Virus record (IMG/VR): IMGVR_UViG_3300031957_002643
Coordinates: 124,001-188,000 of that record
DNA: 64,000 nt
Strand: one strand, 5' to 3'
Made by a program: the position numbers and the translations under genes. This document shows positions 1 to 64,000 of the stretch, in pieces; within the stretch, counting starts at the first letter, position 1, and each line of letters starts with the position of its first letter. Below the pieces are notes generated by a model. The model did no database searches. It was not told the DNA's origin and worked only from the letters and a program-made list of their open reading frames with translations.

Positions 1-741
1 TTGAAATCTGATTTTTCCAGTTACCAAAAATTGAGTAATGGATTCTGTCATCAACTCATCCACAACAGCCAGATTATTGTTTCTCGCACTTCCAAATGTG
101 AAGAAGGCATTATAGAAATTGGCAATTTCAGGAGGTTGTCTAAAAACGCCATCATCGGCAGCAAAGCCGGTTGGGGCGCTCCATAGATTATATCCATACA
201 TCTCGGAAATAATTTTTTCCATCTCTCCAAATACTTTTTTGGTGAAGACGTGCCACACATAATCAAATTCCAACCCTTTTCGCGGGTAGTTAATGATTTC
301 ATGTGCAAACCGATGCATGAAACTCCAAGGTGTCATTTTGCCCTTGATCATAACGATGACGCCCTCATCATTTAAAACCTCAACATCCAAACCACTAAGA
401 ATAAGAACAATAGACCCTTTTCGCTTATTGGTAGCTATGAGTTTCTTTAAAGATTCGGGATGTTCGTCTCGGGTATATTTTGTCAAATCCCGATTGATGA
501 CAAAATAATCAATATCAACTGGTAGTCGGTCTAGGACCTTTTTAACACGTTCCAATAGATCGGAATTCAAAATGATGTCTTTTTGCTCATCATTCCAATC
601 CGATCCAGTTTTGTGTATAATCTTTTTGTGGCCCAGCAGTCCGAAGAAACGTGGTTTCTTGTAGACGAGTTCAAACGTGTCCGAATCCCAATCGTCACCT
701 TTGATCACCTGTCCAGCTTCTATCAAATCTTGAATTTTCAT
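1..741 (-). CDS. Hypothetical protein, runs off the window start (absent from the ORF track); paralog of the C-terminal half of 26666..27958
   Basis: Open frame from ATG at 741 to position 1 with no stop: MKIQDLIEAG...MTPWSFMHRFAHE...FTFGSARNNNL...ITQFLVTG. ATAAATA lies 5 nt upstream. Confidence 0.8.
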   Translation of the reverse strand, partial: MKIQDLIEAGQVIKGDDWDSDTFELVYKKPRFFGLLGHKKIIHKTGSDWNDEQKDIILNSDLLERVKKVLDRLPVDIDYFVINRDLTKYTRDEHPESLKKLIATNKRKGSIVLILSGLDVEVLNDEGVIVMIKGKMTPWSFMHRFAHEIINYPRKGLEFDYVWHVFTKKVFGEMEKIISEMYGYNLWSAPTGFAADDGVFRQPPEIANFYNAFFTFGSARNNNLAVVDELMTESITQFLVTGKIRFQ

Positions 742-878
742 GAAGATATTTATTGGAAGTATGGCGTTAGATGATCTTTTGCTTCACGAGCGTCATCCCT
801 ACTCGTTGATCGGTCTATCATTAGAGTTGATAGGGTTAAGGACGCCATACTTCCAAAGGTTAATATAACGCAAAAACG

Positions 879-910
879 CGAAAGGGCAACCCGTTAGGAC
901 TGCCCTTTCG
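879..910 (-). terminator. Intrinsic terminator
   Basis: 10-bp stem CGAAAGGGCA/TGCCCTTTCG followed by a T run on the minus strand. Confidence 0.75.
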
Positions 911-996
911 AGGTCCGTTCTGTTGCTAAGTGGACAAATCTCCGATCAAGCTGCATGAGCTAGATCAAGGCTTTCATTATCGTTGCCAGTTGATAG

Positions 997-1037
997 TATT
1001 TATATGACACCATAATTCTTATGTCAACCTATAAATA
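997..1037. promoter_or_regulatory. Divergent pair of T4-type late promoters (TATAAATA on minus 997-1004 and on plus 1030-1037)
   Basis: Exact TATAAATA, the T4 gp55 late-promoter consensus, on both strands. Confidence 0.65.
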
Positions 1038-1061
1038 AAGGAAAATGTGAAGGTATTTTTC

Positions 1062-1871
1062 ATGGCTGATCCACTACGCTTAAAACTGAATGAGATTCTA
1101 ACCGAGTCTGAAGAACTTATGGAACGTCTTGATGTTGCAACGACTGTTCAAAAGATGGGTCCAAAGATTGAAGAGCGTCTTAAGAAAGACAATACTGCAA
1201 ACGGTATCACCGTGGAACAATTCGTCGAACGTGTTATCCAAGTTGATCCCACCCCAAATCAAAAATACGGCATGTGGATCATTCGTGCATATCTAACTGG
1301 TGGAATTCAACGCTACGAAGACCTTTATAAAGTCACTGAACCTCTTGGTATCTTCCATAAGTTCAAAGCAAAAATGGAAATCAAGGACATCAATCAGGTC
1401 AAAAAGCTCATCGATCTAATCCAAATGACCGAACCGTTCAAGGATCAACAAACTGGACGCGAAGGAAAGAAGGGCGAAAAGGACGAACTTATTAACAAAG
1501 GAGAAGCAAAAGTGTTGTATGATGATAAGCGTTTCTCTGTAGTTGTTCCGAAGACCAAAGAAGCTGCATGTCATTTTGGCAAGAACACTCAGTGGTGTAC
1601 CGCTGCAACATCTAGCGACAACATGTTTGACCATTATGCTAAAAATGGTGACCTGTACATCATTCTTGACAAGCCGAACAATCGCCGCTGGCAGTTCTCG
1701 TTTGCCGACCAGCAATTCATGGACGAGCGCGATGAACCGATCAAATTGTACAATTTCTTCAAAGAACATGGAGAACTACTGAAAATTCCAGAGTTCTCCA
1801 CGCACTTCAGTTTCTATACGCATGCTGATGGGGAAGAAGGCTACAAGCTGATTATTCCGCTGAAGTCCTAA
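1062..1871 (+). CDS. Hypothetical phage protein (TQWCT motif)
   Basis: ORF track, natural composition, downstream of a late promoter. Confidence 0.75.
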   Translation: MADPLRLKLNEILTESEELMERLDVATTVQKMGPKIEERLKKDNTANGITVEQFVERVIQVDPTPNQKYGMWIIRAYLTGGIQRYEDLYKVTEPLGIFHKFKAKMEIKDINQVKKLIDLIQMTEPFKDQQTGREGKKGEKDELINKGEAKVLYDDKRFSVVVPKTKEAACHFGKNTQWCTAATSSDNMFDHYAKNGDLYIILDKPNNRRWQFSFADQQFMDERDEPIKLYNFFKEHGELLKIPEFSTHFSFYTHADGEEGYKLIIPLKS

Positions 1872-2158
1872 TTCACCGTATCAAACACCGTAGGATCACC
1901 CCACGTGGCCCCATTCGGACGCTGTTGATAAACAAGTCGCATTATGCCCTTGCCATCAGCCGGAAGTTTACGTGAAATTTGATAAACATCACATCCCTTA
2001 TTGTCGCCCGTGAAAACAAGTCCCGGTTCTCGACAGGATGTCAGCACGCGGACCCATGATAGTTGCACATCCACCATTTCATGAATCACATCATAACGAC
2101 GAGTGCTTCCGTTGTTCACGTATTTGCACTTCTTCTGAATTTCGGCAATATCCAACAT
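1868..2158 (-). CDS. Hypothetical protein
   Basis: ORF track, co-oriented with 2163..2708. Confidence 0.6.
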   Translation of the reverse strand: MLDIAEIQKKCKYVNNGSTRRYDVIHEMVDVQLSWVRVLTSCREPGLVFTGDNKGCDVYQISRKLPADGKGIMRLVYQQRPNGATWGDPTVFDTVN

Positions 2159-2162
2159 TGTA

Positions 2163-2708
2163 TTAGTCCTTATTTTTGGGGAATTTCCGATTGATCACCG
2201 TGAGCGCTTCCGGGCAATTCCGTTCCAAAGATGTTTCCACGCTGGCATAAAAGGCCTTCATGAAATTCGAAATGTATTGAATGATCGCTGCCTTGTCGCA
2301 TCCATTTGGAATGAGGAAATCATCCCCGTTTTCAGTCAAATGCACATACTTGAACATGTGCATGAACGGATCAGCGTCCAGTACATCACGGAGGCATTCA
2401 TGTTCAATTTGATATCGAACAGCACACGCTTGAATCTCACGCTGACGCGGAGTTCGAGGAAAGCTGATGATTTTGCCAGATTGGTGATTCGGAAATGACC
2501 CGCTCTCTTTCAGGTCATTCATACCTGTCAGAACCATTTCGGTTTGCTTCGCGTCCATGCGAGCCATATTCAACAGTTGAACCAGCCACTTCGTATCATC
2601 ATCAAGGTCACAATAGCGGTCCATGGTATAGTGATTGTACCGAATACAATCACGATTGTGTTCACCGTTGGTATTTTTACAGTGAGGGCACTGATCTTCA
2701 TACGACAT
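2163..2708 (-). CDS. Hypothetical protein
   Basis: ORF preceded by the repeated promoter/SD cassette. Confidence 0.75.
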   Translation of the reverse strand: MSYEDQCPHCKNTNGEHNRDCIRYNHYTMDRYCDLDDDTKWLVQLLNMARMDAKQTEMVLTGMNDLKESGSFPNHQSGKIISFPRTPRQREIQACAVRYQIEHECLRDVLDADPFMHMFKYVHLTENGDDFLIPNGCDKAAIIQYISNFMKAFYASVETSLERNCPEALTVINRKFPKNKD

Positions 2709-2764
2709 AATGTTCTCTCCCGTTGAACAATAACTGTTATATACGGAAGAAATACAGTTGTCAA
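2706..2764 (-). repeat. Dispersed ~59-bp sigma70 promoter plus SD cassette, copy 1 (others at 24209..24267, 25832..25890 and variant 37577..37630)
   Basis: TTGACAACTGTATTTCTTCCGTATATAACAGTTATTGTTCAACGGGAGAGAACATTATG, near-identical in three places. Confidence 0.9.
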
Positions 2765-2914
2765 TCTAAATTAATGACTGCCGATACCAGTCAGTTACTA
2801 CTCGCTGCTTATCAGCATGACCGCAACCAAGGTGCTGCTCGGGTCCAAGGAACGAATTCCTCTTGATCTTTAACGACCATGGGACATATGCATGGTCAGG
2901 GATATTTATATGAC

Positions 2915-2944
2915 AAAGCCCCAAGGCTTTCGCCAAGGGGCTTT
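2915..2944. terminator. Hairpin terminator downstream of the tmRNA
   Basis: AAAGCCCC...GGGGCTTT stem with an internal hairpin, flanked by A/T runs. Confidence 0.7.
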
Positions 2945-3237
2945 TTCTGTTTCGAGGGTTGTCAGACCCCAAGTGGCTTACGCAGCGATGCGAGCCTCAA
3001 CGGCAAAATCATTATCATTTGCAGTTATTTAAGTTGTGCCTATAACGGGCCACACCCGGCAATCTCAACTTCGCTAATACACACCCATCGATCCTATTTC
3101 GCCCCCATCAGCAGCACATACTGTCGCCATGTTCGCTACGCCGGTCATGACCAAACCTTAAAGTATGTGCTGTTGGTGGAGGCGTCGGGTACTGCCCCCG
3201 AGTCTGGTCTGCTGTTCGCTCCGCATCATCAATTACA
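2945..3237 (-). ncRNA. ssrA: Permuted two-piece tmRNA (alphaproteobacterial type), tag ANDNDFAVEARIAA
   Basis: Acceptor piece ending GACTCGGGGGCAGTACCCGACGCCTCCACCA (CCA at 3174) comes first, then an intervening 11-bp hairpin, then the coding piece starting GGGGGCGAAATAGGATCGA (3106). Tag frame 3022..2978. TTGACA-17-TATAAG promoter at 3272..3244. Confidence 0.95.
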
Positions 3238-3268
3238 AATATACTTATAAGGGTTACCGATTCAAATG

Positions 3269-3555
3269 TCAACCGGTTTTTTGCTTATTGTCAGAATTTC
3301 TTCCAATATGGTATCCATCACAAAATAAGCACTTGTAGTTGCTGTAATAGTAGCCGTACTTTTTCTGCATTTTTTGTGCAGCCTTAGTGGCAGATTTCTT
3401 GCTTCCATAGGCAATCTTTGGCTGACCATTCGCATTTTCATGAGAGCGCCTACTACGAAGGCCTCGCATGTGACCTTTGCGCAGATTTCTCAAAAAGCGA
3501 GTTAAGGGGCCTTGGTCCAAAACAACCAGCCAGAGGTTTCTAAGTTTAATCATGT
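3269..3555 (-). CDS. Small basic hypothetical protein with C-x2-C..H motif (start approximate)
   Basis: C-terminal part of track ORF 3269..3742, YKCLFCDGYHIG. Confidence 0.55.
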
Positions 3556-3692
3556 GTCTACTTACTGCATTAGTATAATACCAAAACAACAAAGCCCCCA
3601 TTGGGGGCTTTGTCATTGACACAGCACATGTGTGCCGTGGCAGAGCGGTCATTTTACATTTAATAGATAAATGTGCGGATGTCAACCCGATA

Positions 3693-4037
3693 TCAAAATA
3701 AATCTGGTTCTTCGTAGTCGTTTGGCACAAATACATATTCAATGCCAGAGTGAACTAGATAATAGACCCGGTAGCCATGAAGCCTACTGGTGGCATATTT
3801 CACATGCCAATCATCTTTCATTTCAAATTCAAACCGAGAATAACCCAAATCTTTTTCGATTTCTTCATAATTGTCTAAGCCCACGAATTGAATAAATTGT
3901 TCTCGTGAAATTTCATCAGACATATCTATCATGTCTGATAGACCACCATCGCTATCAACATCATGATGATTCCAGTTCACACAGTTGCTATAATATTGAA
4001 ATCGGTGTTCATTCAAAAGAATTGAGAGTTTCATCAA
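3693..4037 (-). CDS. Hypothetical protein
   Basis: ORF track, overlaps the stop of 4034..4630. Confidence 0.7.
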   Translation of the reverse strand: MMKLSILLNEHRFQYYSNCVNWNHHDVDSDGGLSDMIDMSDEISREQFIQFVGLDNYEEIEKDLGYSRFEFEMKDDWHVKYATSRLHGYRVYYLVHSGIEYVFVPNDYEEPDLF

Positions 4038-4630
4038 ACAACTCCACCAAGATAGATGGTTGATTCTTTTTGATTGCCATCAGAATAGAACAGCGTCGAA
4101 CCGTTCAAGGCGAAATCACCAAGATTTAATTCGTCGTATTTGAAATTGAGAAGGTTTGCGATCTCTTTACCCTTGCCTTTCTTGACATAAGCAATAGTAA
4201 TATGAGCACGATAGTCTTTGAACTGGCTTTCTTGACAATCGAAATGATCCTCGATGAGTTTTTTGATTTTCGCAAGTTGTGACGTGTCTTCGTCGCTGAT
4301 TTCCAAATGAACACAATCGGCCTCGCCCTCCATCACGTTTTCGAAAAATCCAATTTCCTTAATAGCCGAAGCGCCCGTGTTTACTACAGGCTGATCGCCA
4401 AGAAGGTCTTGCATTTTCATAGGATCATATTCATTGATCCCGTATCTGACGGTGATGTGATGGAAATGCTCAACTGGCATTCCACGATCATTGTAAAGAT
4501 CGTCACTATCGATAAGTTTTGCCAGCTTTAATGCTTCTGGACATTCAACTAATAGCATAACAATACCGCTTCTTGGTGGCGATTTATTTTCTTCTAGCAG
4601 AATAGAGTTCAAAAGCTTAGCACTTACCAT
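4034..4630 (-). CDS. 2H phosphoesterase (T4 gp57B/Acb1-like)
   Basis: Two HxT motifs: HHITVRYG and DYRAHITIAY. Confidence 0.8.
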   Translation of the reverse strand: MVSAKLLNSILLEENKSPPRSGIVMLLVECPEALKLAKLIDSDDLYNDRGMPVEHFHHITVRYGINEYDPMKMQDLLGDQPVVNTGASAIKEIGFFENVMEGEADCVHLEISDEDTSQLAKIKKLIEDHFDCQESQFKDYRAHITIAYVKKGKGKEIANLLNFKYDELNLGDFALNGSTLFYSDGNQKESTIYLGGVV

Positions 4631-5685
4631 TCGAATTTTAGTTTTACTGAATCGTCCACAAGTTCAAGTTCCACATCAGCACAATTACATTTGGTCTGAA
4701 GGTCTTTAATAATACTGCTTTTAAGAGCGGTCGTGTTTTTCACACGAATTGCTACATAGCGTTCTGCTTCGTTAATATCAAGATCAACAGAATGAATAGA
4801 TGGTTTGTGTACATCGAAGCCCGGTTTCATGACTGGTGATAGACCAAGCTCGTTCGTCATGACATTCAATAAGAATGATGCGCGAGCCTTATAATCATCA
4901 CCTTCTTCAAACACTTCATTCAGGTGGCGTTCGATTTTATATTTTTCAGCAAAAGATGGAACTTTCGGTGCAAGAGCTTCCTTGAGTTCAACAGCACTTT
5001 TAATCAAAATTCCGCCAGCATTTTCATCCTTACGGTCACCAACGAAAACCTGACCATCCTTGATCGTGAACTCATAGATACCCTTCTTAAGTGATCTTCC
5101 AGTATGCTCTTTGAGAACATTGTGTGTCGCTCTATAAAGAATGCTTTCGGATATTGCTTTAGATTCTTCTTCACGAGCTTTCTTACGATCTGCCATGTTC
5201 TTCATCAACTCATGAACGCTTTCCTGTCCAACTAGCGTTTGAACTGAAATATCATCCTCTGGGAAATCACGTGGGCTTTCACCCATTGCCTGCTTTAGAA
5301 GAGCTTCATCATCTGCCTTCTTGCTGGTTGTGACTTGTGGGATTTTGCCATCTTCAGAAACAAAGAAATACTTCACAGGAATATGTGTGGTTTGGTTCAA
5401 TTCCATTTTGATTTGTTCATACATTCCTCGTGGCATTTGTCCGATGGTTGCTTCAACGGTGTAAAGCGTACCGAACGATAAGGACGGGAATTGCGGTGGT
5501 GCAGATTGGAATGGTTTGGGAGCTTTCGCTTCAATATCACGCAAGTCATACTTTTGGAGAGCCATTTCGATCTTCTCCATATAGTCTTCTTTGAAGATAT
5601 CGTAATATGAGAGGATGGTAATTTTGTACTCATCTTCTGTTAGGGCGAAATATTCATGAATCGTTTTCATTGTTATCCTCTGCAT
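4624..5685 (-). CDS. Hypothetical protein
   Basis: 353-aa ORF in operon. Confidence 0.75.
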   Translation of the reverse strand: MQRITMKTIHEYFALTEDEYKITILSYYDIFKEDYMEKIEMALQKYDLRDIEAKAPKPFQSAPPQFPSLSFGTLYTVEATIGQMPRGMYEQIKMELNQTTHIPVKYFFVSEDGKIPQVTTSKKADDEALLKQAMGESPRDFPEDDISVQTLVGQESVHELMKNMADRKKAREEESKAISESILYRATHNVLKEHTGRSLKKGIYEFTIKDGQVFVGDRKDENAGGILIKSAVELKEALAPKVPSFAEKYKIERHLNEVFEEGDDYKARASFLLNVMTNELGLSPVMKPGFDVHKPSIHSVDLDINEAERYVAIRVKNTTALKSSIIKDLQTKCNCADVELELVDDSVKLKFEW

Positions 5686-6163
5686 CGATAATGTTGTTTT
5701 GCTCTTCGAGCATTTTTAGAACTTCTTCGCGGGTTCCGTAAAAATTGTTTTGCTGTGCATTCACTATTGAATTCGGGGCACCAGTCTTCACTTTATCAAG
5801 ATTGTGCTGTTTGCTTTTATGAGCAGCATCTTGTTTCATCTTGATTGCATCTAATGCAATCTTGTAGTATTGTCCGCCAACTTCATACATTCTTGCTTGG
5901 GAACGTGGCTCATAATCTCTAGCCAATTCTGCAATGTGTTTGGCGTTTGACATTGTATGTTTGATAATGTCATCTGTTTTTTCATGACCATCATCAATGA
6001 TTGCATCTTCTTTGCTATCATCAATCGGTTGGATTTCCTGTTCAGCAGGAAGGAAGTCATTAGTAGTAGACACGACATCTTGGCCATCGATAGAGTATTC
6101 TTCGACGGACAAATTAGGCTCTGCCATGCCAAGGCTTTCTGCGATCTTCTTCATATCACTCAT
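5654..6163 (-). CDS. Terminase small subunit (T4 gp16-like); start at 6163 or 6154
   Basis: RMYEVGGQYYKIALD and NNFYGTREEVLKML resemble gp16-family motifs; TATAAATA at the start. Confidence 0.65.
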   Translation of the reverse strand: MSDMKKIAESLGMAEPNLSVEEYSIDGQDVVSTTNDFLPAEQEIQPIDDSKEDAIIDDGHEKTDDIIKHTMSNAKHIAELARDYEPRSQARMYEVGGQYYKIALDAIKMKQDAAHKSKQHNLDKVKTGAPNSIVNAQQNNFYGTREEVLKMLEEQNNIIDAEDNNENDS

Positions 6164-6373
6164 ATTTATAGTCCAAGCAATAAATATAGCGTAGGAGGAA
6201 TTGATGAAATTCATTCCAGTAATAATTCTTTCCCTATTCATTGCCGGATGTGCAACGGATAGAGGAATGATGCCAAGGGGCACAGAGGCGGGACCAACGC
6301 CATATGGATATATTGAAATGTGCGAAGACCCAGAAAGACGGTCTGAGATACATTGTCCAGAAGAGAACGATCA

Positions 6374-6775
6374 ATGAGTACCAAAGAAATTTGTGATGCT
6401 GTCAAAAAGGCAGTAGACAAGGCTATTATATGGATGGCCGATGAACACACCGTTAACCAAATCGAGCACTGGCAATCCCATGCTCACAGAATTATGGAAG
6501 ACGAAAACTATCACACCGCAGATGATTGTGATGGGTTTGCACTAACTAGTGCTGAACTTTTATTTGAACGCGGAATTGATAGAGCACTAATTCGAATTGT
6601 ATATTGCGAAACATCGGAAGGTGGTCATCTGGTATGTGCCGTAGATGATCCAGACGAAGATACGACATGGGTTTTAGACAACAATGAAACCCGTGTAGTC
6701 AAATGGGGTAGTGTAAATTACAGATGGATCAGTTACATGTCGTATGACAATTTGGGTAACTGGATATCATTTTGA
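6374..6775 (+). CDS. Transglutaminase-like cysteine peptidase (BTLCP-type)
   Basis: Cys-His-Asp motifs DDCDGFA, GHLVCAV, WVLDN. Confidence 0.75.
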   Translation: MSTKEICDAVKKAVDKAIIWMADEHTVNQIEHWQSHAHRIMEDENYHTADDCDGFALTSAELLFERGIDRALIRIVYCETSEGGHLVCAVDDPDEDTTWVLDNNETRVVKWGSVNYRWISYMSYDNLGNWISF

Positions 6776-7354
6776 TTTAACTTTAGATGTTCTAGATGCT
6801 GTTGGCGTCTTCTTCGCTTTTGAGGAAGGCGCTTTTGTTTTTGATTTCAATGCCGACTTTGGCTTTTTGGTTGCAGCCTTGGGCTTTTTGATGCCCTTCT
6901 TCTTAGGCTTTCGAACAGTTGGTGGTGCTGAGTTTTCAAACAAAGAACTTTCTGTCAGCGTCATGAACTTGATTCCACGACGACTACACCAAGCAGCAGC
7001 AGCCAACCATTTCGCTTTATTCACCATCAAACTTAAGGTGTCATACTGATTTTTGGCTTTTTCCTCTAATGCCTCTTTTTCCGGCTTGATTTCAATCAGT
7101 CTTGTCTCAACTGCACCCTTTGCATTTCTAAATTTAATAATAAAATCAGGAATATAGATTGATTGGGTTCCTTTGACTGGATTTCTATACGGAATTTCAA
7201 CAGGTTCAGAAGCCCATTCCAGCACGTCTTCATTTAAGTCACAATACTGTGCAAATCGGACTTCCCAGCTTGATCGAAGAACGATGGGATACGATCCTCT
7301 ATATTTCTTTGGATTTCTAGGCGTATAATTTACTGGCTTAGGTCTCTTGGCCAT
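6767..7354 (-). CDS. Head completion nuclease (T4 gp4-like, TnsA-like fold)
   Basis: YTPRNPKKYRG, RSSWE, WASEPVEIPY, YIPDF, LIEIKP. Confidence 0.9.
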   Translation of the reverse strand: MAKRPKPVNYTPRNPKKYRGSYPIVLRSSWEVRFAQYCDLNEDVLEWASEPVEIPYRNPVKGTQSIYIPDFIIKFRNAKGAVETRLIEIKPEKEALEEKAKNQYDTLSLMVNKAKWLAAAAWCSRRGIKFMTLTESSLFENSAPPTVRKPKKKGIKKPKAATKKPKSALKSKTKAPSSKAKKTPTASRTSKVKSK

Positions 7355-7356
7355 GA

Positions 7357-8559
7357 TCAGTTCTTAGGATTTAGATGTCTCGACAGCCATGATCCCGCAT
7401 TATTGATGTTCTGTGTCATAGTATCTCTGACATTCTGAATTGTTTCAGCAGAACCAAACGGATCATAGTTTTTCAGATTACCTAGTTGGCCACCGGCTTC
7501 TCCGAGCAATGGAAGAAGATCAGTGAACCTTCCCTGATCAATTGCCTGTTCAATCAATCGAATATTGGTAATGACATTTCTGATGTTCTGAATTGGTGTG
7601 CCAGAAGCAACAGTCTCGAATACGTTTCGTCTGAGATCATCCAGATTGAGTTCTCCACCTTGAATGGAATTCTGGACTGCCTGAATGAGTTCACCGGGCG
7701 TTACACCAATCCCATTCAGAAAATCATTTACACTGTCTGGAAGAATGCTATCGAATTTTTTCAATACCTTTTCATCATAATTGACACGTCTGGTATCTTC
7801 AATGACCGCTTTGTTCAGTGCAGTCTCAAACAGACCATCAGTATTGTGCAGTTCTTGACTATTATTATATTCATATGTGTCAAAATACTTGTATGCAAGA
7901 GTAATACTTATCTCCTGCATTCCAGACCCATCAGTATAGTCTAGAGTTACATTATCAACGGTCTTGATGATTGGGTCATATAGCTTGTACACTTGAACAG
8001 CATCGGGATCAGTTCCAAGATCGATCAATTTGATATGAGATAGGTATTTTGCCGTAGACACGTCATTTAGTCGAAGCCCCCAACTATATTCGGATGGGTT
8101 CTGTGAAATGCCTTCTGCTAATGATTGGTTCTGAAGGTTACTAGCAGTGCTGATATTATCGCCTTCAATATTGGCATCCGCAGTGCCATAATTTTGAGAA
8201 TGGTAGTGATCTCTGTACCCATTGATAAGACTGCGAGCTTGTGATCTGGAATCGTCGTATAACGTCAATTGGACATCAACGTATTCCTTCTTCGTCTTCA
8301 GATGATATTGAGTGTTGTATGATCTCAGTGTTTCAGTGTTGAAGGCAAATCCCGGTTTTGTGAATGATTTCACAAAGATAGAATTGCCACGGTTGAATTT
8401 TTTATCTAGGACTTCTGCGTTTTCCAGATTGCCATTGAAACCAAATTCAACAAAGAACGTAAAATTGGGGCGAGGCACCGATGGTCTCGCCTGAGAACTA
8501 CCATCGAAGCCTCGCAATTCATATGCGTAATTTTGAAATAGGTGTTTATCCGTAGTCAC
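7357..8559 (-). CDS. Tail tube/baseplate-tube junction-like protein
   Basis: N-terminal tube-like pattern (SFTKPGF, LTLYDD, TLDY..ITLAY), adjacent to the tube gene. Confidence 0.6.
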   Translation of the reverse strand: MTTDKHLFQNYAYELRGFDGSSQARPSVPRPNFTFFVEFGFNGNLENAEVLDKKFNRGNSIFVKSFTKPGFAFNTETLRSYNTQYHLKTKKEYVDVQLTLYDDSRSQARSLINGYRDHYHSQNYGTADANIEGDNISTASNLQNQSLAEGISQNPSEYSWGLRLNDVSTAKYLSHIKLIDLGTDPDAVQVYKLYDPIIKTVDNVTLDYTDGSGMQEISITLAYKYFDTYEYNNSQELHNTDGLFETALNKAVIEDTRRVNYDEKVLKKFDSILPDSVNDFLNGIGVTPGELIQAVQNSIQGGELNLDDLRRNVFETVASGTPIQNIRNVITNIRLIEQAIDQGRFTDLLPLLGEAGGQLGNLKNYDPFGSAETIQNVRDTMTQNINNAGSWLSRHLNPKN

Positions 8560-8580
8560 GTCTTATACCTCTGCCGGTAT

Positions 8581-9246
8581 TTAGACGTTACCGTTGCCAC
8601 CGATACCAGTTGAACTATTACCGAATAGACCTTCGATCTCAGGTGCGTGATCGTAATCGCCAAGCATGTTGCCGTTTTCGTCATAAACCGTGCAGTTATC
8701 GAAACGAAGGGTCAATGAAAGTTCTGTTGGATCAGCACTTTCATATTGCATCTCGGAAATTTCTTCACCTGTGATCTGACAACCGACAAGACACCACTTT
8801 TGAAGAATGTTAGGGTCTTGTGCAGACTGTCCAGCAGAAGCACCACCAGCAAGGACATCAATATCCAATTCGAACTTGTAATTCTCACCAGCACGAGATG
8901 CGGTTTGATCAAAGAAGTTGAATTGCTTAGAACGCTGCTTCTGAATCTTTTCAAGAACAGTGTTATCGATGTCTTCATGGAAACGAACAGTGATGTCATT
9001 CCACTCTGGACGGGTTTGTGCATAAACAATCGAATTGTAGCTGTATAGTGTTGCAGTTTCGAATGATGCAGTTGGTCGTGTAATAGCTTTAATCGCTCTG
9101 GTCAAATCATATGGTGCGGTATCACCCGGTGCACCAAAGTTGTTAAAGACAACACGGAAACGGTTTGTTAGAACCGGCTGTAGAACTGGTGATCTTTCAC
9201 CGTTCATTCCCGGCACACCAAAATTTTGTAATGAATTAACGCTCAT
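8581..9246 (-). CDS. Tail tube protein (gp19-like)
   Basis: NRFRVVF, ITRPTASF, WNDITVRFHED, WCLVGC, LTLRFD. Confidence 0.8.
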   Translation of the reverse strand: MSVNSLQNFGVPGMNGERSPVLQPVLTNRFRVVFNNFGAPGDTAPYDLTRAIKAITRPTASFETATLYSYNSIVYAQTRPEWNDITVRFHEDIDNTVLEKIQKQRSKQFNFFDQTASRAGENYKFELDIDVLAGGASAGQSAQDPNILQKWCLVGCQITGEEISEMQYESADPTELSLTLRFDNCTVYDENGNMLGDYDHAPEIEGLFGNSSTGIGGNGNV

Positions 9247-9275
9247 GAGTTTTCCCTTTAAAACTACACAAGTAT

Positions 9276-9800
9276 TTAGGGCAACGGATCAAGGCACTTG
9301 TCATATATCTTGACATCATGAACTAATAATTTCAAAATACCTTTACACGAATGGGCAAATTCATAGTCTAGATCGCTTGGAATATACTCTTTGGTACTAC
9401 AATTGATTAAAAAATGTGTGTAACCATTCTTTTCGTCGCCAACATATAGTGATAATTCAAATGGAACAGATTTTTGATTATGAATGGCATTCAATACTAT
9501 ATTACTAGTATCTTCGATCATTTTTATAACGATATCATTCCATTTCATTCCTGCGGTTTCGTATACTGTATTTGCATTTTCATCTGTTTTTTCAACCATA
9601 TCAAACGATGCAGTTGGCCGAGTTACGCTTAATACGCATGCTGATAAAGCATTTTTTACTTTTGATTTGATTTCTTCATCCAAACAACCATTTACACCAA
9701 AATTATTAAATGATACTTTGAATTGATTTTTATATGTTGGCTGAAGGATAGGCGTTCTTATGTTCGGAACTCCAAATTCTTTCAATGATGAATCTGTCAT
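9276..9800 (-). CDS. Tail tube paralog
   Basis: Shares FGVP..PILQP, VTRPTASF and WNDI with 8581..9246. Confidence 0.7.
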   Translation of the reverse strand: MTDSSLKEFGVPNIRTPILQPTYKNQFKVSFNNFGVNGCLDEEIKSKVKNALSACVLSVTRPTASFDMVEKTDENANTVYETAGMKWNDIVIKMIEDTSNIVLNAIHNQKSVPFELSLYVGDEKNGYTHFLINCSTKEYIPSDLDYEFAHSCKGILKLLVHDVKIYDKCLDPLP

Positions 9801-9868
9801 GCTTTCCTCTTTTCGATATTTAGCTATTTACACTGATCTGATTTTGTACTATAAGTAAAAATACGCAT

Positions 9869-9943
9869 GGTCGCGTAGCTCAGTGGGAGAGCACTTCGTT
9901 GACATCGAAGGGGTCGCTGGTTCAATCCCAGCCGTGACTACCA
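9869..9943 (+). tRNA. trnV: tRNA-Val(GAC)
   Basis: Cloverleaf, CTTCG-TTGACAT-CGAAG, CCA end. Confidence 0.95.
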
Positions 9944-9944
9944 T

Positions 9945-10019
9945 GGTCCTCGCGCCAGATGGGAAGGCATCGGCTTTACACGCCGACATGACTTGGTTCG
10001 ATTCCAAGGAGGACTACCA
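9945..10019 (+). tRNA. trnV: tRNA-Val(TAC)
   Basis: TCGGC-TTTACAC-GCCGA, CCA end. Confidence 0.93.
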
Positions 10020-10064
10020 AATCTTTTCACAAGTTTGAACTCTGTACTAAATACAATCATATTA

Positions 10065-10613
10065 ATGGTTGTAGGTTCAATGTATATTTCAATGTCAGAA
10101 TATTTAAAGAAATCTAGGTGTTCGCGCCTTTCTCATATAAACTTGTCCGAACCATGTATGGAAATTGGGCATTATCACAATATGGAATTAAGAGTGTATC
10201 TGGCGCATGAGCTTAAAGTGATGCTGCCAGATGAAAGATATCAAGCATATGTCTGCCATGCTTGTAATAATGAAAAATGTTCGAACAAGCATCACATTTA
10301 TTGGGGAACTGCTAAAGATAACCATTTAGATAAAGTTGAAAATGGCACATATAAAACAATATACGAATACAGTGTAGAAAAATATGGAGAAGAAGAATTC
10401 CGTCTGATGTGTTTAGATTATGCAAGTAAGGGCGGAAAAGCTGGTGGGGGACATAACAAGTTATCTAAGGAGGAAATCACAAAAAGAACGAAAGACGTTC
10501 AACGCGAGCCAATCATTAGAGGCCGAATCAAAAGACTTGCTGATAAATGGGATGTTTCGCATTCTCAAGTCCGTAGATTTATTAAAAAATACGTTGACGT
10601 TAATATCAAATGA
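10065..10613 (+). CDS. HNH (His-Me finger) homing endonuclease (start approximate)
   Basis: VCHACNNEKCSNKHHIYWGTAKDN; directly downstream of the tRNA-Val pair. Confidence 0.75.
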   Translation: MVVGSMYISMSEYLKKSRCSRLSHINLSEPCMEIGHYHNMELRVYLAHELKVMLPDERYQAYVCHACNNEKCSNKHHIYWGTAKDNHLDKVENGTYKTIYEYSVEKYGEEEFRLMCLDYASKGGKAGGGHNKLSKEEITKRTKDVQREPIIRGRIKRLADKWDVSHSQVRRFIKKYVDVNIK

Positions 10614-10831
10614 TTGCTACATTTTATTTTCGAATAGAAGGAGTTATCAGCGATGAGTGCTTATTCAACACTGACCGTTTCCAGATCAGCAGCGCTAAAA
10701 GCGCTAAACAAGAATTTCACCAATGAAGAATTAGGCGATCTTTTAGATGTGGTTCTAAAAGATCGCCTATATAATGCTATCGTTGTGAATGACGGATCGG
10801 ACCAAGCGGTTGACGATCACGTTATTGATGA

Positions 10832-11104
10832 TTAGCGTTCAACTTCGACTTCATACCAATCATCAGCAAACACATCTGGTTGAGCAATAGTCCAGACAGT
10901 GATTGAACCATCAACCATCTTCATATCAAGGTGTGGTTGATATTGAACTTCGGTTCCTTCACCAAGAATACTGAGTAGTGGTTCGCGGTTCACATTGAAT
11001 TGCGAACCATTCACCATGAACACAAACATGTTCTTACCATTCCAGCCTTCTCTGGCTAAACGCTTTCCTTGCTTAAGCAAAGCAAGTGCATCTGAAAAAT
11101 TCAT
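10832..11104 (-). CDS. DUF2829 family protein (Tad2-like)
   Basis: MNFSDALALLKQGKRLAREGWNGKNMFV...DVFADDW. Confidence 0.85.
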   Translation of the reverse strand: MNFSDALALLKQGKRLAREGWNGKNMFVFMVNGSQFNVNREPLLSILGEGTEVQYQPHLDMKMVDGSITVWTIAQPDVFADDWYEVEVER

Positions 11105-11355
11105 GATTTCGTTTTCTCCATTTTTTCCATTGCGCCTCTGATCACTGCCAATTCCACTGAGTATTCTTCAGCGATTTCTTCTTGTATTTTGTTCCGAAGT
11201 GGGATGACCCGTTCTTCGACTCGGTTTTTGATCTCAGATTCAACTTCTCTTTTTCGTTTTTCTAATCGAAAGTATTCAGGTGGAGTGCAGCTTTCACAAT
11301 GCCCAAAGTCAATTCCACCATATACGCCACAATTCTTACAATCGTAATGAGCCAT
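11101..11355 (-). CDS. Hypothetical protein with Cys pairs
   Basis: ORF in operon. Confidence 0.6.
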   Translation of the reverse strand: MAHYDCKNCGVYGGIDFGHCESCTPPEYFRLEKRKREVESEIKNRVEERVIPLRNKIQEEIAEEYSVELAVIRGAMEKMEKTKS

Positions 11356-11768
11356 TAGATTTTCTTACCGCCTTCTTTCATGCGATTTTCAATCTTGTGA
11401 TCAGCTCTGTTCTGATTGAATAAAAGTTTTTCGACGAAGGCACCACCAACATCAAGACCAAATCCACCTGCATAATCAAAAATTCTGATCAATGCATCCG
11501 CTAGTTCTACTTCTTCAGCTTTGCGATGGGTTAGTTTGTCATCTGGAATATCTTTACGGACACCTTCTAATGCTTCTGAGATTTCAGAGTGAATAAGCGC
11601 GATCATCTCACCCTTATTACGTTCGAGCGGTTCACCCGTACTCAAATTGGTCCACCAGCCCGCTTTGGCTGAAAGGCCATAACAAAGATCGGATAGACGA
11701 TTAATATCTTCCGCATAATTTTGGCGGATTTCGGTATCCTCTGGAATCGGTTTGTTTGATGTGCTCAT
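11355..11768 (-). CDS. MazG-like nucleotide pyrophosphohydrolase
   Basis: ALIHSEISEALE and EVELADALIRIFD. Confidence 0.85.
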   Translation of the reverse strand: MSTSNKPIPEDTEIRQNYAEDINRLSDLCYGLSAKAGWWTNLSTGEPLERNKGEMIALIHSEISEALEGVRKDIPDDKLTHRKAEEVELADALIRIFDYAGGFGLDVGGAFVEKLLFNQNRADHKIENRMKEGGKKI

Positions 11769-11809
11769 AAGTGTTTTCTCCTATGAGCACATAATAGGAC
11801 ATGCGAGAC

Positions 11810-12136
11810 TTAATCGTATGCCGGAAGTTCTTCACCGGTTCGCAAAGCACGACACAACACATTTTGTGTCTGATCCATTGGAAGGCGGCGGGTCATCGTA
11901 TTTTTAGCAACCCATACATAATGCTCACCACCATTAGCAGCGTAGCTTTGATTTGCAGTCCAATACAGAGTATCATCGCCAATCATTCTACAAATAGAAT
12001 ATCCGCTATATTCTCGCGGTGGACGGTTCAACCATACACCCCATACGACAATCACGAGAGAAATTAATGAAATAACAATCAACCAACCAGTGACCGCTGT
12101 GAGATCGCCATCTCGATCAATGAAAATATCCTTCAT
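11810..12136 (-). CDS. Small membrane protein
   Basis: N-terminal hydrophobic helix. Confidence 0.6.
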   Translation of the reverse strand: MKDIFIDRDGDLTAVTGWLIVISLISLVIVVWGVWLNRPPREYSGYSICRMIGDDTLYWTANQSYAANGGEHYVWVAKNTMTRRLPMDQTQNVLCRALRTGEELPAYD

Positions 12137-12546
12137 TATTCCTCTCCGATTGTATCGATTTGACGGATTTCGAGCGGATTACAACGAACGGACTTCATAC
12201 GGCTTTCCGTTTGATAACCGGTCACGATGCCATGATAACGCCATTCGTATCCGACAATCGGCAAATCTTGGGTTTCTTCCGTCATCGGAGTCAATTCATC
12301 ATCATTTCTTCGTTCCTGATCCGCATGGACGAGACGAATGGTTTCGTCCGCTGTCCAAGTTATAGTGTCATAACGACACTCCACATATGACGTATATTGC
12401 ATAGGTGGTGCTAGGGGACGAGGAGGACTATTTCGATCCACATAATAGAAACTCAAAGCAATTACTGCAACCAGAGCCACAACAGTTTCCACAATCATCC
12501 ACCACCCAAGAGTGGTAACTTCACGGTATTGCTGATTATAAAACAT
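12136..12546 (-). CDS. Small membrane protein
   Basis: N-terminal hydrophobic helix; upstream TTGACA promoter. Confidence 0.6.
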   Translation of the reverse strand: MFYNQQYREVTTLGWWMIVETVVALVAVIALSFYYVDRNSPPRPLAPPMQYTSYVECRYDTITWTADETIRLVHADQERRNDDELTPMTEETQDLPIVGYEWRYHGIVTGYQTESRMKSVRCNPLEIRQIDTIGEE

Positions 12547-12613
12547 AATTCAATTGTGTCCTGTGTTGTTGATTACACAGTATACTAATTATTTTCAATT
12601 GTCAAGAAGAAAA

Positions 12614-12689
12614 TGGTGGAGGTGAACGGGTTCGAACCGATGACCTTCTGCTTGCAAAGCAGATGCTCTCCCAACTGAGCTACACCCCC
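12614..12689 (-). tRNA. trnA: tRNA-Ala(TGC)
   Basis: Canonical cloverleaf, G3-U70, CCA. Confidence 0.95.
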
Positions 12690-12701
12690 ATTTTGTTGTT
12701 T

Positions 12702-12779
12702 TGGTGGAGACGGTGCGGAATCGAACCCACCTCATTCTGCTTGCAAAGCAAAATCGCCACCCTTGGTACATGCGCCCCC
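12702..12779 (-). tRNA. trnA: tRNA-Ala(TGC), atypical D and T arms
   Basis: TGC anticodon, G3-U70, CCA; non-canonical positions 8-25. Confidence 0.8.
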
Positions 12780-12811
12780 AAAAACAACGGGTATGACTTA
12801 CTTATAGTACA

Positions 12812-13048
12812 TCATCGATCCGTTGTAAAGCGGGTATATGAAGAAATAATTTCGGAATACATTTCGTCACATAATGCCTGTGCGTAAGTCCTGACCGCCT
12901 CATCAAACATCTTCTCGCCATTTTGAATGTCGTTGGACATTGATACACTCATTAGCTTATGGTCACCCATGTAAACTTGAAATACAGTCTCACCCTCATT
13001 TGCCGAAAATTTACCCTTAATCAACATACTGAAATATCCACTTGACAT
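12812..13048 (-). CDS. Hypothetical protein
   Basis: ORF track. Confidence 0.5.
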   Translation of the reverse strand: MSSGYFSMLIKGKFSANEGETVFQVYMGDHKLMSVSMSNDIQNGEKMFDEAVRTYAQALCDEMYSEIISSYTRFTTDR

Positions 13049-13258
13049 ATGTTATAAATTAGATATCGTGTTCATAAGCAAACGGAGACCCCGAATGTCT
13101 AAGAACAAAAAACTCACCGGTATCATTTGGCTGTACGACGATGGATCGCATGCGTTTGAAGAAGTCAAAGCACCAAAGAAAACCGATAAGGTTTCTACCT
13201 CTTTGGTTCAATGGATTAAGACCAACATTCAAAGAGGCATAAAATTCAAAGCGCCTGA

Positions 13259-13570
13259 TTAATCGTTTTCAGGCGGATGGAATTCGGCATTCTCGCGTCT
13301 ACTAGATACACAATTCCATCCGTATCCTCGAAGAATAAATTCTTCTCGAAAATACCCGTCAGGAGTATAAACATCCCGAATGGTCATGACTCCTGTATCA
13401 AGATCAACTTCAATATCATTATCACTATAGATCATAACTCCGATTGGCGAGTCGGAAGCATGACACATATGAATCCATTGAAAATCTTCTGGCGAGACAG
13501 TTCCGTCAATATTATTTCCAAACGATGGTGGCTGGATCGTTAGAGCCAGCGCAAGAACAGGTGCTAACAT
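13259..13570 (-). CDS. Hypothetical protein with signal peptide
   Basis: MLAPVLALALTIQP N-terminus. Confidence 0.6.
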   Translation of the reverse strand: MLAPVLALALTIQPPSFGNNIDGTVSPEDFQWIHMCHASDSPIGVMIYSDNDIEVDLDTGVMTIRDVYTPDGYFREEFILRGYGWNCVSSRRENAEFHPPEND

Positions 13571-13592
13571 AATATATTCTCCTTGAGAATAC

Positions 13593-14195
13593 TTATGCTC
13601 TCATTCTAAATTCTGCATCCGATTTACATTCAGATTTCAGCTTGTCCAGCCATGCATGATTCTTGATTTTGGTCATCTTCAATTGTTTCTTGACCAATGC
13701 TTTACCAACGATGCCCTCAAAAGACATACCTTCGAATTCGCCAGTATTGACCTGCCGAACAACTTCTTCGGTGATATTCATGGTTCCAAGATATTCAGTA
13801 ATATGAAGATCGCCAAACAGCTTCAAGAAATCATTTGGTCCGAGAATACCTTTTTTATACGGGTTTACATCAAACAGGACGACATCTTTCACATCATCCT
13901 CTTCATGGTTCCCGGCAAAGCTATTCGGACCAAGGTATTCCATGAAACAGGTCGCACTATCATACCGCTGGTCACGATAGATACGTTCAAGATCATCAGA
14001 ATATTTCCCCATGAACAGATCGATAGCCGGGAAAAACGGATTGCCTTCTCCCAGTAGTTGGGTTCGGGTTCCAAATTTGTAGAACCCGTTCTTTCGAGAC
14101 CATTCGACTCGAATATTGGAACCGTCCAATTTTTCAAAGATATAATAGGGCTGGCCCTTAATGATATCTTTTGGAATACTAGGATACGTTTTCAT
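13593..14195 (-). CDS. Short RNA-ligase-family nucleotidyltransferase
   Basis: Motif I FEKLDGSNI, plus FMEY, FDV, EGIVGK and KIK. Confidence 0.8.
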   Translation of the reverse strand: MKTYPSIPKDIIKGQPYYIFEKLDGSNIRVEWSRKNGFYKFGTRTQLLGEGNPFFPAIDLFMGKYSDDLERIYRDQRYDSATCFMEYLGPNSFAGNHEEDDVKDVVLFDVNPYKKGILGPNDFLKLFGDLHITEYLGTMNITEEVVRQVNTGEFEGMSFEGIVGKALVKKQLKMTKIKNHAWLDKLKSECKSDAEFRMRA

Positions 14196-14197
14196 TC

Positions 14198-14488
14198 TTA
14201 AGTGTTTTCCATATCAACACCGGCATTACGAAGAGCATACCAAAGATGTTCGCGCGGTGCAGTGTCCATTCGGGACATATCTTCATGATACTTGATTGTG
14301 AACTCGCCAGCCTTTTTCAAATTGTCAAGAGTTCGAAGTTGAGAACTGAAATCTGAATACACAAGGGCCAGCATGCCCATATCGAGTTCTTCTTCACCCG
14401 TTTTACCAGACCAACGAGCAACATTTTCTTTCATGGCCGAAGTCAGATCGAGCATGGCAGCGGCAATTTGTTGATCAGTAATTTGCAT
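14198..14488 (-). CDS. Hypothetical protein
   Basis: ORF track, upstream TTGACT promoter. Confidence 0.65.
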   Translation of the reverse strand: MQITDQQIAAAMLDLTSAMKENVARWSGKTGEEELDMGMLALVYSDFSSQLRTLDNLKKAGEFTIKYHEDMSRMDTAPREHLWYALRNAGVDMENT

Positions 14489-14558
14489 AACACAATATCC
14501 TTTGTTGAGTGACTAGTATACACCCAACGAATATAAAGTCAAGCTATATTTTGAGAAT

Positions 14559-14634
14559 TGGCAGGGGCATCAGGACTCGAACCCGAAGTTTCTGTTTTGG
14601 AGACAGACGTGTTAGCCATTAACACTATACCCCT
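14559..14634 (-). tRNA. trnW: tRNA-Trp(CCA)
   Basis: TCTGT-CTCCAAA-ACAGA, G73, CCA. Confidence 0.95.
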
Positions 14635-15098
14635 ACATTTTTACCACAATATGTGGCCGTTTGTGAATGACAATTAGGACATAATAAGCGCAAGTTGTCA
14701 ACCCTATGATCATTACTTATACCATTTATGTGATCAATTTGCAACGACAGGGGCTTTTCATTCCATGTTTCTCCTTGGCCGCATTCATAACATTGGTATT
14801 TTAGTATGTTTTCATTTACTAGACGATTTTTTAAACTTCTCATATTTTTATATGTTGAGTTTTCAACTAACACTTCTTCTAGTGGGAGTCTTCGTTTTTC
14901 TATCCCTCGATTCCGTAAATACACAATGGACGCGAAATGAGAAGTATCAAGACGCAAATCTAATATCCTCTCTTTGATCCGTCTATGATTATATGATCCG
15001 CCTGTGCTTTTTTTAAAATGTCGTAGTACATCCGAAACACATTGACTATCTTTTACTGCTAATTTAAAATCTTCATCACTTTCGTAATTCATAATCAC
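14625..15098 (-). CDS. HNH homing endonuclease
   Basis: CYECG, LQIDHING..ND, LCPNCHSQT; stop codon lies inside tRNA-Trp. Confidence 0.9.
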   Translation of the reverse strand: MIMNYESDEDFKLAVKDSQCVSDVLRHFKKSTGGSYNHRRIKERILDLRLDTSHFASIVYLRNRGIEKRRLPLEEVLVENSTYKNMRSLKNRLVNENILKYQCYECGQGETWNEKPLSLQIDHINGISNDHRVDNLRLLCPNCHSQTATYCGKNVGV

Positions 15099-15169
15099 CT
15101 ACAATACAATGGCCGATTTGGCCACTGTAATGTATTTACAGAAACCTTCTAAAACTATGTAACCGGGTG

Positions 15170-15409
15170 TCAACAGGGGATTTGGAAATAAATGTTCCCC
15201 CGTTTTTGCATAGCCATTGTGCGATTCTGCTTATCGACATTCGATAAATGATATGTAAATACATGTGTCGAAGGATCGATAAGGAGAAAGCTATGAACTT
15301 CATCAAAGAAAACATCAACACCATGGTCATGACTGTCATGTATGTCGTAATGATCGGTAGTGCCGCTGTTGTTATGGGTCAAGCGTTGGTCGCTTAATTC
15401 ATATTTCAC
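15170..15409 (-). CDS. Hypothetical protein
   Basis: ORF track. Confidence 0.55.
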   Translation of the reverse strand: MKYELSDQRLTHNNSGTTDHYDIHDSHDHGVDVFFDEVHSFLLIDPSTHVFTYHLSNVDKQNRTMAMQKRGNIYFQIPC

Positions 15410-15477
15410 AATAAAATAACAAAAGAAAAGGGGGCAACAAAGCCCCCTAATTCATTTCTACATTGTGTTAGTATTGA

Positions 15478-17835
15478 TTAAATACTTGCACCCGGCTCTT
15501 CGATACGAAGTTCAACATAGATGAATTCTGTTGCAGTTACCGGGATCATGGCAACTTCAACCCATAATTCATTACGTGCTCTTCTATCAGCCGTGTTGAG
15601 TGTTTCGTCACAACGGACTGCATAATCCTCGACTGCACCAGCAGCGGATAGACCCGCAAAGTAGCGATTAACCGTATTGCGGACAGAGGACCATGTACCA
15701 GCCAAGTTTGGCTGTCCAAGATATGGAAGAAGCAATTGCTTGACTTCGTATCTGATCTTAGAGACCAAACGTGAAACGTTGACACGGTTCGTAAGTTCGG
15801 AACCACCATAGACAGTCTTGTTGCCCATATTTCTCAAACCGACACGGTAGATGTTTTTAACCATGTTGATCTGATTATTATACAGAATATCGGACTGACC
15901 ATCTGTTAGATTGACGACCTTGTAAGCACCTGCATCCGTGATGTATCCAACAGAAGAAACTCTGTTGATGACACCATTTGCATAACCGATAGATGCCTGC
16001 CATGGGCCGGAATTGTTGTCGGTTCTAACAAGCATCGGAAGTACATAGGCAGATGCCGGTGCAACGATGTTTGTTCCATCAACATTCGCCATAAGTGCAT
16101 GTGGATAATACATGGATGCGACCGCATTTGACGCAGATGCAAAGCCTTCTTCGCCTGTTTCAGATGCAGATGCACTATTTGTCTTCCAATCTGCGGCAAG
16201 AACTTCTTTACCAGATGCAGTTCCAGAAGCTACCATTCTGAATGGAACATCGGCAATGACATGAGCACGCTCATTGATCGCTGTAGAAACAGCAACCATA
16301 TCATCATAAAGTTCTGGATATCCCGGTGCGGCAATAAGCTGGTACAAGATTGATTCAGACTTCAATTCATCCGTGTCAGACAATGCAGCCTGAAGCTTGG
16401 AAGAAATCATGTAACGCTGTGCTTTGCGCAAGAAGCGAGCACCAGCAATTGGCTTCCAGCGACCATCAGCAGATTCCCATGTATCTTTTACACCAGAAGC
16501 AATAGTTACTGGCTCATAGGTATCATCATAAACCTTGACCGTGCACTTCGTTGCAGGGTCATCCAAGTTCAACCAGATGGAACCATTAGCAACAAGAGTT
16601 GGAGCGGTATAGGTAGAAGTGATGCTGACAGAAGACGTAATATCTTCCCAACCAGAACCAGTGTAGCGCTTGATGACCGGGAAGTTATCCAGATTGTCGC
16701 CTGAAATATCTACCCAGAATGCACCTGTTGCTGGTGATGCCGGTGCTGATGCACTGATAACTTTTTCTGTAGCAGTTGGGTCTGCATCAGTCGTTGTGGT
16801 GATTGCAACCCATTCATCAGAAACTTCTTTGTACAATGCAAAATCGGTGATGTCTTCGGAGTACCAAAGGTCACCATTGACCGCAGTTGTAGTTGGTGCC
16901 GCAGCTTGAACAGTTGCAGTCAGAGCAACATAAGCTGTTCCGTTAGCAACCTTCAATGGGTGTTGACCGTCATCTGTAAAGGTGGACAAGTCTTCCCATA
17001 CCAAACCAGAAGTTTTGTCTGTTGGTTCGGTTGTTGAGCGAGTTGGAATGACTTCAACCCAAGTCGCATCAGATGCACGGTACTTTGAAAGTTTAAGATC
17101 ATATCCACCAGAAGAAGCAGTTGTCTTCCACCAGTAGTCGTTTGCACCCGCACCCAATGGTGCAGTGTCAGAAATCCAAACGTCAGCCGTTGCTGCTGTT
17201 CTTGAATTGATAGATGTTGCCGACAAGTCGGTTGAACCAACATCAGCCCACGTTGTACCATCTGTCTTGACTTTAACAGTGCCGTCAGCAGTTGAGTAAT
17301 CAAAGGCGATGTCGCCTTCAGAACCGTTACCAGCAGCCGGTGCAGTTGTGTAAACTGCTGCGGTTAGTGCTTCCCATGCTGAGTTGGCAGCATTCCTGCG
17401 ATAGAAACCAGTTACAACTGCGTCACTATCAATCCAATATGTTCCATCTGCTGGTGGATTGACGGGTTCAGTTGAAGAAGGAAGCAACTGATCGAGATCA
17501 ATGTCAGCACGAACGTAATATGCAAGAGAAGAGGTCGCCATGAAATTCCATAGAGCGTGCAAACCATATTCATTACACTCGTGTCCATGGACCTGCAAAC
17601 CACCACTCGTTACGAATGTCGGATTACCGAGAAGTTGAAGAACTTCTCTTTGTGATGTCACAGAGCGAACCGTGTTGCTTTCCGTGGTTCCTGCGGCAAT
17701 GCCTGTTCCCGATGGGTTCGACTTGCTTTCTCTCGTTGCTAGAACGAAAAGCGGAACAGTCGTCGGAAATGTCTCCGCATACTGTGACTGGTTGTTGATG
17801 CTAACTTGTACGTTAGGCGAGCTTAGTGTAGCCAT
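15478..17835 (-). CDS. Tail sheath protein (gp18-like) with large internal insertion
   Basis: MATLSSPNVQVSI, APGYPEL, YYPH, APAS, NRVNVSRLV, EVAMIPVTATEFIYV. Confidence 0.93.
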   Translation of the reverse strand: MATLSSPNVQVSINNQSQYAETFPTTVPLFVLATRESKSNPSGTGIAAGTTESNTVRSVTSQREVLQLLGNPTFVTSGGLQVHGHECNEYGLHALWNFMATSSLAYYVRADIDLDQLLPSSTEPVNPPADGTYWIDSDAVVTGFYRRNAANSAWEALTAAVYTTAPAAGNGSEGDIAFDYSTADGTVKVKTDGTTWADVGSTDLSATSINSRTAATADVWISDTAPLGAGANDYWWKTTASSGGYDLKLSKYRASDATWVEVIPTRSTTEPTDKTSGLVWEDLSTFTDDGQHPLKVANGTAYVALTATVQAAAPTTTAVNGDLWYSEDITDFALYKEVSDEWVAITTTTDADPTATEKVISASAPASPATGAFWVDISGDNLDNFPVIKRYTGSGWEDITSSVSITSTYTAPTLVANGSIWLNLDDPATKCTVKVYDDTYEPVTIASGVKDTWESADGRWKPIAGARFLRKAQRYMISSKLQAALSDTDELKSESILYQLIAAPGYPELYDDMVAVSTAINERAHVIADVPFRMVASGTASGKEVLAADWKTNSASASETGEEGFASASNAVASMYYPHALMANVDGTNIVAPASAYVLPMLVRTDNNSGPWQASIGYANGVINRVSSVGYITDAGAYKVVNLTDGQSDILYNNQINMVKNIYRVGLRNMGNKTVYGGSELTNRVNVSRLVSKIRYEVKQLLLPYLGQPNLAGTWSSVRNTVNRYFAGLSAAGAVEDYAVRCDETLNTADRRARNELWVEVAMIPVTATEFIYVELRIEEPGASI

Positions 17836-17975
17836 TATGTAGTGCTCCTAAAATCCTTCTAAGATATTTATGACCGATGGTCGTTTTTGTGCGATTTGCT
17901 TTTACGTATCATTGTGCTAGGTATTTATTAAATAGATGAGATATCCGGCCATATCGGATCATATGAGAGATTTTC

Positions 17976-18524
17976 ATGAGCAGCGTCACATTTTATTATG
18001 GATCAAAACTAAAACCAGTCGATTTCAATGATCCATCTTCACTCCGTTTCAACAACGGAAGCGTGTTCTTCACATCATTGAAAGAAGCAGTTGAAAGTCA
18101 TCTATGGCCGAAGGGCTTTCTCTATCATTGTGAAATTGAAACGATAAAAAGAAATCGCCGCCTCAAAGAAGACAGCGAACCAGATGGTAACAGAATGTTG
18201 GAACTGATGCGATCCGCTCCAAAATATGAGCGGACCATCAAAACAAAATTTTCTGGAAATGAAAAAATTGCTTATGCCATGATTATGGACAAGAGCAGAA
18301 CTGGTGCCATCGTTGATCTAATCAGAACAACTTTTTACGATACACACAACGTGGAATTTTGTAATGCAATGGTAGAGATCGGTTACGATGGATATTATGG
18401 AAAATTCCATCCACCAGCAAACTTCCACACGGATAGAGAGAAGTTCTATTATGCGCGTCTCTTCGATTTTGACCGCATTAGAGTGATCAAAACCGAAGAG
18501 ATCAACGCAAGTATCAGTGGCTAG
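17976..18524 (+). CDS. Hypothetical protein, possible ADP-ribosyltransferase-like fold
   Basis: FYYGS...GSVFFT..KEA pattern. Confidence 0.5.
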   Translation: MSSVTFYYGSKLKPVDFNDPSSLRFNNGSVFFTSLKEAVESHLWPKGFLYHCEIETIKRNRRLKEDSEPDGNRMLELMRSAPKYERTIKTKFSGNEKIAYAMIMDKSRTGAIVDLIRTTFYDTHNVEFCNAMVEIGYDGYYGKFHPPANFHTDREKFYYARLFDFDRIRVIKTEEINASISG

Positions 18525-19027
18525 TCAAAGATCGGTTTGTTGAACAGATCGATTGCACGACGAGCAGTTGATGCCAGACGGTAGCGAGTCTGTTCGCCCG
18601 ATTTAGTGTTCGATGTCGAAACACTGATGATTTCGACCGGAACATTGTTTTGGTCCGTGAAACCGGCTTTCACTGCACGATCACGGAAGGCGTTCACGAC
18701 ACCTTCGATTGCAGCGGTATTCAATTCACGATCAAACCCTTTTAGGGAAAGAGATCGTTTTGCCGGATGAAGGTCACGCAGAACACGCTTCATCATCGGT
18801 GTCAGAGAACAAAGCAGGGTATTTGCTTGTTCCAGACTCGGTTCATTCTTGAATTCATTGGGGAGATCACTTGAACCGAAAAGAAGCGCAAAATGCTTTT
18901 CAGCACGCCGGGCAAGAGAAGTTTCATCATGAACGATGATAGAAGTGGGATGGGTTTCAGCCAGTTTCTTCAGAGTAGAAACATCGGAAGAACGAATGAT
19001 AACGGCAGGCATTGATTTCTCCTTCAT
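18521..19027 (-). CDS. Hypothetical protein
   Basis: ORF track. Confidence 0.7.
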   Translation of the reverse strand: MKEKSMPAVIIRSSDVSTLKKLAETHPTSIIVHDETSLARRAEKHFALLFGSSDLPNEFKNEPSLEQANTLLCSLTPMMKRVLRDLHPAKRSLSLKGFDRELNTAAIEGVVNAFRDRAVKAGFTDQNNVPVEIISVSTSNTKSGEQTRYRLASTARRAIDLFNKPIFD

Positions 19028-19109
19028 GACTAGCCATAAGGTATCAAATCATGTACGTTTTGATTTGTCAACTGATAAGTAACATCATCAACAAAGAGGA
19101 CATTCAATT

Positions 19110-19778
19110 ATGAAACTCGAAATTAGACCCGGTGAAGGTGGTGAAGATTCTCGCCTCTTCATGAAGGACCTCGCATCAGCATACACGAAACTATTTTCCC
19201 GTTTCGGTTGAAAGTGGGACCGCACTGATCATGACAACATGATCATCCTTTATGTAACCAAGACGGACAAACGGTTGCATAATGAATCGGGCGGTCATCG
19301 TATCCAACGTATACCTCCAACTGAAAAACGTGGGCGTGTTCATACGTCAACGGTCACTGTAGCTGTGCTTGAAGACATCAAATCTGATCCAAGATATGAC
19401 ATGCGTGATGAAGAACACTTTTACAAAGAATGGTTTTCAGGAACCGGCAATGGTGGTCAACATCGCAACAAGCATCAAAACTCACTGCGATTATATCATA
19501 CACCAACGGGCTTGTTGACCACAGAACAAGGAAAAAGTCGTACATCGAATGAAGCAACCGCAATGAAGCGGATGAATAAGATGCTCGATGAGATGAAGTA
19601 TGGTGCATCTCAGAACGATTTGAACGATGATCGTCAATCAAAAATTGGTTCCGGTATGCGTGCTGACAAGATACGCACTTATCGTTTCCAAGACGATCAG
19701 GTCAATGATCACCAGACAGGAAAGAAAACAACTTGCAAACGAATTATGAGGGGGCACTTTGATGATCTTTGGAAATAA
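19110..19778 (+). CDS. Class I peptide chain release factor, RF1-type (PxT), lacking domain 1, with in-frame TGA at 19209..19211
   Basis: AGAGGA SD, then MKLEIRPGEGGEDSRLF...SRFG*KW continuing in the same frame into ESGGHRIQRIPPTEKRGRVHTST, GNGGQHRNK and KIRTYRF. Confidence 0.9.
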
Positions 19779-19786
19779 ATAGGGGT

Positions 19787-20242
19787 ATGAAGATTTTACA
19801 TTTATTCGAAAACAAATATTGGTATAACACAAAGACAAAACAATCTGTCTATTGGCGTGATCCATTGAAATATCATTCTGAATATTTAGAAACAGACCCG
19901 ACAAAATTTGGTATCGATCCAAACATATTCAAATCAGACTCAATATTCCATGATGAGGCTATGGACATGGCATTGGATATTGCATATGATAATAATTGGG
20001 TTCGGGTGGATATGGGAGCTGATTCAAATGCCGATGCTTCTTATATCGTTGGTGCCAATCAATCAGAATGCAGAACCGCCTTAAAATGGTTGGACCGCAA
20101 CGGAGACTTGAAAGGTATGGATGATGATTTGGAGGGGATACGTTTTCCGATATCCATTCAATGGTTGGACCCTTCGCTTGGTGGTAGAATGTTAAATGAT
20201 ATGACGGAAGTTGAAGAATTCATAAAAGGACGAATCAGATAA
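19787..20242 (+). CDS. Hypothetical protein (MKILHLFE N-terminus)
   Basis: ORF with ATAAATA 5 nt upstream. Confidence 0.75.
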   Translation: MKILHLFENKYWYNTKTKQSVYWRDPLKYHSEYLETDPTKFGIDPNIFKSDSIFHDEAMDMALDIAYDNNWVRVDMGADSNADASYIVGANQSECRTALKWLDRNGDLKGMDDDLEGIRFPISIQWLDPSLGGRMLNDMTEVEEFIKGRIR

Positions 20243-20279
20243 TCATTAATTTGTGTTATCTTTGGAAATAAATAGCTAC

Positions 20280-20663
20280 ATGAAACTTCAAGACCTATTC
20301 GAACGCATTGGTGAACAATTATATATCAAAAATCCTTCTTCTAGGAAACTTCAATCATATTTGAATGACAGGGCTGAAGGATTTGCTCGCGCCATTGTTG
20401 ATACTGATGGGAATTTTTACGTTTTCAATCCATATGAAATGATTCACATCGAATTCAGAAAAAGAATGGGCATCTTCATGGGTAAGGATGATCTCAGTGG
20501 AATTTCATTATATGCATTCAAAGATACCTTGGCTTGCCGATTGGACGATGTTGGTGATGAGGAGGTTCATCCCGAAATGACAAGACGTGTCAGGGCAAAC
20601 AAAAATATTGTTCGGGCTTATGGTGAAGATGTCACTTGTATCGATATTCACGGTGATCCCTGA
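20280..20663 (+). CDS. Hypothetical protein (MKLQDLFE N-terminus)
   Basis: ORF with ATAAATA 5 nt upstream. Confidence 0.75.
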   Translation: MKLQDLFERIGEQLYIKNPSSRKLQSYLNDRAEGFARAIVDTDGNFYVFNPYEMIHIEFRKRMGIFMGKDDLSGISLYAFKDTLACRLDDVGDEEVHPEMTRRVRANKNIVRAYGEDVTCIDIHGDP

Positions 20664-20998
20664 TTCAAAATTCGATCAGCAGGAACATGCGATGTTAAAA
20701 ATTCATGTTCACTGATATGCCAACTGTTGCAACAATCCTTTTTTGGGCATCGGTATATTGCTGGAATGATTTTTTCGATTTCGATTTCGATTTCCAAAAT
20801 CACGTGTGGCCAATCTGAACCTGCTTGGGTTCGAATGATGTATTCGACATCATCTGTTAGCCACACATATGGTGATTTGGGATAGTATGATAGCGGTGCG
20901 GTTAAACCATAAAAATCTGGATTGATCAATTTTGGAAAAATGCCATTTTCCAAAATTGAAGACAAATTCTCTGGTGGGGTGATATGATACAGGCGCAT
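20648..20998 (-). CDS. ADP-ribosyltransferase/Tpt1-like fold protein
   Basis: RLYHIT..NL.SIL..GI.P, VWLT, ILEI. Confidence 0.6.
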   Translation of the reverse strand: MRLYHITPPENLSSILENGIFPKLINPDFYGLTAPLSYYPKSPYVWLTDDVEYIIRTQAGSDWPHVILEIEIEIEKIIPAIYRCPKKDCCNSWHISEHEFLTSHVPADRILNQGSP

Positions 20999-21011
20999 AT
21001 TGTCTTATAAC

Positions 21012-21958
21012 TGAAGAAGCCCTCAGACACAAGGTCCAAGGGCTTCTAAAGCTTGGCCACATGCTATCCTTACAGACCCGCATGTACTCTTTTGAAAGCC
21101 TGAGATTAAGGCTTCTAACGATGACCTTTGGACCGCACCGAAGCCCTTGCGAGGCTTGTTAATCCGTTATCCACAAATTGGTGTCACCACTCAACTTGTA
21201 TTCACCAGTGCTGCCTTTTTTGAGGTGTGGCCTTTCACCTGTCACGCTGTGCTATTCGTCAGACTTTGATCCACCTGCCTTGCGAGCAGTTCGAGGTTGC
21301 AGCCCCTATGAACTCCGTTCTAACAATCATCTTTGGCTTGCGGCCTCCGATGAACCCTGTTCCTTACTAGGCAGGGTATTAAGCACTTTTCACACAACGC
21401 CGAACCAGTCTTTGCGTTTTATCTTCTGAGAAGGGGTTGAACCTTCGACAGATCGCTTTGAATGCGATTGCTCTACCACTGAGCTATCAGTAACCTACCT
21501 CGATGTGCTGGTCCTGTTGCTTCGCTACCTGTTGGTAACAAAATACAACACACCGACTGTCGTTCACCCGCTAAGGCTAATAAACCAAACTTCTGGATTA
21601 GTCATCACCACCAAAGTGATGCCGTCACCCATTGTTTTGCGAACCGCCCTTACCCGCTAAGGCTCGAACCTGTCCACTATCCGTTAACCATCACATTCAA
21701 CCGTTTAGCATGTGAATCTGCGGGTGCTAACCGCACAGGTCTCGGTGTTACCCAAACCTTCATCACCGGTCTTACTGCTTAGCGCATCCATGGCTGAATA
21801 CGCGCCCTAATAGGCTTGGCTCGGACTTGTATAGCTGAACCATTGCTGGCGCGAGTATGTAGGAATTCCCGCTTTGGGCTGGTTACCCAGCTTATTCTTA
21901 ATGGACGCTATACCGCCCAAACTCTTATTTCATTTCCCAGTGGCCGTAACCACATCGT
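21012..21958 (-). ncRNA. Large structured ncRNA, GOLLD-like, with an embedded tRNA-like domain
   Basis: ~950 nt without a credible ORF; TTTACA-17-TATATA promoter at 21994..21966; many minus-strand hairpins with GTAA/GCAA loops; 3' hairpin at about 21016..21046. Confidence 0.65.
21422..21493 (-). tRNA. tRNA-like element with UCA (opal-reading) anticodon; imperfect acceptor stem, no CCA
   Basis: TA-GCTC-AGTGGTA-GAGC, ATCGC-ATTCAAA-GCGAT, GAAGG-TTCAACC-CCTTC. Confidence 0.75.
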
Positions 21959-21975
21959 GAAAACATATATAAGGG

Positions 21976-22932
21976 TCATTTTTCAGTTTGTAAAGCGCTT
22001 TTTTCATTTTCTTCAGTTTTTTTGCGACGATCAAAATCTGCATGTCTTTTCAAATCTTCCGCAAGCTTGATGCAATCGGATGCAGACCGAATAACCTCAG
22101 ACATTTCAGTGATATAGCGAATATAATCATCCACTTCGCCATTATGCAGTGCATCACGATCCAACTTGTCAACCGGATGCCATTCCATAAAACGTTCATG
22201 ATCATACACATTACGAACCATTGCCTCAATGGGTGTTGTTCCGTGATGGTTGGTCTGATATTTCAGCGACACCAGCATTCGAATGATCTTATCGAGCCGG
22301 TCGCGATCACCACGATAGATGCGACCAGTATTCATACAATCCCATTCAGGAGAATCGAACCACAAGCCAATTTCGCGGATCAGTTCTTCACCAGTGCATT
22401 CATCGTCAGAATACGGTGCTGAAGTCTTTGCTTTGATTTCATCCATCGAAACTGGCTGTTGGGCGATCTTCAGGATTTCACCATCGATGAAATGAAGCGC
22501 CTCCTGTTCGGTTCCAAATTCGATATCATTGTCATCTTCATCTTTAGCGGTTACCCACCGTGCAGTTCGAGCCGACACATACCGAACAAGATATTTGTCA
22601 TTTGATGCGACAATACTTGCATCGAAGATTCCTTCACCGCGATATTCGAACCGGTGTTCTGCGAGCAGTGCCAGCTTTTCAGAATAGTATTCAGATGCGG
22701 CATCCGCCGTTTCAAACCACATTGTTTGACCAGTATTGTCAACCACAAGGGAATCCGGGTTGTTATTATCACCACCACGAACACGAATATTTTTGTGATT
22801 GGAAAGAAACCATGTCTTTTCTTCACCACGCCGACGACGAGAAGTGCTTTGAACAACCTTGGCATAACAAATGCCAAGATGTGTATGAACTGGTGTAGCC
22901 AGTTGGAATGAGGTCGTAAGCATCTTATCCAT
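21976..22932 (-). CDS. Hypothetical protein
   Basis: 318-aa ORF with SD. Confidence 0.75.
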   Translation of the reverse strand: MDKMLTTSFQLATPVHTHLGICYAKVVQSTSRRRRGEEKTWFLSNHKNIRVRGGDNNNPDSLVVDNTGQTMWFETADAASEYYSEKLALLAEHRFEYRGEGIFDASIVASNDKYLVRYVSARTARWVTAKDEDDNDIEFGTEQEALHFIDGEILKIAQQPVSMDEIKAKTSAPYSDDECTGEELIREIGLWFDSPEWDCMNTGRIYRGDRDRLDKIIRMLVSLKYQTNHHGTTPIEAMVRNVYDHERFMEWHPVDKLDRDALHNGEVDDYIRYITEMSEVIRSASDCIKLAEDLKRHADFDRRKKTEENEKSALQTEK

Positions 22933-23092
22933 AATTCATTCTCCTAAATGATTACATTTTATCAGTTGAAACTGAGCTTTGATTGACGCCTTTTCTACAT
23001 CAAGCAAAGCTAATTGAATTGAGAATCGGTTCGTGTAGGCTTTGAACAACCAATAACCAATAACAACACATACAGTGCTTATGATCACAATA

Positions 23093-23275
23093 CTAATCAT
23101 TGTTCGTTGCTCTATGGTGATATCCCTGACGGAAGGCAGAGATCAGGGCAGATTTGATTTGCCATACTGCCAGACCATGAAAGTCCAACTCATCGGACCC
23201 GCGAGTTTCCAGCGTTTCCACATCCAACAATTGTTTGGCAATACCTTCTGCCATTTGTTCTTCAGTTTTCATCAC
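23093..23275 (-). CDS. Small protein, DUF6900-like
   Basis: IAKQLLDVETLETRGSDELDFHGLAVWQIKSAL. Confidence 0.65.
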   Translation of the reverse strand: MMKTEEQMAEGIAKQLLDVETLETRGSDELDFHGLAVWQIKSALISAFRQGYHHRATNND

Positions 23276-23278
23276 ATC

Positions 23279-24211
23279 TTATCCTTTCACCAGTTCTTTG
23301 AACGTTGCTTCCGAAATGCGTTGACCATCAACATAGATCAGAGCAGGCCATTGGACATACGGGTTACCAAGCTTGGACGTGCCGTACTTGATATTTTGAA
23401 CAACCGTGATGACCTTGCCGGTATTCGTGGTGCCGGACAGCTTGAAGATGAAGGTGTGCGGATCGACATGATCCAGAGTGACATCATCCAGATCAACCAG
23501 CTTCAGAGCCAGCTTTTCGACAAAGGCGGTGACTTGATCTTCGGCATACTGGTTAGCCAGCTTCGTCAGACGTTCTTCATCAATTTCCATCGGCTCGGAA
23601 ATCCCGTAGGATGAAGCGCCACTGACAGGACGAAGATGATTGCGAACGAAAGACCAGCGCTTGCTGTCATACGAACCATAAGGCATGCGAGCAAGCTTGG
23701 TCCAATTGCTTTCGTACTTTTTGACCATATTTTCGAAACCGAAGCGAACTTGTTCGATATAGTCTTGGGCGATGCCCGGCTTCAGGATTTCGAATTCAGC
23801 AGCAATGTTCGTAATTTCAGAGCGTTCACGGATCACCGCTTCCTGCTGAGCTTTGGTCGGCTTCTTCACGACTTCCATATCTTTGATCTGATTGCGAAGT
23901 TCGACCAGTTTCAGGACAGTAGTGTGGCGATCCGTGTTGCCCATGAAGCAAACATCATGCTTCCGGTCACGGTACTGGTGAAGATCGAACGGGAGATCGA
24001 CCTTCTTGCGCATACCAGCATAGTAGAGATCAATGTCGTCGCCAGCAGCGGCACGGATACGATCACGCATTTCGTCTTCCGCGTCCTTGCGAATAAACGC
24101 ATAGGCACGGTTCAGGCCGTCAAGGACATTCTTCTGGGCGGACTTCGTTTCGAAGTGATCGGCTTCCAGAGCGGCGGTAGCTTGATTGATGTAATCTTGA
24201 GCGGTGCGCAT
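23279..24211 (-). CDS. Hypothetical protein
   Basis: Preceded by promoter cassette copy 2. Confidence 0.8.
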   Translation of the reverse strand: MRTAQDYINQATAALEADHFETKSAQKNVLDGLNRAYAFIRKDAEDEMRDRIRAAAGDDIDLYYAGMRKKVDLPFDLHQYRDRKHDVCFMGNTDRHTTVLKLVELRNQIKDMEVVKKPTKAQQEAVIRERSEITNIAAEFEILKPGIAQDYIEQVRFGFENMVKKYESNWTKLARMPYGSYDSKRWSFVRNHLRPVSGASSYGISEPMEIDEERLTKLANQYAEDQVTAFVEKLALKLVDLDDVTLDHVDPHTFIFKLSGTTNTGKVITVVQNIKYGTSKLGNPYVQWPALIYVDGQRISEATFKELVKG

Positions 24212-24284
24212 AATGTTCTCTCCCGTTGAACAATTATTGTTATATACGGGAGAAATGTATTTGTCAATTCATTTATGAGATATT

Positions 24285-24620
24285 TTATGTAATATCTTCA
24301 TCAATATTCATCGCCCCACCTTGTTTCTCAAAGTAATCGGCAAGCTCATTCAGATGAATCGCGATGATGCGGGCGCGAGCAGGCGAAAGAGTAACGGGTG
24401 TGATTTCAGATTCACCGGGCTTCAACATCAGTCCCAATGTGATACAATCATCCCACAAATGATCAAATCGCATGCATGGTCCAACAATAACGCGGCGGTG
24501 CTCATCATTTGGAGTAGCGCGCACAGCACGAGTGTTATATTGATAGATGTTCATTCCTGCGCGCTTCAACAATTTGTTGAGCTTACGCTGTGCCATCCAA
24601 TTTTTGATTTTCTTGAACAT
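24285..24620 (-). CDS. Hypothetical protein
   Basis: ORF in operon. Confidence 0.6.
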   Translation of the reverse strand: MFKKIKNWMAQRKLNKLLKRAGMNIYQYNTRAVRATPNDEHRRVIVGPCMRFDHLWDDCITLGLMLKPGESEITPVTLSPARARIIAIHLNELADYFEKQGGAMNIDEDIT

Positions 24621-24623
24621 AAT

Positions 24624-25055
24624 TTAATCCTCGATAATTGGTTTTGCGGTGATGTCGAACTTCACACCTTCTTTATTTGCAGTGTACATCATTTCGAACA
24701 TCGGAATTCGCATGTATTTGGAAAGAAGCTGCATGTACAGCCCCATGAACAATTCTCCATGGCCGGGATCATCGCTTCCGTTATCCATGTCCATAAGAAG
24801 TGAGTGCGTCACTTCATGGATTACTGTTTGAGTCGAAACGACCGGAGAAAGATGAATTACCGAACGGCACGCATTACCGGCCCATTTTCTCGTTTGTTTC
24901 GGAATTTCACGAACGGCAGGCGGAAATTCATATCCTTCTTCTTTCCAAATATATTCCACCAATGCGCGAGCTTGATCGAGGCTAACGAATTGCCCTTGGG
25001 GGACAAATTCATGTTGCCAGTCATAAACCCTTTGTCTTTGAAAATCCCGGCACAT
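24624..25055 (-). CDS. SprT-like zinc metallopeptidase
   Basis: VIHEVTH (HExxH) and GHGELF. Confidence 0.75.
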   Translation of the reverse strand: MCRDFQRQRVYDWQHEFVPQGQFVSLDQARALVEYIWKEEGYEFPPAVREIPKQTRKWAGNACRSVIHLSPVVSTQTVIHEVTHSLLMDMDNGSDDPGHGELFMGLYMQLLSKYMRIPMFEMMYTANKEGVKFDITAKPIIED

Positions 25056-25834
25056 CAGAGATAACCCGCAACATTATTGGAGGACGATGAAACCCCACCA
25101 TTGAGATTCATCCGAGAACCCGCACTCTTGCCTTGGACGTATGCATCATAGTTATTTGCGGAACGAGAAGCCGTGCGCGTGATCAGGCCATTCGGAGTAT
25201 TTTTGTCTTCATTGAATTCTTGTTGGACCAGTGCTTCTTTCAGAACAACGAGATCGGTGCCCGGCGTTGCCAGTTCGCGGCGACGACGCTCTTCCCGTTC
25301 GACAACTTCATCCTTCATTTCATCCAGACGGGACGTGATCCGGTCGATAAAACCACGTTGGAAACTGGTGGAGGCCCGACGACGACCACCACGTTCCATC
25401 GCAGCATCAGCGTAATCACGAGACCGCTTGAAGGCTTCGGTTTCGTTTTCCATCGTGTTGTTGATCAGGTGGTACATGTATTCCGCAATCGCAACATCTT
25501 GTTCCTGACCATAAAAATGGTAAGAAACTTCTTTCGTGCGATAGCTATTGCTGTGTCGGGATTGCCACACAATACAGTCAGCAAATCGACCAAGCGTAAC
25601 AATAATCCATTGCATGGAATTCGCAGACTTGCGGCCTGTGGGAATAGTGAGATGCTTGCACTTCTGCTCACGAAGCGAAACTTCATCCATCGTGAGATTG
25701 TATTGTTCGAGCAGATCACCGACCTTATTCATGGCGGCGATAGCTTCAGCTTCAGTACAACCACGATTGGTGGTCTTGGACATCAGGGCGCGAATACGAT
25801 CAGCAGCCTTTTGACGTTCGGTAGTGTTAGCCAT
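25055..25834 (-). CDS. DUF2786 domain protein
   Basis: RIRALMSKT...TEAEAIAAMNKVGDLLEQYNL; preceded by cassette copy 3. Confidence 0.8.
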   Translation of the reverse strand: MANTTERQKAADRIRALMSKTTNRGCTEAEAIAAMNKVGDLLEQYNLTMDEVSLREQKCKHLTIPTGRKSANSMQWIIVTLGRFADCIVWQSRHSNSYRTKEVSYHFYGQEQDVAIAEYMYHLINNTMENETEAFKRSRDYADAAMERGGRRRASTSFQRGFIDRITSRLDEMKDEVVEREERRRRELATPGTDLVVLKEALVQQEFNEDKNTPNGLITRTASRSANNYDAYVQGKSAGSRMNLNGGVSSSSNNVAGYL

Positions 25835-26075
25835 AATGTTCTCTCCCGTTGAACAATAACCTTTATATACGGAAGAAATACAGTTGTCAACTTATATATG
25901 TTTTTTATAATCAAGCCATGGCTGAATTAGGATCGCCCAAAACGTCCCAATCAACATGACAAAACCAATAAAAAGTAGTTCTGGAATGATTTCACCAATC
26001 ATTAATATCTCCTAGCTATATAAAGCTATTTAGGGCGATATTAATTTTATTTGATTATCCGTACACGGATAAGAT

Positions 26076-26151
26076 TGGCTCGGGTGGCAGGACTCGAACC
26101 TGCGACATAGGGATTAACAGTCCCCTGTTCTACCAACTGAACTACACCCGA
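26076..26151 (-). tRNA. trnN: tRNA-Asn(GTT)
   Basis: Canonical cloverleaf, CCA. Confidence 0.95.
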
Positions 26152-26165
26152 ACAGTGTAAAATTA

Positions 26166-26260
26166 TGGCTCCCATCTGAGGTATCGAACCTCACCCGCGT
26201 CTCATCAACGCAGACCTCCGGTTAACAGCCGGGTACCTTCACCGTGCCAGTCCGATGGGA
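26166..26260 (-). tRNA. trnN: tRNA-Asn(GTT) with long variable arm
   Basis: CCCGG-CTGTTAA-CCGGA, ~24-nt variable region, 7-bp acceptor, GCCA. Confidence 0.8.
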
Positions 26261-26261
26261 A

Positions 26262-26345
26262 TGGTGGGTAGAGTGAGAGTCGAACTCACGGGGCTTGCGC
26301 ATCGGTTTTACAGACCGCTCCCGCCCCCTACGGGACTACCTACCC
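26262..26345 (-). tRNA. trnY: tRNA-Tyr(GTA)
   Basis: GCGGT-CTGTAAA-ACCGA, variable arm, CCA. Confidence 0.92.
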
Positions 26346-26665
26346 ATATAGGTACAAAGATTATTCAATTTTCAAGAGAGTTGTATATTATCCGCGCCCA
26401 CGCGGATTATATCGACCGGTCACATAAGCCACAGCGGACTTCATGCCCTTCCACGCATTAGAAGCGACACCAGTGATCATGGCACGAGAAGTCGGATTGA
26501 CACCTGCTGCGAACGCAACAGCCATCATCGTTACTTCATCAATGAGTCCAAAAATGAACATTTTCGTCGTCCTTCTAATCATTCGACACAATTACTTATA
26601 GGACAAATCTCCACAGGTGTCAACACATTCGATAAATATTTTTCAGAACCACTGAAAGAACCAAA

Positions 26666-27958
26666 ATGTCTGATCCTATCAAACTGAAACTTAAAGCTAT
26701 TCTTGAATCCAATGACATTGTTCCGGGCAATGTTGAAATTTTGGGACCGGGCGAAATTGGGTCTGGTTACAAGGAAAATTTAACAGCAGAGCAGGCCAAG
26801 GAGATGCTTGAAAATTATCCTGATGGAATTCTAAAACATGATATATTGGAATTCAGTGCCTTCGTGTTTCTGACGAATAGTGGACAATTTGGTTTTTATA
26901 GTGGCGAACATGACGATAATGTTGAACCATGGGACTGGAAAACCGATCTAAATGAACTGGCTGGTTACGGCAATGATGATGGGTATGATCCTTATAATGA
27001 TTGGGCATATTTGCCATCAACCGAAATCATCGATATGACGAATGGTGGTATAGATTTTTGGAATCATCTTAAATCTATCACCTTTACTAAAAACCAACCG
27101 ATATTAGAGGCACCTGTTGCTGGACATGAAAATGTTGGTGATTTTGAAAAGTCTAGCAGTTGGAGAAAACCAGTAGATAGAAAGTTGGTTTCATCAGATG
27201 CAGGGATTCATCGTATCAAACAGGCGTTCAAGAACACCGATCAGGATTTCTATTTCTATTTTGTAAACACGCCCAAAGCAAATCGACATACCGAAGTCGG
27301 TAGCGTCTCATTGGATTGGGTTCGTGAAAACTTGGACGAAGAAGTCTACACCAAACTTGCTGCCGATATGGAAGAAGCAGAAGATTGGAATAGCATTTTT
27401 GTGATCTACACCAACAATAAGGGAACAGCATGGAGACCCATGACGCCATGGATCATGGCTCATCGATTTGGACATGCCGTTGCGCGTTATAATCTTGGTG
27501 CTAGATCACAGAGACAATTTCCTGCATATGGTGAATTTAACCGGTCGGTTAACACAATGGTTGAAGAATTATTGCACATTGGTTTTGATATCAATTTTGA
27601 TGCAACCAAAATTGAAAATTTTTGGGGTAATGATAATTCCGTCCGAAGAACACAATTGATGTTCAAAAACTTTTGCCAAGCGCATCTGACTTTCAAATCA
27701 GCTAGGGACAAAAATTTGAGAGAATGGTTCGAAGTCTATAATGAACTCATCGCTCAATCACTGATAACAGGTGCAACACCAATCAAAACAGAACCACAAC
27801 CATTCAAGATGGGCAACTCAGTCATGAAGCCAAAGGAAATGTCATCTGAGGAAAAAGATGATTTCAGAAACATGGCTGAAATGTATGCAAGGGATATCAA
27901 TGACTACTATATCCATGACATTCTGACGAGTGCCGTTGGAAGAATTTTGGTAATGTAA
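26666..27958 (+). CDS. Hypothetical, probably virion-associated protein
   Basis: 430-aa ORF, ATAAATA upstream, internal ILEAPV. Confidence 0.8.
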   Translation: MSDPIKLKLKAILESNDIVPGNVEILGPGEIGSGYKENLTAEQAKEMLENYPDGILKHDILEFSAFVFLTNSGQFGFYSGEHDDNVEPWDWKTDLNELAGYGNDDGYDPYNDWAYLPSTEIIDMTNGGIDFWNHLKSITFTKNQPILEAPVAGHENVGDFEKSSSWRKPVDRKLVSSDAGIHRIKQAFKNTDQDFYFYFVNTPKANRHTEVGSVSLDWVRENLDEEVYTKLAADMEEAEDWNSIFVIYTNNKGTAWRPMTPWIMAHRFGHAVARYNLGARSQRQFPAYGEFNRSVNTMVEELLHIGFDINFDATKIENFWGNDNSVRRTQLMFKNFCQAHLTFKSARDKNLREWFEVYNELIAQSLITGATPIKTEPQPFKMGNSVMKPKEMSSEEKDDFRNMAEMYARDINDYYIHDILTSAVGRILVM

Positions 27959-29995
27959 TTACCGAACATCTTTCGGATGTCGTTCACCGACCAACGAAAG
28001 ATATATGTCAAATGGAAGCGTGTTCTTGAAATCATCTGTCATATCTTCAATGTTTATGTTGCCAACATCAAACATTGCTATGAGTTGTGTTAGTGTTTTG
28101 AACGCATTTGACTTTTCTGTTCTATCAGCGGCCCAATTATCTGTTCCATAAACAAAATCAGGCTTATCGCCTGTTGGTTCCAGAGAAGCAGAGCTATAGG
28201 GATTAGAACCAAACAAATTATCTAATACCTCTGACGGTGCAATTTCATCATTACTAAACGCATCCTTACTAACCTCGCACATAATAGGCATCTCATCGAT
28301 TCCTACAGATTGCCAATTTTTCAAGTCATTTAGAAACAGTGAACCATCTCCACCGCCATAGTAATACGTGTATACCATTGAGGTTAAAATATCATAAGCA
28401 TAGTGAGCCAAACTATTATAGATCAATTTTTCCAATGGCTTGGTTGTGTTTTCTAAAACACGCGATGCCACACCTGCCATATTTTTAACCAATCGGTCAC
28501 TTTTTGAAACAAAGTCAAACTCTAATTGCTTTATACTGATATCGCTATATTTCCAAATTGCCTTTTTGATTTTTACATCACCATTCTCGAAGGCATACTT
28601 CAATGCTTTACCCAAAATGATTTCACGATTTTTACTATCAAGTTCTTGAATGAAATCATCAACATCAACACCAAGCATTATAGCTTCAACCCCATGGAAT
28701 ATCGTTGAAACAATATCCTTTGGTGCATTTGTTTCTTTGATAATCTGTTTGATAAATTCATCCTTATAGTCTCTGAAATCACTATCCAGATCGCAGATAC
28801 GTGTTCCTATGTCAAAGCCAAAATAAGATTCATTCACATAAAGACCATCTGGATTATATTCATTGATTAGATATCTCTTGAATTTCTCTGGACCATCTTT
28901 GTGGCCTTCCATCCATGCCATAACTGGTGGGATCAAATCAGGCTTAGCCGTAAGAACTTTCTCACGCTCTTCTGGTGTCAGATCATAAAGATCGAAATTG
29001 TTTTCGGGTTTATATCCTCCACCGACAATATGATCTATGATAGGCATCAACAAAAGATCAACGATATATGGATGATAGTGTTCGGCGGGCTTATCGTTCC
29101 CCTTGCCCTTCATTTCTGTGAGTTCATTGTCCTTGGTTAAAATGAAAGTCAAATGAGGTTCCCAGAACGTACCACCATCTTTTGTTTCATGGAGTGTTCG
29201 GAAGCTGAGGATATTATCACCGCTATGTTCGCGAGGAGAATTCCCACAATGACCCATTGCGCGGGCTTCATCACTACAAGAAGCACGGTCAAGTCTAACC
29301 CATGCTTTAGTTTTACCATCATACCATTTTAGCACTTCGCCATCAAATTCATCATATTCGATATATGAATCAAAGCGCTTATTATATTCATCTTCGATTT
29401 CCGTGAGTTCTTGGAACAGGTCTTCAGGTGATTGATACCCGAATACAAAATTTGCGACCGGTGGCACTGGTTGTGAGAAGAAGTGCCCAATGTTGGCCAT
29501 AAAACTTCCACGCAACCAGTTGCTACTACTCCATGCAATATTGACCGTTAGGTTGAATGAGTCGGTGCCCATTTTAGAAATAAGTTTCTTCAAAAATGGA
29601 AAAGTATTGATTATTTCGTTCGGATTTTCAAAAAATGCTGGTCCTTGATACCTTGATGACATTTGTGCTTCTTTGATAATTGCATAAATTGTGCCTAGTT
29701 TGATTATTCTAACTGCCCAAATAACACGATCCTCTCGAACCAGAATACGTTCACAATCCCTTAGAACGGTTTTCATGATACCTAGTCTGGTTTCGATGAT
29801 TTTTGGTAGGTCTACAGAAATGAACTCTTGTTTGTCTTCCTCATTCCACTGTAATGCTTTAAGCATATGGCTTTCTGTGTTTTCTAATTTCGAAATAAGC
29901 CCCAACATACGTGGACCAATATTATCAATGGCCATGTCCTTGACCATTTCGTTCACATTAGCTTTTTCCAGAAGTAGGGTTAAAAATGACATCAA
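27959..29995 (-). CDS. Large hypothetical protein (MGHCGN motif)
   Basis: 678-aa ORF. Confidence 0.8.
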   Translation of the reverse strand: MMSFLTLLLEKANVNEMVKDMAIDNIGPRMLGLISKLENTESHMLKALQWNEEDKQEFISVDLPKIIETRLGIMKTVLRDCERILVREDRVIWAVRIIKLGTIYAIIKEAQMSSRYQGPAFFENPNEIINTFPFLKKLISKMGTDSFNLTVNIAWSSSNWLRGSFMANIGHFFSQPVPPVANFVFGYQSPEDLFQELTEIEDEYNKRFDSYIEYDEFDGEVLKWYDGKTKAWVRLDRASCSDEARAMGHCGNSPREHSGDNILSFRTLHETKDGGTFWEPHLTFILTKDNELTEMKGKGNDKPAEHYHPYIVDLLLMPIIDHIVGGGYKPENNFDLYDLTPEEREKVLTAKPDLIPPVMAWMEGHKDGPEKFKRYLINEYNPDGLYVNESYFGFDIGTRICDLDSDFRDYKDEFIKQIIKETNAPKDIVSTIFHGVEAIMLGVDVDDFIQELDSKNREIILGKALKYAFENGDVKIKKAIWKYSDISIKQLEFDFVSKSDRLVKNMAGVASRVLENTTKPLEKLIYNSLAHYAYDILTSMVYTYYYGGGDGSLFLNDLKNWQSVGIDEMPIMCEVSKDAFSNDEIAPSEVLDNLFGSNPYSSASLEPTGDKPDFVYGTDNWAADRTEKSNAFKTLTQLIAMFDVGNINIEDMTDDFKNTLPFDIYLSLVGERHPKDVR

Positions 29996-30810
29996 TCTTC
30001 AGTCCTAATAATAAAGCCTTCAATCAAGTCTTGAGAAGAGAAATCGTTTTCCACCAGTGCATTATCCATTTCCCGCATTTGAAGATGAATTTCTTCAATC
30101 AATTCAGCAGGATAAACTTTTACAGGTGGACTAATATGCGCAGTCGTGGTGAATGACATCTCAACAATGTGATAATCGTCCTCTCCGCCACCGGCACCAA
30201 GGTCACGTGCAGATTTGACATAATTGAAATCCCCATCAAATGAAATTGTCGTCAGATATGTCCAATCCAAAACTGAATTCGATAATTGAATATCCATTTC
30301 AGGATTGAATTGTTGTCCGATCTGCTCTGTGACCTGTAGGGCTTCATCCATATTTGATGCCCATAGTGTTAGATCGATTGTCATTTCATACGGAACTGGC
30401 ATGTACCTTTCCACCTGCATAGTTTGGAATGTACCACCAGAACCATCTGTTTCTGTTTCCATATTCCCTTCATACGTAGCTTGTGGAATTCGTTCCTGAT
30501 AGGTTTTGACCTCAGTATAAGAAGGTGCACGTCTGGCTTCCGCCTTTTGACGCAATCCGCCCAATGCCATTGAAAATACTGGAACAGTCAATGCCGTGTT
30601 CATATTTCCACCCGATAGATAGTGAAGTACTGTTCGATCCGATGATGCATACAATAATGGAATATCGCGGAACCTTGGTTGACCATCTGCTCTTTTGCCA
30701 CTCATGACCTGATATCCGGCAAACATCGCACCGATTTGCACCAGATATCTTTTGATCTGGGCATCATAGAAGAATGGTTTTCTTTTGATCGTAAATTCTT
30801 TCATCGCCAT
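29992..30810 (-). CDS. Tail terminator/sheath stabilizer (T4 gp15-like)
   Basis: FFYDAQIKRYLVQIGAMF, IPLLY, PVPY, EQIGQQFNP. Confidence 0.8.
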   Translation of the reverse strand: MAMKEFTIKRKPFFYDAQIKRYLVQIGAMFAGYQVMSGKRADGQPRFRDIPLLYASSDRTVLHYLSGGNMNTALTVPVFSMALGGLRQKAEARRAPSYTEVKTYQERIPQATYEGNMETETDGSGGTFQTMQVERYMPVPYEMTIDLTLWASNMDEALQVTEQIGQQFNPEMDIQLSNSVLDWTYLTTISFDGDFNYVKSARDLGAGGGEDDYHIVEMSFTTTAHISPPVKVYPAELIEEIHLQMREMDNALVENDFSSQDLIEGFIIRTED

Positions 30811-31139
30811 TATGAAATCCTATGATCGATTACAAATTTGAAAGTGATGTTCTCAACGCCCGATATTGTTTTGTATCTCAATACCCGCTTTCCATTAAAC
30901 AGAGACACATCAAATTCAACATTCAATGATTGGCCTGTCGGAACCACAGTCCATTCATGGTCAAATTGGACCTCTGAACCATTATCATTGATATCGAATT
31001 CACCAACCTGTTGAACGCTGCCACGAGTAGCAACATAATGGAACATGAATTTCTTCCACCCGCCTGCATCGGATTCGAGATTAGGATGAACTGTCTTCCA
31101 ATCTGATGATGGGGTTAGAATAACTGAAGTAGATTTCAT
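30810..31139 (-). CDS. Small structural protein, paralogous to the C-terminal domain of 51525..54260
   Basis: YVATRGSVQQVGEFDIND versus YVITRGNNQQTGELLLND. Confidence 0.7.
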   Translation of the reverse strand: MKSTSVILTPSSDWKTVHPNLESDAGGWKKFMFHYVATRGSVQQVGEFDINDNGSEVQFDHEWTVVPTGQSLNVEFDVSLFNGKRVLRYKTISGVENITFKFVIDHRIS

Positions 31140-31213
31140 TGAGCTTTACCGTATCGCTTTTGGATCATTGACAAGCACCATAAGTATCTCGCCAATTTGA
31201 GTTACAGGTATTT

Positions 31214-31531
31214 ATGAGTTCTTGTTATCTATACGCAATTGGACCTGAGAATAATGGTCCTATCAAAATCGGATTTTCAAAAAATCCGAAAAGACGGATC
31301 AAGTCACTTCAGACATCACATCCTGAAACTCTAGTCATCCATTGTGTGGTCGAATTTGAAACGGATAAGGCCAAATATCTCGAACGGTTCATCCATCGAG
31401 ACATCAATTATAAGCGAACCAAGGGTGAATGGTTTGATATGTCACCCGAAGACGCGAAGGGTACTTTGGAATTTTTTCGTATACATTACGAAGACAAGTC
31501 ATTGAATGAAATAAAATTATTGACAAAATAA
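31214..31531 (+). CDS. GIY-YIG nuclease (T5orf172/MUG113 type)
   Basis: YLYAIG, IKIGFS, RRIKSLQTS, LERFIH, GEWF. Confidence 0.85.
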   Translation: MSSCYLYAIGPENNGPIKIGFSKNPKRRIKSLQTSHPETLVIHCVVEFETDKAKYLERFIHRDINYKRTKGEWFDMSPEDAKGTLEFFRIHYEDKSLNEIKLLTK

Positions 31532-31553
31532 TTATACATGCTATTACCACTGT

Positions 31554-31889
31554 ATGAAAGTTGGAACATTCAAAATTAGCAATTTGGTTGCTTGGGGTGC
31601 ATTGCTCGTTGTCCTATCATTGTCTGTAGGATTAGGGATCGGGTTGTCATTTAGAAATGGTGCAGTTTCCGAGTATGAAGATTGGCTAAACCAAGAATCG
31701 ACTCTGGTTACCTTCCTTTATCTGGAAAACACAGGAGCGGGTTTCTATAGTCTTGGTGAGGAACAGATGCCCCTTCGTGAATGCATCTATCGATCCAATG
31801 AAACTCAAATGAGTGAAATTCAAAGTGATACGATTCAAATACGGGTACCAGCATGTCTAGTGAATATGAAACTCGCACCAACGAACTAA
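31554..31889 (+). CDS. Membrane-anchored hypothetical protein
   Basis: N-terminal transmembrane helix. Confidence 0.6.
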   Translation: MKVGTFKISNLVAWGALLVVLSLSVGLGIGLSFRNGAVSEYEDWLNQESTLVTFLYLENTGAGFYSLGEEQMPLRECIYRSNETQMSEIQSDTIQIRVPACLVNMKLAPTN

Positions 31890-32386
31890 TTATAAAGTAC
31901 AAGCGTCAAGATGAGGTTGGTATTCCATTCCTTGCTTGTTCCAAAGATAAGGTTCAACCCCTTGGTGACCCCTACAAGCTCGCATCTATTGAAGGTGGAA
32001 CTGCAATAATCACCAATGGACTTCGTGATTATTCGGTTCCTGTAAAGAATATCATTCTACTTTTCAAGAACAGAAGCATCAATCGTATGTTTTCCGATCT
32101 GATGGATGACTTCAAAGAAAATCTAGATATCTCTACATGCGTTGAGCTTTCATACACGCAGCGTGTCAGCTTCGATTCTGCCATTACCGATTTACGAAAA
32201 TGGTTTCACATGGTGCATCAACTTGTTGGGACGAGCTTTATTGTTATAGATTATGGTCTCGTTTCTGACAACGACGATCATGCTCTCACTATGGTATTTC
32301 CAAATAGCGCCTATGCACTTAATGCTAAACTCACCGGAGAAGAACTTCTAAAAGACCATTCTTATGGTTTTAAGTTTACGAACTAA
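31853..32386 (+). CDS. Hypothetical protein
   Basis: ORF track. Confidence 0.65.
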   Translation: MSSEYETRTNELIIKYKRQDEVGIPFLACSKDKVQPLGDPYKLASIEGGTAIITNGLRDYSVPVKNIILLFKNRSINRMFSDLMDDFKENLDISTCVELSYTQRVSFDSAITDLRKWFHMVHQLVGTSFIVIDYGLVSDNDDHALTMVFPNSAYALNAKLTGEELLKDHSYGFKFTN

Positions 32387-32697
32387 CCAAGACGAATGTT
32401 TTTTACATCTTCTGTTCTGATGCTAACCAGTTTCAGCATTCCTCTTGCATGTTCACGCCAATAACCTTGCATTTGAAGGTTCATAAGCGCATAATAGAGA
32501 TAGTCGGGATTAATGATATCGGTACGAACAACACCGATACCTATATGCTCATCTTTAAATTCTTTTGTAGGCGTCCCGATTGCATCAGGCGTGCCCTTCC
32601 TGATCAACCAAAAATGAGCATCTTCGAAGTTTGTTCCAACTTCGGCTAAGTCTTTGAGACGATATCCATTTTCTTCAAATAAATGACGAATTTTCAT
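32383..32697 (-). CDS. Small protein weakly resembling a type I R-M HsdS target-recognition fragment
   Basis: YRLKDLAEV, INPDYLYYAL, IRTEDVKNI. Confidence 0.45.
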   Translation of the reverse strand: MKIRHLFEENGYRLKDLAEVGTNFEDAHFWLIRKGTPDAIGTPTKEFKDEHIGIGVVRTDIINPDYLYYALMNLQMQGYWREHARGMLKLVSIRTEDVKNIRLG

Positions 32698-32714
32698 GAT
32701 TGTATTTATGAAGA

Positions 32715-32789
32715 TGGTACCCTAGACAGGAATCGAACCTGTGACCTTCACATTCGGAGTGTGACGCTCTTCCTCTGAGCTACTAGGGC
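32715..32789 (-). tRNA. trnR: tRNA-Arg(CCG)
   Basis: TCACA-CTCCGAA-TGTGA, CCA. Confidence 0.93.
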
Positions 32790-32903
32790 GCTTATAGTAT
32801 GGTGCCAGTTCTGGCGATTTTACGAACGCTTCTTGTTTAAAAGCTTCTTCCGAATCACGTAGAATTTTCTGTACGTATTCATCACTATAAATTACCATAT
32901 TGC

Positions 32904-33299
32904 TTATCCTACGTTTTGATCCCACCAAGCATCATTCTTGGCTAGGAATTTCAGGATATCCTGTTTGGTCAGGTAATCCCAATTCGATTGCATCATAGTC
33001 TTGATCTTTTGTTCACTCAAGTTCTGTGATGGATCATTTTTCATACCATCTAAAATATGTTGATACAATGCGTCACTCGATTCCCATAGGTGCACTTTGT
33101 CATCTGTGGCATCATAGAATTTGAATTGACCTTGGGACGATGCTATCAAATAACAATTTTCTCCCAGAAATTCATGATGGATACCACCATTCGATGCATT
33201 TTGTCTTAACATATTGAATGCGGTTCTGATATCCAATCCGCGTCTTGATGTTGCCTGTTCGTTCAATATTGCGGTGATTTTCTGCTTGGTTACGTCCAT
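32904..33299 (-). CDS. Hypothetical protein
   Basis: ORF with ATAAATA upstream. Confidence 0.7.
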   Translation of the reverse strand: MDVTKQKITAILNEQATSRRGLDIRTAFNMLRQNASNGGIHHEFLGENCYLIASSQGQFKFYDATDDKVHLWESSDALYQHILDGMKNDPSQNLSEQKIKTMMQSNWDYLTKQDILKFLAKNDAWWDQNVG

Positions 33300-33334
33300 A
33301 GTTTTAACTCCGATACCAGAACGTATTTATCATC

Positions 33335-33511
33335 ATTACTATTTTACTTACCACACCGCCATATCGGTCGTTGCGTCTAATTGTGAAGCCCGATCTACTC
33401 TTATGCTGGTTGATTCGGTGTACACTACGAATCGTGCGGCGAGTTTACGTCATTCACAGACAAGTAATGGTGCCGTCGCACTTTCCTTGATGTGGTAAGC
33501 AAAATAGTAAT
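33335..33511 (-). ncRNA. Candidate rod-shaped ncRNA (6S-like)
   Basis: 21-bp closing stem with one G-U pair, central bubble, inner stems. Confidence 0.45.
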
Positions 33512-33587
33512 TGGCACCGGGCGATGGATTCGAACCATACCTTCCTGACTCACAATCAGGCGTGCTCGCCACTACACTACGCCCGGC
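33512..33587 (-). tRNA. trnH: tRNA-His(GTG)
   Basis: CCTGA-TTGTGAG-TCAGG, CCA. Confidence 0.9.
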
Positions 33588-33594
33588 ATAAAAA

Positions 33595-33670
33595 TGGTAC
33601 CCCGTGATGGATTCGAACCACCGACAACCCGCCTTCGTAGGACGGTGCTCTTCCACTGAGCTAACGGGGC
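33595..33670 (-). tRNA. trnR: tRNA-Arg(ACG)
   Basis: CCGTC-CTACGAA-GGCGG, CCA. Confidence 0.93.
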
Positions 33671-33922
33671 ATAACCCTTAGATATCTGATCCCTTTCTGT
33701 GTGATCCTGATCTGACACGCTTTTCTTGTTCTCTAAGTGCTTCTTCAGTCATTGCAGCACCAACAGACAAAACTTTCCAGCCTTCAGACCATACATCATT
33801 TTCTTTCAGACCAACTGTATTTCCTACTTTGGCAAAATTCGCTGGCAAAAATGAAACCATGATCGAATTGCCTTTTCTTAGCCTGCACTGATAAAACCGT
33901 TTCATTTTTATACTCCTTGATT

Positions 33923-33998
33923 TGGTAGACCCGACCGGATTCGAACCGGCATCGCCGCAGTGAAAGTGCAACATCCTAAGCCATTAGAAGACGGGTCC
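33923..33998 (-). tRNA. trnE: tRNA-Glu(TTC)
   Basis: TTGCA-CTTTCAC-TGCGG, CCA. Confidence 0.9.
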
Positions 33999-34023
33999 AA
34001 AAGTTATCATCATTCAACCAACT

Positions 34024-34101
34024 TGGTAGTCCCTGCGGGGGTCGAACCCGCTTCTACACCTTGAAAGGGTGTTATCCTAGCCTTCCGTAGACGAAGGGAC
34101 C
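34024..34101 (-). tRNA. trnE: tRNA-Glu(TTC)
   Basis: ACACC-CTTTCAA-GGTGT, CCA. Confidence 0.92.
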
Positions 34102-34106
34102 AAATT

Positions 34107-34183
34107 TGGTAGTTCCGGCAGGATTCGAACCTGCGATCTCCCGATTATCAGTCGGACGCTTTAGCCAACTAAGCTACAGAACC
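34107..34183 (-). tRNA. trnI: tRNA-Ile(GAT)
   Basis: TCCGA-CTGATAA-TCGGG, CCA. Confidence 0.95.
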
Positions 34184-34266
34184 ATAAATTCTAAGGCGGG
34201 AACAAGATTTCATTCCTCTTTAAGATCGAATTGCGTTTTCACATACCGCACTCTAGATCACCATGT

Positions 34267-34344
34267 TGGCGGGGAAGACGGGATTTGAACCCGCGATCTC
34301 CTGTTCGACAGACAGGCGCTTTAACCAGACTAAGCTACATCCCC
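34267..34344 (-). tRNA. trnD: tRNA-Asp(GTC)
   Basis: CCTGT-CTGTCGA-ACAGG, GCCA. Confidence 0.95.
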
Positions 34345-34349
34345 ATGAA

Positions 34350-34424
34350 TGGTGGTGTGAGAAGGGTTCGAACCTCCGACGCGCAGGGCTTCAACCTACC
34401 GCTCTACCGCTGAGCTACCACACC
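34350..34424 (-). tRNA. trnF: tRNA-Phe(GAA)
   Basis: GTAGG-TTGAAGC-CCTGC, CCA. Confidence 0.93.
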
Positions 34425-34769
34425 TTTAACTTTCCTTGTTTCCAAACTCCTTTTCATTTCGACAAAGAAAAACCCTCTGAACCTTTCGATCCAGAGGGTC
34501 TATTCGCTTGACTTATGCACACATGTGATTAGTCGCGATGACCCTCCGGTCTCTCGATAATATCAAATTCGCGATGTTCACGACGCATAGCCATAACTTC
34601 ATTATCTTTCATTGTTTTGGGCTTTTGCCCGGAACTCAAAACGAGGCTTGCTGCATATTCCGCTGCGGCTCTATAATAGGCACCGTCATAGATAAGCATA
34701 TCAACCTCACTGTTTGTACTTATAGGATAAATTCAGACCGTTGTCAAACAAAATCTGAAAAATTTTATC

Positions 34770-35195
34770 CTATTGTTTTTCAAGGAGTTTTTCGATTTCC
34801 CAAAGAATTGTTTTGGGATTTCCTTTTCCCCGAATCTTCTTCATCACCATTCCCATCAATTTCTGGGCATTGGTTTCATCCGGGTTTTCCGCCAGAACTC
34901 CATCAATAACATCTCCAATGGGAATGAGATGATTGGTTTGTTCAGGAAGATATTCACCAATAATTTTGATCTCATCCAAAATTTCTTGGGTTTCTCTGAG
35001 GTCTCTCGATTTCTCAAGGTTCTTCATGAAGTACTTTGCGGCCTTCTGAAGATCATCATTGGTTGGATCGCGTTGCTCATTCTTTGCACGAGTATTCGCG
35101 TCGGCCAGCAGGGTTGTCAGTACCTTTGCACGAAAGGTATCACGATTTTTGCGAGCTTCTAGAGCTTCGCGTTTCAAGTCTTCAAGGTTTTTCAT
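34770..35195 (-). CDS. GatB/YqeY domain protein
   Basis: LKREALEARKNRD..RAKVL, EYLPEQ, MGMVMKKIRGK. Confidence 0.85.
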   Translation of the reverse strand: MKNLEDLKREALEARKNRDTFRAKVLTTLLADANTRAKNEQRDPTNDDLQKAAKYFMKNLEKSRDLRETQEILDEIKIIGEYLPEQTNHLIPIGDVIDGVLAENPDETNAQKLMGMVMKKIRGKGNPKTILWEIEKLLEKQ

Positions 35196-35662
35196 TTTTC
35201 ATTTTCCAGTTCTTTGATTTCGGCCTGAAGCTGACGCAATGATCTCTTTTTCTTAATCAACTGTGCCTTCTTGGCTTTTTGGGACTTTGCTTCTCGCCTT
35301 ACCAGTTCAGCCTCAATAGCCTCTTTATTATCTTCATACCATTGGTTGTATTCAGCGAGTTTTTCTTCAAACTGTGCTCGACACTCTTCGATGGCAATAT
35401 CAGATGGCTTGCAAATAGCGCCTAGTTCAACGCCGGATGAATTATAATAGGAATGTGGCACCGAAAAATAAATATCATCGCGATTTGGTTTGGCCCAATC
35501 GGATATAAAATTCCCACGATTAAAGTCCAAATATTCTTGGACTAATTCGTCATATGTCTTCCCATCACCAAAGTTCACATAGTCGAGTTCCAGACCTATC
35601 CATTTAGGTTCTGGAAGAATCAATTCTGGTTTTTGCTTTATACGAATAGGTTTTCTTGCCAT
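35192..35662 (-). CDS. Hypothetical protein
   Basis: ORF in operon. Confidence 0.7.
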   Translation of the reverse strand: MARKPIRIKQKPELILPEPKWIGLELDYVNFGDGKTYDELVQEYLDFNRGNFISDWAKPNRDDIYFSVPHSYYNSSGVELGAICKPSDIAIEECRAQFEEKLAEYNQWYEDNKEAIEAELVRREAKSQKAKKAQLIKKKRSLRQLQAEIKELENEK

Positions 35663-35663
35663 G

Positions 35664-36686
35664 TCATCCTGCCAACTTATTCGGAATTACTGCTTGGCCA
35701 TGCATCCAGTGCTTGACTGTCTGAACATGATCCTTCCGAACGAACTTTGCAACCTTTTTTCTGAATTCACCGTAGTAAAAAGAATCGGTGACGCGAACCA
35801 GATATCCTTCACTGATTCCCCAACGATCCTCATCCCAAAGCTTCTTGATTAGCTTTTCGTCCCATGGGCCACGATAAATGACATCAACCGGAGTGATTCC
35901 AAGAAGCTGAAACCATTCCAAGGTCTCATCCCACGAAAGGCACATGTTGCGATCATCCCAAACCGAGAAACCGGTAAAGTATGATTTTAATTCTTCATAT
36001 TCGATAGAATGCTGGGCATAGAGGTTTTCACCACAAACGCGCCAGAACTCAGGAATTTCATGGGCAATCTGAGACCAAAAGTTTTTCATCCAATCACGGG
36101 AAGGATGATGGCGGCTATCAACCGAACGAGCATGAATGTGATCGGAATACATCGTGGTATTCTCACCATCCATCTTTTCAGTGATCACGACTTCCTTTCC
36201 AATGAAGCCCTCAAGCGAATCAATCACACGATCATCATCATGGATGTTTTCAGACCAAGGCAAATGAGGGGTGCGCGGGTATTTCACCCAATGTGTGAAA
36301 TCCTTAAGGACATTGCCGCGTTCCAACACCTTTTGAACAGATGGGTCATAGAACAGTTCTCCTCGCAGGCGAGTGCCATTTGGCATGACCGGATTGCCCC
36401 ATTTGTCGTAGACATGATCGTCATACAGATGAGGAGGAACAATGATCTTAGTAATACCACAGGCAAGACGAACGTCTTCGACCGAAATTTCGGTGGTCTC
36501 GCATTGCATATGGTGATCGGCGCAAACCGATGCGCCATTTTCCAGATAGTATCCACCATCCGGCCAAAGGCGACGTTCTATGATATGATGAGCATCCTGA
36601 GCGGGCTTTGAACAGAAGACACACTGATGCCCATCGCGTTCAAAGACACGTTCTCTGAATTCATCTCTGGACAACAGTTTAAACAT
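35664..36686 (-). CDS. HNH domain plus RNA ligase (Rnl2-like) fusion
   Basis: N-terminal VFERDGHQCVFC..AHHI..NGASVC; C-terminal KYPRTPHLPWS, TEKMDGEN, GENLY, EGYLVR, KFVR. Confidence 0.85.
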   Translation of the reverse strand: MFKLLSRDEFRERVFERDGHQCVFCSKPAQDAHHIIERRLWPDGGYYLENGASVCADHHMQCETTEISVEDVRLACGITKIIVPPHLYDDHVYDKWGNPVMPNGTRLRGELFYDPSVQKVLERGNVLKDFTHWVKYPRTPHLPWSENIHDDDRVIDSLEGFIGKEVVITEKMDGENTTMYSDHIHARSVDSRHHPSRDWMKNFWSQIAHEIPEFWRVCGENLYAQHSIEYEELKSYFTGFSVWDDRNMCLSWDETLEWFQLLGITPVDVIYRGPWDEKLIKKLWDEDRWGISEGYLVRVTDSFYYGEFRKKVAKFVRKDHVQTVKHWMHGQAVIPNKLAG

Positions 36687-37099
36687 TTCATTTTGCCTTC
36701 TCGTACTGAACCACCTTACTGATTTTATCATAGATGTCAATCAGAATCGGCTCATTGGCACCTTCCAATTTTTCCAACAGTCGTTCCATTTCTTCCATAG
36801 TCAGGTCGAGACGAGGAACAATGACAACGGGTTTTAGTCGTGCTCTGATTTCCTGCCGTTCCCGATAGTTGGGACGATATTTATACAGACGCGAATACAC
36901 CGCAAACTGTCGTTGCATGATTTCCATAGGGTGCGTAATGCCACGAAAACGGCAACGTTCGGCAACCTTTTGATCAATGATGGATTTATCACTACCGAGT
37001 TTTCGGTTGCCATCCATGAACAGTTGGTCATTCGAAGTGATATATCCTTCTTTCGATTTGAAGGGATTTCGCTTCTGGTTACCTTGATGTTCGAAATGA

Positions 37100-37579
37100 C
37101 TACCCATGTACCGTCCCCCCATAAGCAAGACGATTGTAGATGTCTTCCAGCTTCGCCTCATCGTCGAGACGCAGTTCGTAGCACGGGAAAGGCTTCATAT
37201 TGAACCCACGACGATCAACGACATCCACATCTGACCACTTCGAACCAAAAACTTCGAACTCATCGTTCAGGTACGACAGAATAGTAGTGATGCGTTGCTG
37301 GCCGTCGATCAGCCATTGATCGGTCTTACCATCGATCTGAGAAGAACGATTGTACACGAAGGATGCAATCGGCAGACCAAGCCACAGGCTTTCGATCAGA
37401 CGAATACGCTGCTTCATTGTCCATACAGCCGGGCGCTGGAATTTCGGAAGAACGAAGCGTCCAAGAATACGCTCACCATCAGCCAGTTCACTATGGAGAT
37501 CGCGTTCCATAGCAATAAAACTGATGCAGGTAGACATAGCACTACCAGACATGATTTCAGTTGGCATCTTGTTGGTCAT
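37100..37579 (-). CDS. DUF262 (ParB-like/GmrS-type) domain protein
   Basis: PKFQRPAVW, LIESLWLGLPI, LIDGQQRITT. Confidence 0.85.
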   Translation of the reverse strand: MTNKMPTEIMSGSAMSTCISFIAMERDLHSELADGERILGRFVLPKFQRPAVWTMKQRIRLIESLWLGLPIASFVYNRSSQIDGKTDQWLIDGQQRITTILSYLNDEFEVFGSKWSDVDVVDRRGFNMKPFPCYELRLDDEAKLEDIYNRLAYGGTVHG

Positions 37580-37636
37580 ACTTCTCTCCCGTGTTATATT
37601 CTTTATACACGGGAGAGAAGTATTTGTCAAGTATTA

Positions 37637-38260
37637 TTATCGAGTAACTTCAATGTTACCCGGCTCATCTCTCATGTTATTCAATTGAACTCTAATGTTT
37701 CTCAAAAATGCCGCAGTATTCATTTTAAATTTGAACAATCCACGAATGGCACCAATGACAAAAGCCATACCCCAAATGAGTTTTAGTGACATCGCAAGAT
37801 CGTTGCCTTCAAGTTGAAAAACTTCTACCGCATGCTGTGCAGCACTAGCTCCAACCGTTGCAACAAGAAATGGCCGAAAAGCAGCATCGATAAATTCTTC
37901 ATCGATATTATCTTTTCTGTGATATCCAGCAATAGCTGCCGGAATAGCGGAAGCAAAATTCACACCAAGATCGAAAATTTTAAGTGCTGCTTCTGGTAAT
38001 TTCAGCGTGCTAACTAGGATACTAATCGCTGTGTCTTTTATAGAGCCTTCAGTAATCGTTGATTCCGATTGCATACCAAGAAAGTCTCTGATCGCCCCAA
38101 TTACCTTCTTGAAAAACGTTTCATCTTTTGGAAGACCAGCAAGTTCGTGCATTTCAGCTTTTACATTTTCTTCCATACGATGAAGAAAATCATCCCATTT
38201 AGCATCGCTTTGGGATTCAAACAAAATATCGTTTAATTGTTTTGGGGTAATGTAAGACAC
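37637..38260 (-). CDS. Hypothetical, possibly membrane/virion protein
   Basis: ORF with ATAAATA upstream; ILFES and ITEGS motifs. Confidence 0.7.
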   Translation of the reverse strand: MSYITPKQLNDILFESQSDAKWDDFLHRMEENVKAEMHELAGLPKDETFFKKVIGAIRDFLGMQSESTITEGSIKDTAISILVSTLKLPEAALKIFDLGVNFASAIPAAIAGYHRKDNIDEEFIDAAFRPFLVATVGASAAQHAVEVFQLEGNDLAMSLKLIWGMAFVIGAIRGLFKFKMNTAAFLRNIRVQLNNMRDEPGNIEVTR

Positions 38261-38305
38261 AAATATCTCCTTGGTTAAGAGATATTTATCTCAATTATGA
38301 AATTT

Positions 38306-38391
38306 TGGTGCGGCTGGGGAGACTCGAACTCCCACGGGATTGCTCCCACTGCCCCCTCAAGACAGCGCGTCTACCATTCCGCCACAGCCGC
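38306..38391 (-). tRNA. trnL: tRNA-Leu(GAG)
   Basis: CTGTC-TTGAGGG-GGCAG, long variable arm, ACCA. Confidence 0.93.
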
Positions 38392-38412
38392 ACAGGGTAT
38401 TTCTATTTAGAG

Positions 38413-38492
38413 TGCAATTGGAAGGACTCGAACCTTCACGGGGTCTATCCCACAGCCGTCGCTGCGCGTCTACCAGTTTCCGCCACAATTGC
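38413..38492 (-). ncRNA. tRNA-Leu-like RNA whose anticodon arm is reduced to a 4-bp stem with a GACG tetraloop
   Basis: Perfect 7-bp acceptor GCAATTG/CAATTGC, Leu-type D arm, variable arm and T arm, A73, no CCA. Confidence 0.8.
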
Positions 38493-38497
38493 AAAAA

Positions 38498-38890
38498 TTA
38501 TTCTTCGTCCTTGACCTTGAACAATGGAGTTCTTGGTTCACCACTCAGCGTGTCATTATGAATAGCTTGAAGGAAACGATCCAGAAGGACAATACCAAGG
38601 TCTTCAAACAGGACATCACGGTTGGACTGTTTCCATACAACGCCTGTGCCTTTGGCCAAGGAACGCATAGCATTGTAATCTGGTTTGATTCCATTCTTGT
38701 GATAGGCCACATACGCATTCTGGAAGAGACGCCAATCTTCTGCCGCCGAATCAACTGCCTTGCCAGTCTTCGGCAAATACGAATTTACCAGATTGACATC
38801 ATCACGGCGAAAGCCTTTAACGAGAGTATCAGTTACCATTTCGAACTCCATATTCTTGATGAGAATATATCGTCTATATTGGATTGTCAA
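38498..38890 (-). CDS. Hypothetical protein
   Basis: ORF track (true start probably the internal Met). Confidence 0.6.
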   Translation of the reverse strand: MTIQYRRYILIKNMEFEMVTDTLVKGFRRDDVNLVNSYLPKTGKAVDSAAEDWRLFQNAYVAYHKNGIKPDYNAMRSLAKGTGVVWKQSNRDVLFEDLGIVLLDRFLQAIHNDTLSGEPRTPLFKVKDEE

Positions 38891-38902
38891 TCTATAAAAT
38901 GA

Positions 38903-38933
38903 AAAAGGACCGCTACAACTCAGCGATCCTTTT
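38903..38933 (-). terminator. Intrinsic terminator
   Basis: AAAAGGATCGCT-GAGTTGT-AGCGGTCCTTTTT. Confidence 0.75.
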
Positions 38934-39143
38934 CCGGTTAGATGTGCTTCCGACTCTGTTGGTTAGTGCTGGTATGCGTCAGCCAGAGCCTTGGAAATCT
39001 TGGGTGCATACTCCTATCTAAGCTAAATCATTGAGTTGATCTTCGCTACGTCATGGGTTCCACCTTCCTCATTTAATCCTATCTAGCCTTCCACAAAAAC
39101 TTTTTCTTTTCTAAATCTACAAAGGGGGCTTAAACTAGTCCAA

Positions 39144-39270
39144 TTTGGGTTCCTGCCTTTCTTTTAGCGAACATTAGACACAGGGGGTTTTCAAAAAATC
39201 AAGAGGTCTACAAGTGGGGGTTATCTTACTGCAATTTGGGTTCCTACCTTTCTTTCGGCGATAATTAGAC
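39144..39270. repeat. Two ~39-bp direct repeats, plus a partial third copy near 39054
   Basis: CAATTTGGGTTCCTGCCTTTCTTTTAGCGAACATTAGAC versus CAATTTGGGTTCCTACCTTTCTTTCGGCGATAATTAGAC. Confidence 0.8.
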
Positions 39271-39721
39271 GACAAACTTAGTTGGGGACAATGTTTTATG
39301 TTCCCCGTCAACACTGATGAATATATACGTCTTTACTAGAAAGTCAACTAGCAATTTCATTTGTAATGTTTTGGTAATGTTGGATAGATCGAACCGGACG
39401 ACTTACGGGGTTTTTCTTTGCCCTGCGCCCGGTTCTGGTTTCGCCGCCTTCGATCACGTTCATCGTTAGAAGCGTATGCCTATCAGATGTAGAACCACTA
39501 CTTTTATAAGGCGGGTTTGTAGCCTGCCTCGTCGGGGTCCAAATTCTCCCGCCCGGTTTTTCTATTGAACCGGATAACATTCAGAATGAACTGCAATTTT
39601 TACATCCCTCGGTTCCCTGATCTGGAGCGATGGTCTTGAACTCCATGGTTGGTGATGTTCAGCGGACAGATTATTTATATGATATTGATTTTTGAGTGTC
39701 AACGATGAAAATCAATCATCG

Positions 39722-39946
39722 TCAGTTTTTCATAGCGAACTGGCCAATTGTTGTAATTTCGTTTTGGCTTTTTTTAATGCTATGTGTTGCGGAATGCATA
39801 TAATGACCAAGTGCTCGAATCATATCGTCATGCGTTCCTAGATGTTTCTCTTCACCGTTGACGGTCATGTGATATTCTGACCCAAGACAAAGAACCTTGA
39901 TTGGACCATACGGAGAATCAACTTCAATAATGGTATCGTAATTCAT
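39722..39946 (-). CDS. Hypothetical protein
   Basis: ORF track. Confidence 0.6.
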   Translation of the reverse strand: MNYDTIIEVDSPYGPIKVLCLGSEYHMTVNGEEKHLGTHDDMIRALGHYMHSATHSIKKSQNEITTIGQFAMKN

Positions 39947-39974
39947 GATATTTTAAACTCCGTTGTTTTGAATC

Positions 39975-40298
39975 TTAAGTCTTCTTTGATCCATTTATGA
40001 TGATATCACGTTCTTTCTTGATCTGTTCTATATGTTTGCGTAATTCATCAGTAGCATCATTAAATTTTTTTTGTGCAGCATAAAAATCTCGTGCGGCTTC
40101 CAAATGATTCAACATAAGTCGGAAATTTTCCCAATAGTCTTCAGGAGCTTCTTCCTTAATCAACTTGTCAACATCTTCACGATTAGACACGCTGATGGTA
40201 AACGACCGTGTGTTAATTGTGAAGCTGCCATCTTTTTCAACTTTGACTTCAAAATCGTTGTTTTTCGCAATCAACGAATTTGCATTGTTGAGTTCCAT
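39975..40298 (-). CDS. Hypothetical protein
   Basis: ORF in operon. Confidence 0.65.
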   Translation of the reverse strand: MELNNANSLIAKNNDFEVKVEKDGSFTINTRSFTISVSNREDVDKLIKEEAPEDYWENFRLMLNHLEAARDFYAAQKKFNDATDELRKHIEQIKKERDIIINGSKKT

Positions 40299-40300
40299 GA

Positions 40301-41101
40301 TTAGTCCTTTGAAAATTGAGGCGACTCACGATCAAAGATGACTTCAACAGGATTTGTCAATTCCATAAAGCGATCTGTCGCCCAAGTCATCATCTGCGAG
40401 CGCGTGAAGGTTTCACCCGGATTAGGACGCTTCTTTTCAGGAATGCGAGAAATCTCTTCAATAGTCAATTCGCGCTGAACCAGATCACGAGTGATGAATG
40501 CACCATAACGGTATCGCATAGGAAGAGCAGAATAATCATATTCGGCATCTTCCATCATTTGGAGCATTTCGCGAGTACTGCAATTTTGAAGTTTGCTGTG
40601 ACCAAACACCGAATGAGCAGCAGACGTGATCGCATTGCGTCGGGCATCCAGATAGCGCCACCGAAGCATGTTCACAGCCTCCCATTTATCAGGAACACTG
40701 AGAACACGTGCATCAAAGTGGGGCAACCGATGGCAATACGGTTCCCAATTCTTGATGAGAGAGAACAACTTTGCAGTTGTCATCGACGCCAGCACAGAAT
40801 TGAGCTTGTGACTCTTTGCATCAAACAACATTTGAGCATTATCACCATCGACAAACCATACCAAGCTGATTTCATCGGATTGGGTATAACCGATGACTGC
40901 ATTGGTGGCTTCCACCAAATACTTGGTAGTGTCGATCATGGCTTGTGACAGCCGAGCATCGAACGGACGATCCATACCTCTGGTGAATTTGGAGAAAGAT
41001 CGGCCATCGATCCGTGCATAGATCGGGCGATCAGTCGGAAGGCGTCTACCGGTTTCATGAACCTCGTAGTTCTTCATCCGGTTTCCAAGATCGTCTTTCA
41101 T
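40301..41101 (-). CDS. thg1: tRNA-His guanylyltransferase Thg1-like protein
   Basis: RMKNYE, YARIDGRSFSKFT, GYTQSDEIS, FDAR, WRYLDARRN. Confidence 0.93.
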   Translation of the reverse strand: MKDDLGNRMKNYEVHETGRRLPTDRPIYARIDGRSFSKFTRGMDRPFDARLSQAMIDTTKYLVEATNAVIGYTQSDEISLVWFVDGDNAQMLFDAKSHKLNSVLASMTTAKLFSLIKNWEPYCHRLPHFDARVLSVPDKWEAVNMLRWRYLDARRNAITSAAHSVFGHSKLQNCSTREMLQMMEDAEYDYSALPMRYRYGAFITRDLVQRELTIEEISRIPEKKRPNPGETFTRSQMMTWATDRFMELTNPVEVIFDRESPQFSKD

Positions 41102-41163
41102 GTATTACTCCAAGCTTTTGTTTGAGTATACACGACCAATCCATAATGTCAAGTTAAAAATGG

Positions 41164-41283
41164 TGAAGCCCCCCGGCGATTAACCGGAGGGCTTCATTGG
41201 TCAACGGGACAAGATATCTCACTCATCCCGTTGATGGTGCTTGTGGCAAGGTGTTTCACTCACCACAAGCTCAGGATCACATC
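41164..41283 (-). ncRNA. Candidate sRNA: two hairpins with matching apical sequences, then a terminator
   Basis: TTGAAT-17-TATATA promoter upstream; hairpins at 41201..41234 and 41239..41270; terminator at 41164..41196. Confidence 0.6.
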
Positions 41284-41323
41284 TAATATATAGTACACGC
41301 CTGAAAATTATTCAAGCAAATTA

Positions 41324-41569
41324 TCAAAAAATTTCTGATTTTTTGATAACCTGTTCAGTTGAAAAGAAAAATCCCTTTGGGAATGGTACCTCGCCCATGT
41401 TGATATAAGAGATTTGATCAGATGGTACAATGATATTATTACCGTCTTCGTCCTTCATGCCCAAACCAACCATCGAAATAGCCCCTGCTGCCTCGATAGC
41501 TTTAGTGTTATCCTCAAATTCGAGGAAAATTTCTTTTTCAGATTTCAATACGACCGTTATATTGACCAT
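41324..41569 (-). CDS. Hypothetical protein
   Basis: ORF with SD and upstream promoter. Confidence 0.6.
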   Translation of the reverse strand: MVNITVVLKSEKEIFLEFEDNTKAIEAAGAISMVGLGMKDEDGNNIIVPSDQISYINMGEVPFPKGFFFSTEQVIKKSEIF

Positions 41570-41615
41570 TTGTGTAGCTCCATGTGACTCACCATAGTAT
41601 AAAACACTATTAAAT

Positions 41616-42092
41616 TTAGTGTGTCAATTTGGCGCTGATCATTGATTGGTCCTTATGAGCGTCAGTAAAATATTCAACATCCATATGATCCCAAAACGGA
41701 ATTGCACTTTTCTTAATATCATTGATTATCAAAACATTGTTCGGTGCCATCGCAACCAAAATACCAAGAACCCTTTCAGCATAACCTTGTTTTCTGAATT
41801 TCGGAGATATTTTGATATCGATCAACCTAAGAACTTGATCATCTTCTGTGATGCCTAACCCGAGTGTACCAATATCATCATCTTCTGAATTGTTCACAAT
41901 CAGGTAATTGATACGCCAGTGTTTGGGATATCCCTCGTATGATGTGATTTCACCACCTGATCCTACGGATGTCGGCATGAGATAAAAGCTTTTATCTGAC
42001 TGTCTGAAAAACACAGGAGCGTCACCGTACATCTGTTTGACGACATCATCGTATTTTTCTATTCGTCCTTCAAACAAATGCATCAACATCAA
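41616..42092 (-). CDS. GNAT-family acetyltransferase
   Basis: ISPKFRKQGYAERVL, SAIPFWDHM. Confidence 0.7.
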   Translation of the reverse strand: MMLMHLFEGRIEKYDDVVKQMYGDAPVFFRQSDKSFYLMPTSVGSGGEITSYEGYPKHWRINYLIVNNSEDDDIGTLGLGITEDDQVLRLIDIKISPKFRKQGYAERVLGILVAMAPNNVLIINDIKKSAIPFWDHMDVEYFTDAHKDQSMISAKLTH

Positions 42093-42640
42093 ACACGAAC
42101 CTTCCCACTGATCATATCTGATCGGCCTTGATCCTGAAAATATTCAATACCAAGAGATTCCCAAAACGGCTTAGCGTCATTTTGAATATCGTTGATAATC
42201 AGTTCATGGTTGGGTGCTATCGATGCAAGCATTCCGACTACACGAGTGGCCAATCCTTTACGTCTGAAGTCCTTGTTGGAATCATATCGGGTTTTAGGCT
42301 CGTCCCATATGTCTGCTTCATCTTCTTCGTCGTCTTCCCATGGGTTGGCTTCGACATTCCCATCATTGATTTCGATATTGATTAAACGAATTGGTGTATA
42401 ATCGTCCCAAACACCCAATGTGACTTCACCTACATGATTATCATCAAGCATGATGTTTCCATAAATGCGCATTTCTGGACGTTCTGTTTTGATTGATGTT
42501 ATCTTGCCATCACCTCTGTATATTGCGATATAAAAGTTACGATCCTCGCCATCGACATAAAGGGTTGCAATAGGATGCTTGTATACTTGAGCTTTTGGAT
42601 AGCGCTTAAGGCCTTCCATCAGAAGATGATTCAGTTTCAT
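42089..42640 (-). CDS. GNAT-family acetyltransferase, paralog of 41616..42092
   Basis: DFRRKGLATRVV, IAPNHELIINDIQNDAKPFWESLG. Confidence 0.7.
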   Translation of the reverse strand: MKLNHLLMEGLKRYPKAQVYKHPIATLYVDGEDRNFYIAIYRGDGKITSIKTERPEMRIYGNIMLDDNHVGEVTLGVWDDYTPIRLINIEINDGNVEANPWEDDEEDEADIWDEPKTRYDSNKDFRRKGLATRVVGMLASIAPNHELIINDIQNDAKPFWESLGIEYFQDQGRSDMISGKVRV

Positions 42641-42917
42641 CTGTTTGTGCCTTCCACTTTTCGTCCTTCTTATACCAATAATAAGTTCCACCAGTTATAA
42701 CACCGACAAACATTATGATTGCTACAACAATCATCAGAAGGTCATTTCCCGTCGAAGCGATACATTGAAACAATTCAACATCAGCTTCGAATTTTGCATC
42801 TAACGTTTCAGCGTTCCAATATGCTATATCGTGAGCATCACAGCACATTGATAAATCATTTCCTGCGATTTCATCAGGAAATTGAGTACAACCATCCATA
42901 TAATCTTCAGGCGGCAA
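42606..42917 (-). CDS. Phospholipase A2-like small protein with C-terminal transmembrane helix
   Basis: DGCT, CCDAHDIAY, ADVELFQC. Confidence 0.55.
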   Translation of the reverse strand: MPPEDYMDGCTQFPDEIAGNDLSMCCDAHDIAYWNAETLDAKFEADVELFQCIASTGNDLLMIVVAIIMFVGVITGGTYYWYKKDEKWKAQTDETESSSDGRP

Positions 42918-42918
42918 T

Positions 42919-43374
42919 TTACTTTGCTCTTATATTGGTGACTTTAATAGTCAGTGTTTCATCGATTCTCACCAATTCTGCTTTGAATTGAATGTCTTTA
43001 AAACTACCATTTTCAAATACAAAATATGACCAAGACGCTGTTCCATATCCAGACATCTTATCGGTCTTGGTTGGTTCGCATTCAAAAACCCTCATAAGTC
43101 GTTTGGCTATTTTCCCAATCAATACTGCTTTTTCAGCAGATGATGTCCAACCAGAACTTAGATATATATCAAACTTTGAAAACGTAACAAGCTTACCATC
43201 AACCTCATGATCTGAATACGATGGTGAATTTACGTGATCGATATCAACATTGAGAAGTGCTAAATGGTCCCGTATGGCACCGAATAGAAGTTCAACTGTA
43301 TATTTGTCTAAATCTACGGAATCTAACTGATTTTCCAAAATCATCATTATTTTTTCTTTAGTGTATTCCATCAA
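42919..43374 (-). CDS. Hypothetical protein
   Basis: ORF in operon. Confidence 0.7.
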   Translation of the reverse strand: MMEYTKEKIMMILENQLDSVDLDKYTVELLFGAIRDHLALLNVDIDHVNSPSYSDHEVDGKLVTFSKFDIYLSSGWTSSAEKAVLIGKIAKRLMRVFECEPTKTDKMSGYGTASWSYFVFENGSFKDIQFKAELVRIDETLTIKVTNIRAK

Positions 43375-43868
43375 ATATTCTTCCTAATTGCTTTAACTCG
43401 AATTTCGATCTCATCCAACTTATCGCTGATAAGTACATCAAAAATCATATCACCAAATGTAGCATTGGTGATTAGATAATTGACTCTCTTCATTCTCATC
43501 GCATCTTCTTCTTCGCGTTCGTCAAGATCACCACTCAATTGTTTATGAAGATGTTGAGCCAATTGCTTCATGATGATCACGCGACGATCAGATTGCATGT
43601 CTTCTGTGTCGATATTGACATAGAACCCATAAAGCTTCATCAAACGACCATCGATTGATCCTTCCTGTCCGCCCATGAATTGGTGTGTAGTTTTGAATTT
43701 CTTAGTTACATTCAAAAATCTCTTCATCAGATTTTCAGCTTTGGCTTCTTCCAAATCCACAAGTTTGACATCTGGATTAAACCCATCAACTGGATTTCCG
43801 CTTTCATCTTCATCACCAAATGCTTCATTAAGAATAGAATTCAACTGGTCTCTTGTCACATTAGACAT
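43371..43868 (-). CDS. Hypothetical protein
   Basis: ORF in operon. Confidence 0.7.
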   Translation of the reverse strand: MSNVTRDQLNSILNEAFGDEDESGNPVDGFNPDVKLVDLEEAKAENLMKRFLNVTKKFKTTHQFMGGQEGSIDGRLMKLYGFYVNIDTEDMQSDRRVIIMKQLAQHLHKQLSGDLDEREEEDAMRMKRVNYLITNATFGDMIFDVLISDKLDEIEIRVKAIRKNI

Positions 43869-44212
43869 TATTTTCTTCCTCTATATTTTAGAATTGATTG
43901 CATCGCATTCAAAAGTCCCTCATATTCATTCTGATCGCCATAAATGGCATCAAACCAGTTCAAAATATTCCTAAAAACAATAATAGATGAATTGTCTCTA
44001 TCCGGGTCTTGGCTCATTTCTATAAGCTGTTGCATTCTGCGGGCATTCATTTTTCTTGCGGATTTCCGATCATAGGTGCCACCGCCCTCTACAACTTGAA
44101 GCTCTTCGTCTTCGCGTGCCTGTTTCATAGCCTCTTCATCACCTGCATTGAAATCGGCAGGCGACATCTCATTCAGAATATCATGAATACTTTTTTTGAC
44201 GTTATCTGACAT
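43868..44212 (-). CDS. Hypothetical protein
   Basis: ORF with GTAAATA upstream. Confidence 0.7.
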   Translation of the reverse strand: MSDNVKKSIHDILNEMSPADFNAGDEEAMKQAREDEELQVVEGGGTYDRKSARKMNARRMQQLIEMSQDPDRDNSSIIVFRNILNWFDAIYGDQNEYEGLLNAMQSILKYRGRK

Positions 44213-44269
44213 ATGAAACCTCTTGTAGTATTTACACTATTGGTTCCGATATGTGCGATAGTATTGTAA

Positions 44270-44347
44270 TGGAGAACCGGGAGGGATTCGAACCCCCGGC
44301 GCATGGGGTAAAAACCCATCGCTCTGGCCAGACTGAGCTACCGGTTC
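44270..44347 (-). tRNA. trnK: tRNA-Lys(TTT)
   Basis: ATGGG-TTTTTAC-CCCAT, CCA. Confidence 0.9.
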
Positions 44348-44805
44348 AAAAATGGAATATTAACAAAATCATCAAACATACGAGTTGTATTTCCGTTTTT
44401 TGTTTTTGGTATTGTATGTCGAAATACTAACATAGTATTATTACTGTTTAGAGCCTCTTGAGCATTAATCCATGCGATCTTATCTGTTTCGTTGTCTACT
44501 ACTGCAAACCAGTCTATATGTTTGACATCATACCGAAATTTATAATTCGGACCAGATTTGGTAAGATATAATTTTGTTGTTTCTGGTGATGATTTTTCAC
44601 GATTATAACATTTAACTTGAACTTTGTGTAAATCTCCCTGTTCGTCTTCAACTATGAAATCTATTTTTGAATTATCACCAATGTCGGTAAAGACCGAAAG
44701 CCCATACTTTAAACATTGTGTAATAACCAAAAATTCACCATAAGAACCCAAATCTTTATTATGCATAAGTACCATCCGGTTAATTGTCTCATGGTACTTA
44801 TGCAT
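44338..44805 (-). CDS. PD-(D/E)XK homing endonuclease (I-Ssp6803I-like family); start at 44805, 44775 or 44766
   Basis: DLGSYGEFLV, SKIDFIV, KVQVK; located between two tRNA-Lys genes. Confidence 0.8.
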   Translation of the reverse strand: MHKYHETINRMVLMHNKDLGSYGEFLVITQCLKYGLSVFTDIGDNSKIDFIVEDEQGDLHKVQVKCYNREKSSPETTKLYLTKSGPNYKFRYDVKHIDWFAVVDNETDKIAWINAQEALNSNNTMLVFRHTIPKTKNGNTTRMFDDFVNIPFLNR

Positions 44806-44817
44806 AATATCAAAACT

Positions 44818-44892
44818 TGGTGAACCAGCCGGGATTCGAACCCGGAACAAAGGAATTAAAAGTTCCTTGCCTCACCATTCGGCCTCTGGTCC
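44818..44892 (-). tRNA. trnK: tRNA-Lys(TTT)
   Basis: AGGAA-CTTTTAA-TTCCT, CCA. Confidence 0.9.
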
Positions 44893-44904
44893 ATTAGATG
44901 CATT

Positions 44905-44981
44905 TGGTAAGCCGAGAGGGATTTGAACCCTCGACACGCGGAGTAAGAATCCGCTGCTCTGCCTGACTGAGCTACCGGCTT
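44905..44981 (-). tRNA. trnK: tRNA-Lys(CTT)
   Basis: GCGGA-TTCTTAC-TCCGC, CCA. Confidence 0.92.
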
Positions 44982-45711
44982 ACAAAATGCATCCTGATTT
45001 TTATAGGGAATAGGTTAACGCGCGCTTACGCACGTTTTCGTGCAGCACGTTTGGTTGCGATTGCTGGCATATGGAAGATCATTGCGTCCATGTTTTTACT
45101 TATAGTACTTTTCCGATCAGGTGTCAACACAGAAAATGCATTAAATGCGTTCCATACATGACATTGGTACCGTGATAGCAAGATGATCGGGGAGTGGATC
45201 ATCCAAAATGATGATACCAATCAGCTTGTCATCAGTTGCAGGCCCGGCATACGTTCCTTGAAAGGTCGTAGGGTTGGGAATATTCACGGTCTGAACCTTA
45301 TCACCAACTTTCAGCATTTTAATTACTCCATGTTCCATCAAATGCGAAACTAGTTTCGCAGTATCGTTTTTTCCTGTGTGTATGAATACAGTATCAGGCA
45401 TCAGGAAGCGGATACCACCCCTCAAGCCATTCATCAGGAAATCCACCATGACCGACAGGGGCAGCGAAGTTCCATCCAATATCGAATCCATCATCTGCAA
45501 GGCCCGGATGTCGCAAAACTGCATAAATGCCATTGAACCCTTTCAGATCAGGTCGATTGTCTCTCATTTCAGGATAGATGTTATCCCGAAATTTTACAAG
45601 TCGAGGTTTGCCATCTTTGATGTCATTCGTGATGGGTTGCATCTGAGTGTTTATAATGCGTTGTTCCTTGTGCATTGTGTTCTTATACCAGATATGCTAT
45701 AATTAGTCAAT

Positions 45712-46419
45712 ATGGAAAATAAGATCATATACAAAATTGGAAACCCAAAGCTAAGAGAAAAGTCTGAACTCGTAACAGACTTCTCAACGCTGGACATGTT
45801 TCTAATCCCCATGATGGAACGTGGCATTCAAGAAATGTGCGATCAGGGCGTTCGTGCCGCTGGTATCTCAGCCATTCAAGTTGGTGTTACCAAACAAGTT
45901 TTCATCATTACTCAAGAGTTTTCCCACAAAGTTGTGTGCAATCCAAAAATACTCTCATATGGGAAGAACTCCACCAGTATGTTAGAAGGTTGTTTGTCGG
46001 TTGATGATGAATTCTATGATATCACACGACCAGACAAGGTAAAAGTTGAATATCAAGACAAAACTGGCAAAACCATCAAGGAAACGATCAAAGGCTTCGA
46101 GGCACGTGTCTTCCAACACGAACTGGATCACCTTCATGGTATCATGATGCCAGACCGTGTTCTATTTGACGATGCTCTGATTGATGCGTGTATCAATCAT
46201 GATAATGATCGGATCGTCGAAATAGAATTAGATCGTAAAGAAGTAAATGATGAATTTGCAGTACATTGGACAACCCAAGTATTAAAAAAGTATGGACTTG
46301 AAAATAATACTGGACAAATTAGTGTTAGACGTATAAAAGAGATTTCAGATAGAAATCTTGCAATCAAAAAGATAAGACTGAAGGCGATAACTGATGAAGT
46401 ACAAATTTCCGACGATTGA
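45712..46419 (+). CDS. def: Peptide deformylase with C-terminal extension
   Basis: GISAIQVG, EGCLS, QHELDHLHG. Confidence 0.95.
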   Translation: MENKIIYKIGNPKLREKSELVTDFSTLDMFLIPMMERGIQEMCDQGVRAAGISAIQVGVTKQVFIITQEFSHKVVCNPKILSYGKNSTSMLEGCLSVDDEFYDITRPDKVKVEYQDKTGKTIKETIKGFEARVFQHELDHLHGIMMPDRVLFDDALIDACINHDNDRIVEIELDRKEVNDEFAVHWTTQVLKKYGLENNTGQISVRRIKEISDRNLAIKKIRLKAITDEVQISDD

Positions 46420-47587
46420 GCACATCGATCAAGTTCGCGATGCCATCGCGGACGTTGAGGGCATGGGCGAAGTTGATAAAGGAAAATTTATCATCTTCGA
46501 TTATGTCGTTGCTTTTGCTGACACTTTTCCTCCGGTTGAAACTGATGTGGACGCGATTCGTCGTGAATGTCGTGGTATCACGTTCGACAAGGAAACCGGT
46601 GAAATTATTCGTCGTCCGTTCCACAAGTTTTTCAACGTCAACGAACGTGATGAAACTCGCATGGAACTGATTGATGTGAAGCAGCCGCATGTTGTTTTGC
46701 ACAAGTATGATGGTTCCATGATCGCACCGGTAATTGTTGATGGTGAGATTCTTTGGGGTACTCGTAAGATTGCACAAGAATTCCATGAACTTGTTGCAGC
46801 ACATGTTGCGCGGTCTGATGAAGATTATGTTGGACTGGTCGAATGGTGCACCAAGATCGGTGCAACTCCGATGTTTGAATTTATGTCACCTGACAAACAA
46901 ATTGTGGTCGAACACAAGCGTGAAGAACTTCGTCTGCTTGCGGTTCGTGCCATGAAGTCCGGTAATTACTTCACGCAAAATATGATCGAGAATCTTCATG
47001 TTCGTTTCAATGTTCCGATTGCTGGTCAAGCATTCGATTCGGTTGATAGTCTTTCCGACTTCATTCCGTTCGTGCGTAATCTGAAAGATGATCGTGAAGG
47101 TGTTGTCATTCGCTTCGAGGACGGACATCACGTCAAGCTGAAGACCGAACAATATACTGCGGCACACCGTGCAAAAGAGCTTCTTGTTGATAAGGACGTG
47201 GTTAAAATGATCCTACACGATACGGTTGATGACATCATGCCTTATATTGGTATTGATGATCAAAAATCAGTCGAGCGTTTCAAGGACAAAATTTGCCGTG
47301 GTATTCGCGAAACGGCTGAAGAGATGTTCCGTTTTGCTGGTGAATTGCGTGATAACGGTATGACTGTTGGAGAGATTGCAAACAGCGATGAACTCAAGGC
47401 ATATCCGCATCGAATGCTTGTTTCGGTAGTTATGCGGGCCGTGCGCGGCGCTTCCGTTGACGAGATCGAAAATTCAATCTTGATTGTTCTGCGAAAGTGG
47501 ACTGGATCGGGACCGCGTGTCGATTCAATTCGTCCTGTTTTCGGCGGGCATCGCTTTTCTGATCGCGGGCCTTCCGACGAAGAATAG
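46394..47587 (+). CDS. RNA ligase 1 (T4 RnlA-like)
   Basis: RECRGITF, RRPFHKFFN, KYDGSMI, FEF, EGVVIRF, KLKT. Confidence 0.9.
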   Translation: MKYKFPTIEHIDQVRDAIADVEGMGEVDKGKFIIFDYVVAFADTFPPVETDVDAIRRECRGITFDKETGEIIRRPFHKFFNVNERDETRMELIDVKQPHVVLHKYDGSMIAPVIVDGEILWGTRKIAQEFHELVAAHVARSDEDYVGLVEWCTKIGATPMFEFMSPDKQIVVEHKREELRLLAVRAMKSGNYFTQNMIENLHVRFNVPIAGQAFDSVDSLSDFIPFVRNLKDDREGVVIRFEDGHHVKLKTEQYTAAHRAKELLVDKDVVKMILHDTVDDIMPYIGIDDQKSVERFKDKICRGIRETAEEMFRFAGELRDNGMTVGEIANSDELKAYPHRMLVSVVMRAVRGASVDEIENSILIVLRKWTGSGPRVDSIRPVFGGHRFSDRGPSDEE

Positions 47588-48035
47588 TCTCCCAAGAGGA
47601 AATGAGTGAAAGATATGTTCTCCGAATTTTAGGAAAACCTTTATTCGGGAACATTCTTTCGCTTTCTTCTTCAATCATATCAATCGCATCAATAACATCT
47701 GTTTTGAACTTTTCGTTTTTGATTTTCATTCGGTCAATGCGATTATACACAATCTCTTTCAAAGATGTCAGATATCCATTCATGTCTCGTTTGTCTTTGA
47801 TTGGGTATCGCTTGATCAATAGGGCTGGTTTGACACCATTATCGATTAGATATTTTCTTCGAACAACAGCCAATACATAATGGCGTCCATCCTGTTCAAA
47901 GTATCTAATGACTTCGCTTGCGTCGATCCACAATGACCAAATCTTGCCAGATTTGTTTTCCACAAGAATTCGTAGCTTCTTCTTTTCTAGAAGTCTCGTG
48001 GCAACGAGGCCAATTATTTCAATGTTCATCATCAT
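47430..48035 (-). CDS. Hypothetical basic protein
   Basis: ORF track; 3' end overlaps the ligase gene. Confidence 0.55.
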   Translation of the reverse strand: MMMNIEIIGLVATRLLEKKKLRILVENKSGKIWSLWIDASEVIRYFEQDGRHYVLAVVRRKYLIDNGVKPALLIKRYPIKDKRDMNGYLTSLKEIVYNRIDRMKIKNEKFKTDVIDAIDMIEEESERMFPNKGFPKIRRTYLSLISSWETILRRKARDQKSDARRKQDELNRHAVPIQSTFAEQSRLNFRSRQRKRRARPA

Positions 48036-48241
48036 TATGTTTTACCGGAATGTCTGATTCCTATAACTAATTTATAACAACAATAGTAGTTGTAAGTCAA
48101 TGGATGAAGAAGATTTAGACCTGATAGAACTTGTTACCTATGATAATCTGAATAGCCATATTCAGAACTTAAGACATCATTCTCAAAATACAGATATTTT
48201 CGACCTATTCATCCTAAAATACACAAAAGAAATCTTCGCAA

Positions 48242-49405
48242 CTATAACCAACGAGTGTCTACATAAAAAATATGCCCGGCAACCCGTGTTGTTTCTTGAT
48301 TGCGCTCGGACGCCGCCCAATAAGGATTAACACTGGTCGAATGATACATGGTTGCCCCGCCAGTCGGATCATCACTATGACCAGTTAGAATTTGAATGGC
48401 TATAACCTGTGCAAGTTTCCATGCTTGTCCATCTGGTGTCGCTGGATTTACCTGATCGATATTCAGCATGCGTTCCCTGTTTGGATCATTCTGATTCCAA
48501 CAAGAGAATTGACGATCATGTAAGGCTACGCCCGGAATAGTATCACCGCCCCACATGTTTGCACCAACGGTAGCACGGTTCACGATCACATGACCAATAG
48601 CTCTCATACCCAATTCGCCCTGTGATCTGGCTTCCCCCCACATCGTCAATGCCAGATAAATGAAATCATCTGTTCTGACCAGTTCATTCAAATCATAATA
48701 GTCGGCATCAATGTTTTCCATACTTTTGTGTTCGACTTCATCATGTGATGGTTCTGTCATCCAGCGTTCGAATGTTTCCTCGTCAATCACGATAGGTGCA
48801 TCAACAGCTTCCACAGCATTGACTGCGGCTTCTGCTGATGTTGAATGGGTGACAGCCTTCATTGGAGCCACTACGGTAGAAACTGTCAATCCCAATGATG
48901 CGATGATAGAAGTAATCCGTTGGGATATACTGCCCTCCATCAATTCCTGTTCCATCAATGCATTGACGTAATCTTTGATATCCTTTTCAGAAAGATTACT
49001 CAAAGCATTTCTAAGACCAAAGTTCATCGCAAAAAGATCAACAATATCCATGCCGCCAAGTTCGACGCTTCTATAGTAAACCTTCATGTCCCCAACAATC
49101 AGACTTTTATTATAGTAGCTTCCCTCTTTGGATTTTATTTGTGTGAGGAATAATTCATAGGATTCTTCTACGTGTCTTAGGTCGAACCCGAGATCATCCA
49201 CAAGGTTTTGTTTGATCATATCATGATCGGCTTCTTTCGCGTCCACAAACACGACCGTCTTACGATCACTGAGCACCAGACCACGAACAGCCAATCTGTT
49301 CTTAACCAGATGTCTTAGCTTACTCTTGTGAGGATTGATGTAGATCAGATATTCTTTATTGTAATCATATGGACTTGAGACCCGCTCCATGCCTTCAATA
49401 ATCAT
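48242..49405 (-). CDS. Protein with C-terminal SleB-type cell wall hydrolase domain
   Basis: LALTMWGEARSQ, VIVNR, QFSCWN, DPTGGATMYH. Confidence 0.85.
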   Translation of the reverse strand: MIIEGMERVSSPYDYNKEYLIYINPHKSKLRHLVKNRLAVRGLVLSDRKTVVFVDAKEADHDMIKQNLVDDLGFDLRHVEESYELFLTQIKSKEGSYYNKSLIVGDMKVYYRSVELGGMDIVDLFAMNFGLRNALSNLSEKDIKDYVNALMEQELMEGSISQRITSIIASLGLTVSTVVAPMKAVTHSTSAEAAVNAVEAVDAPIVIDEETFERWMTEPSHDEVEHKSMENIDADYYDLNELVRTDDFIYLALTMWGEARSQGELGMRAIGHVIVNRATVGANMWGGDTIPGVALHDRQFSCWNQNDPNRERMLNIDQVNPATPDGQAWKLAQVIAIQILTGHSDDPTGGATMYHSTSVNPYWAASERNQETTRVAGHIFYVDTRWL

Positions 49406-50025
49406 GCTCGTGCCTCCTTCGGTGGATCGAATTTGTCTTCGCGCTCCCCCTGTTGGTTTTTGTACAGGATGCCATGAATACGTATAGGGGCATTTTTATC
49501 CAATCTAATTTCATTTTCATCAGTAAAGCTTTGAGAAATATTCTGTCCTAATGTAGCAATCCAATCAACATTTCGGATATCTGCTGATGCATGAACGATA
49601 AGCGTGTTCTCCGATGCGTGTTTTCCAAAATACGGAAATGCAGAATCTTTAGAATATGCCCAAAAGACACCAACATTAGCAAGGTTCATGTCTTTTAAGT
49701 CTTTCACGGTGACCGCTCGCCACAATGGAATATGCCAATCTGGTCCAACCACCCCTGATACATATTGGATGGTTGCTGAAAAACGATCTATCAATTCAGA
49801 TTCAAGCCACGATTCGAATTCATCATCCCAATTCATACTATCATCGTCTTCATCGTATCCATATTGATATTCAAATTCTTGGCGCATTTCATCTACGCCA
49901 CCAACGTCTTCATATTGCATATGTCTCAATACCTGTTCATAAAAATGATGACCATCAGTTTCAAACCGAAGCCATTGCCTTGGATCATTTGTATTTTCGA
50001 ATAGAGATTGTAATAGCGACATCAA
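49402..50025 (-). CDS. Putative ADP-ribosyltransferase-fold protein
   Basis: LWRAV, GVFWAY and ENEIRL resemble the R-S-E arrangement. Confidence 0.5.
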   Translation of the reverse strand: MMSLLQSLFENTNDPRQWLRFETDGHHFYEQVLRHMQYEDVGGVDEMRQEFEYQYGYDEDDDSMNWDDEFESWLESELIDRFSATIQYVSGVVGPDWHIPLWRAVTVKDLKDMNLANVGVFWAYSKDSAFPYFGKHASENTLIVHASADIRNVDWIATLGQNISQSFTDENEIRLDKNAPIRIHGILYKNQQGEREDKFDPPKEARA

Positions 50026-50768
50026 CCAAAGAACGGAATTGGTCCGCCTCCACCATCAGTGCTATCGAGAAGGTCTTGAATAAGCTGTTCCTTCATTTCC
50101 TTGCCAGTTGCAATCAAATCGCTACCCTTAAGAACGGTACCGCCCTGTGGACCCGGAATAGTTGCAAGCTTGGAATATTTTTCACCAAGTATCATACGAA
50201 CACCAGCCTCAGTGTATTGCATCAACCATTTGTATGCGGCTGAATTCTTTAAAAGACGATCAATACTTTTAACTGCTGAACACTCAAGCATCACGGTTTC
50301 ATCACCACGCAATGTTCTCCACAGATGAAGTTTCCCTTCACCTTCATCAAACTCAAACATGATGTGTTCACCGAACATTCTACCAATCTGTTCTTGAAAT
50401 TGGGTTAGTGCTTCAAAATTCAACAGACCGGGGAAAGTAGTATCTCTATATCGCAATGTGTGTTGAATGAATGCGGCTGAGAATGGCTCGAATCCATTAC
50501 CGCCCATCAATAGAGCAGTACGAAGGCGTCTGATCTCTTTAACGCTATCAATTTCTTCTGGAAGTTGATAGGCCATCTCACCCGCTTTTGCTTCCAAGAA
50601 CAAGAACCCTTCATGAATAGATTCACGTGAATACGTTCTATATGTCCTCAATGCTTCATCGAATGCGACGTTATAATCATCCTGTTCCAACTCTACTTCG
50701 ATGTTGGTTCCACCGAGTTTGACATAGACGGAATAGAAGAGCTTATCGAGTTCGTTTTTAATTTCCAT
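50022..50768 (-). CDS. Neck protein (T4 gp13-like)
   Basis: IEVELEQDDYNVAFDEAL, ILGEKYSKLATIPGPQGG..LKG. Confidence 0.85.
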   Translation of the reverse strand: MEIKNELDKLFYSVYVKLGGTNIEVELEQDDYNVAFDEALRTYRTYSRESIHEGFLFLEAKAGEMAYQLPEEIDSVKEIRRLRTALLMGGNGFEPFSAAFIQHTLRYRDTTFPGLLNFEALTQFQEQIGRMFGEHIMFEFDEGEGKLHLWRTLRGDETVMLECSAVKSIDRLLKNSAAYKWLMQYTEAGVRMILGEKYSKLATIPGPQGGTVLKGSDLIATGKEMKEQLIQDLLDSTDGGGGPIPFFG

Positions 50769-50844
50769 GGATCGATACCTATTTGATGCTAGGATTATTT
50801 ATTCGAAAGGTAAATAGTAGGAAGCACTTGGTAGGTATTCAGAA

Positions 50845-51273
50845 ATGGCAACAATTAACGTTTACAATAAATTCAAGCTATACATCGGTGATGGAACTAT
50901 CGATCTCGATAACGATCAGTTGAAAATCGCACTGTTGGACAGCAATCACTCATTCGTTTCAACACACACTGACTGGTCACAGGTCAGTGCGAATGAGATT
51001 TCAGCCGGTAATGGCTATACAGGCGGCGGTAAAGTATTGGTGAACGTCACATGGACCGAAACCGGTGGAACTGCGACACTGGACGCAGATAATGTCACAT
51101 GGACCGCTACAGGTGGTGCTCTTGGTCCCGCAAGCCATGCAATCATCTATGATGATACCGCGACTGATGACAAACTCATTTGTTCTATCGATTTTGAAGG
51201 CAGTCAGACAGCAGGCGAAGGAACAGAGTTCCGCATCACATTCAATTCGAACGGAATTTTGAGACTATCATGA
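50845..51273 (+). CDS. Virion structural protein
   Basis: IDLDNDQLKIALL, GYTGGGKVL, LDADNVTW; pattern common in tail modules. Confidence 0.7.
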   Translation: MATINVYNKFKLYIGDGTIDLDNDQLKIALLDSNHSFVSTHTDWSQVSANEISAGNGYTGGGKVLVNVTWTETGGTATLDADNVTWTATGGALGPASHAIIYDDTATDDKLICSIDFEGSQTAGEGTEFRITFNSNGILRLS

Positions 51274-51521
51274 GCATTTTGAGAGACGGTATCCGCGCAC
51301 AAATTGGTGAAGAGCTAATAAAGCACAAGCAGGAAATTGCTCGTAGTGCTTCTAATATTATCAACGATGTCATTATTAGAAAACAGCGCTTTGATGAAAT
51401 CAGAGAATTGATGCAATCCGATACCAATAGCTTTAGTGCACAAGATATTGCTGATCTCGATTCCATCCAAGGCGAATTGTTGATCAGAATCCAAGAAGTT
51501 TACGACCTTGTTAGTAGTTAA
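51270..51521 (+). CDS. Hypothetical protein
   Basis: ATGA-coupled ORF. Confidence 0.65.
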   Translation: MSILRDGIRAQIGEELIKHKQEIARSASNIINDVIIRKQRFDEIRELMQSDTNSFSAQDIADLDSIQGELLIRIQEVYDLVSS

Positions 51522-51524
51522 TAG

Positions 51525-54260
51525 ATGTCACAGTGGTACAATGGATCATGGCTAAACAGACAAGCGGTTACTATTCATCATGAACAGGTTCCGTCTACAC
51601 TAAGCAATTTTGTCTGTTATCTAGACGAGACTGGTTTTGTCAAACCCGGTCTTGATAGCGATATATTTGAGGGTGCAAAGGCCGATGGTTCTGATATCGT
51701 TGTCACCGCGTCCGATGGATTTACCAAATTAGACCACGAGCTTGTTGCGTTTGATGCTGGCAATCAAAAACTAGAGCTATGGGTTAAAATTCCAACTGTT
51801 GCTGCTGGAACAGATACCACTATTTTCGTTTATTATGGGAATGCCGCATATACTGAAACCTATACTGGTGCAGTCTGGACATCCTATCAATATGTTTCAC
51901 ATAATGGTGGTAAAACAGATTCAACCGGTAACGCTGCGGCATCAACCACATATGGTTCACCAACCCTATTAGATGACGGCATCACCGGCAAGGCATATGA
52001 TTTTGAAAATGCTGGTGATATTTTTGACACTGGTCTTGGTGCAATTACCTATCCGTTGACGTTCCAAACATGGGTTAAACCTTCGTCTTTCACAGGCCCG
52101 TATGTGATGGGCAATTACAATTCTTCTAGTGAAGACCTGACCCTCTACACTCAATCATCACAATGGGTATTCAACGTTGAAAATGGTGGCGGTGCTCATG
52201 GTTTTGGTACTGTCAACCAAGGCGCATGGAACTTTTTGGGCGTCACCATTGATAGCCAATACAACAAGACCTACCACAATGGGTCTTTCATTGGAACCAT
52301 TTCTTCTGCTGGTGCTACCGGAAGTATTGATACCGGGAACACTCTTCATATAAATGATAGAGGCGATACAGTAAACACTGCTGGCGGGATCGCCATTGAT
52401 GAGATTCGTTTTTATGCTGGTGTGCTTGATGCCGATCATATCGAAGCCGAATACAACAACCAAGTATCACCAGCAACATTCTATTCCGTATCAAACCAGC
52501 AAGAAGTTTCCGGTGCATATGTTGCGCCGCCAACAGCAGACATAACCTTAACTGATTATGTTCCGCTAATATCTGTTGGGGTTAATATCGTTGCTCCCGC
52601 CGCAGCATTATCATTTGTCACACAAGCGCCAGTCGTAGGAACTGGTGTGGTTGTAAGTCTTGGCTTTGGAACCATCACACTAGATGCACCAGTTGCCGGT
52701 GTTGATGCCAATGTGAATATTCCATCCGCCATCAATGTTGACATTGGAAAACATTGGGGCGGTGCTCGTAAATTCAAACCAGTCAAACCATTTGAATTAT
52801 TCAAAGAAGGCAATTTGAAGAATAAGGATTCCCAATTTATTTCAGGTATCAACCGCCAGATTATCGAGTTCGGTGGTGTCGTTTGTTATATTTGGAAACT
52901 GCTGGGAACCTATGATCAATCCTCAGCAAACGGAAAACCCGGAACACAACTTGATGAAGCATGGGGCGAATTGGACGATGATGGTAATCTCATTGGTATC
53001 CAAGATACTATTCTTGGTGAGAACCGAGATCGCAAGTATTCAGAAAATTCCATTCGCCTCAAAGGAACATATGCCGTTTCAGAAAATGAACTAGATTATG
53101 CTCGCTTCGGAATGGCATTACTTGGTGACATCATCCAAATCGAATTCCACAAGGAAGACATGGTAGAAAAGGTTGGCAGACGATTAAAGCCCGGTGATGT
53201 CATTGAAATGGTTCACCTGAGAGAAATTGGTGAAGATGGTACAATTGCCAATCGTTATTATGAAGTCGATAATATTGCGCGTTCTCCTTCTGGTTACGAT
53301 CACACATATCAATACCACATTCTTGCAGCAACGCTAAAGCCAATCAGAGACAGTCAAGAATTTATTGATCTGATGGAACGTGAAGACGAATACGGCAGAA
53401 CACTTCAAGATCAGATTTCGAATAGGAAATATCTAGAAGGCCTAACTGCGAAGAATCAAGACGCTGCTAATGAGCAAGCGTATACGACCAATTATGACAC
53501 TACACCATTGTACATCACAGATGAGGGACAGATTGTTCCGCATATTTGGACTGATGATGGTGAGCCGCCAAATGGAAGACCTGTTACACAGGTTACGAGT
53601 TTCCCATCAACGCCGACCGAAGGTGATTATGTTGTTCGTATCGATTTCTTCCCAAATAAATTGTATCGCTACCAGTCTGGCAAATGGCTTCTCAAAGAAA
53701 AAGACACGAAGAGAGAATGGCAACCATACAACTGGACCAGAAAACTTCGTGAATTCTCTTCTGATCGAACGATCCATGATGATATCAGACCATGGGAATT
53801 GAAATCCATCCATGATATCGGAACTCCGACACAGGGACGTTCTAATCCATCACCAAAGGGTCATGATATTATTCACGCGAATATTTTTGATTGGGACCGC
53901 AAGATTAAAGTCGAAATTCCAGATGATGTCTTGGAAGAGGCACCAGAAGTCGAACGTTCAGCGACGTTGATTCCTACGAATGCTCAAACCAATATTTCTG
54001 ATTTCCTAAATGCGACATCAGGTCAATATGATTTCTTCTTGGTCTATTATGTAATCACTCGTGGTAACAATCAGCAAACAGGTGAACTATTGCTTAATGA
54101 TGATGGGACCAATGTTTCAATCGACCAAGAAAAATCAGACATTGGGGATGTTGGTGTTACTTTCTATGGCGTACACGAAGGTGGATACAGAAAGCTTAAG
54201 TACACTATGACTGATGGTTCTAATGCAACAATCAAATTCTTCGTGAAGGGTGCTTGGTAA
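51525..54260 (+). CDS. Multidomain protein: DUF2341-like and LamG-like N-terminus fused to a gp14-like neck domain
   Basis: DGSDIVVT..LDHELVAF..LWVKIP..IFVYYGN; IDEIRFY..IEAEYNNQ; IQDTILGENRDRKY..ELDYARFG..IQIEFH. Confidence 0.75.
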   Translation: MSQWYNGSWLNRQAVTIHHEQVPSTLSNFVCYLDETGFVKPGLDSDIFEGAKADGSDIVVTASDGFTKLDHELVAFDAGNQKLELWVKIPTVAAGTDTTIFVYYGNAAYTETYTGAVWTSYQYVSHNGGKTDSTGNAAASTTYGSPTLLDDGITGKAYDFENAGDIFDTGLGAITYPLTFQTWVKPSSFTGPYVMGNYNSSSEDLTLYTQSSQWVFNVENGGGAHGFGTVNQGAWNFLGVTIDSQYNKTYHNGSFIGTISSAGATGSIDTGNTLHINDRGDTVNTAGGIAIDEIRFYAGVLDADHIEAEYNNQVSPATFYSVSNQQEVSGAYVAPPTADITLTDYVPLISVGVNIVAPAAALSFVTQAPVVGTGVVVSLGFGTITLDAPVAGVDANVNIPSAINVDIGKHWGGARKFKPVKPFELFKEGNLKNKDSQFISGINRQIIEFGGVVCYIWKLLGTYDQSSANGKPGTQLDEAWGELDDDGNLIGIQDTILGENRDRKYSENSIRLKGTYAVSENELDYARFGMALLGDIIQIEFHKEDMVEKVGRRLKPGDVIEMVHLREIGEDGTIANRYYEVDNIARSPSGYDHTYQYHILAATLKPIRDSQEFIDLMEREDEYGRTLQDQISNRKYLEGLTAKNQDAANEQAYTTNYDTTPLYITDEGQIVPHIWTDDGEPPNGRPVTQVTSFPSTPTEGDYVVRIDFFPNKLYRYQSGKWLLKEKDTKREWQPYNWTRKLREFSSDRTIHDDIRPWELKSIHDIGTPTQGRSNPSPKGHDIIHANIFDWDRKIKVEIPDDVLEEAPEVERSATLIPTNAQTNISDFLNATSGQYDFFLVYYVITRGNNQQTGELLLNDDGTNVSIDQEKSDIGDVGVTFYGVHEGGYRKLKYTMTDGSNATIKFFVKGAW

Positions 54261-54682
54261 TGAAAATTTGTGATCTACTTGAGAAAGTCCAAATTGAATA
54301 CGTAAGAGGACCAAGAGGAACTACTGAGGTATTGATGAATCCTTCTACCCGTGACGTTTTGAAGGAACTCCACAACCAAGGTGATCTTCGTGGCTATTGG
54401 GAACCTGTTATGGGAAGTTATGCCTTTTGGCCCGGTTCTACTTTGCATGAGGAAGTGATTGGTAATGATCCAATCTTTTTCGAATATGAAGATGTGATCA
54501 AGCTTTATCTATCAAGAAGCAATTTTGGAATCTATCATTTCGAAAACCGCAAAAGAACAAGCGAAGAAGTGTATGAGCTTGCCGGTGGGAGCCGCGAAGA
54601 GCTATTGAAAAACATGGCAAGCTCATCACACGTTCTTAAAAACCTGATCAAAAGCAAAGAAGTAGTCTGGGATGACGAATAG
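54260..54682 (+). CDS. Hypothetical protein (MKICDLLE N-terminus)
   Basis: ORF coupled to the upstream stop. Confidence 0.7.
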   Translation: MKICDLLEKVQIEYVRGPRGTTEVLMNPSTRDVLKELHNQGDLRGYWEPVMGSYAFWPGSTLHEEVIGNDPIFFEYEDVIKLYLSRSNFGIYHFENRKRTSEEVYELAGGSREELLKNMASSSHVLKNLIKSKEVVWDDE

Positions 54683-54904
54683 TTACTCAATTCGTTTGAT
54701 GGTTCGGAAGTCCGTTTGAACAGATTGTCCAACTTCCAATGTCATCACATGGCCGAACCAGAACCAAGTATTGTCCATAGTTGATCCTTTGGTCTTCTCG
54801 TTATAAAGCCACGTTGGTGGATTTTCTTCTGTGAAATATTCAGGATCACCTTTACGCTTCCACGCGGTCATCACCATTTCAAATTTTTTCATCTGTATCT
54901 CCAA
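54683..54904 (-). CDS. Hypothetical protein
   Basis: ORF track. Confidence 0.55.
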   Translation of the reverse strand: MEIQMKKFEMVMTAWKRKGDPEYFTEENPPTWLYNEKTKGSTMDNTWFWFGHVMTLEVGQSVQTDFRTIKRIE

Positions 54905-54907
54905 TAC

Positions 54908-54940
54908 AAAAACGCCCCCGTTTTTACACGAGGGCGTTTC
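54908..54940. terminator. Hairpin terminator downstream of the SPFH gene
   Basis: AAACGCCC...GGGCGTTT. Confidence 0.6.
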
Positions 54941-54965
54941 CGTTGTCTAGATCAGTTTGATCCTA

Positions 54966-56984
54966 TTACTGGTTTCGACCAAGCATCTCACCGAACAGGG
55001 TCGCGGCATTTTCCGTCGAACCCGATCCCATCAGCAGAACTTCAGGGACATTGATCGATCCCAGAACTTCCGGGTTGTCACGAAGGACACCAAGAACGTC
55101 TTGGACGATTGCACGTTGGAAGTCCAGTTGGAGTTCCAGTTCGCGAAGTTCTTGCACGCGGTCTTCACCCAGAACTCGTGCCTGAGTAAGCTGACCAGCA
55201 GCCAGTTCTTCGAGATAGTTACGGTCAGCCGATGCGCGGCGTGCGCGGGTCTGCTCGTAAACTTCAGCGGCAACCACTTCGGCTTGCTGATCAGCCGTTG
55301 CACGCTGTTGTTCAGTTGCGATACGAGCACGCTGGGCACGTTCTTCCTGAACAAAGGTGGTTTCAAGCTGAGAAGCAACTTGGTTACGTTGCGGTGCGAT
55401 CAGCAGTTCAGGCGGAACTGCCGGATCGCCCATCGTGACTTCCAGAATGGTGAGACCCGAAGTCGTAGAACCATTCATGACCGCGTAGGAGATTTCTGCT
55501 TCGATAGAAGCACGGTTCTGAGAGAAGTCCAGAGCGCGCGTCGGACGATAAGCGTAGGCTTGAGTGCCAGCAGATTGCATCACCGGTTGATCATTCTGAT
55601 CGCGCAGATACGGGTGAGGCATGTCGCGTTCGAACAGAACCGCTTCACACACTTCCGTGCTGCCTTCCATGTGACACATATCGTCAACCGGTGCATAGAT
55701 ACGACCGCCCCCGATATTGCGAACGCGAGAGCGGATCATCGGAGTGATGATACGATCTTCGACTTCGTTCAGATCACCAACAGCAGCCACGATAGCCGGT
55801 GCTTGTTCAGCGGTGACTTGTGCCATGACACGAAGTTCCACCGGAATATCCCAACCTTCGGCAATAACATTGATTGCACGATCAGCGGCATGAGACGGGA
55901 CCGGAACTTGCTGACAAGTACGAGTGCCTTGTTGGATTTCACCTTCCGGGGTCACATCCAGCGGAATACGGCAGCGTTCAAAACCACCATTGTATTCGAA
56001 GCGCTGGGCACGAGTTTCAATCAGCGTGATATCATAGATCAGCGGATTGATCATATAGGAACCCGGAGTCAGCGGACGTTCCCAGACACCCTTGCAACCA
56101 ACCGGTACCAGAGTTGCAGTCAAATCGCCCTGCGAAACTTCACGCACTTGGTTACAGTTGTTGTTCCAACCTTCATCGATGTTCGAACGAACAACACCAA
56201 CGAAACCAGTCGGAATAACGGTGGTCACGGTCGGAGTACGATCCAGACCGGCGATATCACGCGGATCGTCAGTGTATCCATCGGAATTGTAGTAGCCGAC
56301 AAGATTGCCGCCAGCATCCGTGATACGAACATTGAACAGATAAAGGTTGATACGATGCGTACCCGGAAGCAGTGGAGTCGATTGTAGACCCTTGCGACCA
56401 CCGAGTCCACCTTCAGCCAGCGGAGTCAGGAATGCCGTAGCATCGAAAACATTCTGGCCAGTCGTGGCGCGTGTGGGACGTTGTTCATCACCACGAGCCG
56501 GAATAGAACCAGAAATTGCAGTACCCGGAAGCGGCGGTGCAGCGATTGCATCTTCAGAAAGCGGCTGACCATCAACAGCGACCAGCACACCGTAATGGTC
56601 TGCCGGAACCGTGACGACCGGAAGCATTTCGAAATCGCCCCACAGACCCATCAGTGGTTCAACATGGAGTCCGGGTCCCCAGATGTGGGCATTCGGACCT
56701 TGTTGATTGGCCAGAGCGATGATTTGGCCATCGCGCATGGAATTACCGAAATAGGTACGGGTATAATGGCCCGTTTGATCATCAGGAACAACGATGATCG
56801 AGGTTGTCCATGCACCGAGAACGAAAAAGAGAGCACCGGCGACTGTGGTCCCCGCACGAACGGCCCATCGATATGAACCGGCAAAACCACCGAGTGCCAG
56901 ACCGGCAATAGCCAGTACAACACCGAAGGTCATAAGGATAATAGAACCCATTAATTTCTCCATAGGTTGGTGACCCAATGTCAC
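54966..56984 (-). CDS. SPFH/band-7 (flotillin-like) membrane protein
   Basis: Two N-terminal transmembrane helices, repeated G..G......PG.Y..NP motifs, VEDRIITPMIRSRVRN, coiled-coil tail. Confidence 0.8.
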   Translation of the reverse strand: MTLGHQPMEKLMGSIILMTFGVVLAIAGLALGGFAGSYRWAVRAGTTVAGALFFVLGAWTTSIIVVPDDQTGHYTRTYFGNSMRDGQIIALANQQGPNAHIWGPGLHVEPLMGLWGDFEMLPVVTVPADHYGVLVAVDGQPLSEDAIAAPPLPGTAISGSIPARGDEQRPTRATTGQNVFDATAFLTPLAEGGLGGRKGLQSTPLLPGTHRINLYLFNVRITDAGGNLVGYYNSDGYTDDPRDIAGLDRTPTVTTVIPTGFVGVVRSNIDEGWNNNCNQVREVSQGDLTATLVPVGCKGVWERPLTPGSYMINPLIYDITLIETRAQRFEYNGGFERCRIPLDVTPEGEIQQGTRTCQQVPVPSHAADRAINVIAEGWDIPVELRVMAQVTAEQAPAIVAAVGDLNEVEDRIITPMIRSRVRNIGGGRIYAPVDDMCHMEGSTEVCEAVLFERDMPHPYLRDQNDQPVMQSAGTQAYAYRPTRALDFSQNRASIEAEISYAVMNGSTTSGLTILEVTMGDPAVPPELLIAPQRNQVASQLETTFVQEERAQRARIATEQQRATADQQAEVVAAEVYEQTRARRASADRNYLEELAAGQLTQARVLGEDRVQELRELELQLDFQRAIVQDVLGVLRDNPEVLGSINVPEVLLMGSGSTENAATLFGEMLGRNQ

Positions 56985-57091
56985 GTATAGCGGTTATAGA
57001 GGTCAAAACATTTTATGTCAATAAGTTTTTCCGTTTGACAATGATTTAAATCACGTATATAACATAGATCAAATACAGAGGAACGCAATTC

Positions 57092-57400
57092 ATGTCTAAT
57101 ACTGAAATCGCAAATACCATTCTGTCTCAACTTGGCGGTCGCCGGTTTATTGTTATGACCGGTGCAAAGGATTTCGTTGCAATCGACAATGGAATCAAAA
57201 TGACGCTTCCGCGTGGCATGAAAAATAAGGCAAATCGTCTTACCATCACTCTGACCGACATGGACACGTACAATATGGAATTTGGTCGTTATGTCCCGTC
57301 AAGCTTCTCCTACAAGGAGATCAACACGGTCGAAGGGGTGTACTGTGACATGCTCCAAGAAATTTTCACGAACGAAACTGGATTTTACACGAAAATGTAA
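57092..57400 (+). CDS. Hypothetical phage protein
   Basis: ORF with SD and TTGACA promoter at about 57036. Confidence 0.75.
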   Translation: MSNTEIANTILSQLGGRRFIVMTGAKDFVAIDNGIKMTLPRGMKNKANRLTITLTDMDTYNMEFGRYVPSSFSYKEINTVEGVYCDMLQEIFTNETGFYTKM

Positions 57401-57497
57401 TATCTAAGATATGAGGCTTGGGCAACACCTCCTTTCTCAGCTCAAGTTTCATGAATGTCGAAAGCCGCCAGTTAATTCAACTGGCGGCTTTCTTCGT

Positions 57498-57998
57498 TTA
57501 GATCAACACAAAGCCTTTGTATGGCTTTCCGAGGATTTCGCAGGCTTTGTCGAAATCCTCCATCATGATCCCATTCTGAGAACTGGTCTGCACATGATGA
57601 TCTTCAACGCCCTTGACACTGGCATCGTCAATCACACACCAATGCGTGATGTTCTCATGATACTCATCACGAAGCATTTTTAAGTGCTTGTGAATTGCAT
57701 CACCGCGATCATCGCAACCCGGATAAGTCGTGACCCATTCGGGGTACAGGTCTTCAGAGATATCATATCCAACACGCATGAAGCGATCACGAATATGATC
57801 TTCTCCGTATGCACCATGTGTGGAATTGATAACGACCTTACAACCAGTCCATTCACAAATGGTGCGAACTGCATGACAGGCGGACTGGTCGAAGAACTCC
57901 ATGAACGAACCTGCTTCGTGATGCATCTCTGAAGGAAGCCACAACAGATTTCGACCAGTGTTCACAACACCATCGATATCCAAAAACAAAATTTTCAT
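57498..57998 (-). CDS. HAD-family phosphatase (Swiss-army-knife RNA repair HAD type)
   Basis: ILFLDIDGVVN, VINST, CVIDD. Confidence 0.85.
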   Translation of the reverse strand: MKILFLDIDGVVNTGRNLLWLPSEMHHEAGSFMEFFDQSACHAVRTICEWTGCKVVINSTHGAYGEDHIRDRFMRVGYDISEDLYPEWVTTYPGCDDRGDAIHKHLKMLRDEYHENITHWCVIDDASVKGVEDHHVQTSSQNGIMMEDFDKACEILGKPYKGFVLI

Positions 57999-58119
57999 AC
58001 ACATAACTCCATGTAACTCATATTACACGGAAAATATGAATGTGTCAATACTGTTGACAATCAAATTAAAACCTGATATACAGTGTTCATTGTCAAGTTC
58101 ATACATGGAAAGGAACTTT

Positions 58120-58656
58120 ATGAGCAACAATGTTTTTGGTCTCGTCCCCGAACGCAAGACCTACGTCGCAATCGATGGCGTCAATCTTCATGCGGCACTC
58201 CGCAATGAGGAAGGGACTATCGATTTCAAGAAAATGCGGGAAGACTGTGAAATCGAATGTGACTATATCAACTTCGGTTACTTTACCGGCGTTGCTGATG
58301 ATGAAGATGGTCACAATCCGATCAAGCCTCTTATCGACTTCCTGTCGTTCAATGGCTTCGAACTGCACACCAAGCCGCTGAACAAGTTCACCACCAATGA
58401 TGGTCGTACTATCGTCAAGGGCAATACCGATGTCGATCTCGCTGTCAAGGTCATGGAAATGGCATGGAACGGTGCCTGTGAACATCTCGTGCTGTTTTCT
58501 GGAAACAACGAGTTTTCTCCCCTCGTCAAAGCGCTGCGTTCTCGTGGTATTCGAGTCAGTATCGTTTCCGGTGAAGGCGTTGTGGGCGAATCTCTGCGTG
58601 CTTCTGCGAACGAATTCATCAACGTGAAAGAAGTTCTCGCGGACTTCAAACGTTAA
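58120..58656 (+). CDS. NYN/LabA (DUF88) PIN-like domain protein with altered acidic motif
   Basis: IDGVNL, KGNTDVDLA, LFSGNNEF, RSRGIRV. Confidence 0.85.
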   Translation: MSNNVFGLVPERKTYVAIDGVNLHAALRNEEGTIDFKKMREDCEIECDYINFGYFTGVADDEDGHNPIKPLIDFLSFNGFELHTKPLNKFTTNDGRTIVKGNTDVDLAVKVMEMAWNGACEHLVLFSGNNEFSPLVKALRSRGIRVSIVSGEGVVGESLRASANEFINVKEVLADFKR

Positions 58657-58713
58657 TTTGTTCCAACCAAAAATGATAAAAGGGGCGGACTACGACTGTC
58701 CGCCCCTTTTTCT

Positions 58714-58980
58714 TTATACCAATTCGAGACTCAAAATCACATAGTCCCGATCAAGAACCGCACTGGAAAATGCACACGGTGTTGCTCGACCAGTGATGTA
58801 TGTAATCTTTACGCGACATTCCTCACCAGAATATTCTCCTTTGAATGGATCGTACTCCTGAAGGATTAGGACATCTCCTAGCTGAAAGTTTCGATCATCT
58901 TTTCTAAGGTCATGCTTCTTGTCACCAGCCTTGATGGCTTGAAAGAATGAAGTCCAAGATTTTACTGTATGTTCTGTCAT
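58714..58980 (-). CDS. DUF3850 / ASCH-superfamily protein
   Basis: FQAIKAGDKKHDLRKDDRNFQLGDVLILQEY. Confidence 0.85.
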   Translation of the reverse strand: MTEHTVKSWTSFFQAIKAGDKKHDLRKDDRNFQLGDVLILQEYDPFKGEYSGEECRVKITYITGRATPCAFSSAVLDRDYVILSLELV

Positions 58981-59658
58981 TTTTATTTCTCCTAATTTTA
59001 GACATAATTGTACCTCGCTATATCCCGGCCCCAATAATATTTCTCTGATCAACAGATTCTAAAAATATTATTCAGGTTAATAGCGACTTAACCGGGTGTC
59101 ATGGTTTTACGATAAGCGTAGAAATCCCACAGAATGCAGTTTCGGTTGCCAGCCGTCCCGGCCCATGATGTATGGTCACCATGGAAACCCTACTCTTTCC
59201 AGAATAGAAAGAATTGCCGTTCAAAGTTCTGTGTTCTGATCAGGCCTATGACCATCTCTTGCCTGATCCGACCGAGGTTCAATATTCTTTTGAATATCTA
59301 TCCAAATCGCCTACAATATCAACCTTGTTTTCTCCGCAGAGAGGGTGTTACAAGGAACACGTTGGTCGCTCATCAAAAGGGACAGAGACCAATCCGACCT
59401 GAATCGATTCTAGGACATTTCGTAAGTGATTCATTTATCAGTGGAATATTAAATACAGTTGGAGCGCCACCATGAAAAAACCTATAGACCGTAAGATTCA
59501 AAAGCTTATATCCCGATATCAAGACAGAGCAGCCATCGCATTAGGAGATGTTACTATAGAAGAAATCAATAGTAAGAATAATCACACACGTGGGTTTCGG
59601 GTGAATTGGGATCGTGTTTGACATATGGAGATTTTACCCATATAAGTAGATGTACGTT

Positions 59659-59952
59659 GTGGGTGTGGCGAAATGGTAGACGCGACAGACTTATAGTGAT
59701 TGAGTGCTCTCTTAGAAATAGGAGATGTAGAACTGCTCAAATTCGGGGAAACCTGTAAAATGGCAATCCCGAGCCAAGCTTTCCTGAAAAGGATTGAAGG
59801 TGTAGAGACTAGACGGGCAGCATCTAAGTTGGGAAACCAATATGATGAAGGGATAGTCCAGACTACAAACCGTAATGGGCAGCGAAAGCTGTAGTTAGTA
59901 CGAAAATCTGTTTCCTTATGGAGTGGGGGTTCGAGTCCCCCCACCCACACCA
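59659..59952 (+). tRNA. trnL: tRNA-Leu(TAA), interrupted (exons 59659..59692 and 59903..59952)
   Basis: Spliced anticodon arm ACAGA-CTTAAAA-TCTGT; acceptor GTGGGTG/CACCCAC; ACCA. Confidence 0.95.
59693..59902 (+). mobile_element. Group I intron (IC3/trnL-type), 210 nt, no ORF
   Basis: 5' exon ends in U and intron ends in G; core elements AATTCGGGGAAACC, AATCCCGAGC, GTAGAGACTAGA, GAAGGGATAGTCC. Confidence 0.93.
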
Positions 59953-60007
59953 ATTGCAAAATACGAACGCTATATTTTCTAATCAACTATAAGTATACCT
60001 AAAATGG

Positions 60008-60514
60008 GTGTACAATATGGAATTAGAAAATATATTTAAAAGACGTGGTTATACTAAGCAAGAATTTATTACTGCTGTTGAAACTTCATTTAGTAAAAGA
60101 CAGGTCTTACATAAATTAAATCTTGTAGAAGCTGGTGGGAATTATAAAGTATTTGATCGTGCTGTGAAAGAGCTTGGGTTGGATACTTCACATTTTAAAG
60201 GCCAAGGTTATCTTTCAGGCAAAACTCATGATTGGTCCAAAAAGATTCCTATACAAGACATTCTGATTGAAAATTCAACGTATACCTCTTCATTCAATCT
60301 TAAAAATAGGCTATTATCAGAAGGACTTTTAATAGAACAATGTTCCAAATGCGGTATCAGTGATGAATGGCAGGGAGAACATTTATCATTGCATTTGGAA
60401 CACAAGAATGGTATAAACAATGATCACAGGATAGAAAATTTGACACTTCTCTGTCCTAATTGCCATTCACAAACCAAAAGCTACTGTGGTAGGAACAAAG
60501 GCAAATACAAATGA
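60008..60514 (+). CDS. HNH homing endonuclease, paralog of 14625..15098
   Basis: CSKCG, LHLEHKNGINNDHRIENLTLLCPNCHSQT. Confidence 0.9.
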   Translation: MYNMELENIFKRRGYTKQEFITAVETSFSKRQVLHKLNLVEAGGNYKVFDRAVKELGLDTSHFKGQGYLSGKTHDWSKKIPIQDILIENSTYTSSFNLKNRLLSEGLLIEQCSKCGISDEWQGEHLSLHLEHKNGINNDHRIENLTLLCPNCHSQTKSYCGRNKGKYK

Positions 60515-60792
60515 TCGACCTTAAAAAAATTCATGACAATGTTGAGTACCCGTTGGTGAAACTCCGTTGTGGTGGAATCGTTGGCATCCATGAAATTGGA
60601 ACACTAAAAACGAACAATAGCGATCAGGTGACGTATTGTGTCCGCTTCACTGGAAGTGAGGACTGGTATTATTATGATGCGCAAGGTTGTTATTATGAAT
60701 CAAATGGTGAATGCAAATGGGGACCGCCCTTCGATATTGAAGGAATTGTCGAAAATCATGAGGTAGAAGATGAAGGGTCCGAAAGAACTTAA
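60511..60792 (+). CDS. Hypothetical protein
   Basis: Coupled ORF; first of a run of small ORFs extending to 61893. Confidence 0.6.
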   Translation: MIDLKKIHDNVEYPLVKLRCGGIVGIHEIGTLKTNNSDQVTYCVRFTGSEDWYYYDAQGCYYESNGECKWGPPFDIEGIVENHEVEDEGSERT

Positions 60793-61342
60793 AAATTATG
60801 TTTCCAAAATGAGGCGATGGTTCAAGGATAGTGGTCGAAAGAATGGCCACATTCCCAGTTTTGCATGGGATGACCTAACCATCTTCAAATTGGAGAGATG
60901 CAAGAAATGGAAATCCCATAGGAAAAGAAAGCATAAAAGTAATTTTGAGTAGCAATCTTCCACATTCATATGAAATTTCAATTTCATCTCATCCTTCTAT
61001 CTTTTCTATAAAAGGAGAAGAAACGATACATGTCAATGGAATTCAATTTATCGTTGATGAAGGCTGGTATGTCAAAAATGTTGGACCATTTAAAACAAAG
61101 AATGATTCAATAGCTTATTATATGGCGGTTATTTACTGATGGGTGTTTCAACTTTACAAGACAAAGATTGTATGTTAGTTTATATCGGTGATGACTTGAA
61201 AGAATTCATGACGGTTTCAACTTATGCTTCTCTTTATAAGATCGATGCCGAATATGTTCGTGAAGAGCTTCGCAAAAACCATATGATGAAACATGAAGGC
61301 CGATTATTGAAGCCGGGTATCTTTTTCAAATGAGTTAGTACC

Positions 61343-61651
61343 ATGGTTGCTTACAAACCACATCACAGAATTCCAGAATGTTGGAAACCGAGATACGATC
61401 AAACGTATAAAGAGATGCGTCGTGCTGACGAGGGCATCACCATGTTTTCATGTCTTTATTCATTGTTGGCCGGTGGTGGTCGTAGATCGGCATCATGGCT
61501 CAATTCTTCCAAATTGGGTTCCCGCGCTCTCAAGAAAGGGTACATCTATTATACACGTGAAGGTGGCGGGTGGAAATGTAATAGAACAATTGTGCACTTG
61601 ACCGACAAGGGCAGAGATTATGTATTGAATAGATTGAAGAAACTGAAATGA
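61343..61651 (+). CDS. Hypothetical protein, possible winged-helix C-terminus
   Basis: VHLTDKGRDYV. Confidence 0.6.
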   Translation: MVAYKPHHRIPECWKPRYDQTYKEMRRADEGITMFSCLYSLLAGGGRRSASWLNSSKLGSRALKKGYIYYTREGGGWKCNRTIVHLTDKGRDYVLNRLKKLK

Positions 61652-61894
61652 AAATAGGTTGTTCTGGGGGTCTTAATTTTGCACCATTAAAAGAATTGAA
61701 GGAAAGAGGATGTGTTTTGTGCATTCCGCTTGTCAGTGGTAGTTCATTGGCTAATGTTGGGTTTTGGTGTGGCGCGAAATACGATAAAAATAAATATGAA
61801 CAATTTGTATATGGAGATATTGGACTTTTTGAAGTGAGAAGTCATATATTTAATTTGCCATCTTCATACGAAATATGTGTCGCAAGTTTTTAAA

Positions 61895-63019
61895 ATGAAA
61901 ATCGCTGTAACATCAATTGCCAAAAATGAAGAACAATTTGTGGAACGTTGGGCCAGATCAGCAAAAGATGCTGATCTGATCATTTTGATTGATACTGGTT
62001 CTACAGATAATACTGTGGAATGGTTCACCAAGTTCTGTGACCAAAATGGAATTAATGGTGTTTGTCATTCTATTACGATTGATCCATGGCGTTTTGATCA
62101 TGCTAGAAACGCCGGTCAAGCTTTGATCCCTAATGATGTAGATTGGGTGATTGATCTTGATTTGGATGAGGTGTTGGTTGATGGATGGCGGCAAGAATTA
62201 GAAAAATCGATTGAAGAACAGCCACATGCTACACGCTTCAGATATCAGTTTGTGTGGTCATGGAATGATGATGGCACACCAGCAGTTCAATTCAATTCTG
62301 ATAAAATCAGAACTCGAAAGAATTATTTTTGGAAGCATCCAGTACATGAATGTCTATACTTCTGGTCTAATGATGAGCGGCAAATAGAGTCATTTGGAAA
62401 TACAGGGGTCAAGATTTACCATTTCCCTGATGAAACAAAACCGCGAAGTCAGTATATTGATTTGTTGAAGCATGCGGTAACGGAACAACCCAATGATGAT
62501 CGAATGGCTCATTATTATGCTCGCGAATTGTATTTTTATAATCGATTTGTTGAGGCCATGCCTGAGTTCGAACGTCATCTGACGTTGGGTAAATGGGAAC
62601 CTGAGCGTGCCATGAGTATGTGTTATATGGCGCGAATCTATCACGCATGGAAGCAACCCGACAAGGCAATCAAGACTGCACGTTTAGCGGTGGCTGAAAA
62701 TCCGAATGCCCGTGAAACATGGATGACCATGGCTGATGTTTCTCATTTTAATGGCCAGCATATGGATTGCTTCCATGCAGTTGTGCAGGCTTTACGAATA
62801 ACGGAACATCCAATGCTGTATATGAGTGATCCCAAAGCGTGGGGGTCTCATTTATATGATATCGGGTCTGTCAGTGCGTATAGTGTTGGAAATTTAACGG
62901 TTGCCATTGATTGGTGTTCCAAGGCATTATCTTTGGACCCGAATAATGATAGAATCAAGATGAATTTGGAAAAGCTGGAAGGGGAAAAGAATGATCGAAA
63001 TAACCCTGAAGAGAGTTGA
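61895..63019 (+). CDS. Glycosyltransferase family 2 with TPR repeats
   Basis: IAKNEE, IDTGSTD, FDHARN, DLDLDE; helical repeats at the C-terminus. Confidence 0.9.
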   Translation: MKIAVTSIAKNEEQFVERWARSAKDADLIILIDTGSTDNTVEWFTKFCDQNGINGVCHSITIDPWRFDHARNAGQALIPNDVDWVIDLDLDEVLVDGWRQELEKSIEEQPHATRFRYQFVWSWNDDGTPAVQFNSDKIRTRKNYFWKHPVHECLYFWSNDERQIESFGNTGVKIYHFPDETKPRSQYIDLLKHAVTEQPNDDRMAHYYARELYFYNRFVEAMPEFERHLTLGKWEPERAMSMCYMARIYHAWKQPDKAIKTARLAVAENPNARETWMTMADVSHFNGQHMDCFHAVVQALRITEHPMLYMSDPKAWGSHLYDIGSVSAYSVGNLTVAIDWCSKALSLDPNNDRIKMNLEKLEGEKNDRNNPEES

Positions 63020-63253
63020 GCGCGAAATCAACCACCAGATGGATGACAAAGGAATGACTCGTGATGAGGCAAAAGTGTTTGTCACGAAAATGATCGCCAC
63101 AGTTCCACCCGGTCTTATTGAATTTGTCGATGATAGAGACCTCATTATAGAATATTTGGATAATTCTCGCGTCATTCATTGATTGTATCTATGTATCTCA
63201 ACGGATGGGACTATTGACAAGTTGGGTGTCTGGTCCCAAATTTAGAACTTCTG

Positions 63254-63520
63254 ATGAAGCCAAAGGCATGGAGGAGACATATGAGTCTCAAATTGCAATC
63301 CGCAGACACCAACCAAATTGAAGTCATGATCGATGAATTTCGTTCTCTTTCAGAAGAGGCCGGATTGATTGGAATGGTGTCATCGGATGATGGTGGTGTT
63401 AGAAACTATTTGGATGACACCGAAGATGGTCGTCGTCTATCTGCGCAGCTAACTACTGTTCAAACCATGTGCAATGAGGTTGCTACTGCACTGGAAGAGC
63501 AGGTTCAAAAGGCTGAGTAA
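63254..63520 (+). CDS. Hypothetical protein
   Basis: ORF track (true start probably MSLKLQ). Confidence 0.6.
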   Translation: MKPKAWRRHMSLKLQSADTNQIEVMIDEFRSLSEEAGLIGMVSSDDGGVRNYLDDTEDGRRLSAQLTTVQTMCNEVATALEEQVQKAE

Positions 63521-63585
63521 CAAAATAGTTACTTCTGACCCGTTCGACAACTACACTGATCGGTTGCTCATGATAAATATACATC

Positions 63586-63987
63586 ATGAGCAACCGATTT
63601 ATTTCATTAGAGCAGAAGTTCAAAGCTGCCGCACAGTATGTGAAATCATTACATGCTGATCGTCAGGTCGATATTGATTCAAATGGCGAACCTGTTGTTA
63701 TTGGCATTGAAGAGATAGCTGATCAGCCAAATCTAATTCGCGTATTCATTAAGCGAAACAACAAAAAAGAAAATTTTGTCATCAGTAAGCGTGCTCGTAA
63801 GGCAGAGCCGATCAAGAAATCATTTGATTCTGATGATGGGTTTCGTAGAAGCGATTCCCGCCCTGTTGAAAAGAAAAAAGAGCCAGCGACTAATGAAGAA
63901 AAGTCTAATGGTGAAAGAAGTTACCGCGTGAGTAATAGTGAAGACTATGAAGAGTTGATCCGCACATTAATGAGGAATAACGACTAA
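63586..63987 (+). CDS. Hypothetical protein
   Basis: ORF with ATAAATA 6 nt upstream. Confidence 0.7.
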   Translation: MSNRFISLEQKFKAAAQYVKSLHADRQVDIDSNGEPVVIGIEEIADQPNLIRVFIKRNNKKENFVISKRARKAEPIKKSFDSDDGFRRSDSRPVEKKKEPATNEEKSNGERSYRVSNSEDYEELIRTLMRNND

Positions 63988-64000
63988 TGGTTACGAAGCA

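Follow-up and report, generated by a model that had tools for sequence, protein, structure and literature searches.

Two explanations are currently given for the tRNA genes of phages, the supply of codons and escape from host tRNA-cutting enzymes. Several tRNA-shaped RNAs are also known that have no working anticodon and are handled by tRNA-processing enzymes, namely the tRNA-like domain of tmRNA, YrlA (RF02553), mascRNA and the t-elements. In these RNAs the D arm is incomplete, or else they belong to a longer RNA; the t-elements and mascRNA are eukaryotic or organellar, and tmRNA has alanine identity and a reading frame. In phage T4, two small stable RNAs, species 1 RNA (rnaC, 139 nt) and species 2 RNA (rnaD, 119 nt), lie inside the tRNA cluster, and phage clusters also contain tRNA pseudogenes. 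Uncultivated viral contigs carry, in or beside phage tRNA clusters, arrays in which tRNA-Leu serves as a scaffold and the anticodon and variable region are swapped for non-tRNA sequence. Finally, bacterial LeuRS still binds and charges, in vitro, minimalist tRNA-Leu molecules that were made in the laboratory without the anticodon stem-loop (Larkin et al. 2002, PMC115294; A. aeolicus deletion mutant, PMC2377443). In A. aeolicus, removing the anticodon stem-loop in its entirety costs LeuRS only 2.5-fold in affinity, and the critical elements are A73 and the core contacts U8-A14, G18-U55 and G19-C56 (PMC2377443).

The locus described here was found in a window of 64 kb (the whole stretch of DNA that was analysed) belonging to a complete marine jumbo phage genome of 335 kb with 44 tRNAs. 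Read base by base, positions 38413-38492 of the minus strand form a tRNA-Leu-type cloverleaf of 80 nt in which the anticodon arm is swapped for a hairpin. Like the minimalist constructs, this element (hereafter, the mimic) keeps the acceptor, the elbow and A73 and has lost the anticodon arm; those constructs, however, were man-made with a CCA end, whereas the natural mimic has no encoded CCA and carries a specific replacement hairpin. It shares with T4 rnaC only a generic T arm, which in rnaC is canonical and stands at its end (GGGUUCGAAUCCC). No sequence similarity to rnaC or rnaD was found, and these two RNAs, whose cores are unrelated, have no Leu-type D arm, cloverleaf or GACG hairpin. The tRNA pseudogenes of phage clusters are likewise tRNA-derived and have their decoding abolished by a lesion, but scattered mismatches and no recurrence are expected of them, whereas the mimic is otherwise perfect and its lesion recurs with a compensatory change. 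The scaffold arrays of uncultivated viral contigs (the AGTCAGG family and the G005 array) resemble it in their Leu-type D arm, T arm, perfect acceptor, mostly present A73 and absence of a proper CCA. Nevertheless, they have a near-invariant acceptor (AGTCAGG/CCTGACT) and T arm (ACAGG-TTCGAAT-CCTGT) that differ from those of the mimic, and they consist of two to five tandem copies with hypervariable cores of 20-105 nt, while the mimic is a single copy with its variable arm kept and a fixed short hairpin. Judged by sequence, structure and the Rfam scan described below, the mimic is not a member of the T4 rnaC, YrlA/tmRNA or AGTCAGG array groups.

Structure and detection of the anticodon-less tRNA-Leu-like gene

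The gene extends between 38492 (G1) and 38413 (A73) (minus strand, as are all window features below), and both the sequence and Rfam support this reading. The acceptor GCAATTG/CAATTGC forms seven of seven Watson-Crick pairs. The D arm (38466..38483) is of the Leu type, with a 3-bp stem GCG/CGC, a G13-A22 opposition and the loop AAACUGGUA, which includes G18 and G19 and exceeds the D loop of bacterial and other phage tRNA-Leu by 1 nt. A mini-arm of 12 nt, CAGC-GACG-GCUG (38453..38464), has taken over the position of the anticodon arm of 17 nt; it consists of a 4-bp stem and a GACG loop (38457-38460) flanked by G26 (38465) and U44 (38452), and the 5-bp stem, 7-nt loop, U33 and anticodon of a normal tRNA are absent. 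A class II (long) variable arm, GGG-AUAGAC-CCC (38440..38451), is recognised in the sequence, in Rfam and in the alignment, and a single G separates it from U48. The T arm GAAGG-UUCGAGU-CCUUC (38421..38437) pairs at five of five positions in both the sequence read and the helix scan and has a canonical T loop. Together with U8 and G9, the bases G18, G19, G26, U44, U48 and A73 complete the core, and the body is undamaged, with 22/22 designed pairs, every tertiary-core base and A73. The original prediction, made from the letters alone, had placed and described this element exactly, as the cloverleaf parse, Rfam and the CAGC-GACG-GCTG arm show, and had rightly called it non-decoding, the 12-nt arm having no anticodon. 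It did not mention that the mimic is followed by CUC instead of CCA: by comparison with the other tRNA genes of the genome, this trailer (38410..38412) occupies the CCA position.

In a local scan, the Rfam tRNA model (RF00005) matched positions 38413-38492 with 38.5 bits (gathering threshold, 29; E = 7e-7), and the alignment assigned 4 nt to the anticodon loop region, as against 9 in the model. The same type of scan at E <= 10 yielded no match to YrlA, the tmRNA tRNA-like domain or other Rfam families, the output being tRNA plus noise below 19 bits. The mimic was missed by a gathering-threshold Rfam scan of the 64 kb, and ARAGORN made no call at this position. In the minimum free energy structure the mini-arm folds as a hairpin, and the fold of the whole mimic shows a modest gain over shuffled sequence (z = -1.95). 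We also scanned the 335-kb genome strictly for a 7-bp acceptor and a 5-bp T stem, both perfectly paired, together with the loop TTCRANN, and obtained 36 known tRNAs, a shifted-register duplicate of a tRNA-Thr, the mimic and one other candidate. Because so few non-tRNA candidates were returned from the whole genome, the mimic is not a chance match.

Since the genome was assembled from a metagenome, an assembly or sequencing error in a normal tRNA-Leu gene has to be considered, and nothing else speaks for it. Contigs of two sequencing runs (19x and 121x), assembled separately, span 37590-40000 with no differences and no variant with an intact anticodon; because they agree, the short arm is not an assembly error. 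These were DNA runs, and a look for RNA runs turned up none. The same design is moreover present in the genome of a cultured phage (see below), and an artefact is hardly conceivable. Two other accounts were rejected: an attP remnant, because the mimic has complete 5' and 3' tRNA halves and both carrier phages look lytic, and an intron or recoding, because the mimic is shorter, not longer, than a tRNA.

Gene neighbourhood and a possible processing signal

A functional-looking tRNA-Leu(GAG) with an encoded CCA (38306..38391; called by ARAGORN, 51.1 bits in Rfam) lies 21 nt downstream of the mimic. An ORF of 207 aa without Pfam or PHROG assignment (37637..38260) begins 45 nt past this tRNA. On the other side, the stop codon of the ORF 38498..38890 (113 aa in its database form, with a start near 38839) is 5 nt ahead of the mimic; no Pfam or PHROG match was obtained for this ORF, and its only homologue found is in the relative G002, where no tRNA follows it. 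A sigma-70-like promoter, TTGACA-17-TATTCT, was located by consensus match at 38862..38890, behind a terminator-like hairpin in the sequence at 38901..38935 (15 bp plus a T run) that closes the upstream unit. Joint transcription of the ORF, the mimic and tRNA-Leu(GAG) could start from this predicted promoter.

This arrangement, in which the mimic lies 5 nt past an ORF stop and 21 nt before a tRNA, with a promoter-like site ahead and everything on the same strand, is what would be expected if the mimic were tRNA-shaped punctuation for RNase P and RNase Z that fixes where the upstream mRNA has its 3' end or helps tRNA-Leu(GAG) to mature, the released RNA itself having no role. For RNase P, the helix of acceptor and T arm together with the elbow is sufficient, which also counts for such a signal. 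The plant mitochondrial tRNA-like t-elements do work of this kind (PMC1920247). However, the real tRNA 21 nt downstream would yield the same cut, and the conservation of the GACG arm, A73 and the variable arm would be left unexplained. In the cultured phage the element lies between two tRNAs, where there is no mRNA end to set. We consider a processing signal improbable.

When the two ORFs on either side were used to look for synteny in IMG/VR, cultured phages and a set of 5.8 billion proteins, no relatives beyond the genome itself were returned. In the nearest relative, G001/G002, the flanking genes are present, and both the mimic and tRNA-Leu(GAG) are absent.

A counterpart in a cultured Erythrobacter phage

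The cultured phage vB_EliS-L02, which is lytic and infects a marine alphaproteobacterium, carries a like element that is unannotated in its published genome (OL955261.1, 74600-74682, equal to L365:1481-1563) and goes uncalled by ARAGORN. The GACG-arm mimic is overlooked by tRNA finders and genome annotators. Its arm, CCGC-GACG-GCGG, has a loop identical to that of the window mimic and a stem that differs by one compensatory pair, and the two elements have in common G26, U44, A73, an enlarged D loop, which is A-rich in vB_EliS-L02, and a long variable arm of class II. A model derived from the window mimic (R1) gave the vB_EliS-L02 element 73.5 bits, above the 68.6 bits of the window's own tRNA-Leu(GAG). 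Similarly, it adjoins a tRNA-Leu(GAG), within a cluster of tRNAs and tmRNA, although downstream of that gene, whereas the window mimic is upstream. It has no full CCA, while its neighbouring tRNAs do (20/20); in the window phage, all 43 ordinary tRNA genes encode CCA and the mimic does not, and in the relative G002 the count is 15/15. In each carrier genome the mimic is the sole tRNA-type gene without CCA, the GOLLD-embedded tRNA aside.

Beyond these features the two elements diverge. Their sequences differ in the acceptor, in the T stem and in the variable arm, overall identity is 54/83, and the body of the vB_EliS-L02 element is kin not to the Leu(GAG) type but to the tRNA-Leu(CAA) of XM05, a phage related to vB_EliS-L02. 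The carrier vB_EliS-L02 is itself a CbK-like siphovirus of 150 kb with about 17 proteins in common with the window phage, and we call the two unrelated. All stem differences between the elements are nevertheless compensated. In an alignment of four sequences, 98.9% of cells were paired, both sides had changed in 14 of the 22 pairs and in three of the four mini-arm pairs, and none of 500 shuffles reached the observed values. The shared GACG loop was spotted on inspection of the data and had not been set as a hypothesis beforehand. The original prediction had argued against random decay and had proposed a search for the same tetraloop with covariation, which in vB_EliS-L02 came out positive.

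Because an unrelated cultured phage has the same arm replacement, the mimic is probably a non-decoding RNA that is kept and not a dead gene. The latter account would have a duplicated or acquired tRNA-Leu lose its anticodon and CCA and be on its way out, the likeness of the arms being due to a shared mutational route or to gene conversion between tRNA-Leu paralogues. Indeed, the mimic has, as a pseudogene should, a decoding-disabling lesion in a tRNA-derived gene, its CCA is lost, the nearest relative phage and 13 other alphaproteobacterial phages do not have it, and other anticodon-truncated singletons occur, at about 1 per 1000 tRNA genes. The slot of the vB_EliS-L02 element is occupied in XM05 by a normal tRNA-Leu(CAA), whose acceptor, GCGGGGC, is identical; the mimic state is therefore derived, and it is a loss. 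Against decay, the rest of the mimic is intact (22/22 pairs, all core bases) despite at least four changed sites out of seven, with respect to the likely ancestor, in the loop remnant plus CCA. Moreover, one 12-nt arm with an identical loop and one compensatory change sits on two bodies of different origin, and both the loss of CCA and the enlargement of the D loop are common to the two elements. We thus regard a dead gene as unlikely, at perhaps one chance in four, and hold it to be a little better than an even call that the mimic is a selected non-decoding derivative of tRNA-Leu. The original prediction had named a normal anticodon loop or random decay in relatives as findings that would speak against it: the former was encountered in part, with the normal tRNA-Leu of XM05 and a closest relative of the window phage that has no such locus, and the latter was not seen.

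Rarity and origin of the arm

The proposed family comprises a tRNA-Leu body with G26, an arm C-N-G-C/GACG/G-N'-G-G, U44, A73 and no encoded CCA. It is rare, with two clear members and a looser third (L163). A motif scan of all IMG/VR that required a GAC-R loop gave 15 matches and no further close member; L163 fits more loosely, L174 (identical to L242) and L222 (identical to L240) make a small pair with a GACAA pentaloop, and L179 has no proper acceptor. Searches of IMG/VR with the exact or degenerate mini-arm motif and of metagenomes with a D-loop plus T-stem motif gave no matches, and the acceptor motif found only one unrelated Clostridia tRNA-Leu in the GTDB genomes. A motif for short tRNA-Leu defined by length alone matched mostly normal phage tRNA-Leu with short variable arms. 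Normal tRNA-Leu only, and no mimic, was present in 13 other genomes of cultured alphaproteobacterial phages (including XM05 and Lacusarx), and the mimic is accordingly not conserved in the close relatives of its carriers (G001/G002, XM05, Lacusarx and 11 others). Viral contigs contain anticodon-truncated tRNA-like singletons (L002, L076, L187, L062 and L013). L002 and L076 were considered as a family and rejected, since a targeted scan gave no added members and both remain singletons.

The stem, G26 and U44 of the window mimic match the widespread arm of bacterial tRNA-Leu(GAG) minus 5 nt, with at least two further changes; a plain 5-nt deletion was rejected because it requires these additional substitutions. 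The vB_EliS-L02 arm differs from that of XM05 at 6 or more of 12 nt and from that of the window mimic at 2, which suggests that the GACG arm either had two origins or was transferred as a unit. Gene conversion could have spread the shared arm without its being useful.

Charging, binding and the possible roles of the RNA

The original prediction took the RNA to be chargeable, and the LeuRS premise behind it, that the anticodon is not needed, is in the literature (PMC2377443). One may suppose that CCA is added, that host LeuRS then leucylates the RNA, and that the product donates leucine outside the ribosome, to L/F-transferase or a similar enzyme, or acts as Leu-RNA to sequester LeuRS or EF-Tu. 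The bacterial LeuRS identity set is complete in the mimic (A73, U8-A14, A15-U48, G18, G19, U55/C56 and the long variable arm), and it includes all the bases found critical in PMC2377443, a study in which the anticodon arm was dispensable for charging. L/F-transferase, for its part, reads the acceptor stem and not the anticodon (PMC4105747), and a protein of the CCA-adding enzyme family is encoded by the window phage. Nevertheless, CCA is unencoded in both elements, as against 43/43 and 20/20 real tRNAs, and the D loops are enlarged. Asahara et al. reportedly found that the position of G18/G19 matters for the LeuRS of E. coli. The acceptor of the mimic has A3:U70, whereas the L/F-transferase of E. 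coli prefers G3:C70. Furthermore, genes for L/F-transferase, FemAB and MprF-C are absent from the window phage, as are those for class Ia synthetases, LeuRS included. Both the chargeability and the donation of leucine to L/F-transferase are thus unsupported, and we judge a role as leucylated RNA very improbable.

If the mimic is instead a selected non-decoding RNA, it would be cotranscribed with the upstream ORF and tRNA-Leu(GAG), and RNase P and the 3' tRNA-processing enzymes would release an L-shaped RNA with a short leg. This RNA would act through its tRNA-Leu body and the GACG loop, and not by delivering leucine to the ribosome. Most likely it would then be a decoy or sponge, which a factor that recognises tRNA-Leu would bind and be unable to use or cut, with a host tRNA-targeting defence enzyme or LeuRS as candidate targets; the specific decoy mechanism we put forward tentatively, at about one chance in four. 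The original prediction had likewise named a sponge for EF-Tu or LeuRS and a nuclease decoy as possible roles. Contact may be made through the GACG loop. Tetraloops of this sequence in the dimer and packaging signals of gamma- and alpharetroviruses and of Maedi-Visna virus mediate or modulate RNA-RNA dimer contacts (PMC516450). They share with the mimic the same tetraloop on a G/C-closed stem, but they belong to the leader RNA of eukaryotic viruses, an entirely different context, and the likeness is a lead, one of sequence only.

More speculatively, and with a probability that we would set at about one in five, marine alphaproteobacterial phages may repeatedly turn a tRNA-Leu gene into a 'blunted' tRNA in which the recognition features are kept, the anticodon gives way to a GACG contact loop and CCA is gone. 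The product would be an uncleavable and unchargeable stand-in against a host defence or toxin directed at tRNA-Leu, or a titrant of LeuRS, possibly with loop-loop docking. If this were true, the mimic and the scaffold arrays together would mean that phages favour tRNA-Leu as a natural scaffold for their small RNAs because it is recognised independently of the anticodon. A tRNA-Leu body without anticodon or CCA fits neither of the two current explanations of phage tRNA genes and would point to a third use for them, as mimics that bind protein or RNA. A natural anticodon-less tRNA-Leu also offers a ready test substrate for LeuRS, RNase P, CCA-adding enzyme and EF-Tu in cells, and, with vB_EliS-L02 and its host Erythrobacter litoralis DSM 8509 both in culture, the question is directly testable at the bench.

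Both carriers encode functions of tRNA repair: in the window phage, an RNA ligase, a Thg1-like protein, a CCA-adding enzyme and HAD_SAK_2; in vB_EliS-L02, an RtcB-type ligase and a nucleotidyltransferase (PMC9127768). A comparison of gene content aimed at finding a protein partner yielded weak leads: the HAD_SAK_2 phosphatase and a GHKL ATPase gene pair, which XM05 does not have and whose occurrence in n = 2 genomes carries no statistical weight, are present in both the window phage and vB_EliS-L02.

The anticodon-less tRNA-Leu gene and its locus

The element is an 80-nt cloverleaf that runs from 38492 to 38413 on the - strand. Parsing of its sequence gave an acceptor with seven of seven Watson-Crick pairs (GCAATTG/CAATTGC), U8 and G9, a D arm of the bacterial tRNA-Leu type (3-bp stem, G13-A22, G18 and G19), a class II variable arm (GGG-AUAGAC-CCC) followed by U48, a T arm with a 5/5 stem and the loop UUCGAGU, and the discriminator base A73. 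The anticodon arm, however, is replaced by a 12-nt hairpin, CAGC-GACG-GCUG, flanked by G26 and U44. The truncated arm is real, since the source study's two sequencing runs (19x and 121x depth) yielded contigs without any difference across 37590-40000. A local scan gave 38.5 bits to the Rfam tRNA model (gathering score 29, E = 7e-7), the only Rfam family found, in an alignment with the anticodon loop region shrunk to 4 nt; ARAGORN did not call the element, and it was also missed by the gathering-score Rfam scan of the 64 kb. The minimum free energy fold (-29.7 kcal/mol, z = -1.95 against shuffles) contained the acceptor, the T arm and the mini-hairpin.

The window phage is a complete, terminally redundant seawater genome of 335,552 bp from IMG/VR, of which the window covers bases 124001-188000, with 44 tRNA genes plus a two-piece alpha-type tmRNA and a tail sheath about 38% identical to those of the jumbo phages Atu_ph07, RaK2 and PA5oct. 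CCA is encoded by all 43 of its ordinary tRNA genes, and by 15 of 15 in its nearest relative (contig G002), whereas the element has CUC instead, a feature overlooked in the original prediction; the only other exception in the genome is a tRNA embedded in a GOLLD RNA. A whole-genome scan that required both the acceptor and the T-arm helix to be perfect recovered the element, 36 known tRNAs, one register artefact and one other candidate. The latter (genome 299642-299713, +, beyond the window) has a perfect acceptor if G-U pairs are included, a T-arm helix and a non-tRNA core, is not called by ARAGORN and partially overlaps an 87-codon open frame.

All features surrounding the element are on the - strand: a terminator-like hairpin (38935-38901), then a promoter-like site (38890-38862), an ORF that stops 5 nt short of the element and, after a 21-nt spacer, a CCA-encoding tRNA-Leu(GAG) (38391-38306), a 207-aa ORF, a DUF262/GmrSD_N gene (37100-37630) and an RNA ligase gene with an HNH-like N-terminal region (35664-36740). 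A Thg1-like 3'-5' polymerase (40301-41101, -) is encoded 1.8 kb upstream of the element. With the ligase, the DUF262/GmrSD_N protein, a CCA-adding-enzyme family protein (genome 268034-268396) and an RNA-repair phosphatase of the HAD_SAK_2 'Swiss Army Knife' type (genome 252522-253073), it makes up a set of tRNA/RNA-repair-type genes. Some 45 nt at the point where the 207-aa ORF meets the DUF262 gene (about 37584-37630) recur, with 2-3 differences, at the ends or inside other contigs of this phage's assembly; a repeated intergenic motif is the probable explanation, and Logan assemblies break there.

Database searches with the ORFs flanking the element gave no homologues. Two overlapping IMG/VR contigs (G001 and G002) were reached through the tail sheath; they are syntenic with the window phage at about 70% nucleotide identity, and at this locus the Thg1-like gene is followed by a homologue of the ORF upstream of the element and then by the DUF262 gene. 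Both the mimic and tRNA-Leu(GAG) are missing there, and neither a sensitive Rfam scan nor a mimic-based model detected anything else at the locus, so the pair has no conserved counterpart in the closest relative known.

A counterpart in a cultured phage and the ancestry of the arm

A single long match emerged when the 80 nt were compared with cultured phages by BLAST at a relaxed threshold; it lay in a part of Erythrobacter phage vB_EliS-L02 (EliS-L02, OL955261.1) that carries no annotation. The element found there (L365:1481-1563), which ARAGORN does not call, has the acceptor GCGGGGC/GCCCCGC, a Leu-type D arm with an A-rich enlarged loop, the mini-arm CCGC-GACG-GCGG flanked by G26 and U44, a long variable arm, a canonical T arm, and A73 with CCU behind it. 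A tRNA-Leu(GAG) precedes it by 6 nt, and it is part of a cluster of 20 tRNAs (CCA encoded in 20/20) plus tmRNA. A covariance model derived solely from the window element gave it 73.5 bits, more than the tRNA-Leu(GAG) of the window (68.6). The two mimics are identical at 54 of 83 positions overall, and their mini-arms differ at just two, which make up one compensatory pair (A-U to C-G). The search of relatives for the same tetraloop with covariation, proposed in the original prediction, thus had a positive outcome, with two clear members and a common GACG loop that was noticed after the fact.

Pairs were also counted in an alignment of both mimics, a looser GACG element from IMG/VR (L163) and the tRNA-Leu(GAG) of the window. 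In this alignment 98.9% of the cells were paired and both-sided changes were seen in 14 of the 22 pairs (3/4 in the mini-arm), counts that lean towards structure because the sequences are tRNA homologues aligned to a model. None of 500 shuffles reached the observed pairing and change values, and sliding the partners along the alignment lowered pairing to about 40%.

The tRNA order of EliS-L02 is shared with its relative, Erythrobacter phage XM05: Leu(CAG), Leu(GAG), the slot of the mimic, Thr(CGU), His, Gln and on. Since XM05 has in that slot a normal tRNA-Leu(CAA) with CCA, the mimic state of EliS-L02 is derived from a decoding tRNA-Leu. Both genes have the acceptor GCGGGGC and are 73% identical, orthologous tRNAs of these phages being 69-100% identical. 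The EliS-L02 arm differs from that of XM05 in at least 6 of 12 positions, but from the window arm in only 2. Judging from these sequences, the arm would either have evolved twice or have been transferred whole to another tRNA-Leu body. Neither is expected from random decay, in agreement with the original argument against it.

With regard to the window element, an arm-stem scan of metagenomes returned at least 120 bacterial tRNA-Leu(GAG) genes with G-CAGCG-UUGAGGU-CGCUG-U-GGG and an encoded CCA. As G26, the outer four stem pairs, U44 and the start of the variable arm are common to both, the element is of the tRNA-Leu(GAG) type with an arm 5 nt shorter. Compared with the bacterial type, three acceptor and two T-stem pairs are changed, all with pairing kept, and the D loop has one base more. 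A single 5-nt deletion was ruled out, since none yields GACG and at least two extra substitutions are needed.

Possible functions of the mimic RNA

On balance, and with modest confidence, we believe that the mimic is a selected, non-decoding derivative of tRNA-Leu. The alternative of a dying gene seems less likely to us, because the body is intact and the arm recurs with compensatory change, because the CCA loss and the enlarged D loop are common to both copies, and because the body is perfect while sites that have lost their importance for decoding or charging have changed.

RNase P recognizes the acceptor/T helix and the elbow. In line with the original prediction, bacterial LeuRS can charge without the anticodon arm, although the arm is used in editing (PMC2377443). 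Given that recognition by both enzymes does without the anticodon, the mimic RNA should, by analogy, be processed and bound like tRNA-Leu. The original proposal of a leucine donor is nevertheless highly improbable: CCA is encoded in neither mimic, in genomes otherwise always encoding it, and no aminoacyl-tRNA transferase gene was found in the window phage, whose genome lacks L/F-transferase, FemAB, MprF-C and class Ia synthetase genes. A pure processing signal is also doubtful, as it would leave the conserved arm, A73 and the variable arm unexplained and would be redundant with the neighbouring tRNAs.

For a selected non-decoding RNA, the most likely role, which we put forward tentatively, would be that of a stand-in bound by a tRNA-Leu-recognizing factor that could neither cut nor charge it. 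Genes for tRNA repair are present in both the window phage and EliS-L02, which suggests that their hosts attack tRNAs. In the dimer and packaging signals of retroviruses, GACG tetraloops are documented to make contacts between RNAs (PMC516450), and such a contact is, by analogy, a possible reason for the conserved loop.

Non-decoding tRNA-like RNAs are known already (the tRNA-like domain of tmRNA, YrlA, mascRNA and plant mitochondrial t-elements), the species 1 and 2 RNAs of the T4 tRNA cluster, of unknown function, are likewise counted among them, and LeuRS charges tRNA-Leu constructs made in the laboratory that lack the anticodon arm. We rate as new a natural phage anticodon-less tRNA-Leu gene of the GACG-arm design. 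No such gene was found described in the literature, and the EliS-L02 element is unannotated in the phage record and absent from the paper describing that phage (PMC9127768).

Rarity of the GACG arm and other unusual viral tRNA-like genes

The GACG-arm mimic is rare in the collections, as censused by exact-motif scans. Searching the whole of IMG/VR for the combination of a Leu D arm, a correctly spaced GAC-R loop and a T loop gave 15 matches. One was the looser relative L163 (ACGCU-GACG-AGCGU, A73, without CCA, 53.9 bits), and there were no further close (M-type) members among the rest. Two others (L174=L242 and L222=L240) form a pair with tRNA-Leu bodies, a short variable region and an anticodon arm consisting of a 3-4-bp stem and a GACAA pentaloop, with covarying stems and acceptors; this pentaloop is presumably the same as that of phage P22 boxB. 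A model scan of 14 cultured alphaproteobacterial phage genomes matched EliS-L02 alone, the other 13 having normal tRNA-Leu genes only. Anticodon-truncated tRNA-like singletons with unrelated loops (L002, GCAA; L076, AAGA; L187, UGAU; L062; L013) occurred about once per thousand tRNA genes of the viral sequence examined, and look like a background of sporadic lesions.

The L163 element (L163:3699-3781) is one of at least three tRNA-scaffold elements arranged in tandem (about 57650-58100 of IMG/VR contig G005), which have in common the T arm (G/C)(U/C)AAGG-U(U/G)CAAAU-CCUU(A/G)C and include one member with a D-arm insertion. The carrier is a complete 91-kb phage genome of 36% GC with a single ordinary tRNA (Gln).

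Tandem arrays of 2-5 elements on a tRNA-Leu scaffold were seen in L154 (about 2637-3860, -), L068:3-899, L167:100-911, L175:6234-7066, L211:3514-4737, L196, L212, L191 and some 25 further IMG/VR loci. Almost no variation occurs in their acceptor (AGTCAGG/CCTGACT), Leu-type D arm or T arm (ACAGG-TTCGAAT-CCTGT), A73 is followed by C-N-A in most elements, and hypervariable cores of 20-105 nt replace the anticodon and variable arms. The 54 elements, from 34 loci, have 39 distinct cores, one type of which resembles an H-type pseudoknot whose stems covary (L139 versus L189). Some arrays abut large tRNA clusters; Rfam gave weak tRNA matches only (38-44 bits), and none matched in cultured phages.

C33 in place of the universal U33 was found in apparently functional, CCA-encoding phage tRNA-Leu genes with a normal cloverleaf (L213, L162, L171, L188, L202, L214, L223, L194, L231 and L172; loops such as UCGAGAG and UCAAGAG). 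Another family (L102/L066, L116/L070, L011, L065, L094, L063 and L053) comprises CCA-encoding elements of 76-87 nt with perfect acceptor and T arms, the motifs CUUCUAA or CUACGAA plus GUAACUGGA, an apparently non-standard arm order and no ARAGORN call.

In the window, the GOLLD RNA (21097-21556, -; Rfam 177 bits) contains a tRNA-like gene with anticodon UCA and no CCA (21422-21493, -), and a second suppressor-type tRNA (CUA) lies beyond the window (genome 254867-254942). The two-piece tmRNA (2887-3276, -; alpha-type, permuted; tag ANDNDFAVEARIAA) is indicative of an alphaproteobacterial host, and one is also present in EliS-L02 and in G002. At 26166-26260 and 26262-26341 (both -) there are a tRNA-Asn(GUU) of unusual length (95 nt), next to which a normal copy occurs, and a tRNA-Tyr with only 31 bits in Rfam, and a group I intron match (59691-59875, +) reached 50.8 bits, right at the gathering score.

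What the first reader, a model, noticed from the sequence alone, without database searches (positions are those of the whole stretch)
59659..60514. ORF-less group I intron in phage tRNA-Leu(UAA), followed by a free-standing HNH gene
Seen: a 210-nt intron inserted after the first anticodon base, with the HNH start 55 nt past the CCA. Established: this is the insertion position of the cyanobacterial/plastid trnL(UAA) intron, and collaborative homing between ORF-less introns and adjacent endonucleases is known in phages. Inference: the HNH cuts intron-less alleles near the anticodon.
Basis: partly seen in the sequence, partly recalled or inferred. Interest (0 to 1): 0.6.

Follow-up and report, generated by a model that had tools for sequence, protein, structure and literature searches.

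The report
Phage tRNA-Leu intron with neighbouring HNH nuclease
A giant marine phage carries a leucine tRNA gene split by a small self-splicing RNA intron, with a DNA-cutting enzyme gene right behind it; comparison with hundreds of other phages suggests the two selfish elements travel as a team, a partnership so far described only for phage protein genes.

Summary
Window 59659-59952 is a tRNA-Leu(UAA) gene split between nucleotides 34 and 35 by a 210-nt ORF-less group I intron (59693-59902). An intact 165-aa HNH gene (60017-60514) follows it. The intron is a genuine IC3 ribozyme: 96% of cells pair in the P1-P9 and P7-pseudoknot structure across 30 phage homologues, and 46 of 75 pairs show compensatory changes.

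It is not of the cyanobacterial lineage. It sits between a large phage clade and proteobacterial tRNA-Leu introns.

The HNH belongs to a large phage family that lives almost only in tRNA gene arrays. Relatives lie inside this same intron, in the P1 or P6 loop and on either strand. Others stand free beside tRNA-Leu(UAA).

In IMG/VR, 9 of 36 ORF-less-intron tRNA(UAA) genes have this HNH within 200 nt, against 0 of 76 uninterrupted canonical ones. The pairing arose at least five times.

This fits collaborative homing, with the intron shielding the phage's own allele. Cleavage and splicing remain untested, and no RNA data exist.

I found no report of group I introns in phage tRNA genes. I rate it a new member of a known kind, of moderate to high interest.

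The parts
59659..59692 (+). tRNA-Leu(UAA) 5' exon: acceptor strand, 3-bp D stem, 5' strand of the anticodon stem, C32 U33 U34
   Evidence: ARAGORN -i cloverleaf. Exon helices covary across 30 homologues.
59693..59902 (+). 210-nt ORF-less group I (IC3) intron ending in omega-G at 59902
   Evidence: RF00028 at 50.8 bits. Structure supported by covariation.
59689..59705 (+). P1: exon 59689-59692 (ACUU) pairs with the internal guide 59702-59705 (GAGU), with a U.G wobble at the splice site (59692.59702)
   Evidence: C-G, U-A and U.G pairs are kept in 29 of 30 sequences.
59708..59725 (+). P2 hairpin (59708-59714 with 59719-59725) with a GAAA loop
   Evidence: All 7 pairs show changes on both sides.
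59733..59858 (+). Catalytic core. P3 59733-59738/59815-59820. P4 59742-59748/59767-59773. P5 59752-59753/59762-59763. P6 59774-59775/59799-59800, with P6a 59779-59785/59790-59796. P7 pseudoknot 59807-59811/59854-59858. P8 59822-59824/59844-59846 and 59829-59832/59837-59840.
   Evidence: P3 pairs in 100% of cells, with 4 covarying pairs. One P7 pair switches between A-U (22 sequences) and U-A (8).; core motif GGTGTAGAGACTAGACGG.
59862..59899 (+). P9 (59862-59866 with 59894-59899, one bulged U) enclosing hairpin P9a (59880-59883/59888-59891, GAAA loop)
   Evidence: RNAalifold consensus with covariation. All 4 P9a pairs covary.
59903..59952 (+). tRNA-Leu(UAA) 3' exon: A35 A36, 3' strand of the anticodon stem, variable arm, T arm, acceptor strand, A73, CCA
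60017..60514 (+). Free-standing HNH endonuclease gene, 165 aa (alternative GTG start at 60008). Its stop overlaps the start of the next ORF (60511).
   Evidence: Pfam HNH and phrog_10822. All family-invariant residues are present. AlphaFold2 pLDDT 92.8.
60341..60475 (+). HNH/zinc module, residues 109-153: C109, C112, H129, N141, C146, C149, H150
   Evidence: Pfam match to residues 109-153. Invariant columns of alignment A2.
14625..15092 (-). Paralogous HNH gene (42% identity). Its last codons overlap the 5' end of tRNA-Trp(CCA), 14559-14634 (-).
   Evidence: tblastn; sequence and ORF list.

Best explanation
The locus holds two selfish elements on one phage tRNA gene. The 210-nt IC3 ribozyme most likely splices itself out of the pre-tRNA. 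Exogenous G would attack after U34, and omega-G at 59902 would then be used for exon ligation, giving a normal type-II tRNA-Leu(UAA). The HNH gene 64 nt downstream encodes a site-specific DNA endonuclease of a phage family specialised on tRNA genes. In mixed infections it most likely nicks or cuts the uninterrupted, canonical tRNA-Leu(UAA) allele of a related phage, in or near the anticodon arm (GACTT/AAAATC). Recombinational repair from this genome would then copy the HNH gene and, by co-conversion over less than 400 bp, the intron. The intron splits the site in the phage's own DNA and so protects it. This is collaborative (trans) homing. What is shown: the anatomy, the conserved ribozyme structure, the HNH catalytic motif, the family's tRNA association, intron-encoded relatives, and the statistical intron-HNH association. 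What is inferred: splicing activity, endonuclease activity, position of the cut, and immunity through the intron.
For: 1. Intron reality. RF00028 scores above its gathering threshold. ARAGORN -i gives a 34/35 insertion. Across 30 phage homologues 96.4% of cells pair, against 34-42% in the slid controls. 46 of 75 pairs show compensatory change, including the P7 pseudoknot. The U.G wobble at the splice site and omega-G are conserved.
2. The HNH looks intact. All invariant residues are present and the fold is confident.
3. The family is tied to tRNA genes. Nearly all of the best 80 IMG/VR loci lie in tRNA arrays, and tRNA identity clusters on the HNH tree (45 changes against 62.4 in shuffles, 0 of 200 as low).
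4. Homologues are encoded inside the same tRNA-Leu(UAA) intron. They sit in P6 on the sense strand (L002, 42.7% identity), in P6 on the antisense strand (L049, L073, L078) and in the P1 loop (L029, L057, L058). Two bacterial MAGs show the same.
5. Association. The HNH lies within 200 nt of 9 of 36 ORF-less-intron tRNA(UAA) genes and of 0 of 76 canonical uninterrupted ones (p 1.7e-5). Within tRNA arrays the figures are 5 of 19 against 0 of 46 (p 0.0014).
6. The window's exact layout recurs in L113, L138, L140, L145, L160, L175 and L199. On the HNH tree the 'beside an intron' state needs 9 changes, at least 5 of them forced by well-supported branches.
7. Uninterrupted tRNA(UAA) genes beside the HNH are depleted in the canonical anticodon arm: 9 of 28 against 7 of 8, p 0.012. 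The window HNH's two nearest relatives (L007, L008) sit beside non-canonical arms.
Against: There is no biochemical or RNA evidence. Only the source seawater DNA runs hold the sequence, and they show no intron-less or HNH-less variants. No near-isogenic genome was found to show a homing-type presence/absence polymorphism. Nine uninterrupted tRNA(UAA) genes with the canonical GACTTAAAATC sit right beside family members, so some enzymes tolerate that sequence or cut elsewhere. Related HNH intron endonucleases such as I-HmuI are known, from my own recall and not checked here, to nick intron-plus DNA too. The HNH tree is short (160 columns) with few strongly supported branches. The Rfam score is only just above threshold.
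Confidence: 0.55

Rival explanations
1. Two independent hitch-hikers. The HNH is a free-standing homing endonuclease whose target lies in or near tRNA-Leu(UAA) but is not split by the intron, for example the 3' half of the tRNA or the HNH-less junction. The intron is a separate passenger. The two co-occur because both favour the same conserved gene and are co-converted.
For: The window HNH's closest relatives (L007, L008; 56-59% identity) and about 25 others stand beside uninterrupted tRNA(UAA) genes, 9 of them with the canonical anticodon arm. About 75% of ORF-less-intron genes have no HNH nearby. Free-standing endonucleases in phage tRNA regions are known: SegB (PMC2330249) and HNHs in mycobacteriophage tRNA clusters (PMC6409571).
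Against: This reading does not explain why 0 of 76 canonical uninterrupted alleles carry the HNH while 25% of interrupted ones do. It also does not explain why the same family is repeatedly found inside this very intron.
Confidence: 0.27
2. A domesticated or non-homing nuclease. The HNH serves the phage in some other way, for example by nicking to stimulate recombination or amplification of the tRNA array, by degrading host DNA at the host's own tRNA-Leu gene, or in DNA packaging. Its position next to the intron is incidental.
For: SegB was recently reported to amplify anti-defence tRNA loci (PMC13096335, abstract). The genome keeps two paralogues, each beside a tRNA gene. There is no terminator between the tRNA and the HNH, and the HNH stop overlaps the next ORF's start, which suggests ordinary operon expression.
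Against: The family's distribution is patchy. Its position and strand relative to the tRNA are variable, and it is repeatedly captured in intron loops. These are hallmarks of selfish homing genes rather than conserved phage functions. It does not lie near terminase or portal genes.
Confidence: 0.13
3. A decaying locus. The intron no longer splices and the tRNA is a pseudogene, or the HNH is inactive.
For: The Rfam score is barely above threshold. P5 is only 2 bp and P6a has two U.U mismatches in the window copy. No expression data exist.
Against: Every core helix, the U.G wobble, omega-G and all exon helices are intact and match the family consensus. The short P5 and the U.U pairs are shared by many homologues. 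It is the only UAA-anticodon tRNA among the genome's 45 tRNAs. The HNH keeps all invariant residues.
Confidence: 0.05

Closest known systems
Bacterial tRNA-Leu(UAA) IC3 group I intron ('Leu.3Ug' class: cyanobacteria, plastids and other bacteria; Williams 2020, bioRxiv 10.1101/2020.01.27.920355; Azoarcus and Anabaena ribozymes cited in PMC3984707)
   Same: Same insertion site (CUU/...g/AAAA). Same compact IC3 architecture without P5abc. A U.G wobble in P1, omega-G, and GAAA tetraloops. The core motif GGTGTAGAGACTAGACGG is shared with many proteobacterial and acidobacterial tRNA introns.
   Different: It resides in a 335-kb phage genome. It falls outside the cyanobacterial clade, which has the core GGTGCAGAGACTCGACGG and 100% support. 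Its best identity is only 77%, to a Rhodobacter intron. It is accompanied by an HNH gene, which only 2 of 120 bacterial loci have, in both cases inside the intron.
Collaborative (trans) homing: T-even phage mobE with the nrdB intron (PMC2790892), and the pathway reviewed in PMC3984707, Fig. 5b. The Bonocora and Shub model, and the cyanophage psbA intron with F-CphI, are from my own recall.
   Same: An ORF-less group I intron in a conserved phage gene, with a free-standing endonuclease gene immediately adjacent. The proposed logic is the same: the nuclease cuts the intron-less allele and the intron gives immunity and is co-converted.
   Different: The host gene is a tRNA, not a protein gene. 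The intron is IC3 rather than IA2. The nuclease belongs to a different, uncharacterised HNH family (phrog_10822). Here the same family is also seen inside the intron at two different loops and on both strands. Cleavage is untested.
Free-standing homing endonucleases in phage tRNA regions: T4 SegB (GIY-YIG; PMC2330249, PMC13096335) and HNH genes in mycobacteriophage tRNA clusters (PMC6409571). The T5 F-Tfl nickases are from my own recall.
   Same: An endonuclease gene embedded among phage tRNA genes, with proposed preferential inheritance of the tRNA region.
   Different: SegB has a different fold. No intron is involved in those systems. Here subclades of the family track particular tRNA identities.
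I-Ssp6803I, the endonuclease encoded in the Synechocystis tRNA-fMet intron and specific for the anticodon region (Bonocora and Shub 2001, cited as B105 in PMC3984707)
   Same: A precedent for a homing endonuclease that recognises the DNA of a tRNA anticodon stem-loop at an intron insertion site.
   Different: It is a PD-(D/E)XK enzyme (from my own recall), it is intron-encoded, it is bacterial, and the tRNA differs.

Membership tests
Group I intron, subgroup IC3 (tRNA introns) | Match to the Rfam RF00028 covariance model at or above the gathering score | tested here: met
   50.8 bits against 50, covering the full model 1-253.
Group I intron, subgroup IC3 (tRNA introns) | Conserved helices P1-P9 with the P3/P7 pseudoknot, supported by covariation; compact, without P5abc | tested here: met
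   96.4% of cells pair and 46 of 75 pairs are compensatory. One P7 pair switches A-U/U-A (22/8). P5 is 2 bp.
Group I intron, subgroup IC3 (tRNA introns) | U at position -1 forming a U.G wobble in P1, and G at the omega position | tested here: met
   U34.G44 is kept in 29 of 30 sequences. The last intron base is an invariant G.
Group I intron, subgroup IC3 (tRNA introns) | Self-splicing with guanosine and Mg2+ | not testable with these tools
   No RNA run holds the locus.
Cyanobacterial/plastid trnL(UAA) intron lineage | Insertion between U34 and A35 of tRNA-Leu(UAA) | tested here: met
   ARAGORN: 'Intron Insertion Position(34-35)'.
Cyanobacterial/plastid trnL(UAA) intron lineage | Phylogenetic and sequence affiliation with cyanobacterial introns | tested here: not met
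   Cyanobacteria form a separate clade (SH-aLRT 100) with the core GGTGCAGAGACTCGACGG. The window groups with phage and proteobacterial introns.
HNH endonuclease (PF01844; phrog_10822) | beta-beta-alpha-metal motif with catalytic His, Asn and His, plus a four-Cys zinc site | tested here: met
   Pfam 25.4 bits against 21.4; phrog_10822 at 4e-45. C109, C112, H129, N141, C146, C149 and H150 are conserved. The only structural hits are weak ones to HNH nucleases.
Homing endonuclease gene (free-standing) | Patchy distribution next to a conserved target gene, with variable position and strand | tested here: met
Homing endonuclease gene (free-standing) | Site-specific cleavage of the endonuclease-lacking allele and unidirectional gene conversion | not testable with these tools
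   Needs protein and crosses. No polymorphic population variant was seen in the source runs.
Collaborative (trans) homing pair | An ORF-less intron with an endonuclease gene immediately outside the interrupted gene | tested here: met
   The HNH starts 64 nt after the CCA, and no intron fragments flank it.
Collaborative (trans) homing pair | Intron and endonuclease are found together more often than expected | tested here: met
   9 of 36 against 0 of 76 (p 1.7e-5). In tRNA arrays, 5 of 19 against 0 of 46 (p 0.0014). At least 5 independent origins.
Collaborative (trans) homing pair | The nuclease cuts the intron-less allele at or near the insertion site, and the intron-plus allele is immune | not testable with these tools
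   Only indirect hints: intron-encoded relatives, and depletion of the canonical anticodon arm beside the HNH.

The most novel reading that the evidence does not exclude
Phage tRNA genes may be a large, overlooked habitat of IC3 introns: 88 of the first 120 IMG/VR core-motif hits lie in tRNA genes. One HNH family aimed at tRNA anticodon-arm DNA may drive their spread and retention. Under this reading the intron is the only way to keep a canonical tRNA-Leu(UAA) sequence next to the nuclease. The HNH ORF has repeatedly moved between free-standing, P1-loop and P6-loop positions, on either strand, which would give a natural series for how mobile group I introns are born. A further step: the many tRNA-Leu(UAA) introns in proteobacterial and other host chromosomes may persist partly as protection against such phage nucleases.
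Probability: 0.3. Interest if true: 0.8.

Novelty: new member of a known kind. Interest (0 to 1): 0.62.

Why it matters
Group I introns in phages are described for protein-coding genes, and tRNA introns for bacteria and plastids (PMC3984707; bioRxiv 10.1101/2020.01.27.920355). I found no report of self-splicing introns in phage tRNA genes. Standard tRNA finders miss them, so tRNA-Leu(UAA) is unannotated here, in Atu_ph07 and in the 595-kb and 735-kb 'huge phages'. tRNA counts and codon-usage inferences for large phages are therefore biased. The locus, with its relatives, also gives a testable case of collaborative homing on an RNA gene. It offers a comparative series (free-standing, beside an intron, inside P1, inside P6, antisense) that bears directly on the long-standing question of how endonuclease genes and ribozymes become composite mobile introns. 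A small HNH with a tRNA-gene target could also be a useful site-specific nickase or nuclease.

Tried and rejected
1. Default ARAGORN does not see the gene. Intron mode does.
2. ARAGORN with long introns allowed produced many false 'introns' by joining halves of neighbouring tRNAs, for example Stop(tta) i2212 and Pro(cgg) i1106. I kept only cases confirmed by HMMs of the two intron halves.
3. My first association count (8 of 33) undercounted, because ARAGORN run on whole loci lost some genes. It was redone on oriented, trimmed stretches and restricted to tRNA arrays.
4. My first P9 pairing for the window (204-207 with 234-237) was not supported by the family: helix 14 paired in only 69.9% of cells. 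I replaced it with the RNAalifold P9.
5. The search for a near-isogenic genome failed. The flanking 380-aa protein has no IMG/VR relatives, and the related HNH loci share no synteny with this genome.
6. Sequencing runs: only the two probable source seawater DNA runs hold the locus. There is no RNA, and no joints or variants were seen.
7. A PDB sequence search gave nothing, and Foldseek gave only weak HNH matches.
8. There is no terminator between the tRNA and the HNH, and the promoter-like sites are uninformative.
9. A cyanobacterial origin was rejected on phylogeny.
The exons were assessed in place with ARAGORN's intron mode and in the precursor alignment.
11. The large protein searches were not used, because PHROGs, Pfam and the locus scans settled the family.

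Full report
THE SOURCE. The window is bases 124001-188000 of a 335,552-bp IMG/VR virus record with direct terminal repeats, rated 100% complete. The genome is 42% G+C. It carries 45 tRNA genes and a tmRNA. Only seawater metagenome runs hold the sequence.

THE OBSERVATION. ARAGORN in intron mode, run on the unmodified sequence, calls tRNA-Leu(taa) at 59659..59952 with a 210-nt intron between nucleotides 34 and 35. Default ARAGORN misses the gene.
- The exons fold into a normal type-II tRNA: a 7-bp acceptor stem, a 3-bp D stem, a 5-bp anticodon stem, a variable arm, a GGGGG/CCCCC T stem, A73 and an encoded CCA.
- Rfam's group I model matches 59691-59875 at 50.8 bits against a gathering score of 50. 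It is the only such match in the genome.
It matches Pfam HNH and phrog_10822 at 4e-45.

THE INTRON IS A CONSERVED RIBOZYME. blastn against phage records found homologous intron-bearing tRNA-Leu(UAA) genes in three places:
- LR756501, a 735-kb phage, with a 205-nt intron;
- LR756511, a 595-kb phage, with a 700-nt intron;
- Agrobacterium phage Atu_ph07, with a 278-nt intron.
None is annotated. In Atu_ph07 a 'hypothetical protein' CDS overlies the gene.

Of these, 88 lie inside tRNA genes and 61 inside tRNA(taa).

I aligned 30 precursors (A1). RNAalifold recovered the tRNA arms and P1, P2, P3, P4, P5, P8 and P9, with 43 of 68 pairs compensatory. I then wrote out a structure that adds P6 and the P7 pseudoknot and counted pairs on it:
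- 96.4% of cells pair, against 34-42% when the partners are slid by 1-3 columns.
- 46 of 75 pairs change on both sides.
- No shuffle of 500 reached the observed values.
- One P7 pair switches between A-U (22 sequences) and U-A (8).
- The C-G, U-A and U.G pairs of P1, with the wobble at the splice site, hold in 29 of 30 sequences.
- The terminal G is invariant.
Window coordinates of each helix are listed under 'parts'.

LINEAGE. A scan of one genome per prokaryote species, using a motif that also admits the cyanobacterial variant, again reached 120 loci. About half are tRNA-Leu(taa) introns in Alphaproteobacteria and other Pseudomonadota, Acidobacteriota, Bacteroidota, Chloroflexota and others. 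Cyanobacteria carry GGTGCAGAGACTCGACGG instead.

On a tree of 142 introns the cyanobacterial sequences form their own clade (SH-aLRT 100). The window lies at the base of a supported group of 110 rows (95). That group splits into a phage clade (42 phage rows plus one MAG row; 99) and a mainly proteobacterial and acidobacterial clade. The window's best identity is 77%, to a Rhodobacter intron.

The insertion site is therefore the classical one ('Leu.3Ug' in Williams 2020), but the lineage is not cyanobacterial.

THE HNH FAMILY. The protein has more than 583 relatives in IMG/VR. In the best 80 loci it almost always lies inside tRNA arrays, within tens of bases of a tRNA gene.
- On the protein tree the identity of the neighbouring tRNA is clustered (45 changes against 62.4 for shuffled labels, 0 of 200 as low). 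One half of the tree holds 23 of the 27 members beside tRNA-Leu(taa) and all the intron-encoded members.
- The genome has a second copy (42% identity). Its stop codon lies inside the 5' end of tRNA-Trp.
- A 43-sequence alignment shows an N-terminal helical module and a C-terminal zinc-HNH module. All invariant residues are present in the window protein.
- The AlphaFold2 model is confident (pLDDT 92.8). It finds only weak HNH matches in the PDB.

HNH AND INTRON TOGETHER. HMMs of the two intron halves show the same HNH family in several positions relative to the intron:
- in the P6 loop on the sense strand (L002 = LR756511, 42.7% identity; its stop codon lies in the J6/7 core);
- in the P6 loop on the antisense strand (L049, L073, L078);
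- in the P1 loop (L029, L057, L058; also L080 in tRNA-Phe);
- free-standing beside ORF-less-intron genes.
The window's exact layout, with the HNH 19-46 nt downstream on the same strand, recurs in L113, L138, L140, L145, L160, L175 and L199. Those HNHs are 33-54% identical to the window's.

After dereplication, 12 of 48 ORF-less-intron tRNA(taa) genes have the HNH within 200 nt. With at least 700 nt of flank the figure is 9 of 36. For comparison I scanned for uninterrupted genes with the same D-arm and anticodon-arm signature. None of 76 has the HNH (p 1.7e-5). Restricting both sets to tRNA arrays gives 5 of 19 against 0 of 46 (p 0.0014).

On an enlarged HNH tree the 'beside an intron-bearing tRNA' state needs 9 changes, at least 5 of them forced by starred branches. 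The window's protein stays with L007, L008 and L019, which stand beside uninterrupted genes. The partnership has therefore formed repeatedly.

WHERE DOES IT CUT? This is unknown.

Points in favour of the anticodon arm:
- Intron-encoded relatives sit exactly at 34/35.
- The HNH is absent beside canonical uninterrupted alleles.
- Uninterrupted tRNA(taa) genes that do sit beside the HNH carry the canonical GACTTAAAATC in 9 of 28 cases, against 7 of 8 for genes more than 500 nt from any HNH (p 0.012). This comparison is small and confounded by tRNA lineage.
- The tRNAs beside L007 and L008 have altered anticodon arms.

Points against a simple picture:
- Those nine canonical neighbours exist.
- Some HNH intron enzymes are known to nick intron-plus DNA as well (my own recall).

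LITERATURE. Reviews place phage group I introns in protein genes and describe collaborative homing (PMC3984707, PMC2790892). Williams (bioRxiv 10.1101/2020.01.27.920355) mapped 5,292 tRNA introns in bacterial genomes only. The huge-phage paper does not contain the word 'intron'. Searches for phage tRNA introns returned nothing relevant. Endonucleases in phage tRNA regions are known: SegB (PMC2330249) and HNHs in mycobacteriophage tRNA clusters (PMC6409571). Absence from this library does not prove the finding is unpublished.

VERDICT. The intron is a bona fide IC3 ribozyme of a phage/proteobacterial lineage. The HNH is an intact member of a tRNA-gene-associated homing family. Collaborative homing with intron-mediated immunity is the best-supported mechanism (about 0.55). 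The main rival is independent hitch-hiking on the same gene (about 0.27).

Noticed in passing
window 21097-21556 (-): A GOLLD RNA (RF02032, 177 bits against a gathering score of 150) with an embedded tRNA of anticodon TCA (21422-21493), which ARAGORN calls 'SeC'. It may be a UGA suppressor.
   Followed up: no
window 2887-3276 (-): A phage-encoded two-piece (permuted) alpha-proteobacterial-type tmRNA with tag peptide ANDNDFAVEARIAA. It hints at an alphaproteobacterial host.
   Followed up: no
window 14625-15092 (-) and 14559-14634 (-): A second HNH of the same family (42% identity). Its stop codon lies within the first 10 nt of tRNA-Trp(CCA). Relatives in other phages (L028, L051, L053) sit 2-9 nt upstream of tRNA-Trp in the same way.
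   Followed up: partly
G000:C1:254867-254942 (outside the window): A tRNA with anticodon CTA (amber-suppressor-like; ARAGORN calls it 'Pyl'). Together with the TCA tRNA it may point to stop-codon read-through or recoding. I did not test the genetic code.
   Followed up: no
L004 (Atu_ph07, MF403008.1: 110404-115506), locus 2256-2617: The cultured jumbo phage Atu_ph07 has an unannotated tRNA-Leu(UAA) with a 278-nt group I intron. A 'hypothetical protein' CDS (AUZ94936.1) is annotated across its 3' part. The 735-kb and 595-kb huge phages LR756501 and LR756511 carry the same gene.
   Followed up: partly
L003 (Pelagibacter phage HTVC120P) 2464-2654; L005 (Chosvirus KM23C739) 2472-2657: The major capsid gene is annotated as two adjacent 'capsid protein' CDSs. 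The gap between them matches the core of this intron type, so the capsid gene is probably interrupted by a related group I intron.
   Followed up: no
L049 3010-3465, L073 290-769, L078 2983-3441: HNH ORFs lie inside the P6 loop of tRNA-Leu(UAA) introns but on the strand opposite to the tRNA. This is an unusual antisense arrangement for an intron-borne endonuclease gene.
   Followed up: partly
L096, L117, L134, L160 (intron-bearing); L007, L012, L016, L034, L077, L079 (uninterrupted): Many phage tRNAs with anticodon UAA are 72-78 nt long, with a short variable loop. They have class-I shape, not the type-II shape of tRNA-Leu, so their amino-acid identity is uncertain.
   Followed up: no
L069 2971-3456, L029 1892-2617, L062 4918-5379, L067 2836-3549: Some HNH family ORFs contain 1-3 in-frame stop codons. 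They may be pseudogenes or belong to phages with reassigned stop codons.
   Followed up: no
L325-L444 (genome contigs): tRNA-Leu(UAA) introns with the non-cyanobacterial core are common in Alphaproteobacteria, Betaproteobacteria, Acidobacteriota, Bacteroidota, Chloroflexota and Vulcanimicrobiota. Related introns sit in Met, Arg, Phe, His, Thr, Ile, Lys, Ser, Tyr, Gln and Asn tRNA genes.
   Followed up: partly
window 58099-58653 (+) and 58714-59052 (-): A NYN-domain (RNase-like) protein gene and a DUF3850/ASCH 'RNA-binding protein' gene lie just upstream of the tRNA-Leu gene. Any link to tRNA processing is unexplored.
   Followed up: no
window 26166-26260 (-): A 95-nt 'tRNA-Asn(GTT)' sits next to a normal 76-nt tRNA-Asn(GTT). 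Its length is odd for this isotype.
   Followed up: no
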